Shown here piece after piece: positions 1-64,000 of a stretch of DNA of 64,000 nucleotides (positions are counted from its first letter, which is position 1; each line of letters opens with the position of its first letter). The stretch spans positions 1,184,001 to 1,248,000 of the forward strand of contig OZ241981.1 of NCBI GenBank assembly GCA_965204345.1. Direction: 5' to 3'. Below the pieces are notes generated by a model, which was not told where the DNA came from, made no database searches, and was given only the letters and a program-made list of their open reading frames with translations. The DNA is from Nitrosopumilus sp. (lineage in GTDB: Archaea; Thermoproteota; Nitrososphaeria; Nitrososphaerales; Nitrosopumilaceae). The position numbers and the translations under genes are program-made.

Positions 1-367
1 GTCGTTCAATTTCACTGTCCTTGAGTTTGACAGATTCTTTTACACTGTTTAATTCTAGAGACAGTTCGTTTTGAATCTGTTTTATTTCTGAGAGGCTTAC
101 CTGATTGCTATTAGTGGAAGTTTCAATGGTCTGTGTACTGCTCAAGCTTTTTTTTTCGCTGTGAGCTGGTGCGTGATTATGCATATAGTCAGTACTTTTC
201 TGGGAGATCCAACATGTAAAGGTCATAAACCAAGTAATTGGAACTGCCATTACGAAGATAAAGTTTAGAAGTGGGGCAAAATCAATAAAATAAGGCCAGA
301 GGCCAGTTAGTACAGCAGCAAAAACGCCGGTTACTAATGTAGCTAAGTGGTTACCAAGATATCCCAT
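1..367 (-). CDS. Membrane protein with two N-terminal hydrophobic segments and a coiled-coil-like tail (runs off the window start)
   Basis: Manual translation from ATG at 367: MGYLGNHLATLVTGVFAAVLTGLWPYF...LSEIKQIQNELSLELNSVKESVKLKDSEIER; open to position 1; not in the ORF track. Confidence 0.7.
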   Translation of the reverse strand, partial: MGYLGNHLATLVTGVFAAVLTGLWPYFIDFAPLLNFIFVMAVPITWFMTFTCWISQKSTDYMHNHAPAHSEKKSLSSTQTIETSTNSNQVSLSEIKQIQNELSLELNSVKESVKLKDSEIER

Positions 368-449
368 AACCTTGTGAAAATTTCATTATTTATAACAGTA
401 ATGCTGAAAATCAAAAAATAATATAATTAAAAAGAAAAAAGAGCTGAAT

Positions 450-680
450 TTATTCGTCTTCAGCAGAGGTGGTAGTTGTTTTTGGCATATCAGATTGTAA
501 GATTTGGATTTTTTGCAATAATTCGGTTCGTAGATCTCTTGCAACTCTTCTTACAGTTGGCCTTGGAACACCAAGTTCATCAACTACTTTGGTGTAAATA
601 TCCTGCTTGTCGGTCACTCCTCTGTCAAGATAAGAATTAATCGCTTCTTTAATTATCGTGCTTTGGTTTGTACGATTCAA
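450..680 (-). CDS. Small hypothetical protein, possible HTH DNA-binding protein
   Basis: 76 aa ORF, TTG start; VVDELGVPRPTVRRVARDLR resembles a helix-turn-helix. Confidence 0.6.
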   Translation of the reverse strand: MNRTNQSTIIKEAINSYLDRGVTDKQDIYTKVVDELGVPRPTVRRVARDLRTELLQKIQILQSDMPKTTTTSAEDE

Positions 681-927
681 CGAATTCTAAATTTTAATTG
701 TTCTATATAAGACTATAACTTTTAAAATTCTAAAATTTCCCCATCTAACAAATTTAAATTAGATAGTTTTTTTGAAATAAAAAATTTCCAAAAGACTATA
801 ACAATAAATTTACTAACGAAAAACGTACTGATAGTTATAGATTTTTCAATATTGTTAAAGTATCTACAGGTATTTTTCAAACGGTTTTCGCAAAAGACTA
901 TTAAGATGTATTTCCAGATTTATTCTA

Positions 928-1404
928 ATGACAACAGTTAGTATTGAAACTAATTTAGGAAATATTTCATTCAAATTGTTACCTGAATTAGCCCCAGAAA
1001 CTGTTAGAAATTTTCAAAAATTAGCCCAAGATGGATTTTATGATGGCACTCTTTTCCACAGAGTCATTCCTGGATTTATGATTCAAGGCGGCGATCCTAA
1101 TACAAAAACAGATAACAAGGGTTCATGGGGAATGGGAGGCCCAGGATACAATATAAAAGCTGAATTTAGTTCCAGATCTCATTTGCGAGGCATAGTTTCC
1201 ATGGCTAGATCACAGGATCCAGATAGTGCAGGCTCACAGTTCTTTATTGTTACAGCAGATAGTACATTTTTGGATAGACAATATACGGTATTTGGCGAAG
1301 TAACAGAGGGAATGGATGTTGCTGATAAAATTGTAAATCTTAAAAGAGATGGAAATGATTGTCCATTAGAAAAAGCTCAAATGCTTCACGTAGTAGTGGA
1401 ATAA
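928..1404 (+). CDS. Cyclophilin-type peptidyl-prolyl cis-trans isomerase
   Basis: FHRVIPGFMIQGGDP, SMARSQDPDSAGSQFFI and YTVFGEV cyclophilin motifs. Confidence 0.95.
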   Translation: MTTVSIETNLGNISFKLLPELAPETVRNFQKLAQDGFYDGTLFHRVIPGFMIQGGDPNTKTDNKGSWGMGGPGYNIKAEFSSRSHLRGIVSMARSQDPDSAGSQFFIVTADSTFLDRQYTVFGEVTEGMDVADKIVNLKRDGNDCPLEKAQMLHVVVE

Positions 1405-2334
1405 ATGAAGATAATTATTGTATTTACCATCATCTCACTAATTCTAGTTATTCCTCCTGTAAACGCTCAAGGAATTGATATAGGTGAAAAGGCAAAACAA
1501 AAGTTAGTGGAAATGACAATTAGTAAAAATGGAGATATCCATGTCAAACATGTTGTAGGATCTTCTAAAATTCCAATACAAGTGGATTTGATTGATGGCA
1601 CTATTCAAAATTTAACGATAACAGATGAGGATGGCAAAAAGCAATTACCAACAATGGTTGGAGATGGCGATGCAGTATTAATTTTACCATCAAGTAGCGA
1701 TTCTACTGTTGAATATCAGTTAGAAGATACATTATTGTTAAAAGATAATATTTGGACCTTGGATTTTTTATATTTGGAAACAACTGACTTTATTATGCCT
1801 GAAGAAGTTGATTTAGTTTTTGTAAATGATAGCCCGTTATACTTGGATGATAAAAAAGGATTTTCTTGTCATGGCTGTCAGGTAATTTTAGAATACTCAT
1901 TTGACGAACCAAGGATAATAAAAGAAGTTAATTGGGAAGATAAAAAATTTCTAGTAGAAATTAGAACATTTGCAGATATAGAAAAATTTGGTTTTAGCCA
2001 ATCTGCAAAGGAAATCAGCATTGAGATAAATGGAAACAATCAATTTGTTACAACAATAGTACCTTTAGAATTATTGTGGGGTCCATATGCAGTATTTCTT
2101 GACGATAAAAAAATTGGTTTTCAAGATTACAAAAATAATGGCACTCATGTTTGGATTAATATGAGACCAGATGTGTCAGGTGAAATTACGGTTATAGGAA
2201 CTACAGTTGTACCTGAATTTCCGATTGTTGCTCCTTTGATTATCGGGTTTTTGATAATTCTTATCATTCCATTAATAAAAAGGATTAATCCCCACCAGAT
2301 CCACATGAGCAAAAACCATATTCATCAATTCTAA
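1405..2334 (+). CDS. Secreted surface protein with PEF(G)-CTERM-like anchor
   Basis: N-terminal signal peptide; C-terminal VIGTTVVPEFP followed by a TM helix and basic residues. Confidence 0.8.
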   Translation: MKIIIVFTIISLILVIPPVNAQGIDIGEKAKQKLVEMTISKNGDIHVKHVVGSSKIPIQVDLIDGTIQNLTITDEDGKKQLPTMVGDGDAVLILPSSSDSTVEYQLEDTLLLKDNIWTLDFLYLETTDFIMPEEVDLVFVNDSPLYLDDKKGFSCHGCQVILEYSFDEPRIIKEVNWEDKKFLVEIRTFADIEKFGFSQSAKEISIEINGNNQFVTTIVPLELLWGPYAVFLDDKKIGFQDYKNNGTHVWINMRPDVSGEITVIGTTVVPEFPIVAPLIIGFLIILIIPLIKRINPHQIHMSKNHIHQF

Positions 2335-2440
2335 CATTACAAATTGCACATTTTTCACCATAGTCTACTTCCCATGGCTCTTTTCCAAAAAGCTTGAAAT
2401 GATCATCAATTTCTATGGGTATTTCTCTTTTCTTTTCCAA
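2285..2440 (-). CDS. 51-aa Cys-rich microprotein (CxxC...CxC zinc-finger-like)
   Basis: Manual translation from TTG 2440: MEKKREIPIEIDDHFKLFGKEPWEVDYGEKCAICNVRIDEYGFCSCGSGGD*; below the ORF-track size cutoff. Confidence 0.65.
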   Translation of the reverse strand: MEKKREIPIEIDDHFKLFGKEPWEVDYGEKCAICNVRIDEYGFCSCGSGGD

Positions 2441-2489
2441 TCATTTGTATATACACTGCAACTATACATATCATTATCGGAATAATATC

Positions 2490-2681
2490 ATGAAAATTGA
2501 ATGCGGTTGTCACTGTATAAAATGCAAAAGTATGGATCTAGAATCAAATAGAATCGGGGAAATTGAAAAAGATGGATACTTTGAGATGCATCATACATGC
2601 AAGCAGTGCAATACACATTTTGATCACTTAGATGGAGAGATTTTTTCTAAATGTGGTACGTGTAATTATTATCCTAGTTAG
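2490..2681 (+). CDS. Small Cys/His-rich zinc-binding protein
   Basis: Likely start ATG 2490 (MKIECGCHCIKC...HHTCKQC...CGTC) inside track ORF 2415..2681. Confidence 0.7.
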   Translation: MKIECGCHCIKCKSMDLESNRIGEIEKDGYFEMHHTCKQCNTHFDHLDGEIFSKCGTCNYYPS

Positions 2682-3162
2682 TCACTAGAGATTCTTGAGT
2701 AAAATAGTGCGTTCTGTTTTCTTCAGAATTCTTCAAAATTTGTTTGTTAAAAACCATTTTTGCCAATACCTTTGAGACATCCAATGGACTAGCAGCCCAG
2801 CCGTATTCTCTAAGCTGCTGTACAGTCTCAGTGACTGTTCTTGGGGAATCAAAAAATCTGCCTGTTTCCAGAATTCCTAGTTTTGATTTAATTTCATGGG
2901 ATGTGATAGATTTTGGTTCATTAAATTCAGATTCAAATGCTTCAGCATCATCTAAAGTTTCTAAACCAAATTGATTTGAATGTTCAGTCTCAGATGATTG
3001 CTGGGAATCATATTCATGCACAACTTTAGCTTGATTTTCAGGCAAACAACGTAAAATATTATCAATTATCTCCCCTAACGTCTGATTATCAACGTAAAAA
3101 TCTCTAGAATCTACCTCAATCTCATTTTCTCCTATCTTGAGTTTAATTCTAGCCAATGACAA
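2674..3162 (-). CDS. Hypothetical protein with possible C-terminal winged helix
   Basis: 162 aa ORF; C-terminal FFDSPRTVTETVQQLREYGW...HYF resembles a wHTH. Confidence 0.6.
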   Translation of the reverse strand: MSLARIKLKIGENEIEVDSRDFYVDNQTLGEIIDNILRCLPENQAKVVHEYDSQQSSETEHSNQFGLETLDDAEAFESEFNEPKSITSHEIKSKLGILETGRFFDSPRTVTETVQQLREYGWAASPLDVSKVLAKMVFNKQILKNSEENRTHYFTQESLVTN

Positions 3163-3287
3163 ATAATGGGTTAATTTTGATTTATTCTGTTAGCTCTAAT
3201 GAGGTTTAAGATTAGATCAAAACTTTTACACAATTTATTGGAAATTTTTTCCTTTTTAGTTGAAATATAATTTTGTGATTACTAGTC

Positions 3288-3740
3288 ATGGATACATCAA
3301 AGAAGGGAAGTATTATCGTTCTAGTTTTGGTATGTATAGGCATTTTTGGCTACTCACAATATGCCTCAGCCTCTGAAATAGAAGTAAACATTACTCAAAG
3401 TGAATTATTTGATAAGAATGAGAACGGGCTTAACTATAATGTAGAATTACAATTTGAAAACCCCTCATTATTATTATTAAATGCAGGTGAGACAGAATTC
3501 TTTGTTATTTCTAATGACATAATGGTTGGAAAAGGAGAGTTAGAGCCATTCATGTTACAGCCATTAGATAGCAGTTATGTCAAAGGAACATTTTACACAG
3601 ATTCTAGCATCAATCAAGAGGTTGGATCAGTAAAAATTACAGGTGTAATGAAATATGATGCGTTTGTCACATCTATTGATATTCCGTTTGTATACTATCC
3701 AACAGAAGAACAGGCGAGAGAATTTATACATCAAAATTAA
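3288..3740 (+). CDS. Membrane-anchored exported protein (LEA/WHy-like beta-rich)
   Basis: N-terminal TM segment; beta-rich body with ENP motif. Confidence 0.55.
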   Translation: MDTSKKGSIIVLVLVCIGIFGYSQYASASEIEVNITQSELFDKNENGLNYNVELQFENPSLLLLNAGETEFFVISNDIMVGKGELEPFMLQPLDSSYVKGTFYTDSSINQEVGSVKITGVMKYDAFVTSIDIPFVYYPTEEQAREFIHQN

Positions 3741-3751
3741 TTTTTAATTAA

Positions 3752-4645
3752 ATGTTAACTGTTTTTGGATCTACAGCATTAGACACTATTAGAACTCCAA
3801 AAAAAACTCTAAAAAACGTATTGGGAGGAGCAGCTACATTTGCAGCAATTTCTGCAAGTAATTTTGTGGATACAAGGTTAATTGCAGTGGTCGGAACGGA
3901 TTTTCCAAAACAGCATCATAAAATTTTATCAAAATATGTCGATTTACAGGGATTGACTATCAAAGACGGTAAGACATTTCGTTATGATGGAAAATATGAC
4001 AATACCTTGAGTACAAGATCAACATTAAAAACTGAATTAAATGTGCTTGGTGACTTCAAGGCCAGAGTTCCTGAAGCCTATAAAAAATCTCAATTTGTAT
4101 ATCTTGCAAATAATGATCCAGAACAAAATACGTCATTGATCAAGGAATTTGACAAAGTCAAGTTTTCTATGTGTGATACGATAGATTTTTGGATTTCTAC
4201 AAAACGCGAGGCGGTAATTAAGATGATCAAGGCAGTTGATGCAGTCGTAATTAATGACGAAGAGGCTAAACTTCTAACTAAGGAATTCAATCTGATAAAA
4301 TGTGCAAAGAAGATGATGCGATGGGGTGCAAAATACGTCATAATCAAAAAAGGTGAGCATGGTTCTTTGATGTTTTATGATGATGTTATTTTTCCTACAG
4401 CGGGATTTTCATTAGAAGACGTTGTTGATCCTACCGGGGCAGGAGATTCTTTTGCAGGAGCAATGATAGGATATCTGGCAAGTAAAAAATCCACTAAGAT
4501 TTCAGATATTAAAAAGGCAGTTGTTTATGGAAATGTCTTAGGATCATTTGCAGTTGAGCGGTATGGATTAGATGGTTTGCTAAAAATAAAAAATGGCGAC
4601 ATTGCAAAACGCGTAAAGACATATGAAAAAATGATTCGCTTCTAA
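3752..4645 (+). CDS. PfkB/ribokinase-family carbohydrate kinase
   Basis: GGAATFAA N-terminal signature and DPTGAGDSFAG C-terminal PfkB signature. Confidence 0.92.
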   Translation: MLTVFGSTALDTIRTPKKTLKNVLGGAATFAAISASNFVDTRLIAVVGTDFPKQHHKILSKYVDLQGLTIKDGKTFRYDGKYDNTLSTRSTLKTELNVLGDFKARVPEAYKKSQFVYLANNDPEQNTSLIKEFDKVKFSMCDTIDFWISTKREAVIKMIKAVDAVVINDEEAKLLTKEFNLIKCAKKMMRWGAKYVIIKKGEHGSLMFYDDVIFPTAGFSLEDVVDPTGAGDSFAGAMIGYLASKKSTKISDIKKAVVYGNVLGSFAVERYGLDGLLKIKNGDIAKRVKTYEKMIRF

Positions 4646-4688
4646 AAAAAAAGACTTAAGTTCAATAATTTCCCAAATTAATTTATCA

Positions 4689-5039
4689 TTGGCACAAGAA
4701 ACATCTCAAAAAGATCGGCTAGACACCATATTCAAACTTCAACAAGGCCTATCAGACATGATGAAATTGGATAGGTATCCAAAAGATGTCGAGGGAAGAG
4801 TCTCTGTATTATGTACAGCAATTATGCACGAGGCAGTTGAGCTACAAAGAACAACTAAATGGAAATGGTGGAAGACCCCAGTTGAATTTAACGAATCTGA
4901 AGCAAGAGAAGAGTTGATTGATATTTGGCATTTCGTTGTACAGGCATCTTTGGAACTAAAACTTACACCTGATGATATTTTAGATGAGTACAAAAAAAAG
5001 AATAAGATAAATCGTGAAAGACAGCTAACTGGATATTAA
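4689..5039 (+). CDS. Dimeric all-alpha dUTPase (dUTPase_2/MazG superfamily)
   Basis: HEAVEL...KWKWWK...EELIDIWHF...YKKKNKINRERQ motifs. Confidence 0.88.
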   Translation: MAQETSQKDRLDTIFKLQQGLSDMMKLDRYPKDVEGRVSVLCTAIMHEAVELQRTTKWKWWKTPVEFNESEAREELIDIWHFVVQASLELKLTPDDILDEYKKKNKINRERQLTGY

Positions 5040-5044
5040 AAAAT

Positions 5045-5512
5045 CTAAATTTGTTCTGCAATTAACTTAAAATCAGTTTGATTAATTAGATTTACTAGCC
5101 TTACATTATCCTGGAAATATTTTATTTCTGATACTGATACTGTAAGATGGGGATCAGGACTGGTGGAATTAATTATTTTATTGTTTTTATCAGTCCCATT
5201 TTTATGTAATTCAAATAAAGAATGGCCGGATTTGTGACCCCAAACCTCTTTTCCACAAACAACAATGGAGTCAACTTGGGGATTTTCATTTACATATCTG
5301 ACAATAGAATCAATTCCCTTATTTTCAGATAAAAGACGTCCTACAATAGATATTTCATTTAGAAATTCAGAATTTGCAAATTTTTTCAGTAAATCTATGC
5401 TTGAAAGAGTGCAAACTGCTACGGGGGATTCTGAATTACCAAGGTAAAAATTTTCATTGATGGGCAAAATGACCCTGCATAATTCACCAATAGCCTCGCC
5501 TATTGCATTCAT
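5045..5512 (-). CDS. Stand-alone MtrA-like (tetrahydromethanopterin S-methyltransferase subunit A) domain protein
   Basis: SPVAVCTLSS, ENKGIDSIVRYVNENP and VCGKEVWGHKSGHSL match the MtrA soluble domain, including the His in GH. Confidence 0.8.
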   Translation of the reverse strand: MNAIGEAIGELCRVILPINENFYLGNSESPVAVCTLSSIDLLKKFANSEFLNEISIVGRLLSENKGIDSIVRYVNENPQVDSIVVCGKEVWGHKSGHSLFELHKNGTDKNNKIINSTSPDPHLTVSVSEIKYFQDNVRLVNLINQTDFKLIAEQI

Positions 5513-6594
5513 AATATCTCATGCATTGTTTTGGCAATAAACTCAATATTTTTTTGAGTTACACCCGGATGAATTGGTAAAGAGAGTACGCGGGCAGATG
5601 CCCAATCAGTAACAGAAAGTTTTGTTTTTAATTTGTAAAACGGGGTTTTATGAACCGGTATTGGATAGTATGATACAGCGCCTATTCCTTTCTCATTTAA
5701 TTTTTTTAATAATTTATTACGTTTATCTGACGAAATCGTATAAAGATACCAATTTACATTTTCATTTTTTCTTTCAACAGGTAATTCCACCTTAAGATCT
5801 GAAATTAATTGCGACAAAAGTTTGGCATTACTCCTTCTAGATTTTAAAAATTTGGGAAGTTTTTTCATCTGTACAGTTGCAATTGCTGCACTAATTTCCG
5901 GCAATCTCAGATTCAGACCAAATATTCTAGTATCATATCCATGTACCATGCCATGATTTCTAATCATCAATAATTTATCGCGGAGGTTTTTGTCATCAGT
6001 TACAACAAAACCTCCCTCACCGGCAGTCATGACTTTAGCAGGATACATACTATAACATCCCATCTCAAAAAAAGTTCCGGTATGTTTTCCCTTGTAAGTT
6101 GAACCCAAGGATTGTGCAGAATCTTCAATGATAGGAATATTATATTTTTTAGAAATTTCAGATAATCTTTCAATAATTGCGACATTGCCATAAAGATGAA
6201 CCGGAATTATTGCACGGGTTTTTTTAGTAATTTTTTTTTCTAGATCACTAGGATCAATGGTAAAATTTTCTTTTAAAATATCAACAAAAACCGGTCTTGC
6301 TCCAGTAGAAACAACTGCATTTGCAGTTGCTATAAACGTAAAAGAAGGAACTAGGACTTCATCTCCCTTTTTGATATCCAGTGCATATAGGGCTGCCTGT
6401 AAAGCTGCAGTACCAGAATTTACGGCAACAGCATATTTTGAGTTTACAAAAGATGCGGCAGATTTTTCAAAATTTTGGACATATTTTCCTCCCAAATTGG
6501 CAGCAGATGTTAGTACGCCATTTTTTAGAATAGATGTGACTGCAAATATCTCTTCCTTGCCTACAAGAGGAATGTTAATTGCAACTTTCAACAT
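5509..6594 (-). CDS. DegT/DnrJ/EryC1/StrS-family PLP aminotransferase
   Basis: AVNSGTAAL, PVHLYG, IEDSAQ and SMYPAKVMTAGEGG (PLP lysine). Confidence 0.93.
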   Translation of the reverse strand: MLKVAINIPLVGKEEIFAVTSILKNGVLTSAANLGGKYVQNFEKSAASFVNSKYAVAVNSGTAALQAALYALDIKKGDEVLVPSFTFIATANAVVSTGARPVFVDILKENFTIDPSDLEKKITKKTRAIIPVHLYGNVAIIERLSEISKKYNIPIIEDSAQSLGSTYKGKHTGTFFEMGCYSMYPAKVMTAGEGGFVVTDDKNLRDKLLMIRNHGMVHGYDTRIFGLNLRLPEISAAIATVQMKKLPKFLKSRRSNAKLLSQLISDLKVELPVERKNENVNWYLYTISSDKRNKLLKKLNEKGIGAVSYYPIPVHKTPFYKLKTKLSVTDWASARVLSLPIHPGVTQKNIEFIAKTMHEIL

Positions 6595-6658
6595 TATTCC
6601 TGTTTATAACTAGTCTATAAATCTCAGCAAAGAAACATGAATTTTTATATTTCAAGAT

Positions 6659-7240
6659 TTGGCAAACGGCATCATGAAACCGCATCACTTAGAAAAATCA
6701 GATCCAAGCTACAGAGTCTATCTATACATTTTCTACATCTGCGGTTTCATAATGGCAGCATCGCTAGTTTTTGGCGTATATGTTACCATGACAGAGTGGT
6801 TAAAAAATGGAACTTATATCATGGGTGAGGCAATTCACAATACAACTATTCCATTTGAAAATTTTGCTAGGGTGTCAACTTGGATATTTTTTTCCACAAT
6901 AATTGGTTGGTATTGTGTTGCAAGAATAGGATGGAGAAGAACAGCTGGTGATAAGATAATTGGTACAAGAATGGCATTACTTCAACTAATGTTGTTAGGA
7001 TTTTCAATAATTTGTCTCTACGAAGTATTATACAATTTTACAGTGTTAAATGCACAAATGACAGCAGGAATAATAGATGGGATGGTTCCAGATATAGATA
7101 AATTATCGGTGGCTTATCCAGATCCGGATAGACCGTGGAATTTGGTTTTTGCAACCAAGGTATTTCTTGCAGCTTTTATCATTAGTACTCATGCATTCTA
7201 TCTCAGTGTAAAACCAAGAAAAAGGCTAGATGAACAATAA
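6659..7240 (+). CDS. Multi-pass membrane protein, unknown function
   Basis: About four hydrophobic segments in 193 aa. Confidence 0.7.
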   Translation: MANGIMKPHHLEKSDPSYRVYLYIFYICGFIMAASLVFGVYVTMTEWLKNGTYIMGEAIHNTTIPFENFARVSTWIFFSTIIGWYCVARIGWRRTAGDKIIGTRMALLQLMLLGFSIICLYEVLYNFTVLNAQMTAGIIDGMVPDIDKLSVAYPDPDRPWNLVFATKVFLAAFIISTHAFYLSVKPRKRLDEQ

Positions 7241-7280
7241 ATTTTAAAAACTATTTCTACTTTGCTTGATTTATAGCAAT

Positions 7281-7469
7281 ATGGGATTATTTGGGTCTAA
7301 CAAAAATGAATTAAAATGCAAAAAATGTGGGACCATTCTGCCTGATTCTGACAGATTAAAAAAACACCAACAAAAAGCTCATAACAAGAAAAAGGAAAAA
7401 TGCAGAGCCTGTGGCGCTGAATTTGATTATTCTGAAGAACTAAGAAAGCATAAAAAGAATTGCAAGTAA
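7281..7469 (+). CDS. Small tandem C2H2-type zinc-finger protein
   Basis: Likely start ATG 7281 (MGLFGS); CKKC...HQQKAH and CRAC...HKKNC. Confidence 0.8.
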   Translation: MGLFGSNKNELKCKKCGTILPDSDRLKKHQQKAHNKKKEKCRACGAEFDYSEELRKHKKNCK

Positions 7470-7470
7470 A

Positions 7471-7680
7471 TTATTTGGATAGTCCAGATTCGTATTTTGG
7501 CTGTCTTCTCAAAGCTTTTTCAATCGAGTCCAAATTTGCAATTTCATTTTTAGAATTCATTGAGAGCACTTTTATCATTTCTGGGCCTAATTGTACTGAT
7601 TGTTCAGGTAATGTTTCTAGGAATTTTTCAAGAGCCTTCTTGTAATTAGCAATTAACTCTAATCCTTCTTCAAGGGCCAT
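7471..7680 (-). CDS. Small hypothetical helical protein
   Basis: 69 aa ORF, ATG start, fills the gap between neighbours. Confidence 0.6.
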   Translation of the reverse strand: MALEEGLELIANYKKALEKFLETLPEQSVQLGPEMIKVLSMNSKNEIANLDSIEKALRRQPKYESGLSK

Positions 7681-7732
7681 AAATAATCTATAGATATCCA
7701 GTATTCAAATCTTCTAATCTCAAAAGAAAATT

Positions 7733-8821
7733 TTGAATAACTTTATACGTTTACTTCTCAAAAGTTGTTTTGATTTGGATATTGCAGAGAAGGTAGACCT
7801 GATTCAGAGACCTCCTACTGAAGAAGTAGTGACTCAAGAAAAACTAATGGAATTATTCAAAACAAACTCATCGCCAAACCATTACATTGGTTTGGAAATT
7901 TCCGGATTTCTGCATCTTGGAAGTTTGATTAGTACAGGTTTTAAAATTAATGACTTTGTAAAAGCTGGAGTAAAATGCAAGATATTTCTTGCAGATTGGC
8001 ATACTCTGATAAATGATAAGCTTGGTGGAGATTGGGAAACAATTGAAAAAGTTTCAAAATACTATCAAGATGCTTTCAGACTAGTCTGTCCTGATGCTGA
8101 AATAATTCTTGGCTCAAAATTATATGAAGAAAAAACAGAATACTGGTCCAATCTTGTCAAATTTACAAAACATATGTCGATTGCTAGAACGATGAGAACG
8201 TTAACTATAATGGGAAGATCAGAAGATGACAAAAAAATTGATGTTGCAAAATTACTATATCCAGCAATGCAGGCAGTTGATATTCATTCGCTAGATGTTG
8301 ATATTGCACATGCCGGGATGGATCAGAGAAAGATACACATGCTTGTAAGAGAAATATTTCCCAAAATGAAATGGAAGGTTCCTGTTGCAGTTCATCACAA
8401 ACTATTGCCAGGACTTTCAAAGCCTGCTGATTGGAATGATGACAAAATAGTAGGAAAAATGAGTAAATCAGATCCAAACTCAGGCGTATTTATTCACAAT
8501 ACTGATGATGAGATTAGGAAGAAAATAAGCAAAGCATGGTGTGAAGAGGCTAATATACAAAACAATCCTCTGCTTGAAATCTCAAGATCTGTAATCTTTC
8601 ATGAATTTAATGAAATGAAAGTGGAAAGGCCTGAAAAATTTGGTGGAAATGTGTCATACGCTGATTATAGCCAGATAGAAAAAGACTTTGCAGAAAGAAA
8701 ATTGCATCCGGGAGATTTGAAACAGGCCGTTGGAAATTATTTGGTAGAGATAGTTTCTCCAATCAGAAACAAGCTAAACCTTACTGATGAATTAACTGAG
8801 GTCATTGAGAAAAGCTTTTAA
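7733..8821 (+). CDS. tyrS: Tyrosyl-tRNA synthetase (archaeal type); real start probably TTG 7775
   Basis: YIGLEISGFLHLG (HIGH-like), YPAMQAVDI, GMDQRKIH and KMSKS motifs. Confidence 0.95.
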   Translation: MNNFIRLLLKSCFDLDIAEKVDLIQRPPTEEVVTQEKLMELFKTNSSPNHYIGLEISGFLHLGSLISTGFKINDFVKAGVKCKIFLADWHTLINDKLGGDWETIEKVSKYYQDAFRLVCPDAEIILGSKLYEEKTEYWSNLVKFTKHMSIARTMRTLTIMGRSEDDKKIDVAKLLYPAMQAVDIHSLDVDIAHAGMDQRKIHMLVREIFPKMKWKVPVAVHHKLLPGLSKPADWNDDKIVGKMSKSDPNSGVFIHNTDDEIRKKISKAWCEEANIQNNPLLEISRSVIFHEFNEMKVERPEKFGGNVSYADYSQIEKDFAERKLHPGDLKQAVGNYLVEIVSPIRNKLNLTDELTEVIEKSF

Positions 8822-9612
8822 ATTTTAAGATTAGGATTTGTCTGTTCTTCTAAATTATATTTTGATTTGTATCCTCTTGGGTTAATCATCAAGTCTTTGT
8901 AAGTATATGTAGATGAATTTCCAATGATTACAGTACTAATCATGCCTAACTGATCTGAATGATCAGGCAAATTTTCTAAATTAGTCACTACAACGGTTTC
9001 AGATTCTCTAAATGCACCTTTGATGATTGCAACAGGCGTAGTTGGTTTTCTATACTTTAAGAGAATTTTTCTTGTATCTTGTAATTGATGAGTTCTTTTC
9101 TGGCTTGCAGGATTGTAAATGACGACGACAAAATCGCCTTTTGCCGCAGCCTCAACTCGTTTTGAAATAATTTCCCATGGAACTAGTAAATCACTCATGC
9201 TAACTACTGCAAAATCAGACATTAATGGTGAGCCAATTATTGATGCACATGAATTAAGAGCAGAGACGCCGGGAACAATTTCAACTTGTAAATCATCTTT
9301 AGGACTCCATCCGGATTCGGCCAGCGTTTCATAGATTAATCCGGCCATCCCATAGATTCCAGGATCTCCACTTGAAACAAGCGAAACAATTTTCCCAGAT
9401 TTTGCAAGATCAATACACTGATGAGCTCTTTCAACCTCCTGAGTCATGGCATAACGATGAACGGTTTTGCCTGCAATTAGATCCTGAACCAAATTTACAT
9501 AAGTTTCATAGCCTACAATCGTATCACTTTCACCAATCACTTCTTTTGCTCTAAATGTCATGTGATCATGATGGCCGGGACCGATGCCAACAATGTAGAG
9601 TTTGCCAGTCAA
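8818..9612 (-). CDS. cobJ: Precorrin-3B C17-methyltransferase (cobalamin synthesis)
   Basis: YIVGIGPG, SSGDPGIYGMA, SMSDLLVPWEII and NPRGY motifs of CobJ/CbiH. Confidence 0.93.
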   Translation of the reverse strand: MTGKLYIVGIGPGHHDHMTFRAKEVIGESDTIVGYETYVNLVQDLIAGKTVHRYAMTQEVERAHQCIDLAKSGKIVSLVSSGDPGIYGMAGLIYETLAESGWSPKDDLQVEIVPGVSALNSCASIIGSPLMSDFAVVSMSDLLVPWEIISKRVEAAAKGDFVVVIYNPASQKRTHQLQDTRKILLKYRKPTTPVAIIKGAFRESETVVVTNLENLPDHSDQLGMISTVIIGNSSTYTYKDLMINPRGYKSKYNLEEQTNPNLKI

Positions 9613-9660
9613 TTTTTAAAAGAAATTTTTTGCCAAGTAATTTATCCGTTTAGCGGGATC

Positions 9661-11124
9661 TTATTGGAATGGATCTATGAACGGAGAATTCACTATGTAA
9701 TCACTGTTTATAGGTCGTGCAATGCTTACTGACAGCATGTCATCTGCTCGAAATGAATCAATATCAGATTTTGTTTCAAGAATTTTTGCAGATTCGGAAT
9801 TATTCCATTCAACTAGATAAATTCTCCACATCGGACTATAATTTTCATCACCGAGCGCAGCTGCGGCAATTCCTGGCTGAAATCCTAATGATCCAGAACC
9901 AAGAATTCCATTTTTGAATTGGAACAAATCAGCTGCTGCCGAACTAGCAATAAGATTGGCAGAGCTTGGAGATGATGCAACTCCCATTGATTCGGCAGTA
10001 CCTCCAGGAGTTGCGTCTGTAACGATATAGTAAATAGTTCGTCCATCAGGGCCCCAACCTCTGTGAGCCACAAATGTCACAGTCATTTCTTCCTCATTGA
10101 TCTCAGTTATTTGACCGCCGCTGTAAGACATTTCATCGGTAATTTCTTTATCAGCACGAACTATCATTTGTCCATCTGGCCAACTGATTTGAGGAGCATT
10201 TAGTATTACTCCTGTTTCATTGAATTCAATTCTGCCGCCTTCCTCAGCTGCAATTATATCTGCTGCTGATGTAAATTCAATTTCTCTTTGTCCGGCTTTC
10301 CACGTAACTTCAATTATGGAACTTAGTGCACTATATTCTGATTCTTGTGAAGGTGTATGGGAAATTACTTCATTTTGAAATCCATAAATTCCATCACCCT
10401 TGACTCCATTTTTGAAAATAAATAATTTTTGTAAAATATTTTCAGGAACACTTGCAAGTAATGGGGCAGCTTCCACTTTCCACTCTTGCCTCTCAGAGAT
10501 TGTTTTTGCATAATCTTCATCACTGCTATCAGTAATGATGTACAGAACTTGATTGCCCTCATAGATTCCTTTATGCATTGGAATTACGGCTGGAACACTT
10601 GTTCTTGATAATAATGATGATGGCTCTTCTTTTTCTAGTTCAATTTTTTGCATGATTACTTCTGTTGGCTGTCCCCTAATCCAGCCGTCAACACTTACAG
10701 TGGAGGTAAATTCTTTAGAATCAGGAGAATGTAGTCCTAGGGCAGCTCCTGTAAATTCAAATGAGCCTGAATTTTTTTGTAGATCAATTAATGATAAACC
10801 ATAGATTGTTTTTCCATCCACTGTCCATGTGGGTTGGCCTTTTGATTCCTGAGGACTAATCTCATGTAAAACTATAATTTGTACAGGCTCACTTGAGGTA
10901 AATGTCATAGAGCCGTCATATATTGTTCCCTCATTAGGAGATAGGATTAATGCGAGTTGGTGATTTTCATGTCCTTGACCCGGATCTTGTGAAGAAACTA
11001 TAGTTTCAGTAAAATGGATTTTTTTTCTTGAACCTGCATCAACTAATTGATCAGATGCTGAGGATGCAAAAATTATGCCAATTGTAAAGATCCCAATTAT
11101 TAGCAGAGCTGAAAGTTTTTTCAA
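9661..11124 (-). CDS. Secreted protein with two internal repeat domains, unknown function
   Basis: Signal peptide; repeated units YIITDSS...FKNG...GFQ...YS and YIVTDAT...FKNG...GFQ...YSP. Confidence 0.7.
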   Translation of the reverse strand: MKKLSALLIIGIFTIGIIFASSASDQLVDAGSRKKIHFTETIVSSQDPGQGHENHQLALILSPNEGTIYDGSMTFTSSEPVQIIVLHEISPQESKGQPTWTVDGKTIYGLSLIDLQKNSGSFEFTGAALGLHSPDSKEFTSTVSVDGWIRGQPTEVIMQKIELEKEEPSSLLSRTSVPAVIPMHKGIYEGNQVLYIITDSSDEDYAKTISERQEWKVEAAPLLASVPENILQKLFIFKNGVKGDGIYGFQNEVISHTPSQESEYSALSSIIEVTWKAGQREIEFTSAADIIAAEEGGRIEFNETGVILNAPQISWPDGQMIVRADKEITDEMSYSGGQITEINEEEMTVTFVAHRGWGPDGRTIYYIVTDATPGGTAESMGVASSPSSANLIASSAAADLFQFKNGILGSGSLGFQPGIAAAALGDENYSPMWRIYLVEWNNSESAKILETKSDIDSFRADDMLSVSIARPINSDYIVNSPFIDPFQ

Positions 11125-11162
11125 TGAGTAATCTTAAGACTGTCCCCTTAAATGATTTTATC

Positions 11163-12566
11163 TTAATTGATTTTATCTAGTGCAAATTCATTATGTAAAG
11201 CACGTACAGCTGCATTGGTATCAGAATTTTTTACAACAAAAGCCAGATTAAGCTCAGAAGAGCCCTGTGTGATCATTGATACATTTACTTTATTTTTCTC
11301 AATTGCGCCAAAAACTTTCGAAGCAACGCCTACAGTTCCCCTCATTCCTGATCCAATTAGTGCAATTATGGCGACATTTGTGGTAATATCTAATTTTTTG
11401 ATAATCTTGCCCAATAGCTCCAGTTCTAACGCACTAACAGCTTTATCAAGATCAGTGTTTTTAACTACAATTGTAATGCTTGATTCAGATGGATTTTGAG
11501 AGATCATCATTACGTTGATTCCAGCTTTTGCTAGTGTTGCAAATATTTTTGCTGCAGTTCCAGGAGTTCCTACCATACTGCCTCCTTGAACATCAATTAA
11601 CCCGTTATTTCGTACATTACTGACACATTTTACCGTATTTTTTACAGATGGGGATGTTGAGGCCGAAACTAGGGTCCCTTCATTTTTGATATTGAAGGAA
11701 TTTCTAATTTTCATTGGGATTTTCTTTGTGAGCAGAGGTTCAAATGTACGTGGGTGTATTTGCTTTGCACCAAACAGAGCCATTTCAATTGCTTCAATGT
11801 ATGATACCTCTTTGAGTAATTTTGCATTTTTTACAATTTTTGGATCTGCTGTCATCAGTCCATCTACATCACTCATTAACCAGATCTCATCTGCTTTTAT
11901 GCAAGAACCTATAATTGTCGCAGAATAATCAGAACCGCCCCTGCCAAACGTGGTTACATGCCCATGCTGATCAGCGCCGACAAATCCTCCTACAACAGGT
12001 ACTGTTCCCTTTGAAAATAAGGCATCTACAGTTTTTGATACTCGTAATCTGGTTGTATCTATTAGCGGTTTTGACTCACCAAAGTTTGAATCAGTGACAA
12101 TTCCTACTTCCTTACCGGTAAGAGGAATTGATTTTTTTCCAGAATCCGCGATTGCCGATGAGATTAATTTTATAGATAGTCTTTCTCCGAATGAAAATAG
12201 GTAATCCATTGTTCTAGGAGTTACTTCTCCCAACAATACCATTCCGTCAATTAGTGCAACAAGTTCATCAAAATCTTGATCAAACTTTGAAAGTAATTTC
12301 TTTCTCAGATCAGATTTTTTGATAGTTTGTTTTGCTAATTGTTTGTGTCTATTGATAATTTTTGATGCAAGCTGTTCGGCTTTGGATTTATTTTCTTTTT
12401 TTATGGATTCTGAAATTTCTATTAAATCATCTGTAGTGCCACTTATTGCAGAACATACAACAACAATTTGGTTTTTCTTTGATAATTCATTAAGGTGTGT
12501 AGCTACTGCTTGAATATCTTTTGTGGCAGAAATTGATGTCCCACCATATTTTATTACGAGTCTCAA
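11163..12566 (-). CDS. lysC: Aspartate kinase
   Basis: VIKYGGTS, TTFGRGGSDYSA, DVDGLMTADP and two C-terminal ACT domains. Confidence 0.95.
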   Translation of the reverse strand: MRLVIKYGGTSISATKDIQAVATHLNELSKKNQIVVVCSAISGTTDDLIEISESIKKENKSKAEQLASKIINRHKQLAKQTIKKSDLRKKLLSKFDQDFDELVALIDGMVLLGEVTPRTMDYLFSFGERLSIKLISSAIADSGKKSIPLTGKEVGIVTDSNFGESKPLIDTTRLRVSKTVDALFSKGTVPVVGGFVGADQHGHVTTFGRGGSDYSATIIGSCIKADEIWLMSDVDGLMTADPKIVKNAKLLKEVSYIEAIEMALFGAKQIHPRTFEPLLTKKIPMKIRNSFNIKNEGTLVSASTSPSVKNTVKCVSNVRNNGLIDVQGGSMVGTPGTAAKIFATLAKAGINVMMISQNPSESSITIVVKNTDLDKAVSALELELLGKIIKKLDITTNVAIIALIGSGMRGTVGVASKVFGAIEKNKVNVSMITQGSSELNLAFVVKNSDTNAAVRALHNEFALDKIN

Positions 12567-12601
12567 TCCAAAATATCTGAACTAGTTAATCTTTAAATGC
12601 T

Positions 12602-13348
12602 TTAACTTTCGACGCGCGGAGCCAAGTAAAAGTGAATTCTGCCGATATTTGCCACCTTGAATTCAATTCTAAGCGGTTTTGAGCTTGAGAATTCACATGT
12701 GATTGAGCCTGCATTAGAGCCCACAGCTTTTACTACCGGATTTAGGTATTCAAGACTGTAAGTACCAATACTAGATTCTTTTGAAGATATTTCTTCTATA
12801 TCCTTATCATCCTTATCTAAATCAATTACAACTTCGCCAGAATCGCCTTTTCCTGAAAAATCTCCTTTTGAATCTGATGTTTGTATTGTAAGATAATCAG
12901 ATACGACTTGTACATCACCGAGAATTTTATCAAATTTTGAAGAAGCCAAAATGATTTTTGAGTCATATGGGATTTTTGGTAGCGGTGTATCAGTTGCCGA
13001 ACTTTCAATTAAACGCATTTTGTATTTCTTGTTTTTTCCAACTGTAACAAGCAACATGTTTTGTTCTGAAATACTAATCTCTATACTGTCTTTCTTATCT
13101 GCTCTTTTGATAAGTTTTGAAAATTCGTCAATTCGTACTCCAAATTTGATGTCACTATCACATTCATATTTTTCAAATGCAGAGTTGGGCCAGGAAATAT
13201 CAATAAGAGCAACGTGGGACGGATCCATTCCCCTAAAAGTAATTCCTTCTGCTGTCGCAACAAAAGTTGCTTCTTCAACAAGTGTGGATATTGCAGAAAT
13301 TATAGCTTTTAGATCATCTGAACCGCTTGTCTTTGCGCCAAAAGTCAA
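12602..13348 (-). CDS. pcn: DNA polymerase sliding clamp PCNA
   Basis: GMDPSHVALI and C-terminal FYLAPRVE; likely start TTG 13348 within track ORF 12602..13372. Confidence 0.95.
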   Translation of the reverse strand: MTFGAKTSGSDDLKAIISAISTLVEEATFVATAEGITFRGMDPSHVALIDISWPNSAFEKYECDSDIKFGVRIDEFSKLIKRADKKDSIEISISEQNMLLVTVGKNKKYKMRLIESSATDTPLPKIPYDSKIILASSKFDKILGDVQVVSDYLTIQTSDSKGDFSGKGDSGEVVIDLDKDDKDIEEISSKESSIGTYSLEYLNPVVKAVGSNAGSITCEFSSSKPLRIEFKVANIGRIHFYLAPRVES

Positions 13349-13382
13349 ATCAATTTTCCTGACTATATGCATTTTTTAAGTT

Positions 13383-13700
13383 TTATGTATAGTCACGCCA
13401 AGTGTATTTACATTTTAGACAACGATAGAATCTAGTTGTAGGTTCGTCTGCACTTCTAGTTTGAAACATCCAACCAACTGCTTCATCATGTCCGCATTTT
13501 TCACAATCTATCTTGATTGTCGGTAGAGATTCTTCTCCTTCATTTCCTTCAAAAGCAAGCAGTGAGAAATCAGGTTCTTCTTCAGTAACAGTTTTTTTAG
13601 TTTTTTTTGCTTCTTCACCTTCTGTATAACCGCATTTGGAACATTGAAGAGCAGAACCGTTGTTCTTTAATTTGACCTCACATTTGGGGCAAAATTTCAA
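13383..13700 (-). CDS. tfs: Transcription factor S (TFS/RpoM)
   Basis: Two Zn ribbons (CPKC...CSKC; CEKC...CLKC) and QTRSADEP motif. Confidence 0.93.
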   Translation of the reverse strand: MKFCPKCEVKLKNNGSALQCSKCGYTEGEEAKKTKKTVTEEEPDFSLLAFEGNEGEESLPTIKIDCEKCGHDEAVGWMFQTRSADEPTTRFYRCLKCKYTWRDYT

Positions 13701-13701
13701 T

Positions 13702-13980
13702 CTAATTTACCTTAATTTTAGAATTAAACAGTTGCTTGAACTCTTCGGCCATTTTAATTGCTGATTCGGTAGCCTTTTTGATTTCACCTAGTGGTTTTGA
13801 ACTAGAATTAATTCTCATCCAACATTCATTGGTAAGAGGATGTTTTACAATGACACCTGCAAAATCAATGTTTGATGCTTTTAGTAGCTCATGCTGAATT
13901 ATGTATAAGATTCCTATATCAGTTTCAGTGATAGAAAGGCTGATTTCTTTAGGCTCAGAATTGATCACTTGTGCGTTCAT
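13702..13980 (-). CDS. rpoL: RNA polymerase subunit L (Rpo11)-like protein
   Basis: FAGVIVKHPL motif, size 92 aa, position in the rpoL-tfs-pcn cluster. Confidence 0.8.
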   Translation of the reverse strand: MNAQVINSEPKEISLSITETDIGILYIIQHELLKASNIDFAGVIVKHPLTNECWMRINSSSKPLGEIKKATESAIKMAEEFKQLFNSKIKVN

Positions 13981-14018
13981 GTATTCAGAAAAAGCACTTA
14001 TTGCGGATATAAATCATT

Positions 14019-14567
14019 ATGAGCGTTAAGATGGGAGAAAGCAGAATTTCAGAGATTTCACTAGTAAAAAACAAGGATGAGTACGTATCTGATGAAAATA
14101 TTGAGATAAATGTCCAATTTTCAGTTGAAGGAGACCTTAGAAAAGCCTTCAACGAGGCTAATTGGACCAAGGCCTACAACAATAATGATGTTTCATTCAA
14201 AATGAAATATGGTATAAAATTGACCTCTGGCGGGTTCAGAAAGAAGGAATTGGGAAGGACAATAGACACCTATAGAAAGGCATCAATATTTTGGACAAGA
14301 AATCCAAAATTGGTCAATCCAATCAAAGATAGAAGGATTTGGGTGCAAGTCGCTAAAAACTTTGAGCCATTTATCAGATTATCAGAAGAGGAGGTAAGAG
14401 AAGAGCTGTTTGACTTTGATGAAAAATTTGTATTCAAGGCATCAGATTTAGGAAAAGGCAGACACAAGATCGGAGCTGAAACCTTTGCATCATGGCAAAA
14501 ACATGATTTTACAGAAACAGGAAATGTAAAAAACAGTTCAAATGAAATTGAAGTCACAATCAATTAG
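14019..14567 (+). CDS. Hypothetical protein
   Basis: 182 aa ORF divergent from rpoL; its stop codon lies within the left island repeat. Confidence 0.7.
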   Translation: MSVKMGESRISEISLVKNKDEYVSDENIEINVQFSVEGDLRKAFNEANWTKAYNNNDVSFKMKYGIKLTSGGFRKKELGRTIDTYRKASIFWTRNPKLVNPIKDRRIWVQVAKNFEPFIRLSEEEVREELFDFDEKFVFKASDLGKGRHKIGAETFASWQKHDFTETGNVKNSSNEIEVTIN

Positions 14568-14641
14568 GTACCCTCAAGATTTACTAAAAATAACGACTAG
14601 GAATTTTTAACAGTAATTAAATTGTCTTAATGGCAGTTAGA

Positions 14642-15510
14642 ATGAGTTTTGAAAATTCAGAATAAGCTTTGCAGGAATTTCTTGATTCTTGTTATGCAAT
14701 GTCACATAGTTCTGCAATTGTTAATGGTTACAAAAATGCAATTATAGGTAAAACTAAGGGATTCAGAATCTTTCTTACAAAAAGATAAGATTTGATGAAA
14801 TTAAATTAGTGGTTAGAATAAAAAGCAAAAATTTTGGTGTGTGTCAGATTCTAAAAATTATGTGATTTTTTTAGATAAACCTGTACTAATGCCAAATTCT
14901 ATCAAGCAATTTTTCTATGCTATAAAGGGATATCTTATTCATTTGAGAGTTAACATATATTTAGATAAATGCATATAAGATATCAAACTTCCAGAGATTC
15001 TAAGAAAACGTAAAGAAGCAATAACAAAAAATATTTTGGTTAGAACTTTGGGAGTTGTATCATTTAAGCTTTGAGTTGTATTTCTTGTTGTAATATCATC
15101 AGGAATGAGAATTGGAGAAATTAGTGATCTCAAACTATCAGATATTGATTTTGCATGTACTCCAACTAAAATTAGAATCAGGGCAGAAACTACAAAGACA
15201 AGAGAAGCAAGAAAAATATTTCTTATATCAGAGACAGTAATTGCTCTAAAAGATTATCTCGGAAAATATTTTGATTGAAATGAAATACATGAAAATATTC
15301 ATCTTAAAAATAGAAATATTTTTAGTAGAGCGTCTATTAGAAAATATATTAGAAAAGAGAATATCAATGAACAGAAAGGCATCAGTAGATCTTTTAGAGA
15401 ATATACTTATGAGTAATTAAAGAATATTCCATTTTCATGCTCTAAGAGAGTTTTTCTATAGAATTTTAAGTAGTGTTGCAGACTTAAATTTTGCCCATGT
15501 TCTGATTAGA
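14642..15510 (+). pseudogene. Tyrosine recombinase/integrase pseudogene
   Basis: Manual translation gives SSGMRIGE (box I Arg, ~15096-15119), TKTREAR and HFHALR...FAHVL (box II, from ~15430); multiple in-frame stops and frameshifts; cut off before the catalytic Tyr region by the inverted-repeat element. Confidence 0.88.
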
Positions 15511-15833
15511 CGATTCTGTTGTGTTCATGAAGGATATACATGAATCTGTTTGATCGCACAAGTTTTAATCAAGACATACAAACAGTACTGGTAAATTCCA
15601 GCGATCAGATCATCAAAATTTATCAGAACTGTCCGTTGCATTTACCGTGTTCATCTTAAAATTATCAGGATTTGCTTTGATGTGGTTGTTTTCTCTAGTT
15701 CCTTGATCAATGTCAGAGAAATAATCTCACTACACCAAATGAACATCAGTTTGAAAATCAGGAAACACCTCAAGATTCAACAATGTCTCAGATTTATCTC
15801 TCATGCCTATCCCTCATGAACGCAACAGAATCG
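15511..15833. mobile_element. 323-bp MITE-like element with 33-bp terminal inverted repeats
   Basis: 15511-15543 CGATTCTGTTGTGTTCATGAAGGATATACATGA matches the reverse complement of 15801-15833 (CGATTCTGTTGCGTTCATGAGGGATAGGCATGA) at 29/33 positions; no internal transposase ORF seen. Confidence 0.8.
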
Positions 15834-16037
15834 GCTGTCCATATGCGTCTGATGTGTCTTGCACTGACCTGCATGGTCCGGGCCAGAACTGCTACACCTG
15901 TGCCCTTTTGACGCTGCCATATGATGTATCTGATCTGATCTTCTTTTAGTCTGGTTCTCTTCATTATTCGTGATCGATATATGTGGTAATAATCCCTTGC
16001 ATGAAGCCTGAGCTTAGGCGGACATAATTTTCGTACA
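15833..16037 (-). mobile_element. Left end of an IS481-family element: terminal repeat plus N-terminal HTH fragment of the transposase
   Basis: Minus strand begins TGTACGAAAATTATGTCCGCCTAA at 16037 (TGT end typical of IS481); ATG 15964 gives MKRTRLKEDQIRYIIWQRQKGTGVAVLARTMQVSARHIRRIWTA, truncated at the MITE end; locally higher GC. Confidence 0.7.
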
Positions 16038-16039
16038 AT

Positions 16040-16742
16040 AGAGATTTGTGTCCTCTAACATCAATCATAAATGCTGGAATAGGAAATATAGATGAAGATT
16101 AATCTATATTCAATTCTCTCTTCTTTTTTAATATTATTTCATCAATTTTTGAAGTAGAGAGATCTGGTATTATTTTAATAAAAAAACTAAGTAATCATCT
16201 TGTGTCTGCAGAAATTAATTGTATAGATAGAATTGGAATTTTATTTTGTAATTTCTCTAGTTGATTTTCCATTTTCTCAAATTCTTTATGTTCTTCACTT
16301 TTGAAATCAGGAAACATTTGACAGCTTAGTTTCATTACATGCATGTCAATTTCTTTACTCTTTATTCTAGGTGTATAATCATTAGTTATCAATACATCAT
16401 TATGTTTTTTCGTTCTATGATAAACCCTAAAAATCTGTCATCGTTAAGATTAGAATCTAAACCAACTTAGTTCTAATCAATATCTGGTTCTGTGATATGT
16501 ACTGACAGTTTGACATTTTTTCTTAACTCTTTCTTAGTTATATTATAAGATTCTATCACGGATAGATTTTTTGTTGCTCTCTCAGATATTTTTTGATTAC
16601 CATCAGATTTTTTATTATCTAATTCTTTCAAAACTGTTGAACAAATAATCTCAACTTTATTCGAATCTAATTCTTTGCACCAATCTACACTCAAAATATC
16701 ATAATGCAAAAAAATATGTGTCTAGAGAGCATATTTTATCAT
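16040..16742 (-). pseudogene. PIN-domain (PIN_4-like) protein pseudogene
   Basis: Fragments read MIKYAL*THIFLHYD...VDW...STVLKELDNKK...NDDRFLG...LITNDYTPRIKS, the PIN acidic-motif pattern broken by stops and frameshifts (track ORFs 16473..16709 and 16195..16392 are pieces). Confidence 0.7.
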
Positions 16743-16863
16743 AAAATTACTTATTTTTTATTGGATTATTGCTTTTCTCATGATCGGAAATGCGAGAAAA
16801 CTGCATATTTTGCCTAATTAGACGAATTTATCACTAACTATGTCTTAGTCAATACAAATCATC

Positions 16864-17598
16864 ATGAAAATATTAAAAAGGCTAGATCTCGTAAGATGGG
16901 ATATAATGCTTGAGGCAAGGGAGTATTCGTCAATAACTGTCGCACAACTTCTAGGTCGTCTACTAAATGACATTGAATCAAAAGCTGATCCAGGAGAACT
17001 TTTTGTAAGAGGCTCTTTAAATATTCCATTAACATATCCAAAAGTATCAATAATTGGTTCCAGAAAAGCATCCACACAAGGAATTGCAAATGCTCAAAAA
17101 ATTGCAAAGAAATTGATTGAAAATCAAGTAATTATTGTCAGTGGACTTGCTGAAGGTATTGATACTGCAGCACATGTAACAGCATCAAGCATGAATGGGA
17201 AAACTATTGCTGTAATAGGTACACCATTAGATAAAGTATATCCAAAAATAAATTATGAACTTCAACAAGAATTAGTGAAAAGTCATCTTGTAGTTTCACA
17301 ATTTCCAACAGGTTATCCAATTACTGGGAAAAATTTTGTAATACGAAACAGAACAATGGCACTTATTTCTGATGCTTCAGTAATTGTAGAAGCTGGAAAA
17401 ACAAGTGGGTCAAAACATCAAGGATGGGAAACTCTTAGAATGGGAAGACCGTTATTCATTTGGGAATCTGTTGTGAATGATAAAGAACTAGACTGGCCAA
17501 CAGAAATGATTGAGCATGGAGCAGTAGAATTATCTGATCCATCAGTCATACTTGAAGTACTACCAACACGTTTTGAAGTGATCGATGTGTTTCAATAA
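16864..17598 (+). CDS. dprA: DprA/Smf (SLOG-fold) protein, ShosA-like; real start possibly ATG 16906
   Basis: VSIIGSRKAS, IVSGLAEGIDTAAH, TIAVIGTPLD, FVIRNRTMALIS and VIVEAGKTSGS DprA motifs; short, without the usual SAM or C-terminal wHTH domains. Confidence 0.9.
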   Translation: MKILKRLDLVRWDIMLEAREYSSITVAQLLGRLLNDIESKADPGELFVRGSLNIPLTYPKVSIIGSRKASTQGIANAQKIAKKLIENQVIIVSGLAEGIDTAAHVTASSMNGKTIAVIGTPLDKVYPKINYELQQELVKSHLVVSQFPTGYPITGKNFVIRNRTMALISDASVIVEAGKTSGSKHQGWETLRMGRPLFIWESVVNDKELDWPTEMIEHGAVELSDPSVILEVLPTRFEVIDVFQ

Positions 17599-17603
17599 TA
17601 ATT

Positions 17604-18260
17604 ATGGAAATTACTAATATAGAATTTGGGTCTCTTCTTACGTATTCTCCACGTGGAAGTACCGATGAAGAGGCTCGTTCAAGAACTTTCATGGCGACAT
17701 TGAAGAGTGATGGATGTTTAGAAAAAGAAAAAATCCCAATGACAGAATATATTGCACAGGGAATTAAGAATAATTTAGAAAAACTTCCTTTTGCTCATTT
17801 CTTTAAAGTAAATCCTATTCTTATTCCAACTCCAAGTAGTTCTCATACTAAACCAAATACACTTTGGGTTCCACAACGTTTAGCAATTGCTTTAGTGAAT
17901 AATGGTCTGGGAAAGAAAGTTAGTTCATGTCTTGAACGAACAAAGCCTTTACGTAAATCTCATACAAGCTCTAGTAAAGATAGGCCAAAAGCTCAAGAAC
18001 ATTATGACACAATGGCAGTTCAAAAAGAACTTTCTGAGCCAGATGAGATTTTATTAATAGATGATTTGATAACAAGAGGATCTACATTCGTTGGAGCTGC
18101 AATTAGATTGAGAGATGCATTCCCAAATGCCAATATTCGTGCATTTGCAGGGATAAAAACAATAAGTAAGTCGGAAAATTTTAAGAAAATTTATCATCCA
18201 TGTATAGGAGAAATCAATTTTAACGGTGAAAATTCATTCAATGATTGTATTGAAGAATAA
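17604..18260 (+). CDS. ComF-like phosphoribosyltransferase, ShosT-like
   Basis: LIPTPSS and the PRPP-binding loop ILLIDDLITRGST; 5 bp downstream of dprA. Confidence 0.85.
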   Translation: MEITNIEFGSLLTYSPRGSTDEEARSRTFMATLKSDGCLEKEKIPMTEYIAQGIKNNLEKLPFAHFFKVNPILIPTPSSSHTKPNTLWVPQRLAIALVNNGLGKKVSSCLERTKPLRKSHTSSSKDRPKAQEHYDTMAVQKELSEPDEILLIDDLITRGSTFVGAAIRLRDAFPNANIRAFAGIKTISKSENFKKIYHPCIGEINFNGENSFNDCIEE

Positions 18261-18525
18261 AATTTGATATTGTTCAGTCATAGAATTAGAGAACTAGATT
18301 GCAATTCATATAAACCATAGCTTGATGTCTACTTCCAGCAGTAAATCTATCAAAAATATTGCTTTTTGTGTCATCATTAGGCTCAAAAAATCACAAAATA
18401 GAAAAAAATAGAACTGGTCAACAAATGCAATCCTGTAATATACTAACATGTGATTGGAAAATCAGTTAATATAAAAAATATTCCAGTCAATTAGGGATAT
18501 AAGGAACTTTTTTCTGTAATTAACA

Positions 18526-18678
18526 ATGGCAAAATATGACGGTTTGTTAGGACAACCAATACTTGAAGTTGAAGAACCGGATAAAGAAGGCGGAATTACA
18601 TTTATCTTCAAAGATAACAGGTTTATGTTCATAAAAGCAGTTGATGGTAAGATTGAGACCGTATCAATTCCAGAATAG
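18526..18678 (+). CDS. 50-aa microprotein, paralog 1
   Basis: MAKYDGLLGQPILEVEEPDKEGGITFIFKDNRFMFIKAVDGKIETVSIPE*; TATA-like GATATAAG about 25-30 bp upstream; similar to the next ORF. Confidence 0.75.
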   Translation: MAKYDGLLGQPILEVEEPDKEGGITFIFKDNRFMFIKAVDGKIETVSIPE

Positions 18679-18687
18679 GTGATAAAA

Positions 18688-18834
18688 ATGGAAAAATTTG
18701 ACGCAATCAAAATGCTAGAACTTGTAAGAGTAGAAGATCCTGATTCGGATGGCGGATTGACTTTAATTTTTCAGGAAGACAAGACTTTGAAAATCAGGAT
18801 TGTGGATGGAAGGCTAGTTTCAGAATTTGTGTAA
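18688..18834 (+). CDS. 48-aa microprotein, paralog 2
   Basis: MEKFDAIKMLELVRVEDPDSDGGLTLIFQEDKTLKIRIVDGRLVSEFV*; preceded by archaeal SD-like AGGTGAT. Confidence 0.75.
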   Translation: MEKFDAIKMLELVRVEDPDSDGGLTLIFQEDKTLKIRIVDGRLVSEFV

Positions 18835-18835
18835 A

Positions 18836-19330
18836 CTAGTTTTTCACATGTTTTTCATAATACCCAATAGCCAATTCTTGTACCTTAGATTGAATTGAGC
18901 CAGGTCTTTCATCCCGAATTTTTTCAATTGCATCGTTTGCTGTAAATTTTTTGTATTTTATGAAATAACATGCAAGTATAGTACCAGCTCTTCCCAGTCC
19001 AGCTGCACAATGAACCATTACAGACTGATCATTTTTAATTTGTTCATGAATAAAATCTACAGCAGAATCTATCCTATCCATGTCAGGAGCAGTCAAGTCA
19101 GGAGTTGGCACGTGCAGATATCCAATATCTTGCACCCATTCATCAGGTAATGCTTGTTCAGTCATGGTGACAATTGATTTTACACCTTGGTTTAGTAACC
19201 AATCAAATTCATCAGAGCTGGTAGGAATGCCTGAGCCAGCTAATTTTTCCTCGATTAACCATGAAAAATTTGTTGGTTTTTTGGTAATTTTTCCATGAAC
19301 CTTTCTCCAGATATTGCCAGGTTTACTCAT
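18836..19330 (-). CDS. Dual-specificity protein phosphatase
   Basis: VHCAAGLGRAG CX5R active-site motif. Confidence 0.93.
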   Translation of the reverse strand: MSKPGNIWRKVHGKITKKPTNFSWLIEEKLAGSGIPTSSDEFDWLLNQGVKSIVTMTEQALPDEWVQDIGYLHVPTPDLTAPDMDRIDSAVDFIHEQIKNDQSVMVHCAAGLGRAGTILACYFIKYKKFTANDAIEKIRDERPGSIQSKVQELAIGYYEKHVKN

Positions 19331-19380
19331 GACAATATTAGAATAATTCTATATTTTTAGTATTACTAAGCTTGATTTTA

Positions 19381-20022
19381 TCATGATGCCATTGCACGAA
19401 CAGGAGACCCTGTTGCATCTTTTAATTTTAGAGGAAGAATTGTGAAATTAAATTCATTAGAATTTATTTTATTCATGTTTGCTAAATTCTCAACTATCAA
19501 AATATTGTTTTTTGATAAGACATGATGAACACAAAAGGATTCGTCTTTTCCCAAATCAATACTTGGGGAATCAATTCCAACTAGATTGATTTTTTTTGAT
19601 GAAAGATATTTTGCAGATGACAAGTCTAATCCAGGATTTTCAGTAAAATAATTATGTTTTTTTAGATTTTTTTGCCACCCAGTATGGAAAAAAAGGGACG
19701 AGTAATTTGGAATTTTGCCATTCTTTTTTTCAAATGAAACAATATCAGACTTTGTGATAGTATTATTTTTTGATTTTTCAAGTTTTAGAAGAATTCCTCT
19801 TCCAATCAACCTGTCAAGGGGAATTTGATTGATTTTTAGGCCGTTTTTCACGAAATGATATGGTGCGTCAATATGAGTGCCTGTATGTGAACTCATGAAT
19901 AACAATTCAAGATTATATCCGTCGGTTTTGATATTTGACCAATCAATGAATTGTGGTGCAGGAGAACCAGGGAAACTGGGAATTGATTCAGATAATGTAA
20001 GTGAAAGATCTATGGGTCTCAT
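19381..20022 (-). CDS. Cyclase/kynurenine formamidase-family metal hydrolase
   Basis: HTGTHIDAPYH, VGIDSPS and GSPVRA motifs. Confidence 0.9.
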   Translation of the reverse strand: MRPIDLSLTLSESIPSFPGSPAPQFIDWSNIKTDGYNLELLFMSSHTGTHIDAPYHFVKNGLKINQIPLDRLIGRGILLKLEKSKNNTITKSDIVSFEKKNGKIPNYSSLFFHTGWQKNLKKHNYFTENPGLDLSSAKYLSSKKINLVGIDSPSIDLGKDESFCVHHVLSKNNILIVENLANMNKINSNEFNFTILPLKLKDATGSPVRAMAS

Positions 20023-20083
20023 ATCAGCATAACGTAATGGTAATTAATCAATTTTTGAAAAATCAAAGGTTAAATACTGTCTG

Positions 20084-20356
20084 ATGAAAAAAAATCTTGT
20101 GCCTACAGCATATGTTCTATTAAATTCTGACTTGGGATCTGATGAATCAATCATTAATGAAGTAAAACAGATGCTAACTGAAGAAGAAGTCAAATTTGAG
20201 GTTCAAGGTGTCTATGGGGTATACGATATTGTATTGAAATTATCCTCAAATGACGCTGAAAAATTACGTGCAATCATTACCAACAAAGTCAGAAAAATTG
20301 GCAAAGTTCAATCAACATTAACCATGATGGTAATAGAAGAACAAGAAAACCTATAG
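20084..20356 (+). CDS. Lrp/AsnC ligand-binding domain protein
   Basis: AYVLLN...VYGVYDIV...KIGKVQSTLTM pattern of stand-alone RAM domains. Confidence 0.85.
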   Translation: MKKNLVPTAYVLLNSDLGSDESIINEVKQMLTEEEVKFEVQGVYGVYDIVLKLSSNDAEKLRAIITNKVRKIGKVQSTLTMMVIEEQENL

Positions 20357-21502
20357 TTTCTTTATCGCATCAATTACTTTAAGCATTTGAGATTCAGTGT
20401 TGAAGAAGTGAGGGGAAGCACGTACAATTGTTTTGTCCATAATTTCTCTTACTGCTAAAATAATATTTTGTTTTTCAAGTTTGTCAACAACTTGCTGAGA
20501 ATCAATTCCTTTGATGTTAAAAGAAACAATGCTGGTTCTAAGATTCTGATCGTCAGGTCCGTACAAAACAATATTTTGGATTTTTGATAATTCCTCTCTG
20601 AATAGATTTGAAAGATATTGATTTTTTTTATGGATATTGCTCATTCCAAAATTTAGCATATAGTTTGCAGAAGATGCAAGGCCAACTATTCCCACATAAT
20701 TTCTAAAACCGGTCTGAAATTTATCTGGTAATTCTTTATACGCAAGTTTTGAATCGTCATAAATTATCGCAGATTCGCCGCCAATGGTTTTCGGTTCCAA
20801 TAGTTTGCTTGAGTGTCTATTACAATAAAACAACCCTGTACCCATCGGGCCACAAAGCCATTTGGATCCATTAAATGACATAAAATCACACTTTATCTTT
20901 GAAACATCAACATCTCCAATGCATCCTATAGTTTGTGCACTGTCAATAAAAAATGGAACCTTGTTATCAAGAATTTTTCCTATTTCTTCAACAGGCAAAA
21001 TTGAACCTGTATTATACAGAGCATGACTAAGTGCGACTAATTTTGTGTCCTGATTTACAAATGATTTCAAATCGCCTAATTGAAAAAATCCATTATTGTC
21101 AATAGGCAGATTTTGTATTGAAATCTGTTCTTTTAGTTTTATCCAAGGATAAAAATTTGAATGATGTTCATGAGTCATTCCACGAATAATTATGTTAGAA
21201 TCATTATCAAAAGTCAATCCATTTGCAACAAAATTAATCCCGTCAGTTGTGCTTTGGGTTAGAATTACTTCATCGGGTTGAGAGGAAATAATTTTTGCAA
21301 TAGTTTTTCTTACAATTTGTAGTTTTTCAGCAACAAAATATTCAGAATCCTTTGAATCCGGACCGATAGAACTGTATTTGGTCAGAAATTCCTTCATTGC
21401 CTCAATACTTTGATTGGGCATCAAGGATACAGATGCATTATTTAGGTAAATTTTGTCAGAGGATGGAAAATCATGTAAAATATCTTTTGATATCAAATTC
21501 AT
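20351..21502 (-). CDS. Class V PLP aminotransferase (cysteine desulfurase-like)
   Basis: YLNNAS, IDSAQ, NGSKWLCGPMG and VRASPHFFN motifs. Confidence 0.88.
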   Translation of the reverse strand: MNLISKDILHDFPSSDKIYLNNASVSLMPNQSIEAMKEFLTKYSSIGPDSKDSEYFVAEKLQIVRKTIAKIISSQPDEVILTQSTTDGINFVANGLTFDNDSNIIIRGMTHEHHSNFYPWIKLKEQISIQNLPIDNNGFFQLGDLKSFVNQDTKLVALSHALYNTGSILPVEEIGKILDNKVPFFIDSAQTIGCIGDVDVSKIKCDFMSFNGSKWLCGPMGTGLFYCNRHSSKLLEPKTIGGESAIIYDDSKLAYKELPDKFQTGFRNYVGIVGLASSANYMLNFGMSNIHKKNQYLSNLFREELSKIQNIVLYGPDDQNLRTSIVSFNIKGIDSQQVVDKLEKQNIILAVREIMDKTIVRASPHFFNTESQMLKVIDAIKKL

Positions 21503-21525
21503 TATTATATCTGTAAAATCTCAAA

Positions 21526-22122
21526 ATGGTGTTGGATAAAAATCCTGATCACATTATAAAGAATGATTTAACGCAGATTCAAATCAAGTTTGAACAGAAT
21601 AATCCAAATATTGTATTATGTTCAAATTCATTCCATAAAATTGAATTTATTAATAGACTAATCAATTCAACTAAAGATCCAATAATTATCATGGACATGG
21701 ATTTGCTTTATACCGGTTATGTTCAGTCGGGAATGATTCAAAAAAAGGATAATGTAATATTTTTTTATCCAGATAAAACAAATTGGGGGGAGAAATTATC
21801 TGAAATTGGTTTCAAAGTATCAAAGGAAAGATTTTTGGTGATAATTGATTCGTTTAATGGAGTATACAATACATTTGATAATTTAGAATCTGCCAGATTC
21901 ATAAATTCATGTATAATGCTATTGTCTTCGATTGGAAATCATGTAAAATCATCTGTCTTGATTGTGGGCATGGCAAGAAAAAAAGAAGATGATAGTTGGG
22001 TACTAGCACCAGGGGGAAAATATATCATCAAATCAGAAAAGACGGGAGTATATTTTCTTAAAAAAACTGCAGGTGATTTGCTCATTAGCACTTTGGATAA
22101 ATTTGAGGATAATTCAAAATAA
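21526..22122 (+). CDS. Hypothetical protein, possibly a degenerate RecA-like fold
   Basis: 198 aa; IIIMDMD and Walker B-like LVIIDS, no intact Walker A. Confidence 0.55.
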   Translation: MVLDKNPDHIIKNDLTQIQIKFEQNNPNIVLCSNSFHKIEFINRLINSTKDPIIIMDMDLLYTGYVQSGMIQKKDNVIFFYPDKTNWGEKLSEIGFKVSKERFLVIIDSFNGVYNTFDNLESARFINSCIMLLSSIGNHVKSSVLIVGMARKKEDDSWVLAPGGKYIIKSEKTGVYFLKKTAGDLLISTLDKFEDNSK

Positions 22123-22158
22123 AAAGTAATTTTTAGCGTCGTATCTGCGATCAGAATT

Positions 22159-22193
22159 TTAAACGCCGTTATAAAATATTAAACGCCGTTATA
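22159..22193. promoter_or_regulatory. Tandem 15-bp repeat TTAAACGCCGTTATA upstream of the ferredoxin gene
   Basis: Exact copies at 22159-22173 and 22179-22193 (20-bp period), each with an AACG-N-CGTT dyad, just upstream of a TATA-like TTATATTAA. Confidence 0.55.
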
Positions 22194-22247
22194 CAGCCAT
22201 ATTTTTAGGCAAATTATATTAAGACCAAATCTCAAATTAATTTTGTT

Positions 22248-22547
22248 ATGCCAGTAGGAATTATTCCAGACATCAGCGAACAAATGTGTATAGGATGTGC
22301 ACTATGTGTAGAGATCTGTACCACACTTGGACCAGATGTCCTTAGAGTAAAACCAGTTGAAGGCTGGAAGAGAGGTAAAGCATTTGTCTTCTACCCAGAA
22401 AGATGTATTTCTGATGGTGCATGCATTGGTGTATGCCCAACAAAAGCAATCTTTTGGATGCGACCAATGGACTTTACTGTTGGACAACCAGTTCCACTCT
22501 ACAAGAACTCAGTCTTCGTCAAAGGTTGGACTGAATTAATCGATTAG
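22248..22547 (+). CDS. 2x[4Fe-4S] ferredoxin
   Basis: CIGCALCVEIC and CISDGACIGVCP cluster motifs. Confidence 0.92.
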   Translation: MPVGIIPDISEQMCIGCALCVEICTTLGPDVLRVKPVEGWKRGKAFVFYPERCISDGACIGVCPTKAIFWMRPMDFTVGQPVPLYKNSVFVKGWTELID

Positions 22548-22668
22548 GTTAGTTCATCAATTTTTAATTTCTTTTTATTATTTTAGATTCTAACAGTTAG
22601 TCCCATCATTTTTGATTTTTTCTTTAAACAACAACAACATATGATACGAAATATAAGAATAAGGAGGT

Positions 22669-23658
22669 ATGTTTAAGACAATATTTTTTAGTTTACAAAA
22701 AAAATTATTGTTACTAGTATTATCTGCTACATTAACCTCGATACTTATCACAACCATTCTATTCCTAAATTTTGATCATATTCAAATTTTTGAAATGCAA
22801 GAAAATATCATAGGAATTGGAATGGCATTGATGGTCGGACTAAGTGGCATTACATATTTTCTTTCAAAGCGCCTTTCTCAGCCAATAACAAAACTAAGTG
22901 ATGCAGCTAATAAAATAACACATGGAGACTTTAGTGTTAGAACCAATATAAAATCAAATGATGAAATTGGGCATCTTTCTTCATCCTTTGACTCGATGGC
23001 TCAAAAATTACAAGAGTCACTAATCGAGATTAAAGAACAAAAAGATGTCATAAAACAACAAGAAGATATCTTATTGCAGTTTTCTGAACAGAGTGAAAAG
23101 TGTTGTGTGGGGCTGATAGATATTATGAATTCAACGAAGATATGTGCAAATTTATCAGATTCACAAATAAGTGAATTTTATAAAATTTTCCTAAATTCTA
23201 TAGCATCCACAATCAGAAGATTTGAAGGCACCATTGTAAAAAATCTTGGGGACGGATTGCTTTTCTATTTTTCAATAAAGGATACGAAAGATACGGTCAC
23301 ATTAAAAAAATGTCTGAATTGCTGTCTGGCCTTGGGGGAAGAACACGGCAATATTTTAAAAGAATTAGAGAAACAGAATCTTCCATCACTAAACTATAGA
23401 ACTAGCGCAACATATGGAGGTGTGAGAATAGCTAAAACAACATCATCATCAACAAATGATATTTTTGGGGTTACTGTAAACAGATGTGCTAAAATCAATC
23501 GTAGTTCGCCTGCAAACGGAGTAATTATTGGCGAGGGCCTTTATGGTTTAGTAAAAGAATTTGAGGGATATTTTTTCAAAAAAGTTGAAAATGAATCAAT
23601 TTCTGCAGAATATGGATATACGGGATATGTAGTTTCTAAAAAAAATTATAATGATTAA
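22669..23658 (+). CDS. Membrane-bound HAMP + class III adenylate/guanylate cyclase
   Basis: Two TM helices, HAMP domain (PITKLSDAA...DEIGHLSSSFDSM), cyclase motifs LIDIMNST, KNLGDG and DIFGVTVN. Confidence 0.88.
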   Translation: MFKTIFFSLQKKLLLLVLSATLTSILITTILFLNFDHIQIFEMQENIIGIGMALMVGLSGITYFLSKRLSQPITKLSDAANKITHGDFSVRTNIKSNDEIGHLSSSFDSMAQKLQESLIEIKEQKDVIKQQEDILLQFSEQSEKCCVGLIDIMNSTKICANLSDSQISEFYKIFLNSIASTIRRFEGTIVKNLGDGLLFYFSIKDTKDTVTLKKCLNCCLALGEEHGNILKELEKQNLPSLNYRTSATYGGVRIAKTTSSSTNDIFGVTVNRCAKINRSSPANGVIIGEGLYGLVKEFEGYFFKKVENESISAEYGYTGYVVSKKNYND

Positions 23659-24809
23659 TTTTTAGAAAAACCTAGTCTTGATGCCCATCCTCGCTTTTGT
23701 TTTTTAGTTGATTTCATCGATAGATTATCTAACATTTCATATGTGATCGTAAATCCATTGCCAACCATAGTGGCATCTTTTGCATAGTTTTCCTTGTTTG
23801 GCACAAATTCATCAGACAAGTCTTTAATTTTTTTAGTCTTCAAATCAAATAGCCGAATTTTTTTATTATTTTCAAGTTTTATGATTGCATCCCCACTTAG
23901 TCCTTGAATGGAAAAATTTTCAAAGAAACGTATGAAACCACCCTGTTTTAGTTCAATCACAGAATCATAGGTGAATTTTCCGCCATAAAATAAAATTTCC
24001 CGTGCAGACAAAATGACATCATCTTCTACATTAAGGACAATGATTGAATCTGCTTCTAGCAATACGGTATTTATAATATTTTCAGCAATGATCTTTCCGT
24101 TTGGAGCTGAAATGTGGGTTCGATGTTCTTGAATTTGAAATATTCCTACCCTGCCCTGAGGATCTTCAACTGTATATTTTCTGCCATAAACGTTCCCAAT
24201 TACAGCATTGCCATTATCTATAGTTATTTCAGCACCATTTTCAATTTTATATTTATTTTCTAATGGATCAATAAATTTGAAATCTCCATTAGTAAGATGG
24301 ATGTGTGTTTGGAATTCCTGCGTCCATGATGGACTAGTAATGCTACCTTGCATAATTATCGGGCCATCATAGGTCAGATTTCCTGCCATAAAATTTCCTT
24401 TGATTGATAAAGATCCTGTTATTTTTCTTTCTAATTCAATTTCACCGAGGGTTTTAGAACCAAATAATCGTGAGGCAGTTGAGTTTGACCTATTTAATGC
24501 TGCAGCCCATTCTTCAGCGATTTTCATTTCTTTGAATAACTCTTGACCTAAAATCTGATTTTTTCTTCTAACATCAGCCTCGGTGTCACCAGAAAATACC
24601 CTAGAATTTTTTAATTTTTCATTATCAGTATCAGGATACTTTTTACCAATTTTTAGATCATCGTATGCTTGTTTAATTTTAATAAACTGTTCATTTTCTC
24701 CCCCACGATCAGAATGGAATTGAAGTGCCAGTCGTCTAAATGCATCTCGAATTTCCTTTTCAGTGGAACCTTCCATTATTCCTAAAATATCATAATTACT
24801 CTCTGCCAT
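23655..24809 (-). CDS. DnaJ-domain protein with a long beta-rich C-terminal region
   Basis: N-terminal J domain (YDILG...AFRRLALQFHSDRGG; HSD instead of HPD). Confidence 0.8.
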   Translation of the reverse strand: MAESNYDILGIMEGSTEKEIRDAFRRLALQFHSDRGGENEQFIKIKQAYDDLKIGKKYPDTDNEKLKNSRVFSGDTEADVRRKNQILGQELFKEMKIAEEWAAALNRSNSTASRLFGSKTLGEIELERKITGSLSIKGNFMAGNLTYDGPIIMQGSITSPSWTQEFQTHIHLTNGDFKFIDPLENKYKIENGAEITIDNGNAVIGNVYGRKYTVEDPQGRVGIFQIQEHRTHISAPNGKIIAENIINTVLLEADSIIVLNVEDDVILSAREILFYGGKFTYDSVIELKQGGFIRFFENFSIQGLSGDAIIKLENNKKIRLFDLKTKKIKDLSDEFVPNKENYAKDATMVGNGFTITYEMLDNLSMKSTKKQKRGWASRLGFSKN

Positions 24810-24868
24810 TTTTACATCAGCAAAGTTAATTTCTATATTTTCTATACTTTTAGGTTTCTACACGATTA

Positions 24869-25522
24869 TTACTGATTATTAGATTTGATAAGTGCAATAA
24901 CTGCAATTGTAATTATAATAAATCCAACCGTAATTATAATAAATCTAATGGGGTTTAATTGTATATTTTCAAGATTGTCTATTGATTCTTTCAGATCATT
25001 GACATCCTCAATTAACGCAGTATGCCCATCAATCATTTGTGTTATTGTAATATCAGATGGTTCGGGAAATTCTATGTATGAACGCTCATTAACTTTGGGT
25101 GGATGCATAGATAAGCTGATTGGAGTATCAACAATGGTTCCTAGAATGTTTGCTTGATAAAAGCCTGAGACAGTTGGGTTTACAAATGCATAATATTTTC
25201 CAGGAATGTTATGATCAGGCGATAAAGGAAGAGTGATGCTCTCATCTTTGTAAATTAATTTTATTTTTACTGTTTTTTTTAAATCTGGAACGCCATTTTT
25301 AAATACTTGATCTTCAAGCTCCAACCCAGACTCTAAAGGACTCACATAGAATTCAATAGCATTGGTTTCTCCAGATACAACCGGCTCATTCATCCAGCCA
25401 ATTTCAACTCGATATTCCCCCACAGCATCAACTGTGTGACCATATGCAATCCCAAATAATCCTGGTGCAATCAATAAAGATAAAATCAGATACTTTAATT
25501 TCATACTCAAAAAACCAAACAT
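24869..25522 (-). CDS. Exported protein with signal peptide and C-terminal TM anchor
   Basis: Signal peptide ending AYG-H, IGWMNEP...PGKYYA domain, C-terminal TM. Confidence 0.65.
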   Translation of the reverse strand: MFGFLSMKLKYLILSLLIAPGLFGIAYGHTVDAVGEYRVEIGWMNEPVVSGETNAIEFYVSPLESGLELEDQVFKNGVPDLKKTVKIKLIYKDESITLPLSPDHNIPGKYYAFVNPTVSGFYQANILGTIVDTPISLSMHPPKVNERSYIEFPEPSDITITQMIDGHTALIEDVNDLKESIDNLENIQLNPIRFIIITVGFIIITIAVIALIKSNNQ

Positions 25523-25573
25523 GATTTTAAAAACGTTCTACTAACTTTCCTTAAAGATTGATATTTGTACCAG

Positions 25574-27037
25574 TCATGCATCCGCATACATTGAAACTTC
25601 CCAGGCAGTGGGGGTTTGTGCAAAAGCAGTATATTCTTTGTATTTTAATTCAGCATATTGATCTAAAAAGTCAGTAGTAAAAATTTCTTCTAAGAATTTT
25701 GAATCACTTGCTAAAGAATCAAGTGCGCCTTTTAGAGATACAGGCAAAGATCCAATGTTATATTCGCGCTTTTTTTCTGTAGAGAGTTTGTATACATTTT
25801 CTTCAATAGGGTCTCCGGGATCAATTTTATTTTTTATTCCGTCTAATCCTGCAAGTAATAATGCAGCCTCTAAAAGATAGATATTTGCAGAAGGGTCAGG
25901 CACGCGATATTCAATTCTTTTACTCTTTTCTTGATTTCGGTTATACATTGGAATTCTGATTGCAGTAGAACGGTTTGCTAGTCCCCAACAGACATTGACA
26001 GGAGCTTCAAATCCGGGAACAAGACGCTTGTAAGAATTTGTCGTAGGGTTTGATATTGCACACAAAGCCGATGCATGACTCAGAATTCCTCCTACATAAT
26101 ATCTTCCAGTTTGACTCATTTGTGCTACGTCATCATCCCTATCATACATTACATTCGTATTTTCATTCCACAAACTCTGATGCGTGTGCATGGCCGATGC
26201 GTTATCACCAAAGATTGGTTTTGGCATAAATGTTGCAACTTTGTTTTTCCTTTTAGCTTTAATTTTAACTAAATTTTTTACTGCAATTACATTGTCTGCC
26301 ATAGAAATCATTTCATCATAAACCAGATTAATTTCACATTGGCCAGAAGTTGCTACCTCATGGTGTTCAGCTTCAATTTTTATTCCGAAATAATTATACA
26401 AATCATCACATACATCCTTTCTGAATCCTTCAAGTGTATCCTTGGGTTGTGATGGATAATATCCTTCTTTGATATCTATAGCAGTACTAACATTTCCTTT
26501 AGACCAAGGCGATTCTTTAGATTCTATAGAATAGCCGGATCCTCCTCCAGAATGCGTTGCAGCATAAGGTGATGGATAAACATTGATAGCATCAAATACA
26601 AAAAATTCTATCTCAGGACCCCAATTAGTATGGGTAAAACCAAATTCTCCAAGTTTTTCTGTTGCTTTGTGTGCAATTCCTCTAGAATCACGGTTATAGC
26701 GTGATTCTTTATTTGTGTTCCCATCATACAGATCACAAAATATTCTTGCATTTTTTCTGTGACCTGGATCATAGTCATTGGGAAGAACTTTAAATGACGT
26801 TGGATCAGGCATTAAGATCATATCAGAGTTATTTACCGACTTGAATCCAACAATCGAGCTTGCATCTAATTTTTCAAGACCGTTAACAAAGCTGTTCTTA
26901 TCAATTGCGTAACTTGGCATGCCAACGTTATGAAGCTCGCCGAAGATATCTACAAACCAGAAATCTATGAAAGATATATTTTCATCTTGAATGGCTTTTA
27001 ACACTTGATCTGAATTCAATTTTAATATTTTTAACAA
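25574..27037 (-). CDS. glnA: Type I glutamine synthetase (copy 1)
   Basis: GPEIEFF, HHEVATSGQCEI, FMPKP, NPTTNSYKRLVPGFEAP and RIEYRVPDP motifs. Confidence 0.95.
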   Translation of the reverse strand: MLKILKLNSDQVLKAIQDENISFIDFWFVDIFGELHNVGMPSYAIDKNSFVNGLEKLDASSIVGFKSVNNSDMILMPDPTSFKVLPNDYDPGHRKNARIFCDLYDGNTNKESRYNRDSRGIAHKATEKLGEFGFTHTNWGPEIEFFVFDAINVYPSPYAATHSGGGSGYSIESKESPWSKGNVSTAIDIKEGYYPSQPKDTLEGFRKDVCDDLYNYFGIKIEAEHHEVATSGQCEINLVYDEMISMADNVIAVKNLVKIKAKRKNKVATFMPKPIFGDNASAMHTHQSLWNENTNVMYDRDDDVAQMSQTGRYYVGGILSHASALCAISNPTTNSYKRLVPGFEAPVNVCWGLANRSTAIRIPMYNRNQEKSKRIEYRVPDPSANIYLLEAALLLAGLDGIKNKIDPGDPIEENVYKLSTEKKREYNIGSLPVSLKGALDSLASDSKFLEEIFTTDFLDQYAELKYKEYTAFAQTPTAWEVSMYADA

Positions 27038-27099
27038 ATTTCGTTACTAATGTTATCTAGTAAGATAGAATTGTCAAGTTAGTCAGGTAAATTATAAAA

Positions 27100-28455
27100 T
27101 TATTGATGTGAGCTGATCTTTGATGCCTTAAGGGCATCAAGTTCGTCTTCAAAGAAGAATTTATCTCCATATGCAGGTTCCAAGTCATCTAACCAAATTG
27201 CATTTTCATCATATTTTGCAAAAAATGGTTCATGTACCCAATCAGGGTTCCTTCCCTGTAAGAATCTCAAAACTATCAATTTTTGATCGTTTAATTGAAT
27301 TGTCCCGGCTACCTGTACTTTTCCAGGCGTGGCAGACATACTGGGTCCACGAACGGTTCTTGCTAATCCGCTTACAGACGAATATGCCTTGCTAAAAATC
27401 TCATATGCTTTGATTAAAGGAACGCCAAAGTAATGTTGTGCGCCTGTATCTCTTACAACAAACATGTAGTATGGTATACAACCTAGTTGAACCTGGGTAG
27501 TCCACATTTTTGCCCACATGTTGGCATCATCATTGATATGTGCCAATATTGGCGACTGGGTTCTAATTTGTGCACCTGTCTTTCTTATTTCTTTTATTGC
27601 GGATTTTACAGCATCTGTTGATAATTCATTTAGATGATTAAAGTGTCCCATGAAAGCTAGATGTAAACCGCTATCAGTAATTCGTCTGAAAACATCTAGC
27701 ATTTCTTCAGAATCAGAATCAGTCAAAAATTTGTAAGGCCAGTAGGAGAGAGCCTTTGTTCCAATTCGAATTGTTTTAAGATTTGGAATCTTCGATTCAA
27801 TTAATGCATCAATATACCTAGAGAATATTTTTGCTTTCATGATCATAGGATCACCGCCTGTAAAAAGTACATCACTGATTTCTGGATGTTCTGAGACATA
27901 TTGGGTTAATTGCTCGCCCTCTTGCATTGCAAATTTCATTTCATCCATTCCAACAAACTGCGGCCATCTAAAACAAAAGCTGCAGTACGCATGACATGTT
28001 TGGCTTTGACTGGGGAAAAAAAGACAGGTTTCCTTGTATTTATGTTGCATTCCATACAACTTTGTTCCATCTTTTAATGTAGGAACGTTTAGTTCCATTT
28101 GACCTGCCGGGTGGGGATTTAACTGTAAACGAATTTCATTTGCAACATTTGCTATTTCTTTTTTATCGGCATTATTTTTTAAAGCGGTTTCCATTTTTTT
28201 GTAATGCTCTGGATTTAACATTCCTTTCTGAGGGAAGGTCAAAACATACATTGGATCATTGGGAATATTATTCCAATCAATTAATTTTTCAACAACATAA
28301 TTATTTGCTTTAAACGGCAGTACATTTCCAACTACCTCCATTTCAAATTGGGTTTCTTCAGAAAGATTTTGAATGTGCGGAAGTGTGCGAAAATTTGATA
28401 ATGTATAAGACTTTAGTGATGGAGAACCACTCCATATTGATTCCTGATATGTCAT
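27100..28455 (-). CDS. KamA-family radical SAM/PLP aminomutase (lysine/glutamate 2,3-aminomutase-like)
   Basis: HKY, CHAYCSFCFR (CX3CX2C), FTGGDP, IRIGTK, PYYMF and PGKV (PLP Lys) motifs. Confidence 0.9.
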   Translation of the reverse strand: MTYQESIWSGSPSLKSYTLSNFRTLPHIQNLSEETQFEMEVVGNVLPFKANNYVVEKLIDWNNIPNDPMYVLTFPQKGMLNPEHYKKMETALKNNADKKEIANVANEIRLQLNPHPAGQMELNVPTLKDGTKLYGMQHKYKETCLFFPSQSQTCHAYCSFCFRWPQFVGMDEMKFAMQEGEQLTQYVSEHPEISDVLFTGGDPMIMKAKIFSRYIDALIESKIPNLKTIRIGTKALSYWPYKFLTDSDSEEMLDVFRRITDSGLHLAFMGHFNHLNELSTDAVKSAIKEIRKTGAQIRTQSPILAHINDDANMWAKMWTTQVQLGCIPYYMFVVRDTGAQHYFGVPLIKAYEIFSKAYSSVSGLARTVRGPSMSATPGKVQVAGTIQLNDQKLIVLRFLQGRNPDWVHEPFFAKYDENAIWLDDLEPAYGDKFFFEDELDALKASKISSHQ

Positions 28456-28602
28456 TTTGTAAGTAGGCTATTTGCCCTTGTTAAAGGTTACATGATTTTT
28501 ACGCACGGAATTTCTTAATTTATAAAAAACTTGATTAAAATTGGAAGTAAAAATGATAATAGTGGCTATCTTTGTATTCTAGAATGGAGAATGTGCTAGT
28601 TA

Positions 28603-30381
28603 ATGGCTGAAGACGAAATAATAGGAGCAGTTGCAGGACAGGCAAGTGAATTTCAAAGTGTCTCTGAATTAATAGGGTCATCTGAATCATTACAAATTGC
28701 ATTTACTGTTTTAGTTATTGGAATTATTGGAATCATACTGGTATATCGTGGTTTTTCAAATTGGGTCAAAACTCAAAAATTTAATTATGTAAGACCCCAT
28801 CTTTCACGATTTGTTAGAGTGGGTGTCTTGCCATTTTTTGCAATAATTCTCATTACCAGCATGAACATGTACATCCAATCCTTTGATGTATTTGATGAAT
28901 CCATAATAAAAGCAGAGCAAATTGCATTGGATATTGAAGAAAACCAAGAAGGAAAAAACCCAGCTGAAACTTTTTCCAAGATTCTCAATACGATCAACAT
29001 ACTTGTAATTGGATATTCAGTAGCACACTTAATTCCCATAATGCTTACTAAACGAGAAAAAAGCAATCTTGAGAAAGAAGATTTTGAAATGTGGAAAGAT
29101 ATGAGGGGCTTTTCTGATGATAAAGATGATTTATTTCATAAATTCTTCAAGTGGGTTGCACCTAAAAATACGCCGGAGGATATGTCTGAAGAAAATTTTG
29201 AAGAAAATCTCAAAACAGAAGAAGGAATGCGCATACTTGAAGAATACAGGACAACTAAAGGACTGCCAATTGGAAGTTATGAGCAACTGATCAAAGAACC
29301 GTTTGAAGAATGGAAAAAGTCTGAAAGAATAAAGTATAATGAATATTTTAAAAAAGCAGTCTCAGGAAACAATCAATCAGGAAAAAAGCTTAGAACAGGA
29401 CAAGAAACAGAAGAAATCTATCCAATTGACACATGGAGAGAAGAAAAAAGATTGGGCGGATTTGATCCGATAATTCCTGGTACAAAACCGCCCGGATATG
29501 CAGTAAGAAAAAGAAAAAATCTCCCTAAATCAATTTCACAAATTTTGCCTTTAGGAATTTTTGCAGTTGTGATTATTGGTGTCGTTAGTTGGTGGGGGAT
29601 TGATCTTATTGTACTTGCGACTGCAACAGGAGGATTGGCAATAGGTATAGGATTGGCTTTGCAAGAAACGATGCAGAATTATTTTGCATATATTTTGATT
29701 AGAAAGGATAAGATATTTGGAGAAGGAGAACGTGTCAAGCTAGATACTGGATATAACGGATATGTACATAAAATTACGCCTAGAGTTACCTATGTTAGAG
29801 ATGCGCTAAACGAATCATTTGCAGTAATTCCAACAAGACAGTTAGTTAATGCCCAAATAATCAACTATTCTAAAGAGATCAAGATGGTACCTGCAATTGT
29901 AGAAGTGGGTGTTTCGTACCTCAATGATCCAAAGCAAGTTTCGGCAATTCTTGTAAAAGTAGGAAATCGTGCAATGAAGGAAGTCATTGATAGGAAAGGA
30001 AGGCATCTAGTTAGACAGTTACGTTGTCCATACTTGGAAAAAAACAAGCCTAGTTGTGGATGTGACAACGATATTCATGTTGAAATAAATCAGCCGGTTG
30101 TACGATTCAATCAATTTAATGATTCATCATTAGATTTTTCATTGTGGCTTTATGTAAGGGATTATGGGGCACAGTTCAAGACCAAAACAGACATGAGAAT
30201 GATCATGTATGAAGAATTCAAGAAATATGACATTAGAATTCCATGGCCAATCAGAACTGTGTATCAGGGAGATGAAAAACGTGAGAAAGAAGAGATTGAC
30301 AAACTCAACGAACAAAGAAACAGTGTTATTGACAAATATGGTATCGGCGATATTGGTCGTGGCAGTGGAGAAGATGAATAA
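28603..30381 (+). CDS. mscS: MscS-family small-conductance mechanosensitive channel with a large soluble insertion
   Basis: GGLAIGIGLALQETMQNYFA, IPTRQL...IINYS and IRIPWPIRTVY MscS motifs. Confidence 0.85.
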   Translation: MAEDEIIGAVAGQASEFQSVSELIGSSESLQIAFTVLVIGIIGIILVYRGFSNWVKTQKFNYVRPHLSRFVRVGVLPFFAIILITSMNMYIQSFDVFDESIIKAEQIALDIEENQEGKNPAETFSKILNTINILVIGYSVAHLIPIMLTKREKSNLEKEDFEMWKDMRGFSDDKDDLFHKFFKWVAPKNTPEDMSEENFEENLKTEEGMRILEEYRTTKGLPIGSYEQLIKEPFEEWKKSERIKYNEYFKKAVSGNNQSGKKLRTGQETEEIYPIDTWREEKRLGGFDPIIPGTKPPGYAVRKRKNLPKSISQILPLGIFAVVIIGVVSWWGIDLIVLATATGGLAIGIGLALQETMQNYFAYILIRKDKIFGEGERVKLDTGYNGYVHKITPRVTYVRDALNESFAVIPTRQLVNAQIINYSKEIKMVPAIVEVGVSYLNDPKQVSAILVKVGNRAMKEVIDRKGRHLVRQLRCPYLEKNKPSCGCDNDIHVEINQPVVRFNQFNDSSLDFSLWLYVRDYGAQFKTKTDMRMIMYEEFKKYDIRIPWPIRTVYQGDEKREKEEIDKLNEQRNSVIDKYGIGDIGRGSGEDE

Positions 30382-30419
30382 TCCTCTCAAAACTTAAGAA
30401 TCCCATTAAATCACATTTC

Positions 30420-31298
30420 TTGTTGAGTAAATTAACTGTAATTGCAGGAAAATCATCTGAAGATTTAGCAAGAAAATTATCTAAAGAAATAAAGGCAAAT
30501 CTTGTTAAGTCAGAAATTAGGGTCTTTGCTGATGGAGAAAGCAAGATAACACTTTCAGGCAATATATCAAAAAGAAAAGCTGTTGTAGTTCAATCAATTT
30601 ATCCTCCGGTTGATACGAATTTAGTTCAAACACTGTCACTTATTTCAAAAGCTAGGGAAATATCATCAGAAGTGATTGCTATAATTCCATATATGGGGTA
30701 TGCAAGACAGGACAGAGAATTTTTACCAGGGGAAATTGTGACCATGAAAGTTCTTGGAAAATTATTTAGAAGTGCCGGTGCATCAAAAATTATTGCAGTA
30801 GATATTCACAGCATGATGGGTCTCAAATATTTTACCAGTAAAACAAAAAACGTGTCTGCAATACCCGAACTTGTAAAATATTTCAAAAAAATGAGCCTGA
30901 AAAATCCTCTTGTCATATCTCCTGATCAAGGAGGAAAAAAGAGGGCAAGAGAATTTGCAAGAGAATTAGGCTCAGAATATATTGCATTGGAGAAAAAAAG
31001 AGATAGAAAAACAGGAAAAATTCAGATAAAAACAAAGAATTTAGATGAGGTTGTTAATAGAGATTTGATTTTGGTTGATGATATGATTAGTACAGGAGGA
31101 AGTATTGTAAAAGCTACCCAATTTCTTAAAAAACAAAAATGTAAAAAAGTGTACGTTGCATGTACACACGCGTTATTAATGGATAATGCAGAAAAAAGAA
31201 TTAAAAAAGCTGGAGTTACTAAAATAATCAGCACAAATACAATTCCCAACAAAACATCCGTGGTAGATATTTCCAGCATTATTGCAAAGGCAATTTAG
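30420..31298 (+). CDS. prs: Ribose-phosphate pyrophosphokinase
   Basis: FADGE, PYMGYARQD, SPDQGG and VDDMISTGGS motifs. Confidence 0.95.
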   Translation: MLSKLTVIAGKSSEDLARKLSKEIKANLVKSEIRVFADGESKITLSGNISKRKAVVVQSIYPPVDTNLVQTLSLISKAREISSEVIAIIPYMGYARQDREFLPGEIVTMKVLGKLFRSAGASKIIAVDIHSMMGLKYFTSKTKNVSAIPELVKYFKKMSLKNPLVISPDQGGKKRAREFARELGSEYIALEKKRDRKTGKIQIKTKNLDEVVNRDLILVDDMISTGGSIVKATQFLKKQKCKKVYVACTHALLMDNAEKRIKKAGVTKIISTNTIPNKTSVVDISSIIAKAI

Positions 31299-31300
31299 CA

Positions 31301-32248
31301 ATGCCAGAAAGTTTTTTTGTTTTATCTAAAGATCACTTGGAACTTGCTACGGATGAAATTATTGCAATAGCAAAAATGTATGACAGATTTTCTAAAATTA
31401 AAGTGATTTCGAATTTGGTAATTGTACAGTCAAAGACAAATTGGAATGAAATTGCTAAAAGGGCAACATTTGTAAAAATTTCAGGACAAATATTACGTAA
31501 AATGTCGGGATTGTTTTTGAATGAAGAAAATGTTGGTGTTTTAAAAAATGCAAAAACATTTGTGTGTAGAGTTGTGAATTTGTCCTCAAACCAATTTAAT
31601 ATTCCAGAATTAGAAGGCTCTATGGGAGACATGATCTCAAAATTCTCTCATGCAAAAGTGAAATTAAAAAATCCAGATATCACCGTCTATCTGATTTTTA
31701 CAAATAATGAGAACTTTTTTGGATTTTCAAAGCGGGTTAAAGAAAAGACTAGGCCCAAAAAAATCAAAAAACATCCTCATGAATTGGATTGGAAGCTAAC
31801 AAGGGTAATGATTAATTTGATAGGCCTGAAAAAAGGAGAAACGGTGTGTGATCCATTTTGTGGTACTGGTACTACACTTTTAGAGGCCGAATCAATGGGC
31901 GTGCATGCCATCGGACTAGATTTTGACGAAAAAATGTGTGAAATCGCAAAAGCGAATCTCAAGGCAAACAAGTATAATTCAAAAGTTCTCAAGTCTGAAT
32001 TTCAAGGGTTCTCAAAAATATCTAATAGATTTGATGGAATTGTCACTGATTTGCCATATGGCATAGCATCAAAGACATCAGAAAAACCACAAGAAATTCT
32101 AAAGAAATTTTTTTCTAGGCTGCCTAAAAGAAAAAAGGTGGCAATAATGTATAAAAAAGAATTGGGTTTTAACTCAAATCTAGACGGATTAAAAAAATAT
32201 CACATCTATAGGCATAAAAGCTTGACAAGAACAATTCTGATTAAATGA
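31301..32248 (+). CDS. THUMP-domain tRNA methyltransferase (Trm11/TrmG10-like)
   Basis: [11 protein letters not shown] motif and TDLPYG motif IV after an N-terminal THUMP-like region. Confidence 0.82.
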
Positions 32249-33144
32249 AACTCATATTTTTGGGTACATCAGCTGCCCACCCTACTGAAAACAGAGGATT
32301 GTCATGTATTTGCCTAGAAAGGGATGGTGAAATTTTGATGTTTGATGCCGGTGAAGCAGCTCAGATATCTTTTATGAAATCGGGTCTGGGTTGGAATAAA
32401 AAAATGAAGTTATTTGTAACTCACATGCATGGTGATCATTGTGTGGGAATTTTGGGACTGTTACAAACAATGTCTATGCAAAATAGAACCGAATCATTAG
32501 AAATCTTTGGGCCAAATGGAATTGAAGAGTTTATTGCTGCAAATATTAAAATATTAAATTTTGGATTGTCATTTCCAATTTTGATTACGACCATCAAGGA
32601 AGGAAAGATGTTTGAAGATGAAAGGTTTTCAATACATGTTTGTAAAGCAGATCATTCCATTGCAGCATTTTCATATTTGTTTAAAGAAAAAGACAAGCCC
32701 GGGAGATTTAATCTTGAAAAGGCAAGACAATTAAGCGTTCCTGAAGGAAAATTATGGAGTGATTTACAAAAGGGTCATGAAATAAGAATTGATGAAAAAA
32801 TAATAAGACCTGAACAGGTATTAGGAGAAAAACGCCCAGGCAAAAAAATTGGCATTTCTGGCGATACAATGCCTACAGCAGAATTAGAAAAATTTTTTGA
32901 GGGCTGTGATTATCTTGTATTTGATTCTACATTTTTAGATGAAGAAAAACAAAGGGCACAAGAAACAGGTCACTCAACTGCAAAGCAAGCTGCAACATTA
33001 GGTAAAAATGCCAAAGTTAAGAACTTAATTCTAACACATTTTTCAGCAAGATATAAGGATGAAATTGGGCATTTAAAAGAAGCGCAAGAAATTCATAATT
33101 CGGTAATCACTGCTAAAGATCTTTTAGAAGTAGAGATTAAATAA
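32245..33144 (+). CDS. rnz: Ribonuclease Z
   Basis: FLGTSAA, THMHGDH metallo-beta-lactamase motif, exosite VPEG, GHSTA and THFSARY. Confidence 0.95.
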
Positions 33145-33145
33145 A

Positions 33146-33874
33146 ATGTTTGAAGCAATTAAAGGACAGATTGAGAAATTTAAGAAGATAGTTTTTGTAA
33201 CAGGAGCTGGAATTTCGCAAGAAAGTGGAATTCCTACATTTAGAGGAAAAGATGGATTATGGAAAAATTATGATGTAATGAAATTGGCTACAATTGATGC
33301 ATTTTATCATGATCCAAAATTGGTTTGGGAATGGTATAACGAAAGAAGAATGAATATTTTTCAGGCACAGCCAAATTTAGGGCACAAGGCGATTGCTGAA
33401 CTTGAAAAATATGCAGATGTCGTTGTTTTAACACAAAATATTGACGGATTGCATCAAAAATCAGGTAGTTCAAGGGTATTGGAACTACATGGAAGTATTG
33501 TAAAGATCAAATGTTCGATTTGTGATTATAAAGAAGAAATTTTGAGAAACATTTCTGATTTGCCGCCTGTTTGTAAATGTGGTAATTTACTTAGACCAGA
33601 TGTCGTATGGTTTGGAGAATCATTGCCACAAAATGTGTGGAAAAATGCCATTAACTTTGCAAATAATTGTGATCTAATGATTATTGCAGGTACATCACTT
33701 GCCGTGTCTCCGGCAAATACACTGCCACTTTATGCAAAACAGAACAATGATGCTATATTAGTAGAAATTAATCCAGAAAATACAGACATGACAGGAGAAA
33801 TGGATGTGACAGTTAGAAATACAAGTGCAGAGTCAATACCAAAATTAGTTTCGCTATTTAAAAATAAATTATAA
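33146..33874 (+). CDS. cobB: Sir2-family NAD-dependent protein deacylase
   Basis: TGAGISQESGIPTFRG, TQNIDGLH, HG..CxxC, RPDVVWFGE and GTS motifs. Confidence 0.93.
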   Translation: MFEAIKGQIEKFKKIVFVTGAGISQESGIPTFRGKDGLWKNYDVMKLATIDAFYHDPKLVWEWYNERRMNIFQAQPNLGHKAIAELEKYADVVVLTQNIDGLHQKSGSSRVLELHGSIVKIKCSICDYKEEILRNISDLPPVCKCGNLLRPDVVWFGESLPQNVWKNAINFANNCDLMIIAGTSLAVSPANTLPLYAKQNNDAILVEINPENTDMTGEMDVTVRNTSAESIPKLVSLFKNKL

Positions 33875-34561
33875 TTGAGAAAATATTCCATAAATTTTTG
33901 TGCCAGAGGAACCGCCTGGATTATAAACTGACGATGTCACAGTTCCATATTCTTCATGCTCAACAATCATGTCTATATAATATGGAACATCAGATACGTA
34001 ATTTACACTTGTATCAAACATTGATGAATAGAATGTTCCAGAAAAAAGCTCCGTATCTACGGTTCTAATTACTACATCAACACTTATTGTTTTGCCACTT
34101 GTATCAACATACTGAAGAAGAATACTATTATCAGATTGTTGTTTGGTTGACAAGGATAAGGTTTCAAAAAGTATTGGAATAGACTTGTGAGTAGAAACAT
34201 TGTTTGTTGATTCTGTGCTAGTTGATGATGAACCATCAGATTTTGAATTTGAACCGCCAGTGAATATATTTTGAATTGATTCTATAGTATCAAAATTTGA
34301 AATTTTATCTGTTACTTTGTCTCCGGTTTGACTAATTTCTTCTGATATTGATTCGGGTGTCTTATCTACAATTTTATCAATTGATGAATCAATTCTTTGC
34401 TCTACAGAATCTGAAGCTTTGGAGCCAAAGTTTGATGCATCATCTTTTAAAGAATCAAAAACTGTAGCAGATGTTGATGGAAAGAAGGTACTAATTTCGT
34501 TTGAAAATATCATCCCGCCTAAAATTACAATACCTGCAATTATGGCTAGTTTGATGAGCAT
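33869..34561 (-). CDS. Membrane-anchored exported hypothetical protein with Ser-rich linker
   Basis: N-terminal TM helix, low-complexity Ser/Asp linker. Confidence 0.65.
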   Translation of the reverse strand: MLIKLAIIAGIVILGGMIFSNEISTFFPSTSATVFDSLKDDASNFGSKASDSVEQRIDSSIDKIVDKTPESISEEISQTGDKVTDKISNFDTIESIQNIFTGGSNSKSDGSSSTSTESTNNVSTHKSIPILFETLSLSTKQQSDNSILLQYVDTSGKTISVDVVIRTVDTELFSGTFYSSMFDTSVNYVSDVPYYIDMIVEHEEYGTVTSSVYNPGGSSGTKIYGIFSQL

Positions 34562-34645
34562 TAATGCTGATCTAAAAAAATGAATTTTAGATTCAAACTA
34601 AAAAAAATGGTCAAAAATGAGTGAATTTTGTTAGCTAATTCCCTG

Positions 34646-35053
34646 CTAATTTGCAAAAGCTAGCCAATCAATAACTCCATCAATGTTTGATGAAGTCAAA
34701 GTGACCTTGATAGGTCCTAATGGAGATTCATCTGCTTCATCACAGATTGCAATTTTTTCAACAAAAGCAGCTTGCTTGTTTAAAAGAAACCAAGTTCTGT
34801 CATCCTCTAGATTATTTTCCAAATTTCGCGTATAGCTTTTTTGAGATTGTGTTGAGATAATTGCTTCATAAATTTTCTCTAAAGATCTTAATTCATTTGA
34901 TTCGGCCTTTATTGAAAAATTTTCATTTGTGATACAGGAGAATGGAAATATGTTTGAAATGGCTTCTTTAATTTTTTCAGGATGTTCAGATAAATTTATT
35001 GGGCAAACCATTTGTATTTTACAGTTAATATTTGGAATTTTCACTCTAACCAA
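34646..35053 (-). CDS. UPF0201/DUF54 putative RNA-binding protein
   Basis: LNKQAAFV...ESPLGPI motif; adjacent to the UPF0200 gene as in other archaea. Confidence 0.82.
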   Translation of the reverse strand: MVRVKIPNINCKIQMVCPINLSEHPEKIKEAISNIFPFSCITNENFSIKAESNELRSLEKIYEAIISTQSQKSYTRNLENNLEDDRTWFLLNKQAAFVEKIAICDEADESPLGPIKVTLTSSNIDGVIDWLAFAN

Positions 35054-35592
35054 CCTTGAATAATTTGAAAAGCTTGATCAACTAATTCGTCTTTTGTCAG
35101 ACCTATATTTGAAATTGCATAATCAGATAGGGCAATTGAATTGCTAATGCCAACTCCCAATTCACGGTTATCTCTTTCTTCAAAATGTTCTTTTGTTTGA
35201 GGATCATCTGTCCTTCCTCTTTTTTGTAAAAAATCAAATCTAGTGTCAGTTGATGCATGAACTGCTAGTAATTTTACAGTGCCAAATTTTTTTAATACTT
35301 GAATTTCGTCATTGGATCTTATTCCATCTATTAAAATTACATTTGATGTTGAAGATTCGATTTGTGGTTTAACTAGTTCTGCAACTGCTCCAAGACCATT
35401 TTTCTCTCTAAGTTCTAGCATTAGTTTTCCAAGATTCTCTCGTGTTGGTTCCAGATTTCTTTTTTTTGCCTCTTCTCGTACTGCGTTGCCCATATTGATA
35501 ATTTCATATCCCTTGGGTTTCAGGCCATCAGCAATTGTGGATTTGCCTGCGCCAGGCATTCCTGTTAAGCATACAATTAGTTTAACCAACAT
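35041..35592 (-). CDS. UPF0200 P-loop nucleotide kinase (dephospho-CoA kinase-like)
   Basis: GMPGAGKS Walker A, MGNAVRE, IDGIRS and RDNRELGVG motifs. Confidence 0.85.
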   Translation of the reverse strand: MLVKLIVCLTGMPGAGKSTIADGLKPKGYEIINMGNAVREEAKKRNLEPTRENLGKLMLELREKNGLGAVAELVKPQIESSTSNVILIDGIRSNDEIQVLKKFGTVKLLAVHASTDTRFDFLQKRGRTDDPQTKEHFEERDNRELGVGISNSIALSDYAISNIGLTKDELVDQAFQIIQGWLE

Positions 35593-35658
35593 ATATCAAA
35601 AAAAAGGCTTGTCTATGAAGTTACCGGAAATAATTATAAACATAGTTCAAAAAATCTT

Positions 35659-36204
35659 ATGATGCGAGTTTTCATTGCAGTTGAAATCACAAATGAGGCA
35701 GTGATTAATTCAATTAGAAAATTTCAAGATAAATTGGAAATTGAAGCAAAGGCCATTGAACCACAAAATTTCCATTTTACATTACAATTTTTAGGAGAAA
35801 TTTCACAGGATATCTTGCTAAAAATCACAAAAACCCTGGAAAAAATAGAATTTTCAGGTTTTGACATAGTTCTCAAGGGAATAGGGGTTTTTCCCAAGCC
35901 TAGTTTTCCTAGAGTGATTTGGGTAGGTGCAGATGAAAAAGGAGGGGATTTACTAATTCAATTATCCAAAAAAGTAGGAAAGGCGCTAGAACCATTAGGA
36001 TTCCTTCAAGACAAGCCCTTCAAGCCTCATATCACAGTATTTAGAATTAAAAAGAAGATTGGAGATGTATCAAGAGAATTGGAAAATAAGAAAATGATAA
36101 ATTTTGGAATACAAAAGGTTTCAAACATTAAATTGAAAAAAAGTGAACTTACTTCAAGCGGGCCAATCTATTCAAATTTGATGGAGGTAAAGGCAAAAAA
36201 ATGA
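35659..36204 (+). CDS. thpR: RNA 2',3'-cyclic phosphodiesterase (2H phosphoesterase)
   Basis: Two HxT motifs (HFTLQFLG, HITV) and GPIY C-terminus. Confidence 0.92.
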   Translation: MMRVFIAVEITNEAVINSIRKFQDKLEIEAKAIEPQNFHFTLQFLGEISQDILLKITKTLEKIEFSGFDIVLKGIGVFPKPSFPRVIWVGADEKGGDLLIQLSKKVGKALEPLGFLQDKPFKPHITVFRIKKKIGDVSRELENKKMINFGIQKVSNIKLKKSELTSSGPIYSNLMEVKAKK

Positions 36205-37529
36205 AACAAGTAATTTCTAAAATTTCTAAAACCGTAATTCCCTCAAAAATAATTGCAAAGTCAAAAAAGGATATTGGAGAAATGGCTTTTGGCTTAGTTG
36301 AAAAAGAAACTGAAAAATATCCAGAAGTGGTTGGATTAGAATTTGGGGGATCCTTTGCCAAGGATACTTGGCTAACTAAGGATGCAGACGTTGATATTTT
36401 TGTCAAATTTAAAAAAAATGTATCAGAGGAAAAATTTGAGGAAATTTCTAAAAAAATTGGATTTGATTCATTGAAAAAATATTCTCCATACATCAGACAT
36501 TCTCAGCATCCATATGTTGAGGCTGAAATTAAGAACACCAGGATCAATGTTGTTCCATGTTATGACGTGAAGATAGGGGAATGGAAAAGTGCAGCCGATA
36601 GATCCCCATTTCATACTGAATTTATGAAAAAATCATTAACGCCAAAAATGAGAGATGAGGTGCGAGTTCTAAAGACATTTTTAAAATCAAATGGGATTTA
36701 TGGTGCAGAAATTGCAAAACAGGGATTTAGCGGATATATTTCCGAAGTTTTGATTTTAGAGCTTGGAAGTTTTGAAAATCTTATAAAAACAATTTCAAAA
36801 ATTAAGGAAAATCAGATTATTGGAAAAACGACTAAAAAGTTTGATACATCCATTGTAGTAATTGATCCAATTGACAGTAATAGAAATTTAGCTGCTGCTA
36901 TTTCTGATGAAAATATTGGAAAATTTATTCTTATTTCAAGAGCATTTAAGAAAAAGCCGGGTTTTGAGTTCTTTAAGACTAAGAAATCAAGAATATCAAA
37001 CAGGTTTTGGAATAATTTATTGATTGTTAAATTTAATTTCAAAGCTAGGAGTCCAGATATTATTTGGGGGCAGATCAAAAGAGCAACTTCAACATTGTCC
37101 ATACAGTTAGAATTGGGAGGATTTACTGTATTGAGAAGCAAATCTTACACAGATCAACAAAATAAAGCCTGTCTTTTGTTCTTTTTAGAATCAACAAAGA
37201 TTAGTAAAATCTATTCTAAAGAAGGGCCCGAATTCTTCAGAGAAGACAGTGCTCATAGTTTCATTGATAAAAATCTCAAAGATGCAGGACTGGTCTGGTT
37301 TGGAAATGACAGAAGAATAATTTCTTTAGAAAAAAGAAATCATGTGGATGCAGCACGTTTTATGAAGGAATTTCTGAAGGAAGATCTTCTAGGCATACCA
37401 AAAGGTCTGCGGCCGGATTTTAAGCGAGGTTTCAAGGTGTCCATAGGAAACAAAAATCTTAGTAAATCAATTAAAGAGGAAGCAGCTGAATTGATTTCAG
37501 TAGATGGCACATTCCTTCATTTCAATTAA
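36201..37529 (+). CDS. cca: Archaeal CCA-adding enzyme
   Basis: GSFAKDTWL..DADVDIF, HPYV, SAADRSPFHT and GFSGYISE motifs. Confidence 0.94.
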   Translation: MKQVISKISKTVIPSKIIAKSKKDIGEMAFGLVEKETEKYPEVVGLEFGGSFAKDTWLTKDADVDIFVKFKKNVSEEKFEEISKKIGFDSLKKYSPYIRHSQHPYVEAEIKNTRINVVPCYDVKIGEWKSAADRSPFHTEFMKKSLTPKMRDEVRVLKTFLKSNGIYGAEIAKQGFSGYISEVLILELGSFENLIKTISKIKENQIIGKTTKKFDTSIVVIDPIDSNRNLAAAISDENIGKFILISRAFKKKPGFEFFKTKKSRISNRFWNNLLIVKFNFKARSPDIIWGQIKRATSTLSIQLELGGFTVLRSKSYTDQQNKACLLFFLESTKISKIYSKEGPEFFREDSAHSFIDKNLKDAGLVWFGNDRRIISLEKRNHVDAARFMKEFLKEDLLGIPKGLRPDFKRGFKVSIGNKNLSKSIKEEAAELISVDGTFLHFN

Positions 37530-38265
37530 GAGATTCTCAGAAGAGCCATATTCAAACATTCTCGGATATCCAAATGCAACTAAGCGTCAACTAAAATCAA
37601 GAATTAATGAATTAGAAAAATTGAAGATAAAGGCAATTTCTTTAACAGGCCCTACTACACTTGGAAATTTGGCAATATTAGGAAAAGGGTATGTTGGGGT
37701 TGTGGTAATTGCCAAAAAAGGCAACAAAGAGACCGCTCTAAAAATTAGAAGAACTGATTCTCAAAGAAAAGACATGAGAAACGAGGCGGCGTTATTAAAA
37801 TTAGTTAATTCAGTTAAAGTTGGTCCAAAAATGATTGACGTAAGTAAGAATTTTTTAGTTATGGAATATCTTGAAGGTGAAAAATTCGGGGATTGGATTG
37901 AACTATTGAAAGGAAGTGGAAGTGCAAAAAAATTAAAATCTACAATAAAAAGTGTGTTAGAAGACTGTTATAGATTAGATCAGATTGGATTTGATCATGG
38001 CGAATTAAGTAACATTTCAAAACACGTTATTGTAGGTAAAACAAAATCTTCACTAATAGATTTTGAAAGTTCTAGCACGAAGAGAAGACCCTCAAATGTT
38101 ACATCAATTACCCAGGCATTTTTTATCGGATCCGGGATCTCAAAAAAAGCCCAGAAAATTTACAAAAATTCCTCCAAAGAGAAAATTATTGGGGCATTGA
38201 AATTATACAAGCAAAAAAAATCAAGAGAAAATTTTGAAAAATTGCTCAAAATTTTGAAATTATAA
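37504..38265 (+). CDS. Atypical Ser/Thr protein kinase (RIO/Bud32-like)
   Basis: LGKGYVGVV, ALKIRR, HGELS and IDFES motifs. Confidence 0.85.
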   Translation: MAHSFISIKRFSEEPYSNILGYPNATKRQLKSRINELEKLKIKAISLTGPTTLGNLAILGKGYVGVVVIAKKGNKETALKIRRTDSQRKDMRNEAALLKLVNSVKVGPKMIDVSKNFLVMEYLEGEKFGDWIELLKGSGSAKKLKSTIKSVLEDCYRLDQIGFDHGELSNISKHVIVGKTKSSLIDFESSSTKRRPSNVTSITQAFFIGSGISKKAQKIYKNSSKEKIIGALKLYKQKKSRENFEKLLKILKL

Positions 38266-38339
38266 TGGGAACGGCAGGAATTGAACCTGCGACCACTAGT
38301 CCCCCAGACTAGTATCATACCAAGCTAGACTACGTTCCC
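38266..38339 (-). tRNA. tRNA-Pro (anticodon GGG), intronless, CCA not encoded
   Basis: Reverse complement GGGAACGTAGTCTAGCTTGGTATGATACTAGTCTGGGGGACTAGTGGTCGCAGGTTCAATTCCTGCCGTTCCCA folds as a cloverleaf; anticodon stem CTAGT/ACTAG with loop CT-GGG-GG; T-arm GGTTCAATTCC. Confidence 0.95.
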
Positions 38340-38394
38340 TTGCTTCAGAGACATAAAATGAAATTATTAAATCGTCCTATTCATGACATAATTT

Positions 38395-38604
38395 ATGAAA
38401 CTTTGCAATATTTGTCATAGGATTTCTGCAACAGACCAAGATCATATTGATTGTGTTCAAAAGAGAAGTATAGAGTTAGAAGCTGAAGATTTTAAAAATA
38501 GCATTCCAGAAAAACTCAACCTTTCAAAAGACTCTCAAGAATTAGATGGGAAAATTAAGGCAATTTTAGAGCATCTTTCAAAAAGTAAAGATTTAGATAA
38601 ATAA
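38395..38604 (+). CDS. Small hypothetical protein with N-terminal CxxC...HxxC
   Basis: 69 aa ORF with CNIC...HIDC. Confidence 0.6.
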   Translation: MKLCNICHRISATDQDHIDCVQKRSIELEAEDFKNSIPEKLNLSKDSQELDGKIKAILEHLSKSKDLDK

Positions 38605-39234
38605 TCATAACCATTTTGATAGTCTCACTAAAAAAAATTGAATTTGAGGAAGAAAGATTATCCGTTGCTGGTATGGAGATTGGCTGAAGGCTTGTCGGTT
38701 CTAAGCATATCAACTTGAATTGTAGAACTGTCTCCAACTGCCAAGACATTTGCAAAAGATGTTTTACAATCTCATTGTAAGGCATGTTCATAACAGAATT
38801 GCCATTTTTTAGAACTAATACTCTAAAGTTTTTCATGAATTTCTGAAAGCTGATCGTCATCATAACGATTGCATTCATTTTCTTTTAATCCTGAAATTTT
38901 GTGGGGCTAAAACTGTGCCCATTAAAATTATTCGATAGGCAAATGAAATTGATTGTGGTTCTGTTTCTATATTCGTGTTTCCAGGATTAATTGGCGTGGT
39001 TTGATCTTTAATGAATTCAGTTTCTTTTTTTATAACTCATTTAATGATCCAATAGAATTTTCAAAGGTGTGAGTTCCATTAATGAATCCATAATTTGGCA
39101 GAACCTGCCATAAACCAGTCTTTTTTGCCAATTACAGCAATTGGCTTCATACGATGATAATGTACTTCTTATTCATCAGCAACTGATATGCTCAGTTCGT
39201 CTCCTAAAACTACAACTTGGCAATATCTGAGAAC

Positions 39235-39975
39235 TTAACGTTCTTGAGTTGTAGGTCGAATCAGGATCTCATTTACATTAACGTATGACGGCGAATCAAC
39301 GGCATACAAGATAGCATTTGCAATATCTTCGGCGCGTAAAGATTCCATCTTTTTTGCATTTTCAATGAATCCTTGAAGAGATTCATCAGTGATTGTGTCA
39401 TTAAGTTCTGTGTCAACAACTCCTGGTTCAATACTAGTCACTCTAATGTTAGAGCGAACACTGAATTCCTGTCTGAGGCCCTCACTAAATGCGGCGACTG
39501 CATGCTTTGTTGCACAATAAACACTGCCGGCAGGAAAAACTATTCTTCCAGCTACAGATGAGAGATTAACTATATGACCTGATTTTTTTTCTTTCATGTG
39601 AGAAATTACAGCACCTGTAGAATACAAAACGCCTTTGATATTCACATCTATCATTTTGTCCCATTCATCAACTTTGAGGTTTTTGAAGAAACTCAGAGGC
39701 ATCAAGCCGGCATTATTTACAAGAATATCAATGGAACCCCACTTTTCCAAGACTGCATTAGCAAAATTATCACATTGAGTCCTTTGCGTTACGTCTAATT
39801 TTTGATAAAAAACTTCCCCGCCATCTGCAGATATTTTTTTTGCAAGTTCCTCCAAACGGTCAGCTCTTCTAGCGCCAATAGCAACTTTTGCGCCTGCTTT
39901 TGATAAAGCCAAGGCAGTAGCAAATCCAATCCCACTGCTTGCTCCGGTAATTATAGCAACCTTATCCTTAATCAT
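39235..39975 (-). CDS. SDR-family oxidoreductase (YdfG-like)
   Basis: TGASSGIG, NNAG and YCATK motifs. Confidence 0.93.
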   Translation of the reverse strand: MIKDKVAIITGASSGIGFATALALSKAGAKVAIGARRADRLEELAKKISADGGEVFYQKLDVTQRTQCDNFANAVLEKWGSIDILVNNAGLMPLSFFKNLKVDEWDKMIDVNIKGVLYSTGAVISHMKEKKSGHIVNLSSVAGRIVFPAGSVYCATKHAVAAFSEGLRQEFSVRSNIRVTSIEPGVVDTELNDTITDESLQGFIENAKKMESLRAEDIANAILYAVDSPSYVNVNEILIRPTTQER

Positions 39976-40084
39976 ATGATCCCCAAATCAGAGTAAAGTC
40001 AAACATCGTAAAAACGTTTAGTCGTTAATTTTTCTAAGAAGCAAATACTAGCACCTTTATTAAAAGAAAAATAATAATAGAAAT

Positions 40085-40306
40085 ATGAAATCAGAAAAAT
40101 GTTCATATTGTGGGGATTTGACTGACATGCCATTTCAATGCAATTATTGCAAGGATCCTTTTTGTGCAGAACATAGGCTTCCAGAAGAACACAGATGTGT
40201 AAAACTCAGTCAAATCAGAGCAAAAAGATTTGGTGCAAAAAAAGTAATTCGTGACGGTGGACGTAACAAGCCAAATATTTTAAAACGGATTTTTGGAAGA
40301 AGTTAA
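40085..40306 (+). CDS. AN1-type zinc-finger protein
   Basis: CSYC...CNYC...FCAEHRLPEEHRC. Confidence 0.88.
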   Translation: MKSEKCSYCGDLTDMPFQCNYCKDPFCAEHRLPEEHRCVKLSQIRAKRFGAKKVIRDGGRNKPNILKRIFGRS

Positions 40307-40308
40307 GA

Positions 40309-40593
40309 TCAATATGGGCTTTTTTCTGGAGAAATTTTTGCCCTTCTTCCTTGATAAATCAAGGCAATTGCAAGTGCAAACATAACCATAGCTGTAAACG
40401 GAAAGTTTCGAGGTGCAGGAAGAATAAACCAGTAGTAAACCCCAAACCCAATTGAAACAATAGCTTGCGTCCATAATTTTATCCATTTGGGTGCCTTTAC
40501 TAACCTGCTAACAACTTCTACCAGAAAAATTCCAATTACAGGATAAATTGTGTAAAAAAGAAAATCGATTACATCAACTCCTGTATGAGACAT
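40309..40593 (-). CDS. Small membrane protein
   Basis: Three hydrophobic segments in 94 aa. Confidence 0.7.
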   Translation of the reverse strand: MSHTGVDVIDFLFYTIYPVIGIFLVEVVSRLVKAPKWIKLWTQAIVSIGFGVYYWFILPAPRNFPFTAMVMFALAIALIYQGRRAKISPEKSPY

Positions 40594-40624
40594 ATAATAT
40601 CATAGTAAGGGGTATAATTTCTAT

Positions 40625-41182
40625 CTAATCTTCTAAACGAACCTTGGTTGCAACATTTTTAGCAATTAAAGCCTGAGCGTTTTCATATGGAATTGTAGCT
40701 ATATCTTCAGCTTTAAAAGGGCCGTATTTTTCAAGATCAACTCCTACAATTTCATCTACCTGATTAAGAAACCTTACAACAATTTTCTTTGTTTTATGAT
40801 TTTGAGCTAAGGATTCCAAAAAGTTTGATTTCCCATTAATTATTGCCGAAAGGATCATATCTATTCTTTCCTTTTGATCTTCTTGAGAATCTAGAATGAA
40901 TTTTTCTTCATCCAAAAGATAACTGATGTCGATTTGATCTGATTCTGAAATTTTATCTAATCTGAGTTGTATTAGCAAGGATGTCAATTCTGTAACCATA
41001 TCGATCATGGTGTTTTTGATTTTATTTTCTACGCCGTCAAATTCTTGTTTTCGTAAATTCCCTATAAAACTAGAGAGATTTCTGTAAAAATTTGGATCAA
41101 TTTCCAATATTGAATCACTTTCAGTTTCACGTAAAACTATGTGATGTAAAGAGGCGATATCGATTTGATCTGATTCTGACAT
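40625..41182 (-). CDS. GINS complex subunit (Gins51-like)
   Basis: Helical A domain followed by B domain VVRFL...IVGVDLEKYGPF..EDIATIPYENA. Confidence 0.85.
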   Translation of the reverse strand: MSESDQIDIASLHHIVLRETESDSILEIDPNFYRNLSSFIGNLRKQEFDGVENKIKNTMIDMVTELTSLLIQLRLDKISESDQIDISYLLDEEKFILDSQEDQKERIDMILSAIINGKSNFLESLAQNHKTKKIVVRFLNQVDEIVGVDLEKYGPFKAEDIATIPYENAQALIAKNVATKVRLED

Positions 41183-41236
41183 TTCTTACCTAATCCTTAA
41201 ATGGCTGATGTATTTGTGTTTGATTGAAGTATAAAA

Positions 41237-42697
41237 TTGCCCTATAAAGTCAGTCATGGTAAAGCAATCCAGGTAACATATTCACCAGACGAAGTTTTCT
41301 CTAGAATTCAACACGAAGGCATCCAATTTATCGATCTTCAATTTACAGGTCTTACAGGTCATTTTCACCATACTACGATTTCAGCAAATACGTTTACCCC
41401 AGAACAGATGAGAGATGGATTACCAAAATTAGATGGTTCATCAATCATAGGATTTACCAGTATTGATGATTCAGATTTACTGCTAAAACCTGATCCAAAT
41501 ACATTTGCAATTATTCCTTGGATGACTGAGAATAAGACGGCCAGACTACTATGTGACGTTTACTGGGGGGAAGACCGAGGCAGACTATCAAGAGATCCCA
41601 GAGGAATTTCTCAAAAAGCTGAAGAATACATCAAAACACAAGGTTATGATTTTAGTACATGGGGTCCAGAAGTAGAATTTTTTGTGTTTGATAAAGTACA
41701 CTGGGATGTTCTAACACCATATAAGGGACAGTCATATTCAATTGAATCAAAAGAAGCTCCATGGAATCAGTCAGGTGACGGATACCCTATGGGATTACAA
41801 GAAGGATACTATCCATCTACACCCGCAGATACTCTTACACCATACAGAAATGAATGTGTAAATATTCTCAATACAAATTTTGGAATTCTGTGTGATAACC
41901 ATCATCACGAGGTTGCCACAGCAGGACAATGTGAAATTGATATCAAATATGACTACATGACAAATGCTGCAGATGCTGCACAATCCTACAAGTATGTTAT
42001 TAGAAATGTTGCACAAAAATATGGCAAAGTTGCAACAATGATGCCAAAACCAATTGCGATGGATTCGGGGTCTGGCATGCATGTTAATGTTAGTTTATGG
42101 AAAGGAATAGAAAATGCATTTTATGACCCAGATGATGAGATTGAATTAAGCCAGCTTGGAAGATATTTTTGTGGCGGCATAGTCAACCATGCAAAAGCAC
42201 TTTCTGCAATTTGTAATCCAACTACTAATTCATACCACAGATTGGTTCCAGGATATGAAGCTCCTGCTTACATTGCTTGGAGTTCAGGAAATCGTTCTGC
42301 GATAGTAAGAGTTCCAAAACATCTCAAAGGTAAAAAATATTCAAATCTAAAAAGATTGGAATTTAGGGCGCCGGATCCCTCATCAAACCCATACCTTGTC
42401 TTTGCAGCAGTAGCAGCAGCGGGATTAGACGGAGTAAAGAAAAAGATGGATCCCGGAGATGAAGTTCGGGATGATATATTCAAAATGACAAAATCTGATA
42501 GAATGAAAAGAGGAATTGGAGTTCTTCCAAAAAGTCTGGGTGAAGCATTGGATGAACTAGAAAGTGATAGAAAATTCCTCAGTCCAATTTACACTAATGA
42601 TGTAGTAGACAAAATTATCGAGTTAGAAAGAAGAGATCAGCGGGAAATAGCAATCAGGCCGCATCCGCATGAGTTTTATCTGTACTTTGATGTTTAG
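41237..42697 (+). CDS. glnA: Type I glutamine synthetase (copy 2)
   Basis: DGSSI, GPEVEFF, HHEVATAGQCEI, GSGMH, NSYHRLVPGYEAP and RLEFRAPDP motifs. Confidence 0.95.
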   Translation: MPYKVSHGKAIQVTYSPDEVFSRIQHEGIQFIDLQFTGLTGHFHHTTISANTFTPEQMRDGLPKLDGSSIIGFTSIDDSDLLLKPDPNTFAIIPWMTENKTARLLCDVYWGEDRGRLSRDPRGISQKAEEYIKTQGYDFSTWGPEVEFFVFDKVHWDVLTPYKGQSYSIESKEAPWNQSGDGYPMGLQEGYYPSTPADTLTPYRNECVNILNTNFGILCDNHHHEVATAGQCEIDIKYDYMTNAADAAQSYKYVIRNVAQKYGKVATMMPKPIAMDSGSGMHVNVSLWKGIENAFYDPDDEIELSQLGRYFCGGIVNHAKALSAICNPTTNSYHRLVPGYEAPAYIAWSSGNRSAIVRVPKHLKGKKYSNLKRLEFRAPDPSSNPYLVFAAVAAAGLDGVKKKMDPGDEVRDDIFKMTKSDRMKRGIGVLPKSLGEALDELESDRKFLSPIYTNDVVDKIIELERRDQREIAIRPHPHEFYLYFDV

Positions 42698-42972
42698 GTT
42701 CTTCCTGTAAACTGAAAAATATAGAACAGAGATATTGACATTAAGGCAAAGCCCCCTGCCAGAAATATTGCCCTTTTATTTTCAGATGTAGCGGCCCTGT
42801 ATAACAGAACACTGCCTGCAAGACCTACAAATAATATTATGGTACCGGCAATCACACCATCAAAACTTGTGTTAGTAATTAGTGGGTGAAAAAATCCTGC
42901 AAGTAATCCAAAAAATGCAATTAGGTAAACATATTTGAATCCAGTTAGTATCTTTGAGGATGTTTTATTCAA
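42694..42972 (-). CDS. Small membrane protein
   Basis: Three TM segments in 92 aa. Confidence 0.7.
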   Translation of the reverse strand: MNKTSSKILTGFKYVYLIAFFGLLAGFFHPLITNTSFDGVIAGTIILFVGLAGSVLLYRAATSENKRAIFLAGGFALMSISLFYIFQFTGRT

Positions 42973-43028
42973 TGCTATTTTTGTAAGTTAAGTTGGCAAT
43001 TAAAGTTTTGAAATATTTTTTCAAATAA

Positions 43029-44729
43029 CTACATCATGCCGCCCATATCAGGCATTCCACCCATCCCGCCCATTCCAGGTGGCATTCCACCCATTCCAGG
43101 TGGCATTCCGCCTTCTCCACCGGGTGGTCCTCCAGCAGACTTTTGGGTGGCAATAACATCATCAATTCTAAGAATCATAGATGCTGCCTCTGCTGCTGCC
43201 GAAACAATCTGAAGTTTAACTGCCAATGGTTCAATGATATCACTGGATTTCATATTAGCAATTTTTGATTTCATTACATCAATGCCAGTCCATTTTTCTC
43301 CTTTCTGTTGTTTGGAACGAAGAAGCGTAAGAGTATCAATTGGATCCATTCCTGCATTTTCTGCAAGTGTGATTGGAATTTCTTCTAATGAATCAGCAAA
43401 CTTTTCTGCTGCAAGTTGATCTCTGCCTTCCAAGGATTTGGCCCAACTTCTGAGTTTTGTTGCAGCAAATGTTTCTGGAGCCCCACCACCTGCAACAATT
43501 TCAGGTTTTAAAATTACGTCTTTTACAACCATTAATGCATCATGAACTGAACGTTCAACCTCATCAACTACTCTTTGTGAGCCTGCACGCAAAAGTAATG
43601 TGACTGATTTTGGATGTTTGCATCCCTCAACAAATACCCATTTGTCTTCTTCAATTTTTCTTTCTTCTACAAGTTCAGCAGAACCAAGATCTTTTTCAAA
43701 CAGATCATCCAAGTTTGTAATAATTCGAGCGCCCGTCGCTTTTGCAAGCTTGGTAAGATCACTTTCTTTAATTCTTCTAACAGCAATAATTCCAGCTTTT
43801 GCTAGATAATGTTGAGCCATGTCGTCTAGTCCTTTTTGGCATAAAACCACATTTGCACCAGAACCAATGACTTTGTCAACCATTGTTTTGAGCATTCTAT
43901 TTTCTTCATCCAAAAATGATTTTAGCTGTTGAGGATTTGAAATGTTGATTTTGGCATCAGTTTCTGTTTTACTAATTTCTAATGCAGTGTTAATTAATGC
44001 AATTTTGGCATCGGTGATTTTTCTAGGCATGCCTCCATGAACAATTTCTTTGTCAAGAACAACACCCTGAATAACCATAGAATCTTTGATGGAACATCCT
44101 GCTTTCTTTTCCACTTTAATATCATCAATATCAACATCAAAACTTTCGCCTGTTTTTTCAGAGACGGCAAGGACTGACTTTACAATAATATCTGCAAGCT
44201 GATCAGAATCTTTTCTAACAAGTTTTGTTTGCATTGAAGTTTTGGCAATCTTTTTTAGAATGTTTTTATCGTTTGCAGAGATTGTATCGGCAATAGTTTC
44301 TAGATATTCTTTTGCTTTTCTTGCAGCTTTTCTATATCCATCAACAATAATGGTTGGATGCACATCTTGATCAATTAATGATTCAGCCTGTGAAAGTAAT
44401 GCACCAGCTAGTACAACTGCAGAAGTAGTACCATCTCCAACTTCATTATCTGTAGTTTTAGAGATTTCAACTAGCATCTTTGCTGCAGGATGTTGCACGT
44501 CAATTTCTTTTAAGATGGTTGCACCGTCATTTGTAATCGTAACATCGCCCAGTGAGTCAACTAGCATCTTGTCCATGCCTCGTGGACCAAGACTGGTATG
44601 AACTATTTCGGCAATAATTTTAGCTGCTGCAATGTTATTTTTTTGAGCTTCCCGCCCTTTGGTTTCAGAACCGCCTTCTTTTAGCAAAACAACGGGCATA
44701 TTTCCCTTTGAAGTTGCCTGCATTCCCAT
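43029..44729 (-). CDS. thsB: Thermosome (group II chaperonin) subunit
   Basis: [24 protein letters not shown] and a GGM-rich C-terminal tail; alpha/beta assignment uncertain. Confidence 0.93.
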
Positions 44730-44825
44730 AAATACAAAAACTCCCTACTCCCCTTTTATATCTTGCAGATCAGGATTGCTGATTTTCAAAAATAATATCG
44801 GTGTTTTTAAATTGGGAAAATCAAG

Positions 44826-46157
44826 ATGAAAAATATGGCTAAATCACAAAACCGCCAGTCTTATGATAAAATTTTTACAAAATTAAAAGATCATCACAAA
44901 TGGTTTGAGAATTCAATTCCGTTAATTGCAAGCGAAAATATTCCCAGCCCTGCAGTAAGAGAAGCAATAATTTCTGATTTTGGAAATAGATATGCTGAAG
45001 GATGGCCCGGTGAAAGAGTTTACGCAGGATGCGTGTACATTGATGATGTAGAGTTTGAATGTATGAAATTAGCTAAGAAATTATACAAAGCAAAATTTGC
45101 AGATGTACGGCCAATATCAGGAGTAGTTGCAAATTTGGCAGTATACTCTGGATTTACAAATCCTGGAGATATTATGTTAGCACCCTCAATTCCTGCCGGG
45201 GGACATATTTCACATGGTAAAAAGGAACATTCAGGTACGGCAGGATTGGTTCATGGATTAGAAATTGAATTTTATCCGTTTGATGCTGAAGAAATGACAA
45301 TTGATGTTGAAAAAACAAAGCAGAAAATAAAAGATCTTAAAAAAGCAAATCGTCTTCCAAAAATGGCAATGTTTGGCGGTTCGTTGTTTTTGTTTCCGCA
45401 TCCTGTCAAAGAATTATCAGATTTTTTGAAAAGTTATGACATGCATATCAATTATGATGCTGCACATGTTGCAGGATTAATTGCCGGCAGAAAATTCCAA
45501 GACCCGCTTCGAGAAGGTGCAGATACAATGACTATGAGCACTCATAAGACTCTGTTTGGACCCCAGGGGGGACTCGTTTTGGGTTCTAAAGAGCATGAAG
45601 AGATTATCAAAAAGGCAACGTTTCCTGGTCTGACTAGCAGTCATCATATTCACCATATGGCTGGAAAAGCAATTGCTTTTGCAGAAGCCTTGGAGTTTGG
45701 AAAAGATTATGCTGCCGAAGTAATCAAAAATGCCAAGGCTTTTGCAGAAGCTTTGAGCGATGCAGGCTTTAAGGTGTTAGGAGAAAGCAGGGGATTCACA
45801 CAATCACATCAGGTTGCAGTTAATGTATTAGATTATTCTGATGGTGGCAAAGTGGAAGCAAGCTTGGAGAAAGCAAACATCATAGTAAACAGGCAGCTGA
45901 TTCCAGGAGATATCAAAGCTGGAAGAAACTATTTTCATCCTGGTGGAATTAGATTGGGAGTATCTGAAATTACACGGCTTGGGATGAAAAAAGATCAAAT
46001 ACAAGAAATTGCGGCATACATTAAGCAAGTTGTGATTGAAAAGAAGGATCCAAAGAAATTACTGCCAAAGGTTAAGGCATTAAGAAAGGATTATCAAAAA
46101 ATCAAATTCTGTTTTGACAACAAACTTGGCGGATACGAGTACGTTAAACTAAGATAA
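44826..46157 (+). CDS. glyA: Serine hydroxymethyltransferase
   Basis: LIASEN, YAEGWPG, GGHISH and STHKTLFGPQGG motifs. Confidence 0.95.
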   Translation: MKNMAKSQNRQSYDKIFTKLKDHHKWFENSIPLIASENIPSPAVREAIISDFGNRYAEGWPGERVYAGCVYIDDVEFECMKLAKKLYKAKFADVRPISGVVANLAVYSGFTNPGDIMLAPSIPAGGHISHGKKEHSGTAGLVHGLEIEFYPFDAEEMTIDVEKTKQKIKDLKKANRLPKMAMFGGSLFLFPHPVKELSDFLKSYDMHINYDAAHVAGLIAGRKFQDPLREGADTMTMSTHKTLFGPQGGLVLGSKEHEEIIKKATFPGLTSSHHIHHMAGKAIAFAEALEFGKDYAAEVIKNAKAFAEALSDAGFKVLGESRGFTQSHQVAVNVLDYSDGGKVEASLEKANIIVNRQLIPGDIKAGRNYFHPGGIRLGVSEITRLGMKKDQIQEIAAYIKQVVIEKKDPKKLLPKVKALRKDYQKIKFCFDNKLGGYEYVKLR

Positions 46158-46159
46158 AT

Positions 46160-49100
46160 TTACGCGTAATCAGTAAGCAGTGATTGATCACCCTGACTCT
46201 TACCAAATACTAATTCAATCTCATCAGATAAAGCATGGATTCTTCCTCGTTGATATTGCCCAACATCATATTTCTCAACTAGTCTTTTTGCAAGCTTTAG
46301 ATATTTTTCAACAGAGCCCCTTGTGATCGTTGCAATTAATTTATGTCCACAAACACATGATTGAATCAATGGCATGCGGCGAAATAATTTGCCACATGCT
46401 GTACATCTGAAATTTTGTCTTGCATATGCCCTAAGATTTCCCATTAAATCAGGAACAAGATGTGTCGAAATTACATTTGAAACAATTTCAGATGTGTCAA
46501 CTACATTAATTAATTCGGCATTTCTGACTTGCATATCAAATTTATCAAGCATGGAGCCAAGGGTTGAATATGCACTTCTTGATTTGGAAGTAGTCAAAGA
46601 GGAGGTTGTATGTGTAAAATGATAATCATAAAATTGTCTTGCAGTATCCAAGCGTGATTTGATTATCTCAACTGATGTTACATCTGAGGATTTGATTTCT
46701 TTGAACGTAGATTCAAAAAATTCTAATGGCAATATTTTTGTGACTTCTAAATTATGAGCTTGTGGTTGTGATTCATGCGGCAGCACATGAGGTTGAACAA
46801 GTAATGGCGCGTCCATTAATCCGCCTATTCGATCAGAAAGAAATTGTCTTGAAAAATTAAGAAGACCGTCCATTAGAAGTATTATAGAATCTGCATCACC
46901 ATCAGCATCCCTTCTTTTAGCTGAATGCCAATTTGGGGTTCCAAAACAAACATGTGTTTCGGTATAACCAATTATTCTTCCAACAATTCCCACAGAGGTG
47001 TGTGGGGCCAAACCAATTATCAGATGCCCCAAAAGTTCTTCCGAATTTTTTACGTTGTAAAAGGGTGATTTCCCATAAAATTTCTGTAAGAGAACATCAA
47101 TGTATTTACAAGTTGAAACTAAATAATTTCCACTTTCATACGGAATCACTACGTCTTGCATACGAAGTTCTAGAATCTGATCAGTTGATTCAAGTGGGTT
47201 TCCTTCAATGTCATGAGAATACCCAAGTTCTTTTAGTTTTGCAACGGATGTTCCTATCCAGGAGGGCTTGAATTGTGTCAATGGAGAATTTGTCGCATCA
47301 AATCTTACTGTTCCATCTTTGAAAGTGGTCAGCCCAAAGTTTTGTCTAACAAGACCCTTTTCAAGCGGCTCTGCAATTTTGTCTTGATTGATTAGTTCTT
47401 TGACTCCTTTGAATGGTTCCTTTACACGAATGCCCATCTTTTCTTGAGCCAAAAGTAATCTCTTCTTTAACGGGAAATCCTTATGAGAATGGGAAAAAGC
47501 TTTGCGTTTGCATTTTTCACAAAACGGTTCCTCAAGCGTATCTCTACAGTTAGAACATCTGTATGTGACTGATGTCTTTGTACCACAAATGGAACATTTT
47601 ATTCCAATGGATGGCTGTTCGCATTTAGTACAGTGCCTATTGTAAATACTTGTAAAAAAATGCTCAGTTCTAGAGGCTCTAAGAATATCTCTTGTAGGTC
47701 CGCCCTTATCACTAATTGGAAATAATACGTGTGTGGGAGGCTTCATTTGTCTAGGTGCAGCTTTTTCAGGTCTTCCTATTCTAACCCCAATACTTGTTGA
47801 AAATTTATTATTAATCTGAATTCCAGATGCTTTTGTCAAGATCTTTGGGACGGACAAATCACCAATGACAGGTCTGTGCCTGAACAGAAGATTAAAGAAA
47901 ATTTTTGCTTCTTGGTGCTCAAGTATTACTGAATTATTTTGAATTTTGTGGGGGGTTCCAAGATTTTCAAGAATTTGTTTTGCTTTAATTGAGTACTCAA
48001 CAGAAGTTTCTGTAACACTGTTTGGCTCTAATAATACGGTTAATTCTTTAGAAGATATTCTATCCCAGAAATACAAGTAGTGAGGATGTAATGGAATTTT
48101 AAAATCAAGTGATATTTTTAATGCTTCATCTATTGTGGGGATTCTATTCAAAAATTGGTTTAGGTATTGATCATCAGGTTCGTATTTTTGAATTTTTTGT
48201 TTTAGTTCTTCGACCCAAAATTCTTCAACATATCCTGATGGTACTAGCTGAGCATTATTTTCAAGAAAGTCTCCAAATGAAATCAGTATATCGCCAAGAT
48301 GAAGAATTTTTTCAATGTTATTTTTGATTTCTAATCCATGTTTTACATCTCTAATTTTTACGACACTTCCGTTATTGAGACGTACAGTGGGTGTATCAAT
48401 GGAATCAACAAAAGCTATAGTTGCGCCCTTACCAGGAATGTCTATTTTGATTTGAGTTCCTACGGCAATGGTGTGATCTAAAATCTCAGCAATGACAGGA
48501 TGAATGCCAACAGCTGCAAATCCGGTATTGCATGCTCTTCCATACCTCAGACGGAAGCCGCCTAGTTTGTTAGGCATGGATAATACGGATCTGCCAGTAA
48601 TCACTTCACGCATTCGTTTTGCGGCTGCTGCTTCTTGATCGTCTCCGGTTTGAACGGCACCCTTTAGGTCATTAAGCCATTCCCAACCATCCAGATTATA
48701 CAATTCAATTCTTTTGAGGAGCTTTTTTGATCTTCCAATTAATCCGTCATTTAATACACGCAAAGCCCCGCCTCTGACCCGATCTGTCTGAATTCGTGCC
48801 ATCGATTTATGGTTGACAACTTCATAAGGATCAGTATCTACGCCGGCTAGCTCAACTGGCAGATTGGAAATGACATGTTCAATATCTTCATCTAAGATAT
48901 GAAATTGAAAACTGCCAGCCTCCCTTTCATAGATTCTTAATTCTTCAATAAATCTTCCTGTTTCATCATCAAATGAATTGGCTTGAAATTTTGACAATCC
49001 CGCTATTTTTCTAACATGATCTGCAATAAGCAGAGTTACTGCAGATTCTGTTCCCCCAGCAGAACGCATTGGCCCGGCAATTGATACTGAGAGATATTCT

Positions 49101-49537
49101 GTTCCATCTTTATTTTTCTTAATTTTTACTTCACTAATGCCTTGTAATGGTGCAATAGTGACACCTTCAGTAATTATTGCTAATCCTACACGAACTGCAA
49201 GATCTAGTTTGTCTTCTAAAGTGGCATCTGGTAAACAATATCGGCCTGAAGCAATTTCTTTTGCTAAAATTAATGCAGAAAGCTCTTTTCCGTTAGTTCT
49301 TAGAGTTTCTCTTAAAGGATCTGCAATGTCAATTTCGTGCATTTTTGCAACCCTATCAGCCAAATCAAAAGCAATTCTTGGCTCTATAATTCCAGAAGAA
49401 TCTATCAAACTAGACTTTGCAGCAGCTGCATGCTCAAATATTGAGGAGGTTTCAGTGGAAAGATTAGAATAATAAGTAAGATAGTAATCTGGCATTTCAA
49501 TATCGCTAATTCGGGATATTGCATCATTTTCAGACAT
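46160..49537 (-). CDS. polC: DNA polymerase D large subunit DP2
   Basis: AGPMRSAGGT, GGFRLRYGR, KRRDADGDAD catalytic motif and Zn fingers; no intein seen. Confidence 0.96.
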   Translation of the reverse strand: MSENDAISRISDIEMPDYYLTYYSNLSTETSSIFEHAAAAKSSLIDSSGIIEPRIAFDLADRVAKMHEIDIADPLRETLRTNGKELSALILAKEIASGRYCLPDATLEDKLDLAVRVGLAIITEGVTIAPLQGISEVKIKKNKDGTEYLSVSIAGPMRSAGGTESAVTLLIADHVRKIAGLSKFQANSFDDETGRFIEELRIYEREAGSFQFHILDEDIEHVISNLPVELAGVDTDPYEVVNHKSMARIQTDRVRGGALRVLNDGLIGRSKKLLKRIELYNLDGWEWLNDLKGAVQTGDDQEAAAAKRMREVITGRSVLSMPNKLGGFRLRYGRACNTGFAAVGIHPVIAEILDHTIAVGTQIKIDIPGKGATIAFVDSIDTPTVRLNNGSVVKIRDVKHGLEIKNNIEKILHLGDILISFGDFLENNAQLVPSGYVEEFWVEELKQKIQKYEPDDQYLNQFLNRIPTIDEALKISLDFKIPLHPHYLYFWDRISSKELTVLLEPNSVTETSVEYSIKAKQILENLGTPHKIQNNSVILEHQEAKIFFNLLFRHRPVIGDLSVPKILTKASGIQINNKFSTSIGVRIGRPEKAAPRQMKPPTHVLFPISDKGGPTRDILRASRTEHFFTSIYNRHCTKCEQPSIGIKCSICGTKTSVTYRCSNCRDTLEEPFCEKCKRKAFSHSHKDFPLKKRLLLAQEKMGIRVKEPFKGVKELINQDKIAEPLEKGLVRQNFGLTTFKDGTVRFDATNSPLTQFKPSWIGTSVAKLKELGYSHDIEGNPLESTDQILELRMQDVVIPYESGNYLVSTCKYIDVLLQKFYGKSPFYNVKNSEELLGHLIIGLAPHTSVGIVGRIIGYTETHVCFGTPNWHSAKRRDADGDADSIILLMDGLLNFSRQFLSDRIGGLMDAPLLVQPHVLPHESQPQAHNLEVTKILPLEFFESTFKEIKSSDVTSVEIIKSRLDTARQFYDYHFTHTTSSLTTSKSRSAYSTLGSMLDKFDMQVRNAELINVVDTSEIVSNVISTHLVPDLMGNLRAYARQNFRCTACGKLFRRMPLIQSCVCGHKLIATITRGSVEKYLKLAKRLVEKYDVGQYQRGRIHALSDEIELVFGKSQGDQSLLTDYA

Positions 49538-49549
49538 AATATTTCCCTA

Positions 49550-50302
49550 CTACTTACTTCTTTGAATTGCTTTTGTTATTTTTTCGAGTTTTGTAAGGCT
49601 GCCGCCTTTTTCAAGGAAGGTTCCTATAACTAGAGCATCTGCTCCTGCTTTAACTAGACTGGCAGCAGTTTTTTCATCTTTAATTCCTCCACCAACAATC
49701 AAAAATCCGTCAAAAGCATGCCTAACTGTCTTTACCATTTCTGGTGTAACGTTGGTTTTAGCACCAGAGCCTGCTTCAAGATATACAAATCTCATTCCAA
49801 GGAATTGAGCCGCCAGTGAGTATGCGGCTGCAATTTTTGGTTTTTCAAATGGTATTCCCCTTGCAGAGCCAACAAACCAAGCTGATGTTCCATCTCCAAT
49901 TACTAAATATGCCGTTGGAAGGGGTTCCAGACCGAATTTGAGAACGCTTGTAGCGCCCAAAGCTTGAGCTTGAGTGATAAAATAGGGATTTTCAGAGTTC
50001 ATTAGAGAACTAAACAGTATGGCATCAGCGTCAGGAACAATTCCAGTAACATTACCGGGAAATAGTATGATTGGAATTTTCAGGCCTATTTTAATACCTT
50101 TGACAATTTGGGCCATCTCTATTTGATCAGTAGTAGAGGAGCCTCCCACTAGAATTGCAGATGCTCCAATCTTTTCAACATCCTTAGCAAGTTTGCTTGA
50201 TGCCTCTAAATTTGACACTTCTGAATCAATTAATACAAAAAGTAATGCATTTTTCTTTTTTAATTCTGATTTTAAGAACGATTCAACCCTGTCTCCAGCC
50301 AT
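49550..50302 (-). CDS. Geranylgeranylglyceryl phosphate synthase
   Basis: LVGGS, ILFPGN, YLEAGSGA and IVGGGI motifs of the PcrB/GGGPS family. Confidence 0.93.
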   Translation of the reverse strand: MAGDRVESFLKSELKKKNALLFVLIDSEVSNLEASSKLAKDVEKIGASAILVGGSSTTDQIEMAQIVKGIKIGLKIPIILFPGNVTGIVPDADAILFSSLMNSENPYFITQAQALGATSVLKFGLEPLPTAYLVIGDGTSAWFVGSARGIPFEKPKIAAAYSLAAQFLGMRFVYLEAGSGAKTNVTPEMVKTVRHAFDGFLIVGGGIKDEKTAASLVKAGADALVIGTFLEKGGSLTKLEKITKAIQRSK

Positions 50303-50366
50303 AAAGGTGGTCTGTGTATGTCTCTTTAAAGTTTAATTGGAATGCTGTATACAGATTTGTATAGCT

Positions 50367-50729
50367 ATGGACAAGTTAGAAGAATCTAATTTTAACAATA
50401 TTATGCGTAAAATTATCAAAAAATCACTGTTTACAGAGCGACAAGTTGAAATTATTTTAAATCAGAAGGATCTTCTAGAATCTGATTTTTCTATAACAAA
50501 GGGTGCGTATTACAGGCAGGTTGGGCAGTCTAGAGACAAATTAATTGGATTGTTCTATTCAATCATACTTTTTCGTGGTTTAGGCATACTTTTGCCTGAT
50601 GATATAGATGTGATATCAAAACTTTCTGAACAGGTGAGTGTGATAAATAAGAGTGATATTTTCCCTGAAAGGGAAGATGAAGTGATGAGTTTGATTGATA
50701 GGTCCATTCGTCAGGCATGTAATATGTAA
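50367..50729 (+). CDS. Hypothetical protein (Tfx-like)
   Basis: Likely ATG 50367 within track ORF 50337..50729; SLFTERQ...ITKGAYYR pattern. Confidence 0.65.
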   Translation: MDKLEESNFNNIMRKIIKKSLFTERQVEIILNQKDLLESDFSITKGAYYRQVGQSRDKLIGLFYSIILFRGLGILLPDDIDVISKLSEQVSVINKSDIFPEREDEVMSLIDRSIRQACNM

Positions 50730-50856
50730 AGAGTGTGATATTGTTGTGTGGGTTGTTTTTAGATTCTTTGTGATAGTTTATGTGAGTTTGTTAATCTAAA
50801 GTGTGAATTATTGTTGTTCAATCACGATAAATCACGTCTTAGGCACAAATATTGTG

Positions 50857-51453
50857 ATGTTGGTAGAAATTCCTGAACCTGAGGTGATTTTAAATGTGAT
50901 TTTGGCATTTGTTGTAGGAATTGTAGGTTTGTATGCCTATTTTAAGATCAGCCACTTTGTCAAAACCAAGAGTGAGGTATTTGATGCATCACAAGCTGAG
51001 AGGTTAGAATACTATGAAAGACAGTTAATTGATATGAAAATACGCCTAGATGCTTTAGAAATACAAGGAACAGAGCAAAAAGTGGAGGATCCAAACCTGG
51101 AACTAAAACAATTCTTAGAGAAATTGGCAAAGAATGAAGTTCAGGAAAGACCAATTGTAGTTGAAAATAAGCCTAACATTGTGACTGAAAAGGAAATTTC
51201 CAAGCCTAACATTCAAAGTTTTACACCAACAAACCCAGTAGATTATGTGTTGCATCTAATCACAAACAAAGCTATGACATCACGTGACATACAAATCACA
51301 TTAAAGAAGAGTAGAGAACATACTTCACGTCTGATGAAGAAGATGTTTGAAGAGGGATATGTTCAAAGAAATACAGAGTCAAAACCATATACTTATTCAA
51401 TTACTGAAAAAGGAATTGCAAAAGTAGAACAGGTTGATCTGGTTCAACAATAA
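50857..51453 (+). CDS. Membrane-anchored winged-helix (MarR-like) DNA-binding protein
   Basis: Likely ATG 50857; N-terminal TM, coiled coil, C-terminal wHTH (TSRDIQITLKKSREHTSRLMKKMFEEGYV...YSITEKG). Confidence 0.75.
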   Translation: MLVEIPEPEVILNVILAFVVGIVGLYAYFKISHFVKTKSEVFDASQAERLEYYERQLIDMKIRLDALEIQGTEQKVEDPNLELKQFLEKLAKNEVQERPIVVENKPNIVTEKEISKPNIQSFTPTNPVDYVLHLITNKAMTSRDIQITLKKSREHTSRLMKKMFEEGYVQRNTESKPYTYSITEKGIAKVEQVDLVQQ

Positions 51454-51582
51454 AATAGAATTTTTTTAGTGTTAGTTTTCAAAGATTTGTCTATGTTTTT
51501 GACCAAATCGTTCATATTTCATAATGAAATTCGAATTAGATAATATATTAAATTATATATATTATTAAATTATAATAAAAAT

Positions 51583-51744
51583 ATGTCAGTTAATGAAAAT
51601 GAGGTATTAGTAAAAATCACATCTGCTGGTACAATTTCAATCCCAAAACAGTTTAGAAAGTATATGGATATCCAAAAAGGTGAATATGTCAAGATAATTC
51701 TCGGAAAAGACAGTTTATTGGTTAGAAAAGTCACTATTGTTTGA
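51583..51744 (+). CDS. AbrB/MazE/SpoVT-family DNA-binding microprotein
   Basis: Manual translation MSVNENEVLVKITSAGTISIPKQFRKYMDIQKGEYVKIILGKDSLLVRKVTIV*; swapped-hairpin pattern; not in ORF track. Confidence 0.85.
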   Translation: MSVNENEVLVKITSAGTISIPKQFRKYMDIQKGEYVKIILGKDSLLVRKVTIV

Positions 51745-51747
51745 GAA

Positions 51748-52134
51748 TTATTGTTGTTTTTGAGTAATTTTTATGGTTTGATATGTCCATTCTCGACCAG
51801 TTCTAGTCCTATTTACCCTGCCTTTTGTGGAAAATCTTGACAAGTATGTGGAGATCACACTTAGTTTTATAGGCTTGTTGTATTCGTCCTCATATTTCTC
51901 AAGAATGTTTGTTGATGTAAAGTTGCCCATCGGGAAGAATTTATCAACAATATGCCAAATTTTAGCTCCCACAGAATCTACATTTGTTGCCTCTTGTTCC
52001 TCCTCAATATTCATCAAATCCATCATTTCAAATATTTTGAGAATCTTGTCTCTGGTAACATTTCCCTCTAATTTGATGTCATATTTTGCACCATCATGGT
52101 CTTCCATGTCTATTCGTATTCGTTTTTTGGCCAT
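51748..52134 (-). CDS. Hypothetical winged-helix protein adjacent to the origin
   Basis: C-terminal LSVISTYLSRF..KGRVNRTR..REWTY wHTH pattern. Confidence 0.72.
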   Translation of the reverse strand: MAKKRIRIDMEDHDGAKYDIKLEGNVTRDKILKIFEMMDLMNIEEEQEATNVDSVGAKIWHIVDKFFPMGNFTSTNILEKYEDEYNKPIKLSVISTYLSRFSTKGRVNRTRTGREWTYQTIKITQKQQ

Positions 52135-52149
52135 CTTTAGGATCTAATG

Positions 52150-52430
52150 GATCAAGAGTTAACAGTTCAAATGATCCAAGAATCTTTGTTAACTAAATGG
52201 TTTGTTAACATTGACTGCCTAGCCCACGCCTAGCCTGATTTTTGTTATTAACAACATCTATGTGCCTAGCCCCCTTTATTATGAGATTTTCACGCCTGGA
52301 ATGGAAATAAAGGGGTCGTTTTTGCAATATTCATAGTGTTAACATCTATCTTAACGCCTGGAATGGAAATAAAGGGGTCAAAATGGGCTTTTCGGTGATT
52401 TTCTTAACATAATTTTAACAAAAATGTTAA
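52150..52430. other. Probable chromosomal replication origin (oriC) with ORB elements
   Basis: Two identical 26-bp repeats ACGCCTGGAATGGAAATAAAGGGGTC at 52292-52317 and 52354-52379 (TGGAAA core plus G-string), an inverted partial CCCCTTTATT at 52271-52280, directly upstream of cdc6. Confidence 0.85.
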
Positions 52431-53453
52431 CTTGAACTCAAAAAACCAGGTACTGGTAAAACACTGGTTATAAAAAAAGTAATTTCTAAAATCCAAGAAA
52501 GAGTAGAGAAATCTAATTTCCCAATTAAACTAGTATACTCAAATTCCAAAGAAGAGACCACATTATACGGATTACTAGTTAGTATAGGCAGGCAGTTAGG
52601 CCTAAATGAGAAAGAATTACCCACAACCGGACTAGCAATAAGCGAAGTCTTCAAGAGACTGTTAAACAGAATTGATGAGGGGAAACTTAATGCAATTTTT
52701 GTAATAGACGAAATTGACTATCTTGCACAGTTAATAGCAAAGACCGGCAAGGACATCTTGTACCAACTAACAAGGGCAAATGAGCGTCTAAACCAGGGCT
52801 CGTTAACTTTGGTTGGAATTTCAAATGATCTAACCTTTAAAGAAAAACTTGATCCTAGAGTGATTAGTAGCCTGGGAGAAGAGGAGATTGTATTTACAAA
52901 TTATAATGTTGAACAGATTAAAAAAATACTGGAAGATAGAATCAATGAATCCTTTGTTAAAAACTCAGTAGAGGAGCCTGCCCTGAACCTCTGTGCCGCT
53001 CTTGCAGGAGGAGAACACGGCGATGCCCGAAGAGCAATTGATTTGATCCGTGTTGCAGGCGAACTTGCCGAACGCCAGCAATCAGAAAAAGTGACGGCCG
53101 AGCATGTGAGAAGGGCCTCTCAAAAAATTGAAGAAAACAAGGAAGAGGCATCCCTAAAATCATACCCGCTTCATGAAAAACTAGTTCTTATTGCAATAAT
53201 GAAAGCAAATGGGTCTTCGACTGGAGAGATTTACACCTCCTACAAGAACCTGTGTAAAATAGTTGGAAAGGACGAACTAACGCAAAGGAGAATTACTCAA
53301 ATGCTAAGCGAAATCGAGCTATCAGGACTAATCTCCGGAAGACTTGTCCACCAAGGAATTCATGGAAGGACAAAAAAATACAAACTTACCATATCATCTG
53401 AGATGATAAAAAAGACATTCAAAGACGATCTAACTTTGCAGGACATTATCTAA
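52431..53453 (+). CDS. cdc6: Orc1/Cdc6 replication initiator, 5'-truncated (possible pseudogene or assembly deletion)
   Basis: Frame open from 52431: LELKKPGTGKT...VIDEID (Walker B)...GDARRAIDL...wHTH; in-frame TAA at 52428-52430 and first in-frame start codon only at TTG 52758. Confidence 0.85.
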   Translation, partial: LELKKPGTGKTLVIKKVISKIQERVEKSNFPIKLVYSNSKEETTLYGLLVSIGRQLGLNEKELPTTGLAISEVFKRLLNRIDEGKLNAIFVIDEIDYLAQLIAKTGKDILYQLTRANERLNQGSLTLVGISNDLTFKEKLDPRVISSLGEEEIVFTNYNVEQIKKILEDRINESFVKNSVEEPALNLCAALAGGEHGDARRAIDLIRVAGELAERQQSEKVTAEHVRRASQKIEENKEEASLKSYPLHEKLVLIAIMKANGSSTGEIYTSYKNLCKIVGKDELTQRRITQMLSEIELSGLISGRLVHQGIHGRTKKYKLTISSEMIKKTFKDDLTLQDII

Positions 53454-54875
53454 ATTTGAACTATAGTTCTGGTGGAATACTTGGAAAGTTTTTAGATTTA
53501 CCATGATAGCAATTCCGGGATTTGGAGTCATTCCCACACTGGCCTGAAAAGGCGTTTGTTTCTGCCAAGAGCCAGAATTTACCAATAAAATTCCCTTGTA
53601 CATATCCAACTGAGCCCTGTGAACATGACCCACATGGAAGATATCCGGAATATCCTCAATAACCAAAAGATCTTCCATTTCGGGGGCAATCGGGGTTTGA
53701 CTGCCATAAATTGGACTAAGGTGCCTTGCTTTGAGCAAATGTTTCATCACATTAGCAGGTTTATCATAACTCAAACCCGGTGTTGTCTTTACAATATCGT
53801 CTATACTTTGACCATGGAACATTATCACCTTGACTTCATTTAGAGAGACAACTGCCGGGTTTCCAACCATAACCACATTTTCTCTTTCCCACAAACCAGA
53901 ATTGTATTTTTTCGGTATTGCCGGCTGTGGCAATGCCCTTCTTCCAGGATCGTGGTTTCCTGGCATTATGATAATTTTCACATTTTTTGGAATTTTATCA
54001 ATTAATTCTTCGGCCTTGTTTAACTGCTCTTCAATGGTTTGACAAACCAACTCTTTGTCCTGATTTGGATATATCCCAACCCCATCTACCACGTCTCCGC
54101 CAATTAACACAAATCTAATTTTTCTTGCAACTGGATCCGGACCTGACAGCCATGAAACAAACTCTGAAAACTCCTCTTCCATGAAATATTTGCTTCCAAT
54201 ATGTAAATCAGAAAGAAATACTGCATATACCTCGCTTTCTGACTTGTTTTTTGCTTGTTCTGGAATGTCTGGCAGAATCAAATCCTTGATGATATATCCT
54301 GAATTTTTCCCCAAACTTATCCTTGCCATCACAAACTGATCAGTTAGAAGCATATCTGCTGTTTTTTGCAGTTCCTTATCAAAAATAATGCCCTCAAATG
54401 AGCCTGATGGGTCTTCTAACACCAATCTTGTGATGTTTCGTTCAGAATTTCTCATAGTGACTAATCCACACACGTACAAATCATCCTCGATTTTTGTAGA
54501 TTTCACAGATGCTGCAGATCTGAGTAATTTTGATTCTGGCCTGTCTGAAATAATTCGCTTTAGCTTGTTAAAACGACTAGAAAACAAGGCATTATACCCC
54601 TTTACACCCTCTCCGGATGTTATCTTATCAGTAGGCTCTGATAACACTTTAACCTCATTTAGTAAAGTTGAATCATCCTTAATTCCAAGATATGTCTCCA
54701 AATCATCCTGATTAATCTGAAATAATTTTTGTCGTGTCTTCTCTCTGACTATTTCCTTAATGATCTTTTCTAGTTTTTTAACATCTACATTTTCTAATAT
54801 TTTAAAAGCATCTGGATGAATCTGGAATCCTTTGTTTAATGCATAATTTAACACAAAAGACAATTCCTTTTTCAT
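53430..54875 (-). CDS. polB: DNA polymerase D small subunit DP1 (proofreading exonuclease)
   Basis: SDLHIGS, GDVVDG, PGNHD, FHG and GHVH calcineurin-like phosphoesterase motifs plus OB fold. Confidence 0.94.
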   Translation of the reverse strand: MKKELSFVLNYALNKGFQIHPDAFKILENVDVKKLEKIIKEIVREKTRQKLFQINQDDLETYLGIKDDSTLLNEVKVLSEPTDKITSGEGVKGYNALFSSRFNKLKRIISDRPESKLLRSAASVKSTKIEDDLYVCGLVTMRNSERNITRLVLEDPSGSFEGIIFDKELQKTADMLLTDQFVMARISLGKNSGYIIKDLILPDIPEQAKNKSESEVYAVFLSDLHIGSKYFMEEEFSEFVSWLSGPDPVARKIRFVLIGGDVVDGVGIYPNQDKELVCQTIEEQLNKAEELIDKIPKNVKIIIMPGNHDPGRRALPQPAIPKKYNSGLWERENVVMVGNPAVVSLNEVKVIMFHGQSIDDIVKTTPGLSYDKPANVMKHLLKARHLSPIYGSQTPIAPEMEDLLVIEDIPDIFHVGHVHRAQLDMYKGILLVNSGSWQKQTPFQASVGMTPNPGIAIMVNLKTFQVFHQNYSSNLDNVLQS

Positions 54876-54930
54876 ATCAAAAAATAACCTTTGGTTTAAT
54901 TAAATCTGTGCCTACACCAACCCTCAAATA

Positions 54931-55488
54931 TTGTTCATAACACCATGCAGTGTGAACAAAACAAGAACAATCACATTTTTTGTATTCTTGGGATTGTTTA
55001 CAACTGCATATCAAATTGGTTCACTGTCTACGGTAAGTCAAGAGGATGCAGATACCTTCATGGCAGAATTTGAAGAACTTGTCTTAGATATTGACGGATT
55101 TGGAATATTTACCCATAATACAACCATTGCATTGCCAATGTTTATTCCGGGATTTGGGGTTGCATGGGGATTATTCTCTGCCTGGTCTACAGGATATGCA
55201 TTTGCAGCAATTACTACTAGCGCTCCTGTTCTAGCAGATATACCTGCATTAGCAATACTTTTTCTGTCCCCATTTGGCTTGATGGAGTTAACTGCATATT
55301 CTATAGGAACCTCCAGAAGTTTCATCATCATAGGTGCAATTGCCAAAAAAATTGATCTTGTCCAGTTTATACGACCTACGATGATTGAGATTGCAATAGT
55401 TATTGCCTTGCTGTTGGCAGGCGGCTATCTAGAGTTTTACATGATTGAACTAGCCCAAGAAGGAGGCATGCAGTTCTTAGATTTTTGA
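54931..55488 (+). CDS. SpoIIM-like membrane protein
   Basis: IFTHN...PFGLMEL...LLAGGYLE pattern with several TM segments. Confidence 0.75.
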   Translation: MFITPCSVNKTRTITFFVFLGLFTTAYQIGSLSTVSQEDADTFMAEFEELVLDIDGFGIFTHNTTIALPMFIPGFGVAWGLFSAWSTGYAFAAITTSAPVLADIPALAILFLSPFGLMELTAYSIGTSRSFIIIGAIAKKIDLVQFIRPTMIEIAIVIALLLAGGYLEFYMIELAQEGGMQFLDF

Positions 55489-55701
55489 TTACCTAATCAA
55501 TCCAAAATAAGACATTGGAACATCTTTAGATCGTTTTGAGTAATTTCCCCATCAAACCTAGCGTTACATTAGGTTGATGAATTGTTACGTTAGGGCGGGC
55601 TGTATAATAACAACGAGGAATATGAGTTTGATGAGAATTGTAGCATATGCATTACCAAATTCTGATAGTTTAGTTCTAGGCAAAGGACAAAATCAAGGCA
55701 A

Positions 55702-56427
55702 TTAATTTTCCCACTGCCATCTATAATTCATGTATGAATCTAGACTAGTTTGATTAAACACCATCACAGACAAATCTGAAAATTCTTTACCTTCAAGTTC
55801 GTTTACAGTTCCGACAAAGCTTGTTTCATCCTCTGTAGTTATTGCTTCAAAAACATGTACTCTCATTTTAGACGTATCAAAATCATGTTCTTTAAGATAA
55901 ACTGCTATCTCAGATGGCATAAAATGCTTGTCTGGCTGTTTTGGCCAGGGTCTAGGAACCAAAACAACACTAAAACCATCAATCAAAGCTTTTTGTAATT
56001 CTAATTTTTTATCTTCAATGGGTGTTGTAACATGCATTGTTATGACTTTAGACTTGTCAAGCGGAACTTTGGCCCTTGATGCAGCAACCTGAATTGAACT
56101 AATGCCTGGAATAATTTCCACTTTTTCTCCAAAAATCTCTATTAACCTATCAACAACTTCTGATTCTGAAAAATTTACATCACCAGTAAACGGAATTACT
56201 AATGTTCTATTATTTAATTTGGGAAGAATTTTTTGATAAGAATCTTCTTGATCATTCATAGTAATCTCATGGATCTCCTTTCCTTGTGTCAAGTGTTCGA
56301 TTGTTTTTAGGGTATACTTGTAGCCAATAATAACATCACATTTTTGAATGGTCTCCTTTACAATATCTGTCACATATTTTGGGGAACCAGGCCCAACACC
56401 TACAGCGAAAACTCTTCCCAATTTCAT
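55702..56427 (-). CDS. cbiE: Precorrin-6Y C5,15-methyltransferase subunit CbiE
   Basis: AVGVGPG, FTGD, IPGISSIQVAA and FSDLSV tetrapyrrole methylase motifs. Confidence 0.82.
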   Translation of the reverse strand: MKLGRVFAVGVGPGSPKYVTDIVKETIQKCDVIIGYKYTLKTIEHLTQGKEIHEITMNDQEDSYQKILPKLNNRTLVIPFTGDVNFSESEVVDRLIEIFGEKVEIIPGISSIQVAASRAKVPLDKSKVITMHVTTPIEDKKLELQKALIDGFSVVLVPRPWPKQPDKHFMPSEIAVYLKEHDFDTSKMRVHVFEAITTEDETSFVGTVNELEGKEFSDLSVMVFNQTSLDSYMNYRWQWEN

Positions 56428-56915
56428 TTAGTAAATTTTTGTCTGTCTTTAATATATTGCACAAATGGTTCCCAATCTACCTTCATGTATTTTGTTGGTT
56501 CTTTTGCAGGATATTTTACCCAATCCTGTGCTATGGAATATTGAAATTTTTCATCCTTTCCATTTCTTTTATACTCTAATTGTAACGAGCTTCCCCACTC
56601 TTTTTCTGTGTAAGTAATACTATCAATATCATCAAATGATAATTCAACATTTCGGTCATCCTCTGAGTCATTCATCAAATCTTCTTCATTATATCCGTCA
56701 TGACGAATCATTGTATTTTTTGATTTGATAAAATTAATCACCTGTCTTTGTCTAATGGCCTTCCACCAATTCATCTTGGATTCAGTTTTGTGTATGTACA
56801 TCAAATGCCTGTCAGTAAGAACCAGCATGCCTTCTCTACCGCCAATTGCAAAGAATTTTTTGGACTCTCTCCACACTGAAACTAAATGTGCCTGAATCTT
56901 TTCATCAGGTTCCAT
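56424..56915 (-). CDS. Hypothetical protein, possibly PH-like fold
   Basis: GMLVLTDRHLMY pattern; 163 aa ORF overlapping the cbiE start. Confidence 0.6.
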   Translation of the reverse strand: MEPDEKIQAHLVSVWRESKKFFAIGGREGMLVLTDRHLMYIHKTESKMNWWKAIRQRQVINFIKSKNTMIRHDGYNEEDLMNDSEDDRNVELSFDDIDSITYTEKEWGSSLQLEYKRNGKDEKFQYSIAQDWVKYPAKEPTKYMKVDWEPFVQYIKDRQKFTK

Positions 56916-56988
56916 ACAGAATAATTTCTTGGGCTTTGTTAAAAACTAATACAATTAGCTTTTAAGTAAGAATTTTTGAAAGAAACTA

Positions 56989-58509
56989 TTGAATAAAATA
57001 TTCTTAATTTTAACGGCGTCATTGCTTTTAATTGGCTTTGGAAATTCTGGATTTGCACAATATGATGATAAACTAGTTGTTTTAGAAACAGATCTTGGAA
57101 ACATAACGGTAGAATTTTTTCCAGAAGATGCACCAAATCATGTTGATAATTTTATAAAACTAACAGAATCCGGCTTTTATGACGGGGTACTTTTCCACCG
57201 TATTATTCCTGACTTTATGATTCAAGGCGGCGATCCAAACACAATCAGTGGCGATCCAAACACGTGGGGGACAGGCGGTCCAAGTACCAGTGTAGATGCA
57301 GAATTCAACACAATCAAGCATAACCGCGGAATATTGTCAATGGCAAGATCAGCTGATCCAAACAGTGCCGGTTCACAATTTTTCATCGTTCATCGTGATT
57401 CTAATTTCCTTGATGAACAATATACCGCATTTGGCAGAGTTGTAACTGATGAAAGTTTTGAAACACTTGATAATATCACAAAAGTAAAAACAAACGATAA
57501 AGATGCTCCGCTAGATCCTGAACCCGTAAGAATCTTAAAAGCTACAGTAGTTAATCGTTCTGATGTTACAAATATTCTTGAATTAGAAGATCCTAAACGT
57601 GTCGAATCTTCCATAGTATCTCCACCAACTGGTAGCCAAAAATTTGAAAGTGCAGAACATGAAGTTGCTTTTAGTGTACCGTCAGGCTGGCTACTGCAAG
57701 AACCAGAAAAAACAGATGCGAATTCCCCTGACATAGTTGCAGTCGGACCAAAAACTGGATCTATCAATCCAGTGATCTCTTTTACGTCACAAAACACTGA
57801 TCAAAAAATGTTTGATGATGTAATATCTGAAAAACTAGAATCAATTGGAACATCCATTGAATCAGGAAATCTAGAATTAATCTCAGAAAAAAAGATGACT
57901 ATCAACGGAAATGAGGCATATGTTATTAATGCCCAAGGATTTTTTTTCTCTAATAATGAAAGTTTTGATGTAAGGTTTCAAGAAGTGATGATCTATGATG
58001 AGAAAAAAATCTACACTTTTACCTATAGTAATGGATTAAATGATTTTGATTCACATCTCACTGGATTTGAAGAAACCCTTGATTCTTTTGAAATATTGTC
58101 AAAAACTGTGCCTGAGGACGAATCATCAGAAGGAGGTGGCTGCTTAATTGCAACTGCCACATTTGGATCTGAATTTGCACCACAGGTACAACAATTAAGA
58201 GAACTTCGAGATAATACTGTTTTATCAACAAATTCTGGAACCGCCTTTATGAGCGGATTTAATCAATTCTACTACTCTTTTTCGCCGACAATTGCAGACT
58301 TGGAACGTGAGCATCCACTCTTTAAAGAAATTGTAAAACTTTCAATTACGCCAATGTTATCTACACTGTCAATTCTAAATTACGTTGAAATTGATTCTGA
58401 AACTGAAATGCTATCATATGGAATCGGCATAATTTTAATGAATGTTGGAATATATTTTGCAGCACCTGCAATAGTTATCTATAAAATTAAAAAACAACCG
58501 TTTTTTTAA
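56989..58509 (+). CDS. Secreted cyclophilin PPIase fused to a PsbP-like domain and CFI-box-CTERM anchor
   Basis: Signal peptide, FHRIIPDFMIQGGDP, FSVPSGW PsbP-like region, GGGCLIATATFGSE...FYYSFSP plus TM. Confidence 0.88.
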   Translation: MNKIFLILTASLLLIGFGNSGFAQYDDKLVVLETDLGNITVEFFPEDAPNHVDNFIKLTESGFYDGVLFHRIIPDFMIQGGDPNTISGDPNTWGTGGPSTSVDAEFNTIKHNRGILSMARSADPNSAGSQFFIVHRDSNFLDEQYTAFGRVVTDESFETLDNITKVKTNDKDAPLDPEPVRILKATVVNRSDVTNILELEDPKRVESSIVSPPTGSQKFESAEHEVAFSVPSGWLLQEPEKTDANSPDIVAVGPKTGSINPVISFTSQNTDQKMFDDVISEKLESIGTSIESGNLELISEKKMTINGNEAYVINAQGFFFSNNESFDVRFQEVMIYDEKKIYTFTYSNGLNDFDSHLTGFEETLDSFEILSKTVPEDESSEGGGCLIATATFGSEFAPQVQQLRELRDNTVLSTNSGTAFMSGFNQFYYSFSPTIADLEREHPLFKEIVKLSITPMLSTLSILNYVEIDSETEMLSYGIGIILMNVGIYFAAPAIVIYKIKKQPFF

Positions 58510-58511
58510 AA

Positions 58512-59870
58512 CTACCAGACATCATCTACTTCGTCAAGCAGCTTGTATTCTTTTTCAGTTTCACGTTTCATTAGTTTCAATCTGGATATGTCTCTATCAA
58601 AGAACAAGTCTATTGTCCAGTCAAGAAACACACGGATTTTTTTATCAAACGTTGTAATTTTTGAGAGATACACATTCCTCCAGATCAGCCAGGCCCAAAA
58701 CCCTGAGATATTCATTCCCAAAAATGTTGCAATTCCAGATCTTTTTCCAATAATTGCCATTTGACCCTTGGAATGATAAGCAAATTTTTCTTTCTCAGAG
58801 TTTCTAATTAATGAAATTAAGTTTTTGGCGGCAATTTTTGCCTGAGCTTCTGCAATTTGGGCAGTCGGCGGCAGCGGTCTCTGGGTATCTGGGTCTATAT
58901 GTAATGCACAATCACCAATAGCAAATACTCCGGGAAAGTCATCTACCTCCAGATAATCATTTATCACAACTTTTCCTTTTTCTGTTTTAAACATTGATCT
59001 CTTAATTGTATTAACTGGAGTGACACCTGCTGTCCAGATCAAGGTCTTTGTAATTATTGAGTCAATTTTAGATGTATCCACCGAATCCTTTGGGTTTTCG
59101 TCTAATGATTTTGTAGTGATTTCATTACCATCAAAACTAGTTACAGCAGTTTTTAGTCTAATATCAATTCCTCTTTTTACCATCTTGTCTTTTGCAAAAT
59201 CAGCCAGTTTTTCGTTGAATCCTGGCAAAATCATACCTAACGCCTCAAGCACAACTACCTTGAGATCTTCTTTTAGAATCGTGGGATAATGCTTTCTTGC
59301 ATCCAACAACAAATCCATTAACTCCCCTGCAGTCTCAATTCCTGCAAACCCTCCCCCAACAACAACAAAATTCAAAAAGCTTTTTCGAAGTATTGGATTT
59401 GTCTCATTCTCAGCCTGTTCTAACATATCGATAACCCTGTTTCTTAACATCACGGCATCGTTAAGCGTTTTCATTGTGTATGCATTTTTTTCAACATCTG
59501 CCATTCCAAAAAAGTTGGTTTCACTGCCAAGTGCAACAACAAGAAAATCATAATGTATTGAAATACTTCTTTTATCCCCCGTTCCCCACAATGTAACAAG
59601 TTTCCCATAGGGATCGATATTTTTGATTCTGCCTTCGTAGAATTTTGTTTTTTTACAAACAGTTCTGATTGGCAATACGATATGCCTAGTTTCAATCATT
59701 CCCGATGCTACTTGAGGCAACATTGGCGTGAATAGCAAAAAATTGTCTTCGCTTACCATTACCAATTCAATTTCAGGATCATCCCCAAATTCTGATTCTA
59801 ATTTTCTAGCGCATTCTACTCCTGCAAATCCACCCCCTAAAATGAGAATTTTTTTCCTATTTCTTGCCAA
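58512..59870 (-). CDS. ndh: Type II NADH dehydrogenase-like FAD/NAD oxidoreductase
   Basis: Two GGGFAG dinucleotide motifs, FTPMLP, WTAG and FAIGDCA. Confidence 0.85.
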   Translation of the reverse strand: MARNRKKILILGGGFAGVECARKLESEFGDDPEIELVMVSEDNFLLFTPMLPQVASGMIETRHIVLPIRTVCKKTKFYEGRIKNIDPYGKLVTLWGTGDKRSISIHYDFLVVALGSETNFFGMADVEKNAYTMKTLNDAVMLRNRVIDMLEQAENETNPILRKSFLNFVVVGGGFAGIETAGELMDLLLDARKHYPTILKEDLKVVVLEALGMILPGFNEKLADFAKDKMVKRGIDIRLKTAVTSFDGNEITTKSLDENPKDSVDTSKIDSIITKTLIWTAGVTPVNTIKRSMFKTEKGKVVINDYLEVDDFPGVFAIGDCALHIDPDTQRPLPPTAQIAEAQAKIAAKNLISLIRNSEKEKFAYHSKGQMAIIGKRSGIATFLGMNISGFWAWLIWRNVYLSKITTFDKKIRVFLDWTIDLFFDRDISRLKLMKRETEKEYKLLDEVDDVW

Positions 59871-59940
59871 CGTGACTTATCCACAAATTGGGTGAATATA
59901 TGCTATAAGAATAATCTTGACTAAATCTCCTTCTATGCTC

Positions 59941-60606
59941 TCAAGTTCTCATGATATCTGAGTGTAAAATATCATAAGCCCTTGATGAATCCCTTTCGTT
60001 TAGAACTATTATGATATTATCCTGGCTGAAAAATGCATTTACCAACTCAACCCCATTGGCATGCAATACCTCAGCTACATAGGATACTACATCTGATTGA
60101 TTCTGGGAGTCAGGCATTGAAATTCTAATTTTCGCAAGACCGGTGTTAAACATATCATCCTTTTCTGAAACATTGCTGAAAATTTGTCTAATATCATCCA
60201 TATCTTCAGCCAAAAACCTAAATGAATCAGAAAGTCTAAAAAAATCATAATTATTGGTTACCTTGGAAAATTTGTCTAAAATCGCCATAGGATCCATTTC
60301 ATTTGAATCCTTTGCTGAAAATTTAACATCCATTATACCATCCGTTAGAGCCAATCTTGCATTTTTCAAAACTGATTCTTCTTTGACCTCTTCCTTAGTC
60401 TCAAACGAGTCTGCATATCTTTTGATTGCAACAACTACGGTATTGAGATTTACAGTATTTCCTAGAATCTTTTCAATTTCTGGCTGAATTTTTACTGCCA
60501 AAGCTGTATAGTTTATCAAGTCCATTTTCATACAATCATAAACTGAACGATTTCTGGTTATGATCTCCCTTACAACTTCTGGTATGGACATGTTTATTGT
60601 CCTCAT
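59941..60606 (-). CDS. ACT-domain-containing protein
   Basis: INYTALA...VVAIKRY N-terminal motif and C-terminal ACT-like region. Confidence 0.75.
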   Translation of the reverse strand: MRTINMSIPEVVREIITRNRSVYDCMKMDLINYTALAVKIQPEIEKILGNTVNLNTVVVAIKRYADSFETKEEVKEESVLKNARLALTDGIMDVKFSAKDSNEMDPMAILDKFSKVTNNYDFFRLSDSFRFLAEDMDDIRQIFSNVSEKDDMFNTGLAKIRISMPDSQNQSDVVSYVAEVLHANGVELVNAFFSQDNIIIVLNERDSSRAYDILHSDIMRT

Positions 60607-60679
60607 TAAGATTATTATATTATGTCACTTATAATAGGATTATGTAAAAAATCAAAGAAATATTCATAATCTTTATATA

Positions 60680-61210
60680 ATGTCATACCTATTACATACT
60701 ATAGGTGAATATGACATGTTCTTTGATAGCGAAATTGATAGAATCTTCAAAAGAATGTCAAGCTCTTTTTTCAATGCAGATGACATTTTTGAAGAATTCA
60801 AGGGAAATGGTTCTGAATCTGGTCCATATTATTATGGTTACACAATGACCGTTGGGCCTGATGGAAAACCTGTTGTAAGGGAGTATGGAAGTCTCAAACC
60901 AGACCATCTGCCAGCTCCTGATACACGAGAACCACTTGTCGACATGATTGTCGATGAAAAAGAAAAAGTAGTAAAACTCATCTCTGAGATGCCAGGAGTT
61001 GAAAAATCTGATGTCAAGATTGTTGTTGAAAACAAGACAATAGATCTTTCAGCAAAACGTGATGATAAAAAATATCATGTTAGAATTCCTGTGCAACACA
61101 AAGTTGATGAAGACTCTGCAAGAGCTTCATACAAAAATGGAGTTTTACAAATTGTCTTCAACTTGACTGAAGATGAAAAACCCAAAGGCAAAACGGTGGA
61201 GGTTGAATAA
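60680..61210 (+). CDS. hsp20: Small heat-shock protein Hsp20
   Basis: GPDGKP..REYG, EMPGVEK and ASYKNGVL alpha-crystallin motifs; real start probably 50-nt-range downstream ATG (MFFDSE). Confidence 0.92.
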   Translation: MSYLLHTIGEYDMFFDSEIDRIFKRMSSSFFNADDIFEEFKGNGSESGPYYYGYTMTVGPDGKPVVREYGSLKPDHLPAPDTREPLVDMIVDEKEKVVKLISEMPGVEKSDVKIVVENKTIDLSAKRDDKKYHVRIPVQHKVDEDSARASYKNGVLQIVFNLTEDEKPKGKTVEVE

Positions 61211-61238
61211 ACCCCTCAATTTTTTTTGAGGTATTGAT

Positions 61239-63380
61239 ATGAGTGAAATAATTCTAAAAACTGCTGAGAGTCCACAACAACATGTTGGAAGAGGCAGAGC
61301 AATCGTTGATCCAAAAGTTATTGATGATCAAAAATGGAATACTGGACAAATTCTAGAATTAACATACAACAAAAAAACACATGTAAAACTTTGGCCCGGC
61401 GCACCTGAAGAATATGGCTCAGGCATTATCAAGATAGATGGAATGACAAGACAAAATATTGGTGTTGGAATCGGTGATAAAATTTCATTAAAGACAGTCA
61501 AAGCCGTACATGCCGAACAAATAGTTTTGTCACCAACTGAAAAAATTGCAGCAGAAGGATTACAAGAATACATGATTTACAACTATCTCAACCACGTATT
61601 TACGACCGGGGATTTAGTATCTCTTAATACACAAATGGGCAGCAGACTTCAATTTGTTGTAACAAGTACCAAACCGTCAAAACCTGTTATTGTAACGGGG
61701 AATACTGTATTTAAGCTTGGAACAATGACTAAGGCTATTGATTCATCAATACCAAGAATTACTTACGATGATCTTGGTGGCCTAAAAAATGAGGTGCAAA
61801 AAATTCGCGAAATGGTAGAATTACCCATGCGACATCCTGAACTATTTGACAAAATAGGCGTAGAGGCACCAAAAGGCGTGCTGTTGTACGGGCCTCCAGG
61901 AACCGGCAAGACACTACTTGCAAAAGCAGTAGCTGGAGAAACAAACGCCCATTTTATCTCCCTTAGTGGACCTGAAATTATGGGCAAACATTATGGGGAA
62001 AGTGAAGAAAGAATTAGAGAAATCTTTACTCAGGCAGAAGAAAATTCTCCAAGCATAATCTTCATAGACGAGATTGATTCGATTGCTCCAAAAAGAGACG
62101 AAGTTTCAGGCGAGCTAGAGAAAAGAATAGTCTCACAACTACTTACTCTCATGGATGGGATGAAGTCCAGAGGTAAGGTTGTTGTAGTTGCAGCTACCAA
62201 CAGGCCAGATTCAATTGATCCTGCATTGAGAAGGCCAGGAAGATTTGACAGGGAAATAGAAATTGGAATTCCTGACGACGAAGGAAGACTTGACATTCTT
62301 TCAATTCATACACGTGGCATGCCAATTGATGAAAAAGTAAACCTCAAACAAATCTCAAAAACCACGCATGGATTTGTAGGAGCTGACTTGGAATTATTAT
62401 CAAAAGAATCTGCTATGAGATCATTACGAAGAATTCTTCCAGAAATTGATCTAGATGAAGAAAAAATATCATCAGAAATCCTACAAAAGATCCAAATCAC
62501 TGATGAAGATTTTATGGATGCATTAAAAGAAGTCAGACCAAGTGCTCTCAGAGAAGTTCAAGTACAAATTCCTAATGTAAGTTGGGATAATGTTGGCGGT
62601 TTGAACGAACTCAAAGAAGAACTCAAAGAAGCTGTTGAATGGCCAATGAAATACAAAGATGCATATGATTATGTCAATGTAGAAACCCCAAAAGGAATTC
62701 TACTTCATGGTCCCCCAGGAACTGGCAAGACATTAATCGCAAAAGCGCTTGCAAAAATGACAGAGTCAAACTTTATCAGCATCAAAGGCCCGGAACTATT
62801 ATCAAAATGGGTTGGAGAATCTGAAAAAGGCGTTAGAGAAATATTCAGAAAGGCACGACAGGCTGCACCATGCATCATATTTTTAGATGAGGTAGATGCC
62901 CTTGTTCCAAGAAGGGGCAGTGGAGGTTCTGAGTCACATGTCACAGAAAACGTAGTCTCTCAAATTCTAACTGAAATTGATGGACTAGAAGAACTCCACA
63001 ATGTCTTGATAATTGGCGCTACAAACCGGCTAGATATTGTCGATGAAGCTCTTCTCAGACCTGGAAGATTTGATAGAATCATCAAAGTTCCAAACCCTGA
63101 TCAAAAAGGCAGAGAACACATCTTTGAGATTCATACAAAAAACAAGCCGCTTGCTACTGATGTAAAAATCTCAGAAATTGTCAAGATTACTGCCAATTTC
63201 AGCGGAGCGGAGATTGCCGCTGTCACAAACAGGGCAGCTATTACAGCCTTGAAGAGATATGTTGGCGGTAAATCAAAGAATGTCAGGGAGATTCAGATTA
63301 CTCAGCAAGATCTTGTTGATGCAGTAGATAAGGTAAGGCCTCAAAAGAAAGAGGCACCCATACCCGTATCCATAAAATAG
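61239..63380 (+). CDS. cdc48: CDC48/VCP-family AAA+ ATPase
   Basis: N domain plus two AAA modules (GPPGTGKT twice, IDEID/LDEVD, RPGRFDR). Confidence 0.95.
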
Positions 63381-63409
63381 TCTAAATACTAAGGAAATGA
63401 CGTAGAAAC

Positions 63410-63628
63410 ATGAAACTCTATCTTGACTTTGAACCATGCAAAGAATGTAACGAAATGATGACCGGATTAAGCAGCCCTGAAATGCTGTTTGCAGATGAGA
63501 AAACAAGGGTAGACGAATCAGCAAAATTTCTCAGGCACCTAACCTATAACCACAACGAGGTCGTTCAAGCTGTTATGGAAGATCTTCCAAAACAAAAAAG
63601 AGACCAGGAACCGGATTTTTACAAGTAA
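63410..63628 (+). CDS. Small hypothetical protein (CxxC...HxxxxH)
   Basis: 72 aa ORF with CKEC and HLTYNH. Confidence 0.65.
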   Translation: MKLYLDFEPCKECNEMMTGLSSPEMLFADEKTRVDESAKFLRHLTYNHNEVVQAVMEDLPKQKRDQEPDFYK

Positions 63629-63699
63629 TAATTTATTATTAAAAACTGATGGTCATATTCATATACAAAACTGTTCTAATATTTTTGTGAAATGATAAA

Positions 63700-64000
63700 A
63701 TGAAAATTGGATTTTTTTTTAGTGTATTACTATTGCTTGTGACCGTTAGTTTTTTACAGTTCACATTAGCATTTGAACCAGAACCCCCACAAATTCCTGA
63801 ACCCGGCCCCGAACCAGAGCCCATACCAACACCGGATCCCACGCCACCTCCCAACCCCTTTCCTAAAGAATCCAGTTCAGAAAAGATTCAACGACTAGTT
63901 GATGAAAATGACAAATTAAAAAGTCAGAACGCTGATCTTCACAATGAAATATCTTCATTAAAAAATGACAAGTTAAGATTACAAGACGAAATATTACAAC
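63700..64000 (+). CDS. Secreted protein with Pro/Glu-rich linker and coiled coil (runs off the window end)
   Basis: Manual translation MKIGFFFSVLLLLVTVSFLQFTLAFEPEPPQIPEPGPEPEPIPTPDPTPPPNPF...IQRLVDENDKLKSQN; open to 64000. Confidence 0.75.
   Translation, partial: MKIGFFFSVLLLLVTVSFLQFTLAFEPEPPQIPEPGPEPEPIPTPDPTPPPNPFPKESSSEKIQRLVDENDKLKSQNADLHNEISSLKNDKLRLQDEILQ

Follow-up and report, generated by a model that had tools for sequence, protein, structure and literature searches.

Gene pair and conserved residues

The window, a stretch of 64,000 nucleotides from Nitrosopumilus sp. (contig OZ241981.1), contains two neighboring genes of interest: gene A, encoding a DprA-like protein and putative antitoxin, and gene T, encoding a single-domain PRTase and putative toxin. 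A sequence-only reading of this DNA had reported two intact open reading frames 5 bp apart, the second carrying a PRTase loop; both frames and their spacer were recovered, and the loop was located at T residues 149-161 (Table 1).

Table 1. Positions of the islet, its repeats and its genes within the window.
Feature	Position	Strand	Basis or remarks
Inserted islet carrying the A+T cassette, 3.9 kb	14569..18483		Empty-site alignment
Direct repeat TCAATTAGG, left copy, 9 nt, att-like	14560..14568	+	Overlaps stop codon of ORF 14019..14567
Tyrosine-integrase pseudogene	14630..15368	+	Frameshift and two TGA
IS debris	15508..15964	-	Transposase fragment and repeat unit
PIN-domain pseudogene	16057..16742	-	Frameshift near 16404-16425; PIN_4 3.6e-4
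Gene A (DprA-like, Rossmann-fold domain only, putative antitoxin)	16864..17598	+	Longest ORF, 244 aa
Spacer TAATT, 5 nt	17599..17603	+	Between A stop (CAA TAA) and T ATG
Gene T (single-domain PRTase of the ComF/ShosT-like kind, putative toxin)	17604..18260	+	218 aa
Predicted PRPP-binding loop ILLIDDLITRGST	18048..18086	+	T residues 149-161
Direct repeat TCAATTAGG, right copy, 9 nt	18488..18496	+	Sequence and empty-site alignment

The true start of A is probably M15 at position 16906, which gives a protein of 230 aa, because its relatives begin about 14 codons later in the alignment. The Pfam search assigned A to DNA_processg_A (PF02481; 3.5e-49, 167 bits), with weak matches to the SLOG families LDcluster4 (1.9e-4) and STALD (0.044). 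About 40 residues precede the Rossmann fold and about 20 follow it. The arginines of the GSR and RNR motifs (R67 and R161 in the 244-aa numbering) are invariant in 34 sequences and align with R139 and R234 of ShosA.

T is a member of a large family whose proteins measure about 215 aa, and Pfam returned only a weak match to PRTase_2 (0.0017). The loop residues D153, D154, T157 and G159 are invariant among 32 relatives. The translation contains four cysteines and no CxxC pair, and T therefore lacks a zinc ribbon. Its length and Pfam profile are those of a PRTase-only protein, in agreement with the earlier observation that no extra hydrolase domain is obvious.

The decayed islet around the pair

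The two flanks of the islet are contiguous in most of 41 genomes of the genus (e.g., G012), and the insert is therefore delimited to 14569-18483. The remaining genes of the island (integrase, transposase and PIN) had been described as broken, a description that frameshifts, TGA stops and truncation bear out. The integrase pseudogene (PF00589, 36.6 bits) has two in-frame TGA codons, and a 278-aa relative maps onto it in two frames (14630-14785 and 14853-15368). A 234-aa PIN relative is likewise split between two frames (16742-16404 and 16425-16057); at locus L027, an intact 234-aa PIN gene adjoins A. The transposase remnant is a 55-aa N-terminal HTH piece (15794-15964, minus strand), a copy of which elsewhere in the genome forms a 247-aa open frame with an rve core domain; as judged by sequence, the islet transposase is that of an rve-family IS. 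Nothing in the islet matches the rve transposase of L030. A unit of about 330 bp bounded by 36-nt inverted ends (15508-15836) is repeated at other places in the genome: there are six further copies in G000 at 86-92% identity, and the IS debris has 16 other matches. Scanning for bacterial-type promoters returned 10 sites against 9.6 expected, with models that do not cover archaeal promoters, and the corresponding terminator scan returned none.

Family assignment of A and T

PADLOC defines ShosTA operationally as adjacent matches to its ShosA and ShosT models, and such matches were found: A scores 230.1 bits against the broad ShosA model (PDLC03961) and T 86.6 bits (5.4e-25) against the broad ShosT model (PDLC03962). 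On E. coli APEC O1, PDLC03962 gave 179-180 bits for the true ShosT and 27.8 bits for the next best protein, GntX. The broad ShosA model is non-discriminating, because the housekeeping Smf protein also scores 194.5 bits. The narrow PADLOC models do not recognize the pair as E. coli-type ShosTA: T has no match to PDLC03012 at E<=1, and A scores 65.9 bits against PDLC02997, under the 72.2 bits of housekeeping Smf, compared with 973 bits for E. coli ShosT and 765 bits for E. coli ShosA. The PADLOC comparison suggested by the sequence-only reading thus gave a divided answer, in which the broad models match and the narrow E. coli-type models fail. Its description of the pair as a ShosTA-like, minimal archaeal variant is consistent with the two broad matches and with the PRTase-only T.

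Protein A scores 112.9 bits against the competence DprA of S. pneumoniae and 67 bits against ShosA. In a tree that includes a single ShosA sequence, itself on a very long branch, all 37 A proteins from cassettes group together with 100/100 support, apart from housekeeping DprA. Profile-profile comparison of the T family (121 representatives) gave its best score with ComF/GntX (96.6% probability, E 5.3e-10, 77 columns), followed across 131 columns of the PRTase domain by the long ShosT family (92.9%, E 3.8e-7); this ranking is soft, because the ComF comparator consists only of enterobacterial GntX at at least 68% identity. These family profiles supersede a single-sequence hhalign comparison of E. 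coli ShosT with the T profile (25 columns, 7.8% probability). The phylogenetic comparison proposed earlier sets A apart from housekeeping DprA; for T, the profile scores place it at least as near ComF/GntX as long ShosT. Searches of the PDB with the T sequence, a 32-sequence profile or the 121-sequence profile yielded only generic PRTases, aligned over the PRPP loop (best E 0.0037), and no chain of ShosT or ComFC. In the ESM Atlas, the predicted fold of the homologue P0074 (53% identical to T) is nearest, after its own family, to ComF clusters (TM 0.61-0.65).

At the residue level, R112, K118 and DD153/154 of T align with R277, K283 and DD334/335 of a 426-aa long ShosT homologue, of which K283 and DD334/335 correspond to K280 and D331/D332 in the numbering of the published work. 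A narrower profile also aligned the loop and K118 in this way. Of the PRPP-binding residues on which ShosT toxicity depends, the DD loop and K280 are thus matched in T by alignment. For the third, R285, T R127 lies four positions away, and their equivalence is uncertain. Judged by these profile and alignment scores, kinship to the characterized E. coli system is remote.

Comparison with E. coli ShosTA

The shosTA genes were reportedly first described by Kimelman et al. in 2012. E. coli ShosTA (APEC O1, KTE181) is a type IV toxin-antitoxin and abortive-infection system, and solved ShosA structures include 8ZVA and 9VZO. The same broad PADLOC models recognize both this system and the archaeal pair. 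They share the DD PRPP loop and the K280-equivalent lysine of the toxin, the ssDNA-binding arginines of the antitoxin, and mobile carriers, namely a P2-like prophage in E. coli and an integrase islet in the archaeon. The position of the PRTase gene downstream of dprA had been thought to set the archaeal variant apart; this point was not sustained, as shosA precedes shosT in E. coli APEC O1 just as A precedes T here. According to PMC11961720 and PMC12961424, E. coli ShosA binds ssDNA, the D331A/D332A substitution abolishes ShosT toxicity and K280E reduces it.

The differences concern domain content and partners. E. coli ShosT has 424 aa with an N-terminal HAD-like pyrophosphatase domain that the 218-aa T lacks; long ShosT homologues have 406-430 aa and combine PF00702 or PF13419 with PF00156. 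E. coli ShosA has 327 aa with a SAM domain, a C-terminal helix and a tail, whereas A has 230-244 aa without them. The domains absent from A and T (pyrophosphatase, SAM and C-terminal tail) contribute to function in E. coli. Among the features that characterize ShosA, the DprA Rossmann fold and the counterparts of R139 and R234 are present in A; the SAM domain, C-terminal helix and unstable tail are absent. The RecA-contact residue R206 is replaced by an invariant Q in the A family, and K200 aligns with K128 of A at a position that is variable in the family. The archaeal host has RadA, encoded at G000 C1:862286-862999, and not RecA.

Distribution, mobility and relation to competence genes

In 74 of 80 loci, A is the gene immediately upstream of T and is read in the same direction; five of the six remaining loci are cut by a contig end. 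The gap between the genes is -4 to +12 nt in 56 of the 74, with a full range of -103 to +270 that includes truncated T frames. T is present in 12 of 61 relatives, and a census of 301 genomes of the class found T in 45 and A in 58. Within the genus the cassette occupies several different chromosomal sites; it was found on all four matching viral contigs, and 18 of the 128 ORFs neighboring it are mobile or defence genes. It also occurs in bacteria, which carry a separate long DprA in addition. The short form is common in archaea, and a preprint places ShosTA among the most frequent systems in archaea in silico (bioRxiv 10.1101/2024.10.26.620412). The cassette is accessory and mobile: the presence/absence survey that had been proposed found the pair patchy and at different sites, neither core nor syntenic.

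DprA and ComFC/ComF (GntX in E. coli) represent the same two protein superfamilies as A and T. Competence dprA and comF are dispersed core genes, in contrast to the mobile, patchy A+T cassette, and A is a paralogue sitting beside housekeeping DprA in cassette-bearing bacteria; in the present genome, A is the sole DprA gene. The features expected of a competence DprA/ComFC pair (zinc ribbon, comF and dprA equivalog scores, ComEC and core synteny) were not found: T scores 18.8 bits against comF TIGR00201 (cut-off 233.55), A scores 144.1 bits against dprA TIGR00732 (cut-off 191.15), and ComEC (PF03772) was not detected in the 99.74%-complete genome. A competence role therefore appears unlikely, as had been proposed, given the lack of ComEC and of a zinc ribbon, the low comF score and the separate A clade. 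The pair also resembles PsyrTA/RqlHI in joining a DprA-like partner (A scores 83.6 bits against the PsyrA model) to a PRTase toxin domain. The architecture is quite different: the PsyrT model spans 689 positions, of which T matches only the last 80 or so (E 0.0052).

Selection and one-sided decay

Both genes are under purifying selection. The dN/dS values that the earlier reading had called for are 0.17 for A and 0.18 for T between the window and L027, and range from 0.12 to 0.25 over close pairs. In the 301-genome census, A and T are both intact at 31 loci, A is intact beside a nonsense, frameshifted or truncated T at 14, and A is intact with T gone at 11; a damaged A with an intact T was found at none, against 25 loci of the reverse kind, in genomes that are related to one another and include metagenome bins with possible assembly errors. 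Among the genomes counted are the unpublished G317 and G273, each with an intact pair; stop flags in A of G133, G175 and G315 fall at match edges and were counted as intact, and G146 is ambiguous. An overlapping census of 87 loci gave nine cases of broken T against one of broken A, the latter being L072, in which A is frameshifted and T intact, a case that speaks against a toxin-antitoxin reading. This one-sided decay, with T lost and A kept, is the pattern that a toxin and its antitoxin should leave. The 11 intact orphan A genes could indicate that A is useful independently of T; among orphan-orphan pairs of A, none has dS below 0.8.

Proposed function and alternatives

We favor, with a probability of about 0.65, the interpretation that the pair is a minimal ShosTA-type toxin-antitoxin or abortive-infection/addiction module, self-contained and horizontally mobile. 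For this module we infer PRPP chemistry and toxicity of T, rescue by A, a link to RadA and an antiviral benefit. T would bind PRPP through the invariant DD-x2-T-R-G loop together with the conserved R112, K118, R127 and H133; unchecked, it would drain or misuse PRPP, which would disturb nucleotide metabolism and DNA replication until the cell is arrested or killed. A may compensate for this indirectly by binding ssDNA and promoting recombinational repair, with RadA instead of RecA as its putative recombinase partner in the archaeal host; alternatively, A may inhibit T directly. Protection by A would be lost, and T freed to act, when an infecting virus halts host gene expression or fills the cell with ssDNA. 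The same loss-of-A trigger would make the pair addictive and would account for its survival as the sole intact part of a decayed islet.

Addiction of this kind could also be all that the pair provides: a purely selfish module with the same toxin-antitoxin mechanism would stabilize the islet or itself and give no protection against viruses. This is unlikely. The cassette is indeed the only intact part of the islet and has spread to different sites and into both archaea and bacteria; the window shows neither a virus-related trigger nor a defence island nearby, and the 18 mobile or defence genes among 128 neighboring ORFs in relatives are few. Against this, viral contigs carry the cassette as prophages carry defence systems, and T is inactivated often (14 damaged and 11 lost, versus 31 intact pairs), so that addiction is easily escaped; since the pair is nonetheless maintained at a dN/dS of about 0.15, some benefit is suggested. 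In addition, PMC11961720 and PMC9122126 report that characterized relatives of the pairing protect against phages.

Two further alternatives were considered, the first of them non-toxic. In bacterial transformation, DprA and ComFC act together on ssDNA, and the pair might comparably consist of a DprA-like mediator and a ComF-like PRTase that act on incoming or replicating ssDNA and aid recombination or repair of the element or the host. The affinity of A for bona fide DprA rather than ShosA, the profile and predicted-fold (P0074) proximity of T to ComF/GntX and the 11 orphan A genes are in line with such a mobile ssDNA-handling role. It is nevertheless quite improbable: cooperating partners should decay alike, whereas decay runs 25 to 0 against T; ComEC was not found, T has no zinc ribbon, and both equivalog scores (18.8 bits for TIGR00201, 144 bits for TIGR00732) fall under their cut-offs; and cassette-bearing bacteria keep a separate housekeeping DprA. 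It is very improbable that the two proteins form a small-molecule signaling pair, in which T would make a phosphoribosylated nucleotide-like product and A, as a member of the SLOG superfamily, would bind this product and not DNA. The weak SLOG-family matches of A would fit such a role, as would the statement in PMC11961720 and PMC12961424 that even for E. coli ShosT the acceptor substrate has yet to be identified. Nevertheless, A matches DprA far more strongly (167 bits), its ssDNA-binding arginines are invariant, E. coli ShosA binds ssDNA (PMC11961720 and PMC12961424), and no ligand is indicated.

A more specific proposal within the favored toxin-antitoxin interpretation, which we regard as tentative and rather doubtful, is that the short cassette is a distinct lineage, shared by archaea and bacteria, between DprA-ComF and long ShosTA. 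It would combine a bare ComF-like PRTase as toxin with an antitoxin acting via RadA or alone, and would serve in abortive infection in marine ammonia oxidizers.

Significance

The authors of PMC11961720 and PMC12961424 name two open questions: the use that ShosT makes of PRPP, and the means by which an antitoxin that binds DNA counteracts a toxin acting on metabolism. A natural minimal form, with neither pyrophosphatase nor SAM domain and residing in RadA hosts, could reveal which components the system cannot do without and how far the RecA link extends. The gain is limited in that HMM tools in use already label such pairs as ShosTA; our literature search found no paper tying ShosTA to Nitrosopumilus-like ammonia oxidizers. 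If the short cassette is indeed an intermediate lineage, a bare ComF-like PRTase would suffice as a toxin, A would be the first recombination mediator of the DprA type to operate in an archaeon, and the intact orphan A genes would represent domesticated repair or "anti-addiction" genes. For Nitrosopumilus-like ammonia oxidizers, the pair represents a candidate module for antiviral defence or addiction.

Gene pair and host

The cassette comprises A, the gene of a DprA-like putative antitoxin, followed by T, the gene of a PRTase and putative toxin, with TAATT between the stop codon of A and the ATG of T, the 5-bp spacing noted in the sequence-only reading. In relatives of A, the start codon lies ~14 codons downstream of the longest-ORF start, and the true start is probably M15 at 16906, which would yield 230 aa. 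A matches Pfam DNA_processg_A (DprA; 3.5e-49, 167 bits) and, weakly, SLOG-family models; the sole Pfam match of T is a weak one to PRTase_2 (0.0017). The loop ILLIDDLITRGST occupies residues 149-161 of T, whose four cysteines form no CxxC pair. The genome encodes an archaeal AmoA and is closest, among named relatives, to Nitrosopumilus MAGs, so that the earlier label of ammonia-oxidising archaeon is fair. A is its only DprA gene, RadA is present, and no ComEC was detectable in the genome.

Islet and insertion site

An empty-site comparison, in which 11000-22500 of the window was searched against 41 genomes of the genus, showed that the left flank (to 14568) abuts the right flank (from 18484) in most of them (e.g. 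G012, G003, G005, G021 and G009), and the segment between is thus an insert. Alignment to the empty site of G012 placed a 9-nt direct repeat at both junctions, the left copy overlapping the stop codon of ORF 14019..14567. The integrase of the islet is broken (PF00589, 36.6 bits, two in-frame TGA), a 278-aa relative mapping to it in two frames. The PIN gene is frameshifted, as the intact 234-aa PIN adjoining A at locus L027 also maps in two frames, and the transposase remnant is a 55-aa HTH piece only, the rve core domain lying in another genomic copy (247-aa open frame). The description of an intact pair within a dead island was borne out.

The 3' end of ORF 14019..14567 is a reused integration spot at which inserts differ between relatives: between the same flanks, G029 has ~1.8 kb including the cassette, G017 a ~1 kb remnant and G036 ~4.8 kb, and the left flank is interrupted in G014 and G007. 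The islet also holds a unit of ~330 bp whose 36-nt inverted ends are imperfect (86% complementary) and which has 6 other copies in the same genome (86-92% identity); it looks like a MITE from the rve-family IS whose HTH piece overlaps the unit. The conserved right flank, immediately beyond the islet, holds two tandem, mutually similar small ORFs (containing EEPDKEGGITFIF and EDPDSDGGLTLIF, respectively) without Pfam match. Further downstream, the last ~260 nt of a ferredoxin-like ORF have another, distant match in almost all genomes of the genus (82-94% identity), which suggests a conserved paralogue.

Features of the islet and its surroundings (window coordinates)
Feature	Coordinates	Strand	Basis or size
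Insert	14569-18483		flanks contiguous in relatives
Direct repeat TCAATTAGG, left copy	14560-14568		G012 empty-site alignment
Direct repeat TCAATTAGG, right copy	18488-18496		G012 empty-site alignment
A ORF	16864..17598	+	244 aa, ORF listing
T ORF	17604..18260	+	218 aa, ORF listing
Putative MITE	15508-15836		~330 bp
Tandem small ORFs	18526-18834		50 and 51 aa
Ferredoxin-like ORF	22248-22547		

Relationship to ShosTA

Pu et al. (PMC11961720) worked with E. coli APEC O1, which served here to calibrate the PADLOC models. The broad models match both A (ShosA, PDLC03961, 230.1 bits) and T (ShosT, PDLC03962, 86.6 bits, 5.4e-25). In APEC O1, the broad ShosA model gives 285 bits to true ShosA and 194.5 to housekeeping Smf, and the broad ShosT model 179-180 bits to true ShosT and 27.8 to the runner-up GntX; since Smf also scores high and GntX low, the T match is the informative one. 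The narrow E. coli-type models fail, with no T match to PDLC03012 and a score for A on PDLC02997 (65.9 bits) below that of Smf (72.2). Among solved structures, A is nearer S. pneumoniae DprA (112.9 bits) than ShosA (67 bits), and no ShosT chain was found there with the T sequence or T-family profiles.

In profile-profile comparison, the T family (121 representatives) scored 92.9% against the long ShosT family (E 3.8e-7, 131 columns) and 96.6% against GntX/ComF (E 5.3e-10, 77 columns), the latter comparator being enterobacterial only; long ShosT against GntX gave 58.6%. The predicted fold of P0074, a homologue 53% identical to T, first matched ~210-230-aa clusters from Bacteria and Nitrososphaerota in the Atlas (TM 0.91-0.98) and then ComF families (TM 0.61-0.65). 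Together these comparisons place T as a single-domain member of the ComF/ShosT-like PRTase group; T has neither the Zn ribbon of ComF nor the HAD/pyrophosphatase domain that long ShosT (406-430 aa) carries, both absences having been proposed earlier. R112, K118 and D153/D154 of T align to R277, K283 and D334/D335 of a 426-aa long ShosT homologue, where K283 and D334/D335 correspond to K280 and D331/D332 in published numbering; in E. coli ShosT, D331A/D332A abolishes and K280E lowers toxicity (PMC11961720, PMC12961424). One Nitrosopumilus MAG carries, just upstream of its cassette (L051:1069-2001), a second, 311-aa ORF with a PRTase domain (PF00156, 2.9e-7).

In a maximum-likelihood tree, the 37 cassette A proteins group in a single clade (100/100 support) on a long stem, separate from five housekeeping DprAs and from E. 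coli ShosA, whose lone, very long branch leaves its own position unsure. R67 and R161 of A correspond to ShosA R139 and R234, which are needed for ssDNA binding, and are invariant in 34 sequences. Compared with E. coli ShosA, A is missing the SAM domain together with the C-terminal helix and tail; at the RecA-contact positions, an invariant Q takes the place of R206, and the K200 position varies within the family. Gene order, previously taken as a departure from ShosTA, is instead shared with it, as E. coli also has shosA before shosT. The cassette A of L082, a record titled Candidatus Paceibacter, nests in the Nitrosopumilaceae clade beside a Cenarchaeum sequence, a placement due either to transfer in the recent past or to mis-binning of the contig. 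Longer stand-alone cassette-type A forms (298-358-aa open frames, N-terminal extension of 80-130 residues) occur without an adjoining PRTase gene at L119, L120 and L122 (G269, G276, G325).

Distribution and mobility

Of 1.84 billion representatives searched by profile, 2299 proved related to T at E<=1e-3, 670 of them at E<=1e-30, and the 150 best are all 135-242 aa long. Among species-representative genomes, 163 relatives were confirmed; of the best 80, 76 are archaeal and 4 bacterial by record title, and A immediately precedes T on the same strand at 74, five of the other six being cut by a contig end. Archaeal carriers include Nitrosopumilaceae, Nitrosotalea, Nitrososphaera, Bathyarchaeia, DPANN groups, Methanosarcinales and Thermoplasmata. 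The four bacterial genomes each have a DprA gene besides A, full-length in three (376-444-aa frames) and in fragments only in G335. All four matching IMG/VR contigs carry the A-then-T cassette; their GC content of 55-65% indicates that they are not from this archaeon.

The pair is neither core nor syntenic, in line with the earlier expectation. T is present in 12/61 close relatives and in 45/301 genomes (16/67 genera) of the class, and A in 58/301 (19/67 genera), tallies that take in the unpublished genomes G317 and G273. The pair occupies the window's site in G029 and G015, with a remnant in G017; in G007, G014, G036, G002 and G004 it is found on other contigs or at a distance of tens of kilobases. 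Mobile or defence genes account for 18 of the 128 flanking ORFs, among them integrases, transposases, Cas1, PIN, nucleotidyltransferases, a restriction endonuclease and a type I restriction subunit; 53 others have no Pfam match at E<=1e-5.

Selection and one-sided decay

By the Nei-Gojobori method, comparison of the window with close relatives gave pairwise dN/dS values of 0.16-0.19 (A) and 0.13-0.21 (T); close pairs in general span 0.12-0.25. Locus states in the 301 genomes were read from match tables, doubtful loci being checked by stop-to-stop profile searches; G146 (ambiguous) and G115 (contig end) are omitted.

States of cassette loci in 301 genomes of the class
State	Loci	Remark
Both genes intact	31	includes window, G317, G273
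A intact, T damaged	14	T truncated, frameshifted or with in-frame nonsense
A intact, no T left	11	unrelated genes follow A
Both damaged	2	
A damaged, T intact	0	
A damaged, no T	4	as flagged by search tool
T fragment alone	3	
Near-full orphan T	1	G002, orphan A elsewhere in same genome

Four T pseudogenes beside an intact A (G166, G225, G224 and G128; L141-L144) each carry one in-frame stop (TGA, TAA, TGA and TAG) at differing positions, and these inactivations appear independent. T is also lost beside an intact A in G222, at the window's own site, and in G002, where a transposase takes its place. In an overlapping census, 70 of 87 loci were intact pairs, 9 had T damaged and A intact, and 1 was the reverse case (L072). 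As the genomes surveyed are related to one another and include some bins, the loci are not independent trials; the direction is nevertheless consistent, T loss being tolerated and an intact T with a broken A almost never seen. Such decay is predicted for a toxin and its antitoxin, and counts against equal partners in a cooperative pathway.

Proposed mechanism and significance

By analogy with E. coli ShosTA (PMC11961720, PMC12961424), T would act by binding PRPP and upsetting both nucleotide metabolism and replication, and A, bound to ssDNA, would counter this damage via recombination; T would be released by virus-induced shut-off or by viral ssDNA. The cassette itself shows conservation of the putative PRPP loop, the lysine and the DNA-binding arginines, and the remaining steps are inferred from E. 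coli. The pyrophosphatase domain of E. coli ShosT only modestly boosts toxicity (R56A mutant), which makes a PRTase-only toxin plausible. E. coli ShosA is stabilised by its SAM domain and destabilised by its C-terminal tail, both absent from A. The host recombinase here is RadA.

Literature searches, covering titles listed and the passages cited, found no experimentally tested archaeal or short-form pair, and no literature tying ShosTA to Nitrosopumilus or Nitrososphaeria was found; supplementary tables may list this lineage. ShosTA is listed as enriched in Asgard archaea (PMC11291487), and existing HMM tools already call such pairs ShosTA.
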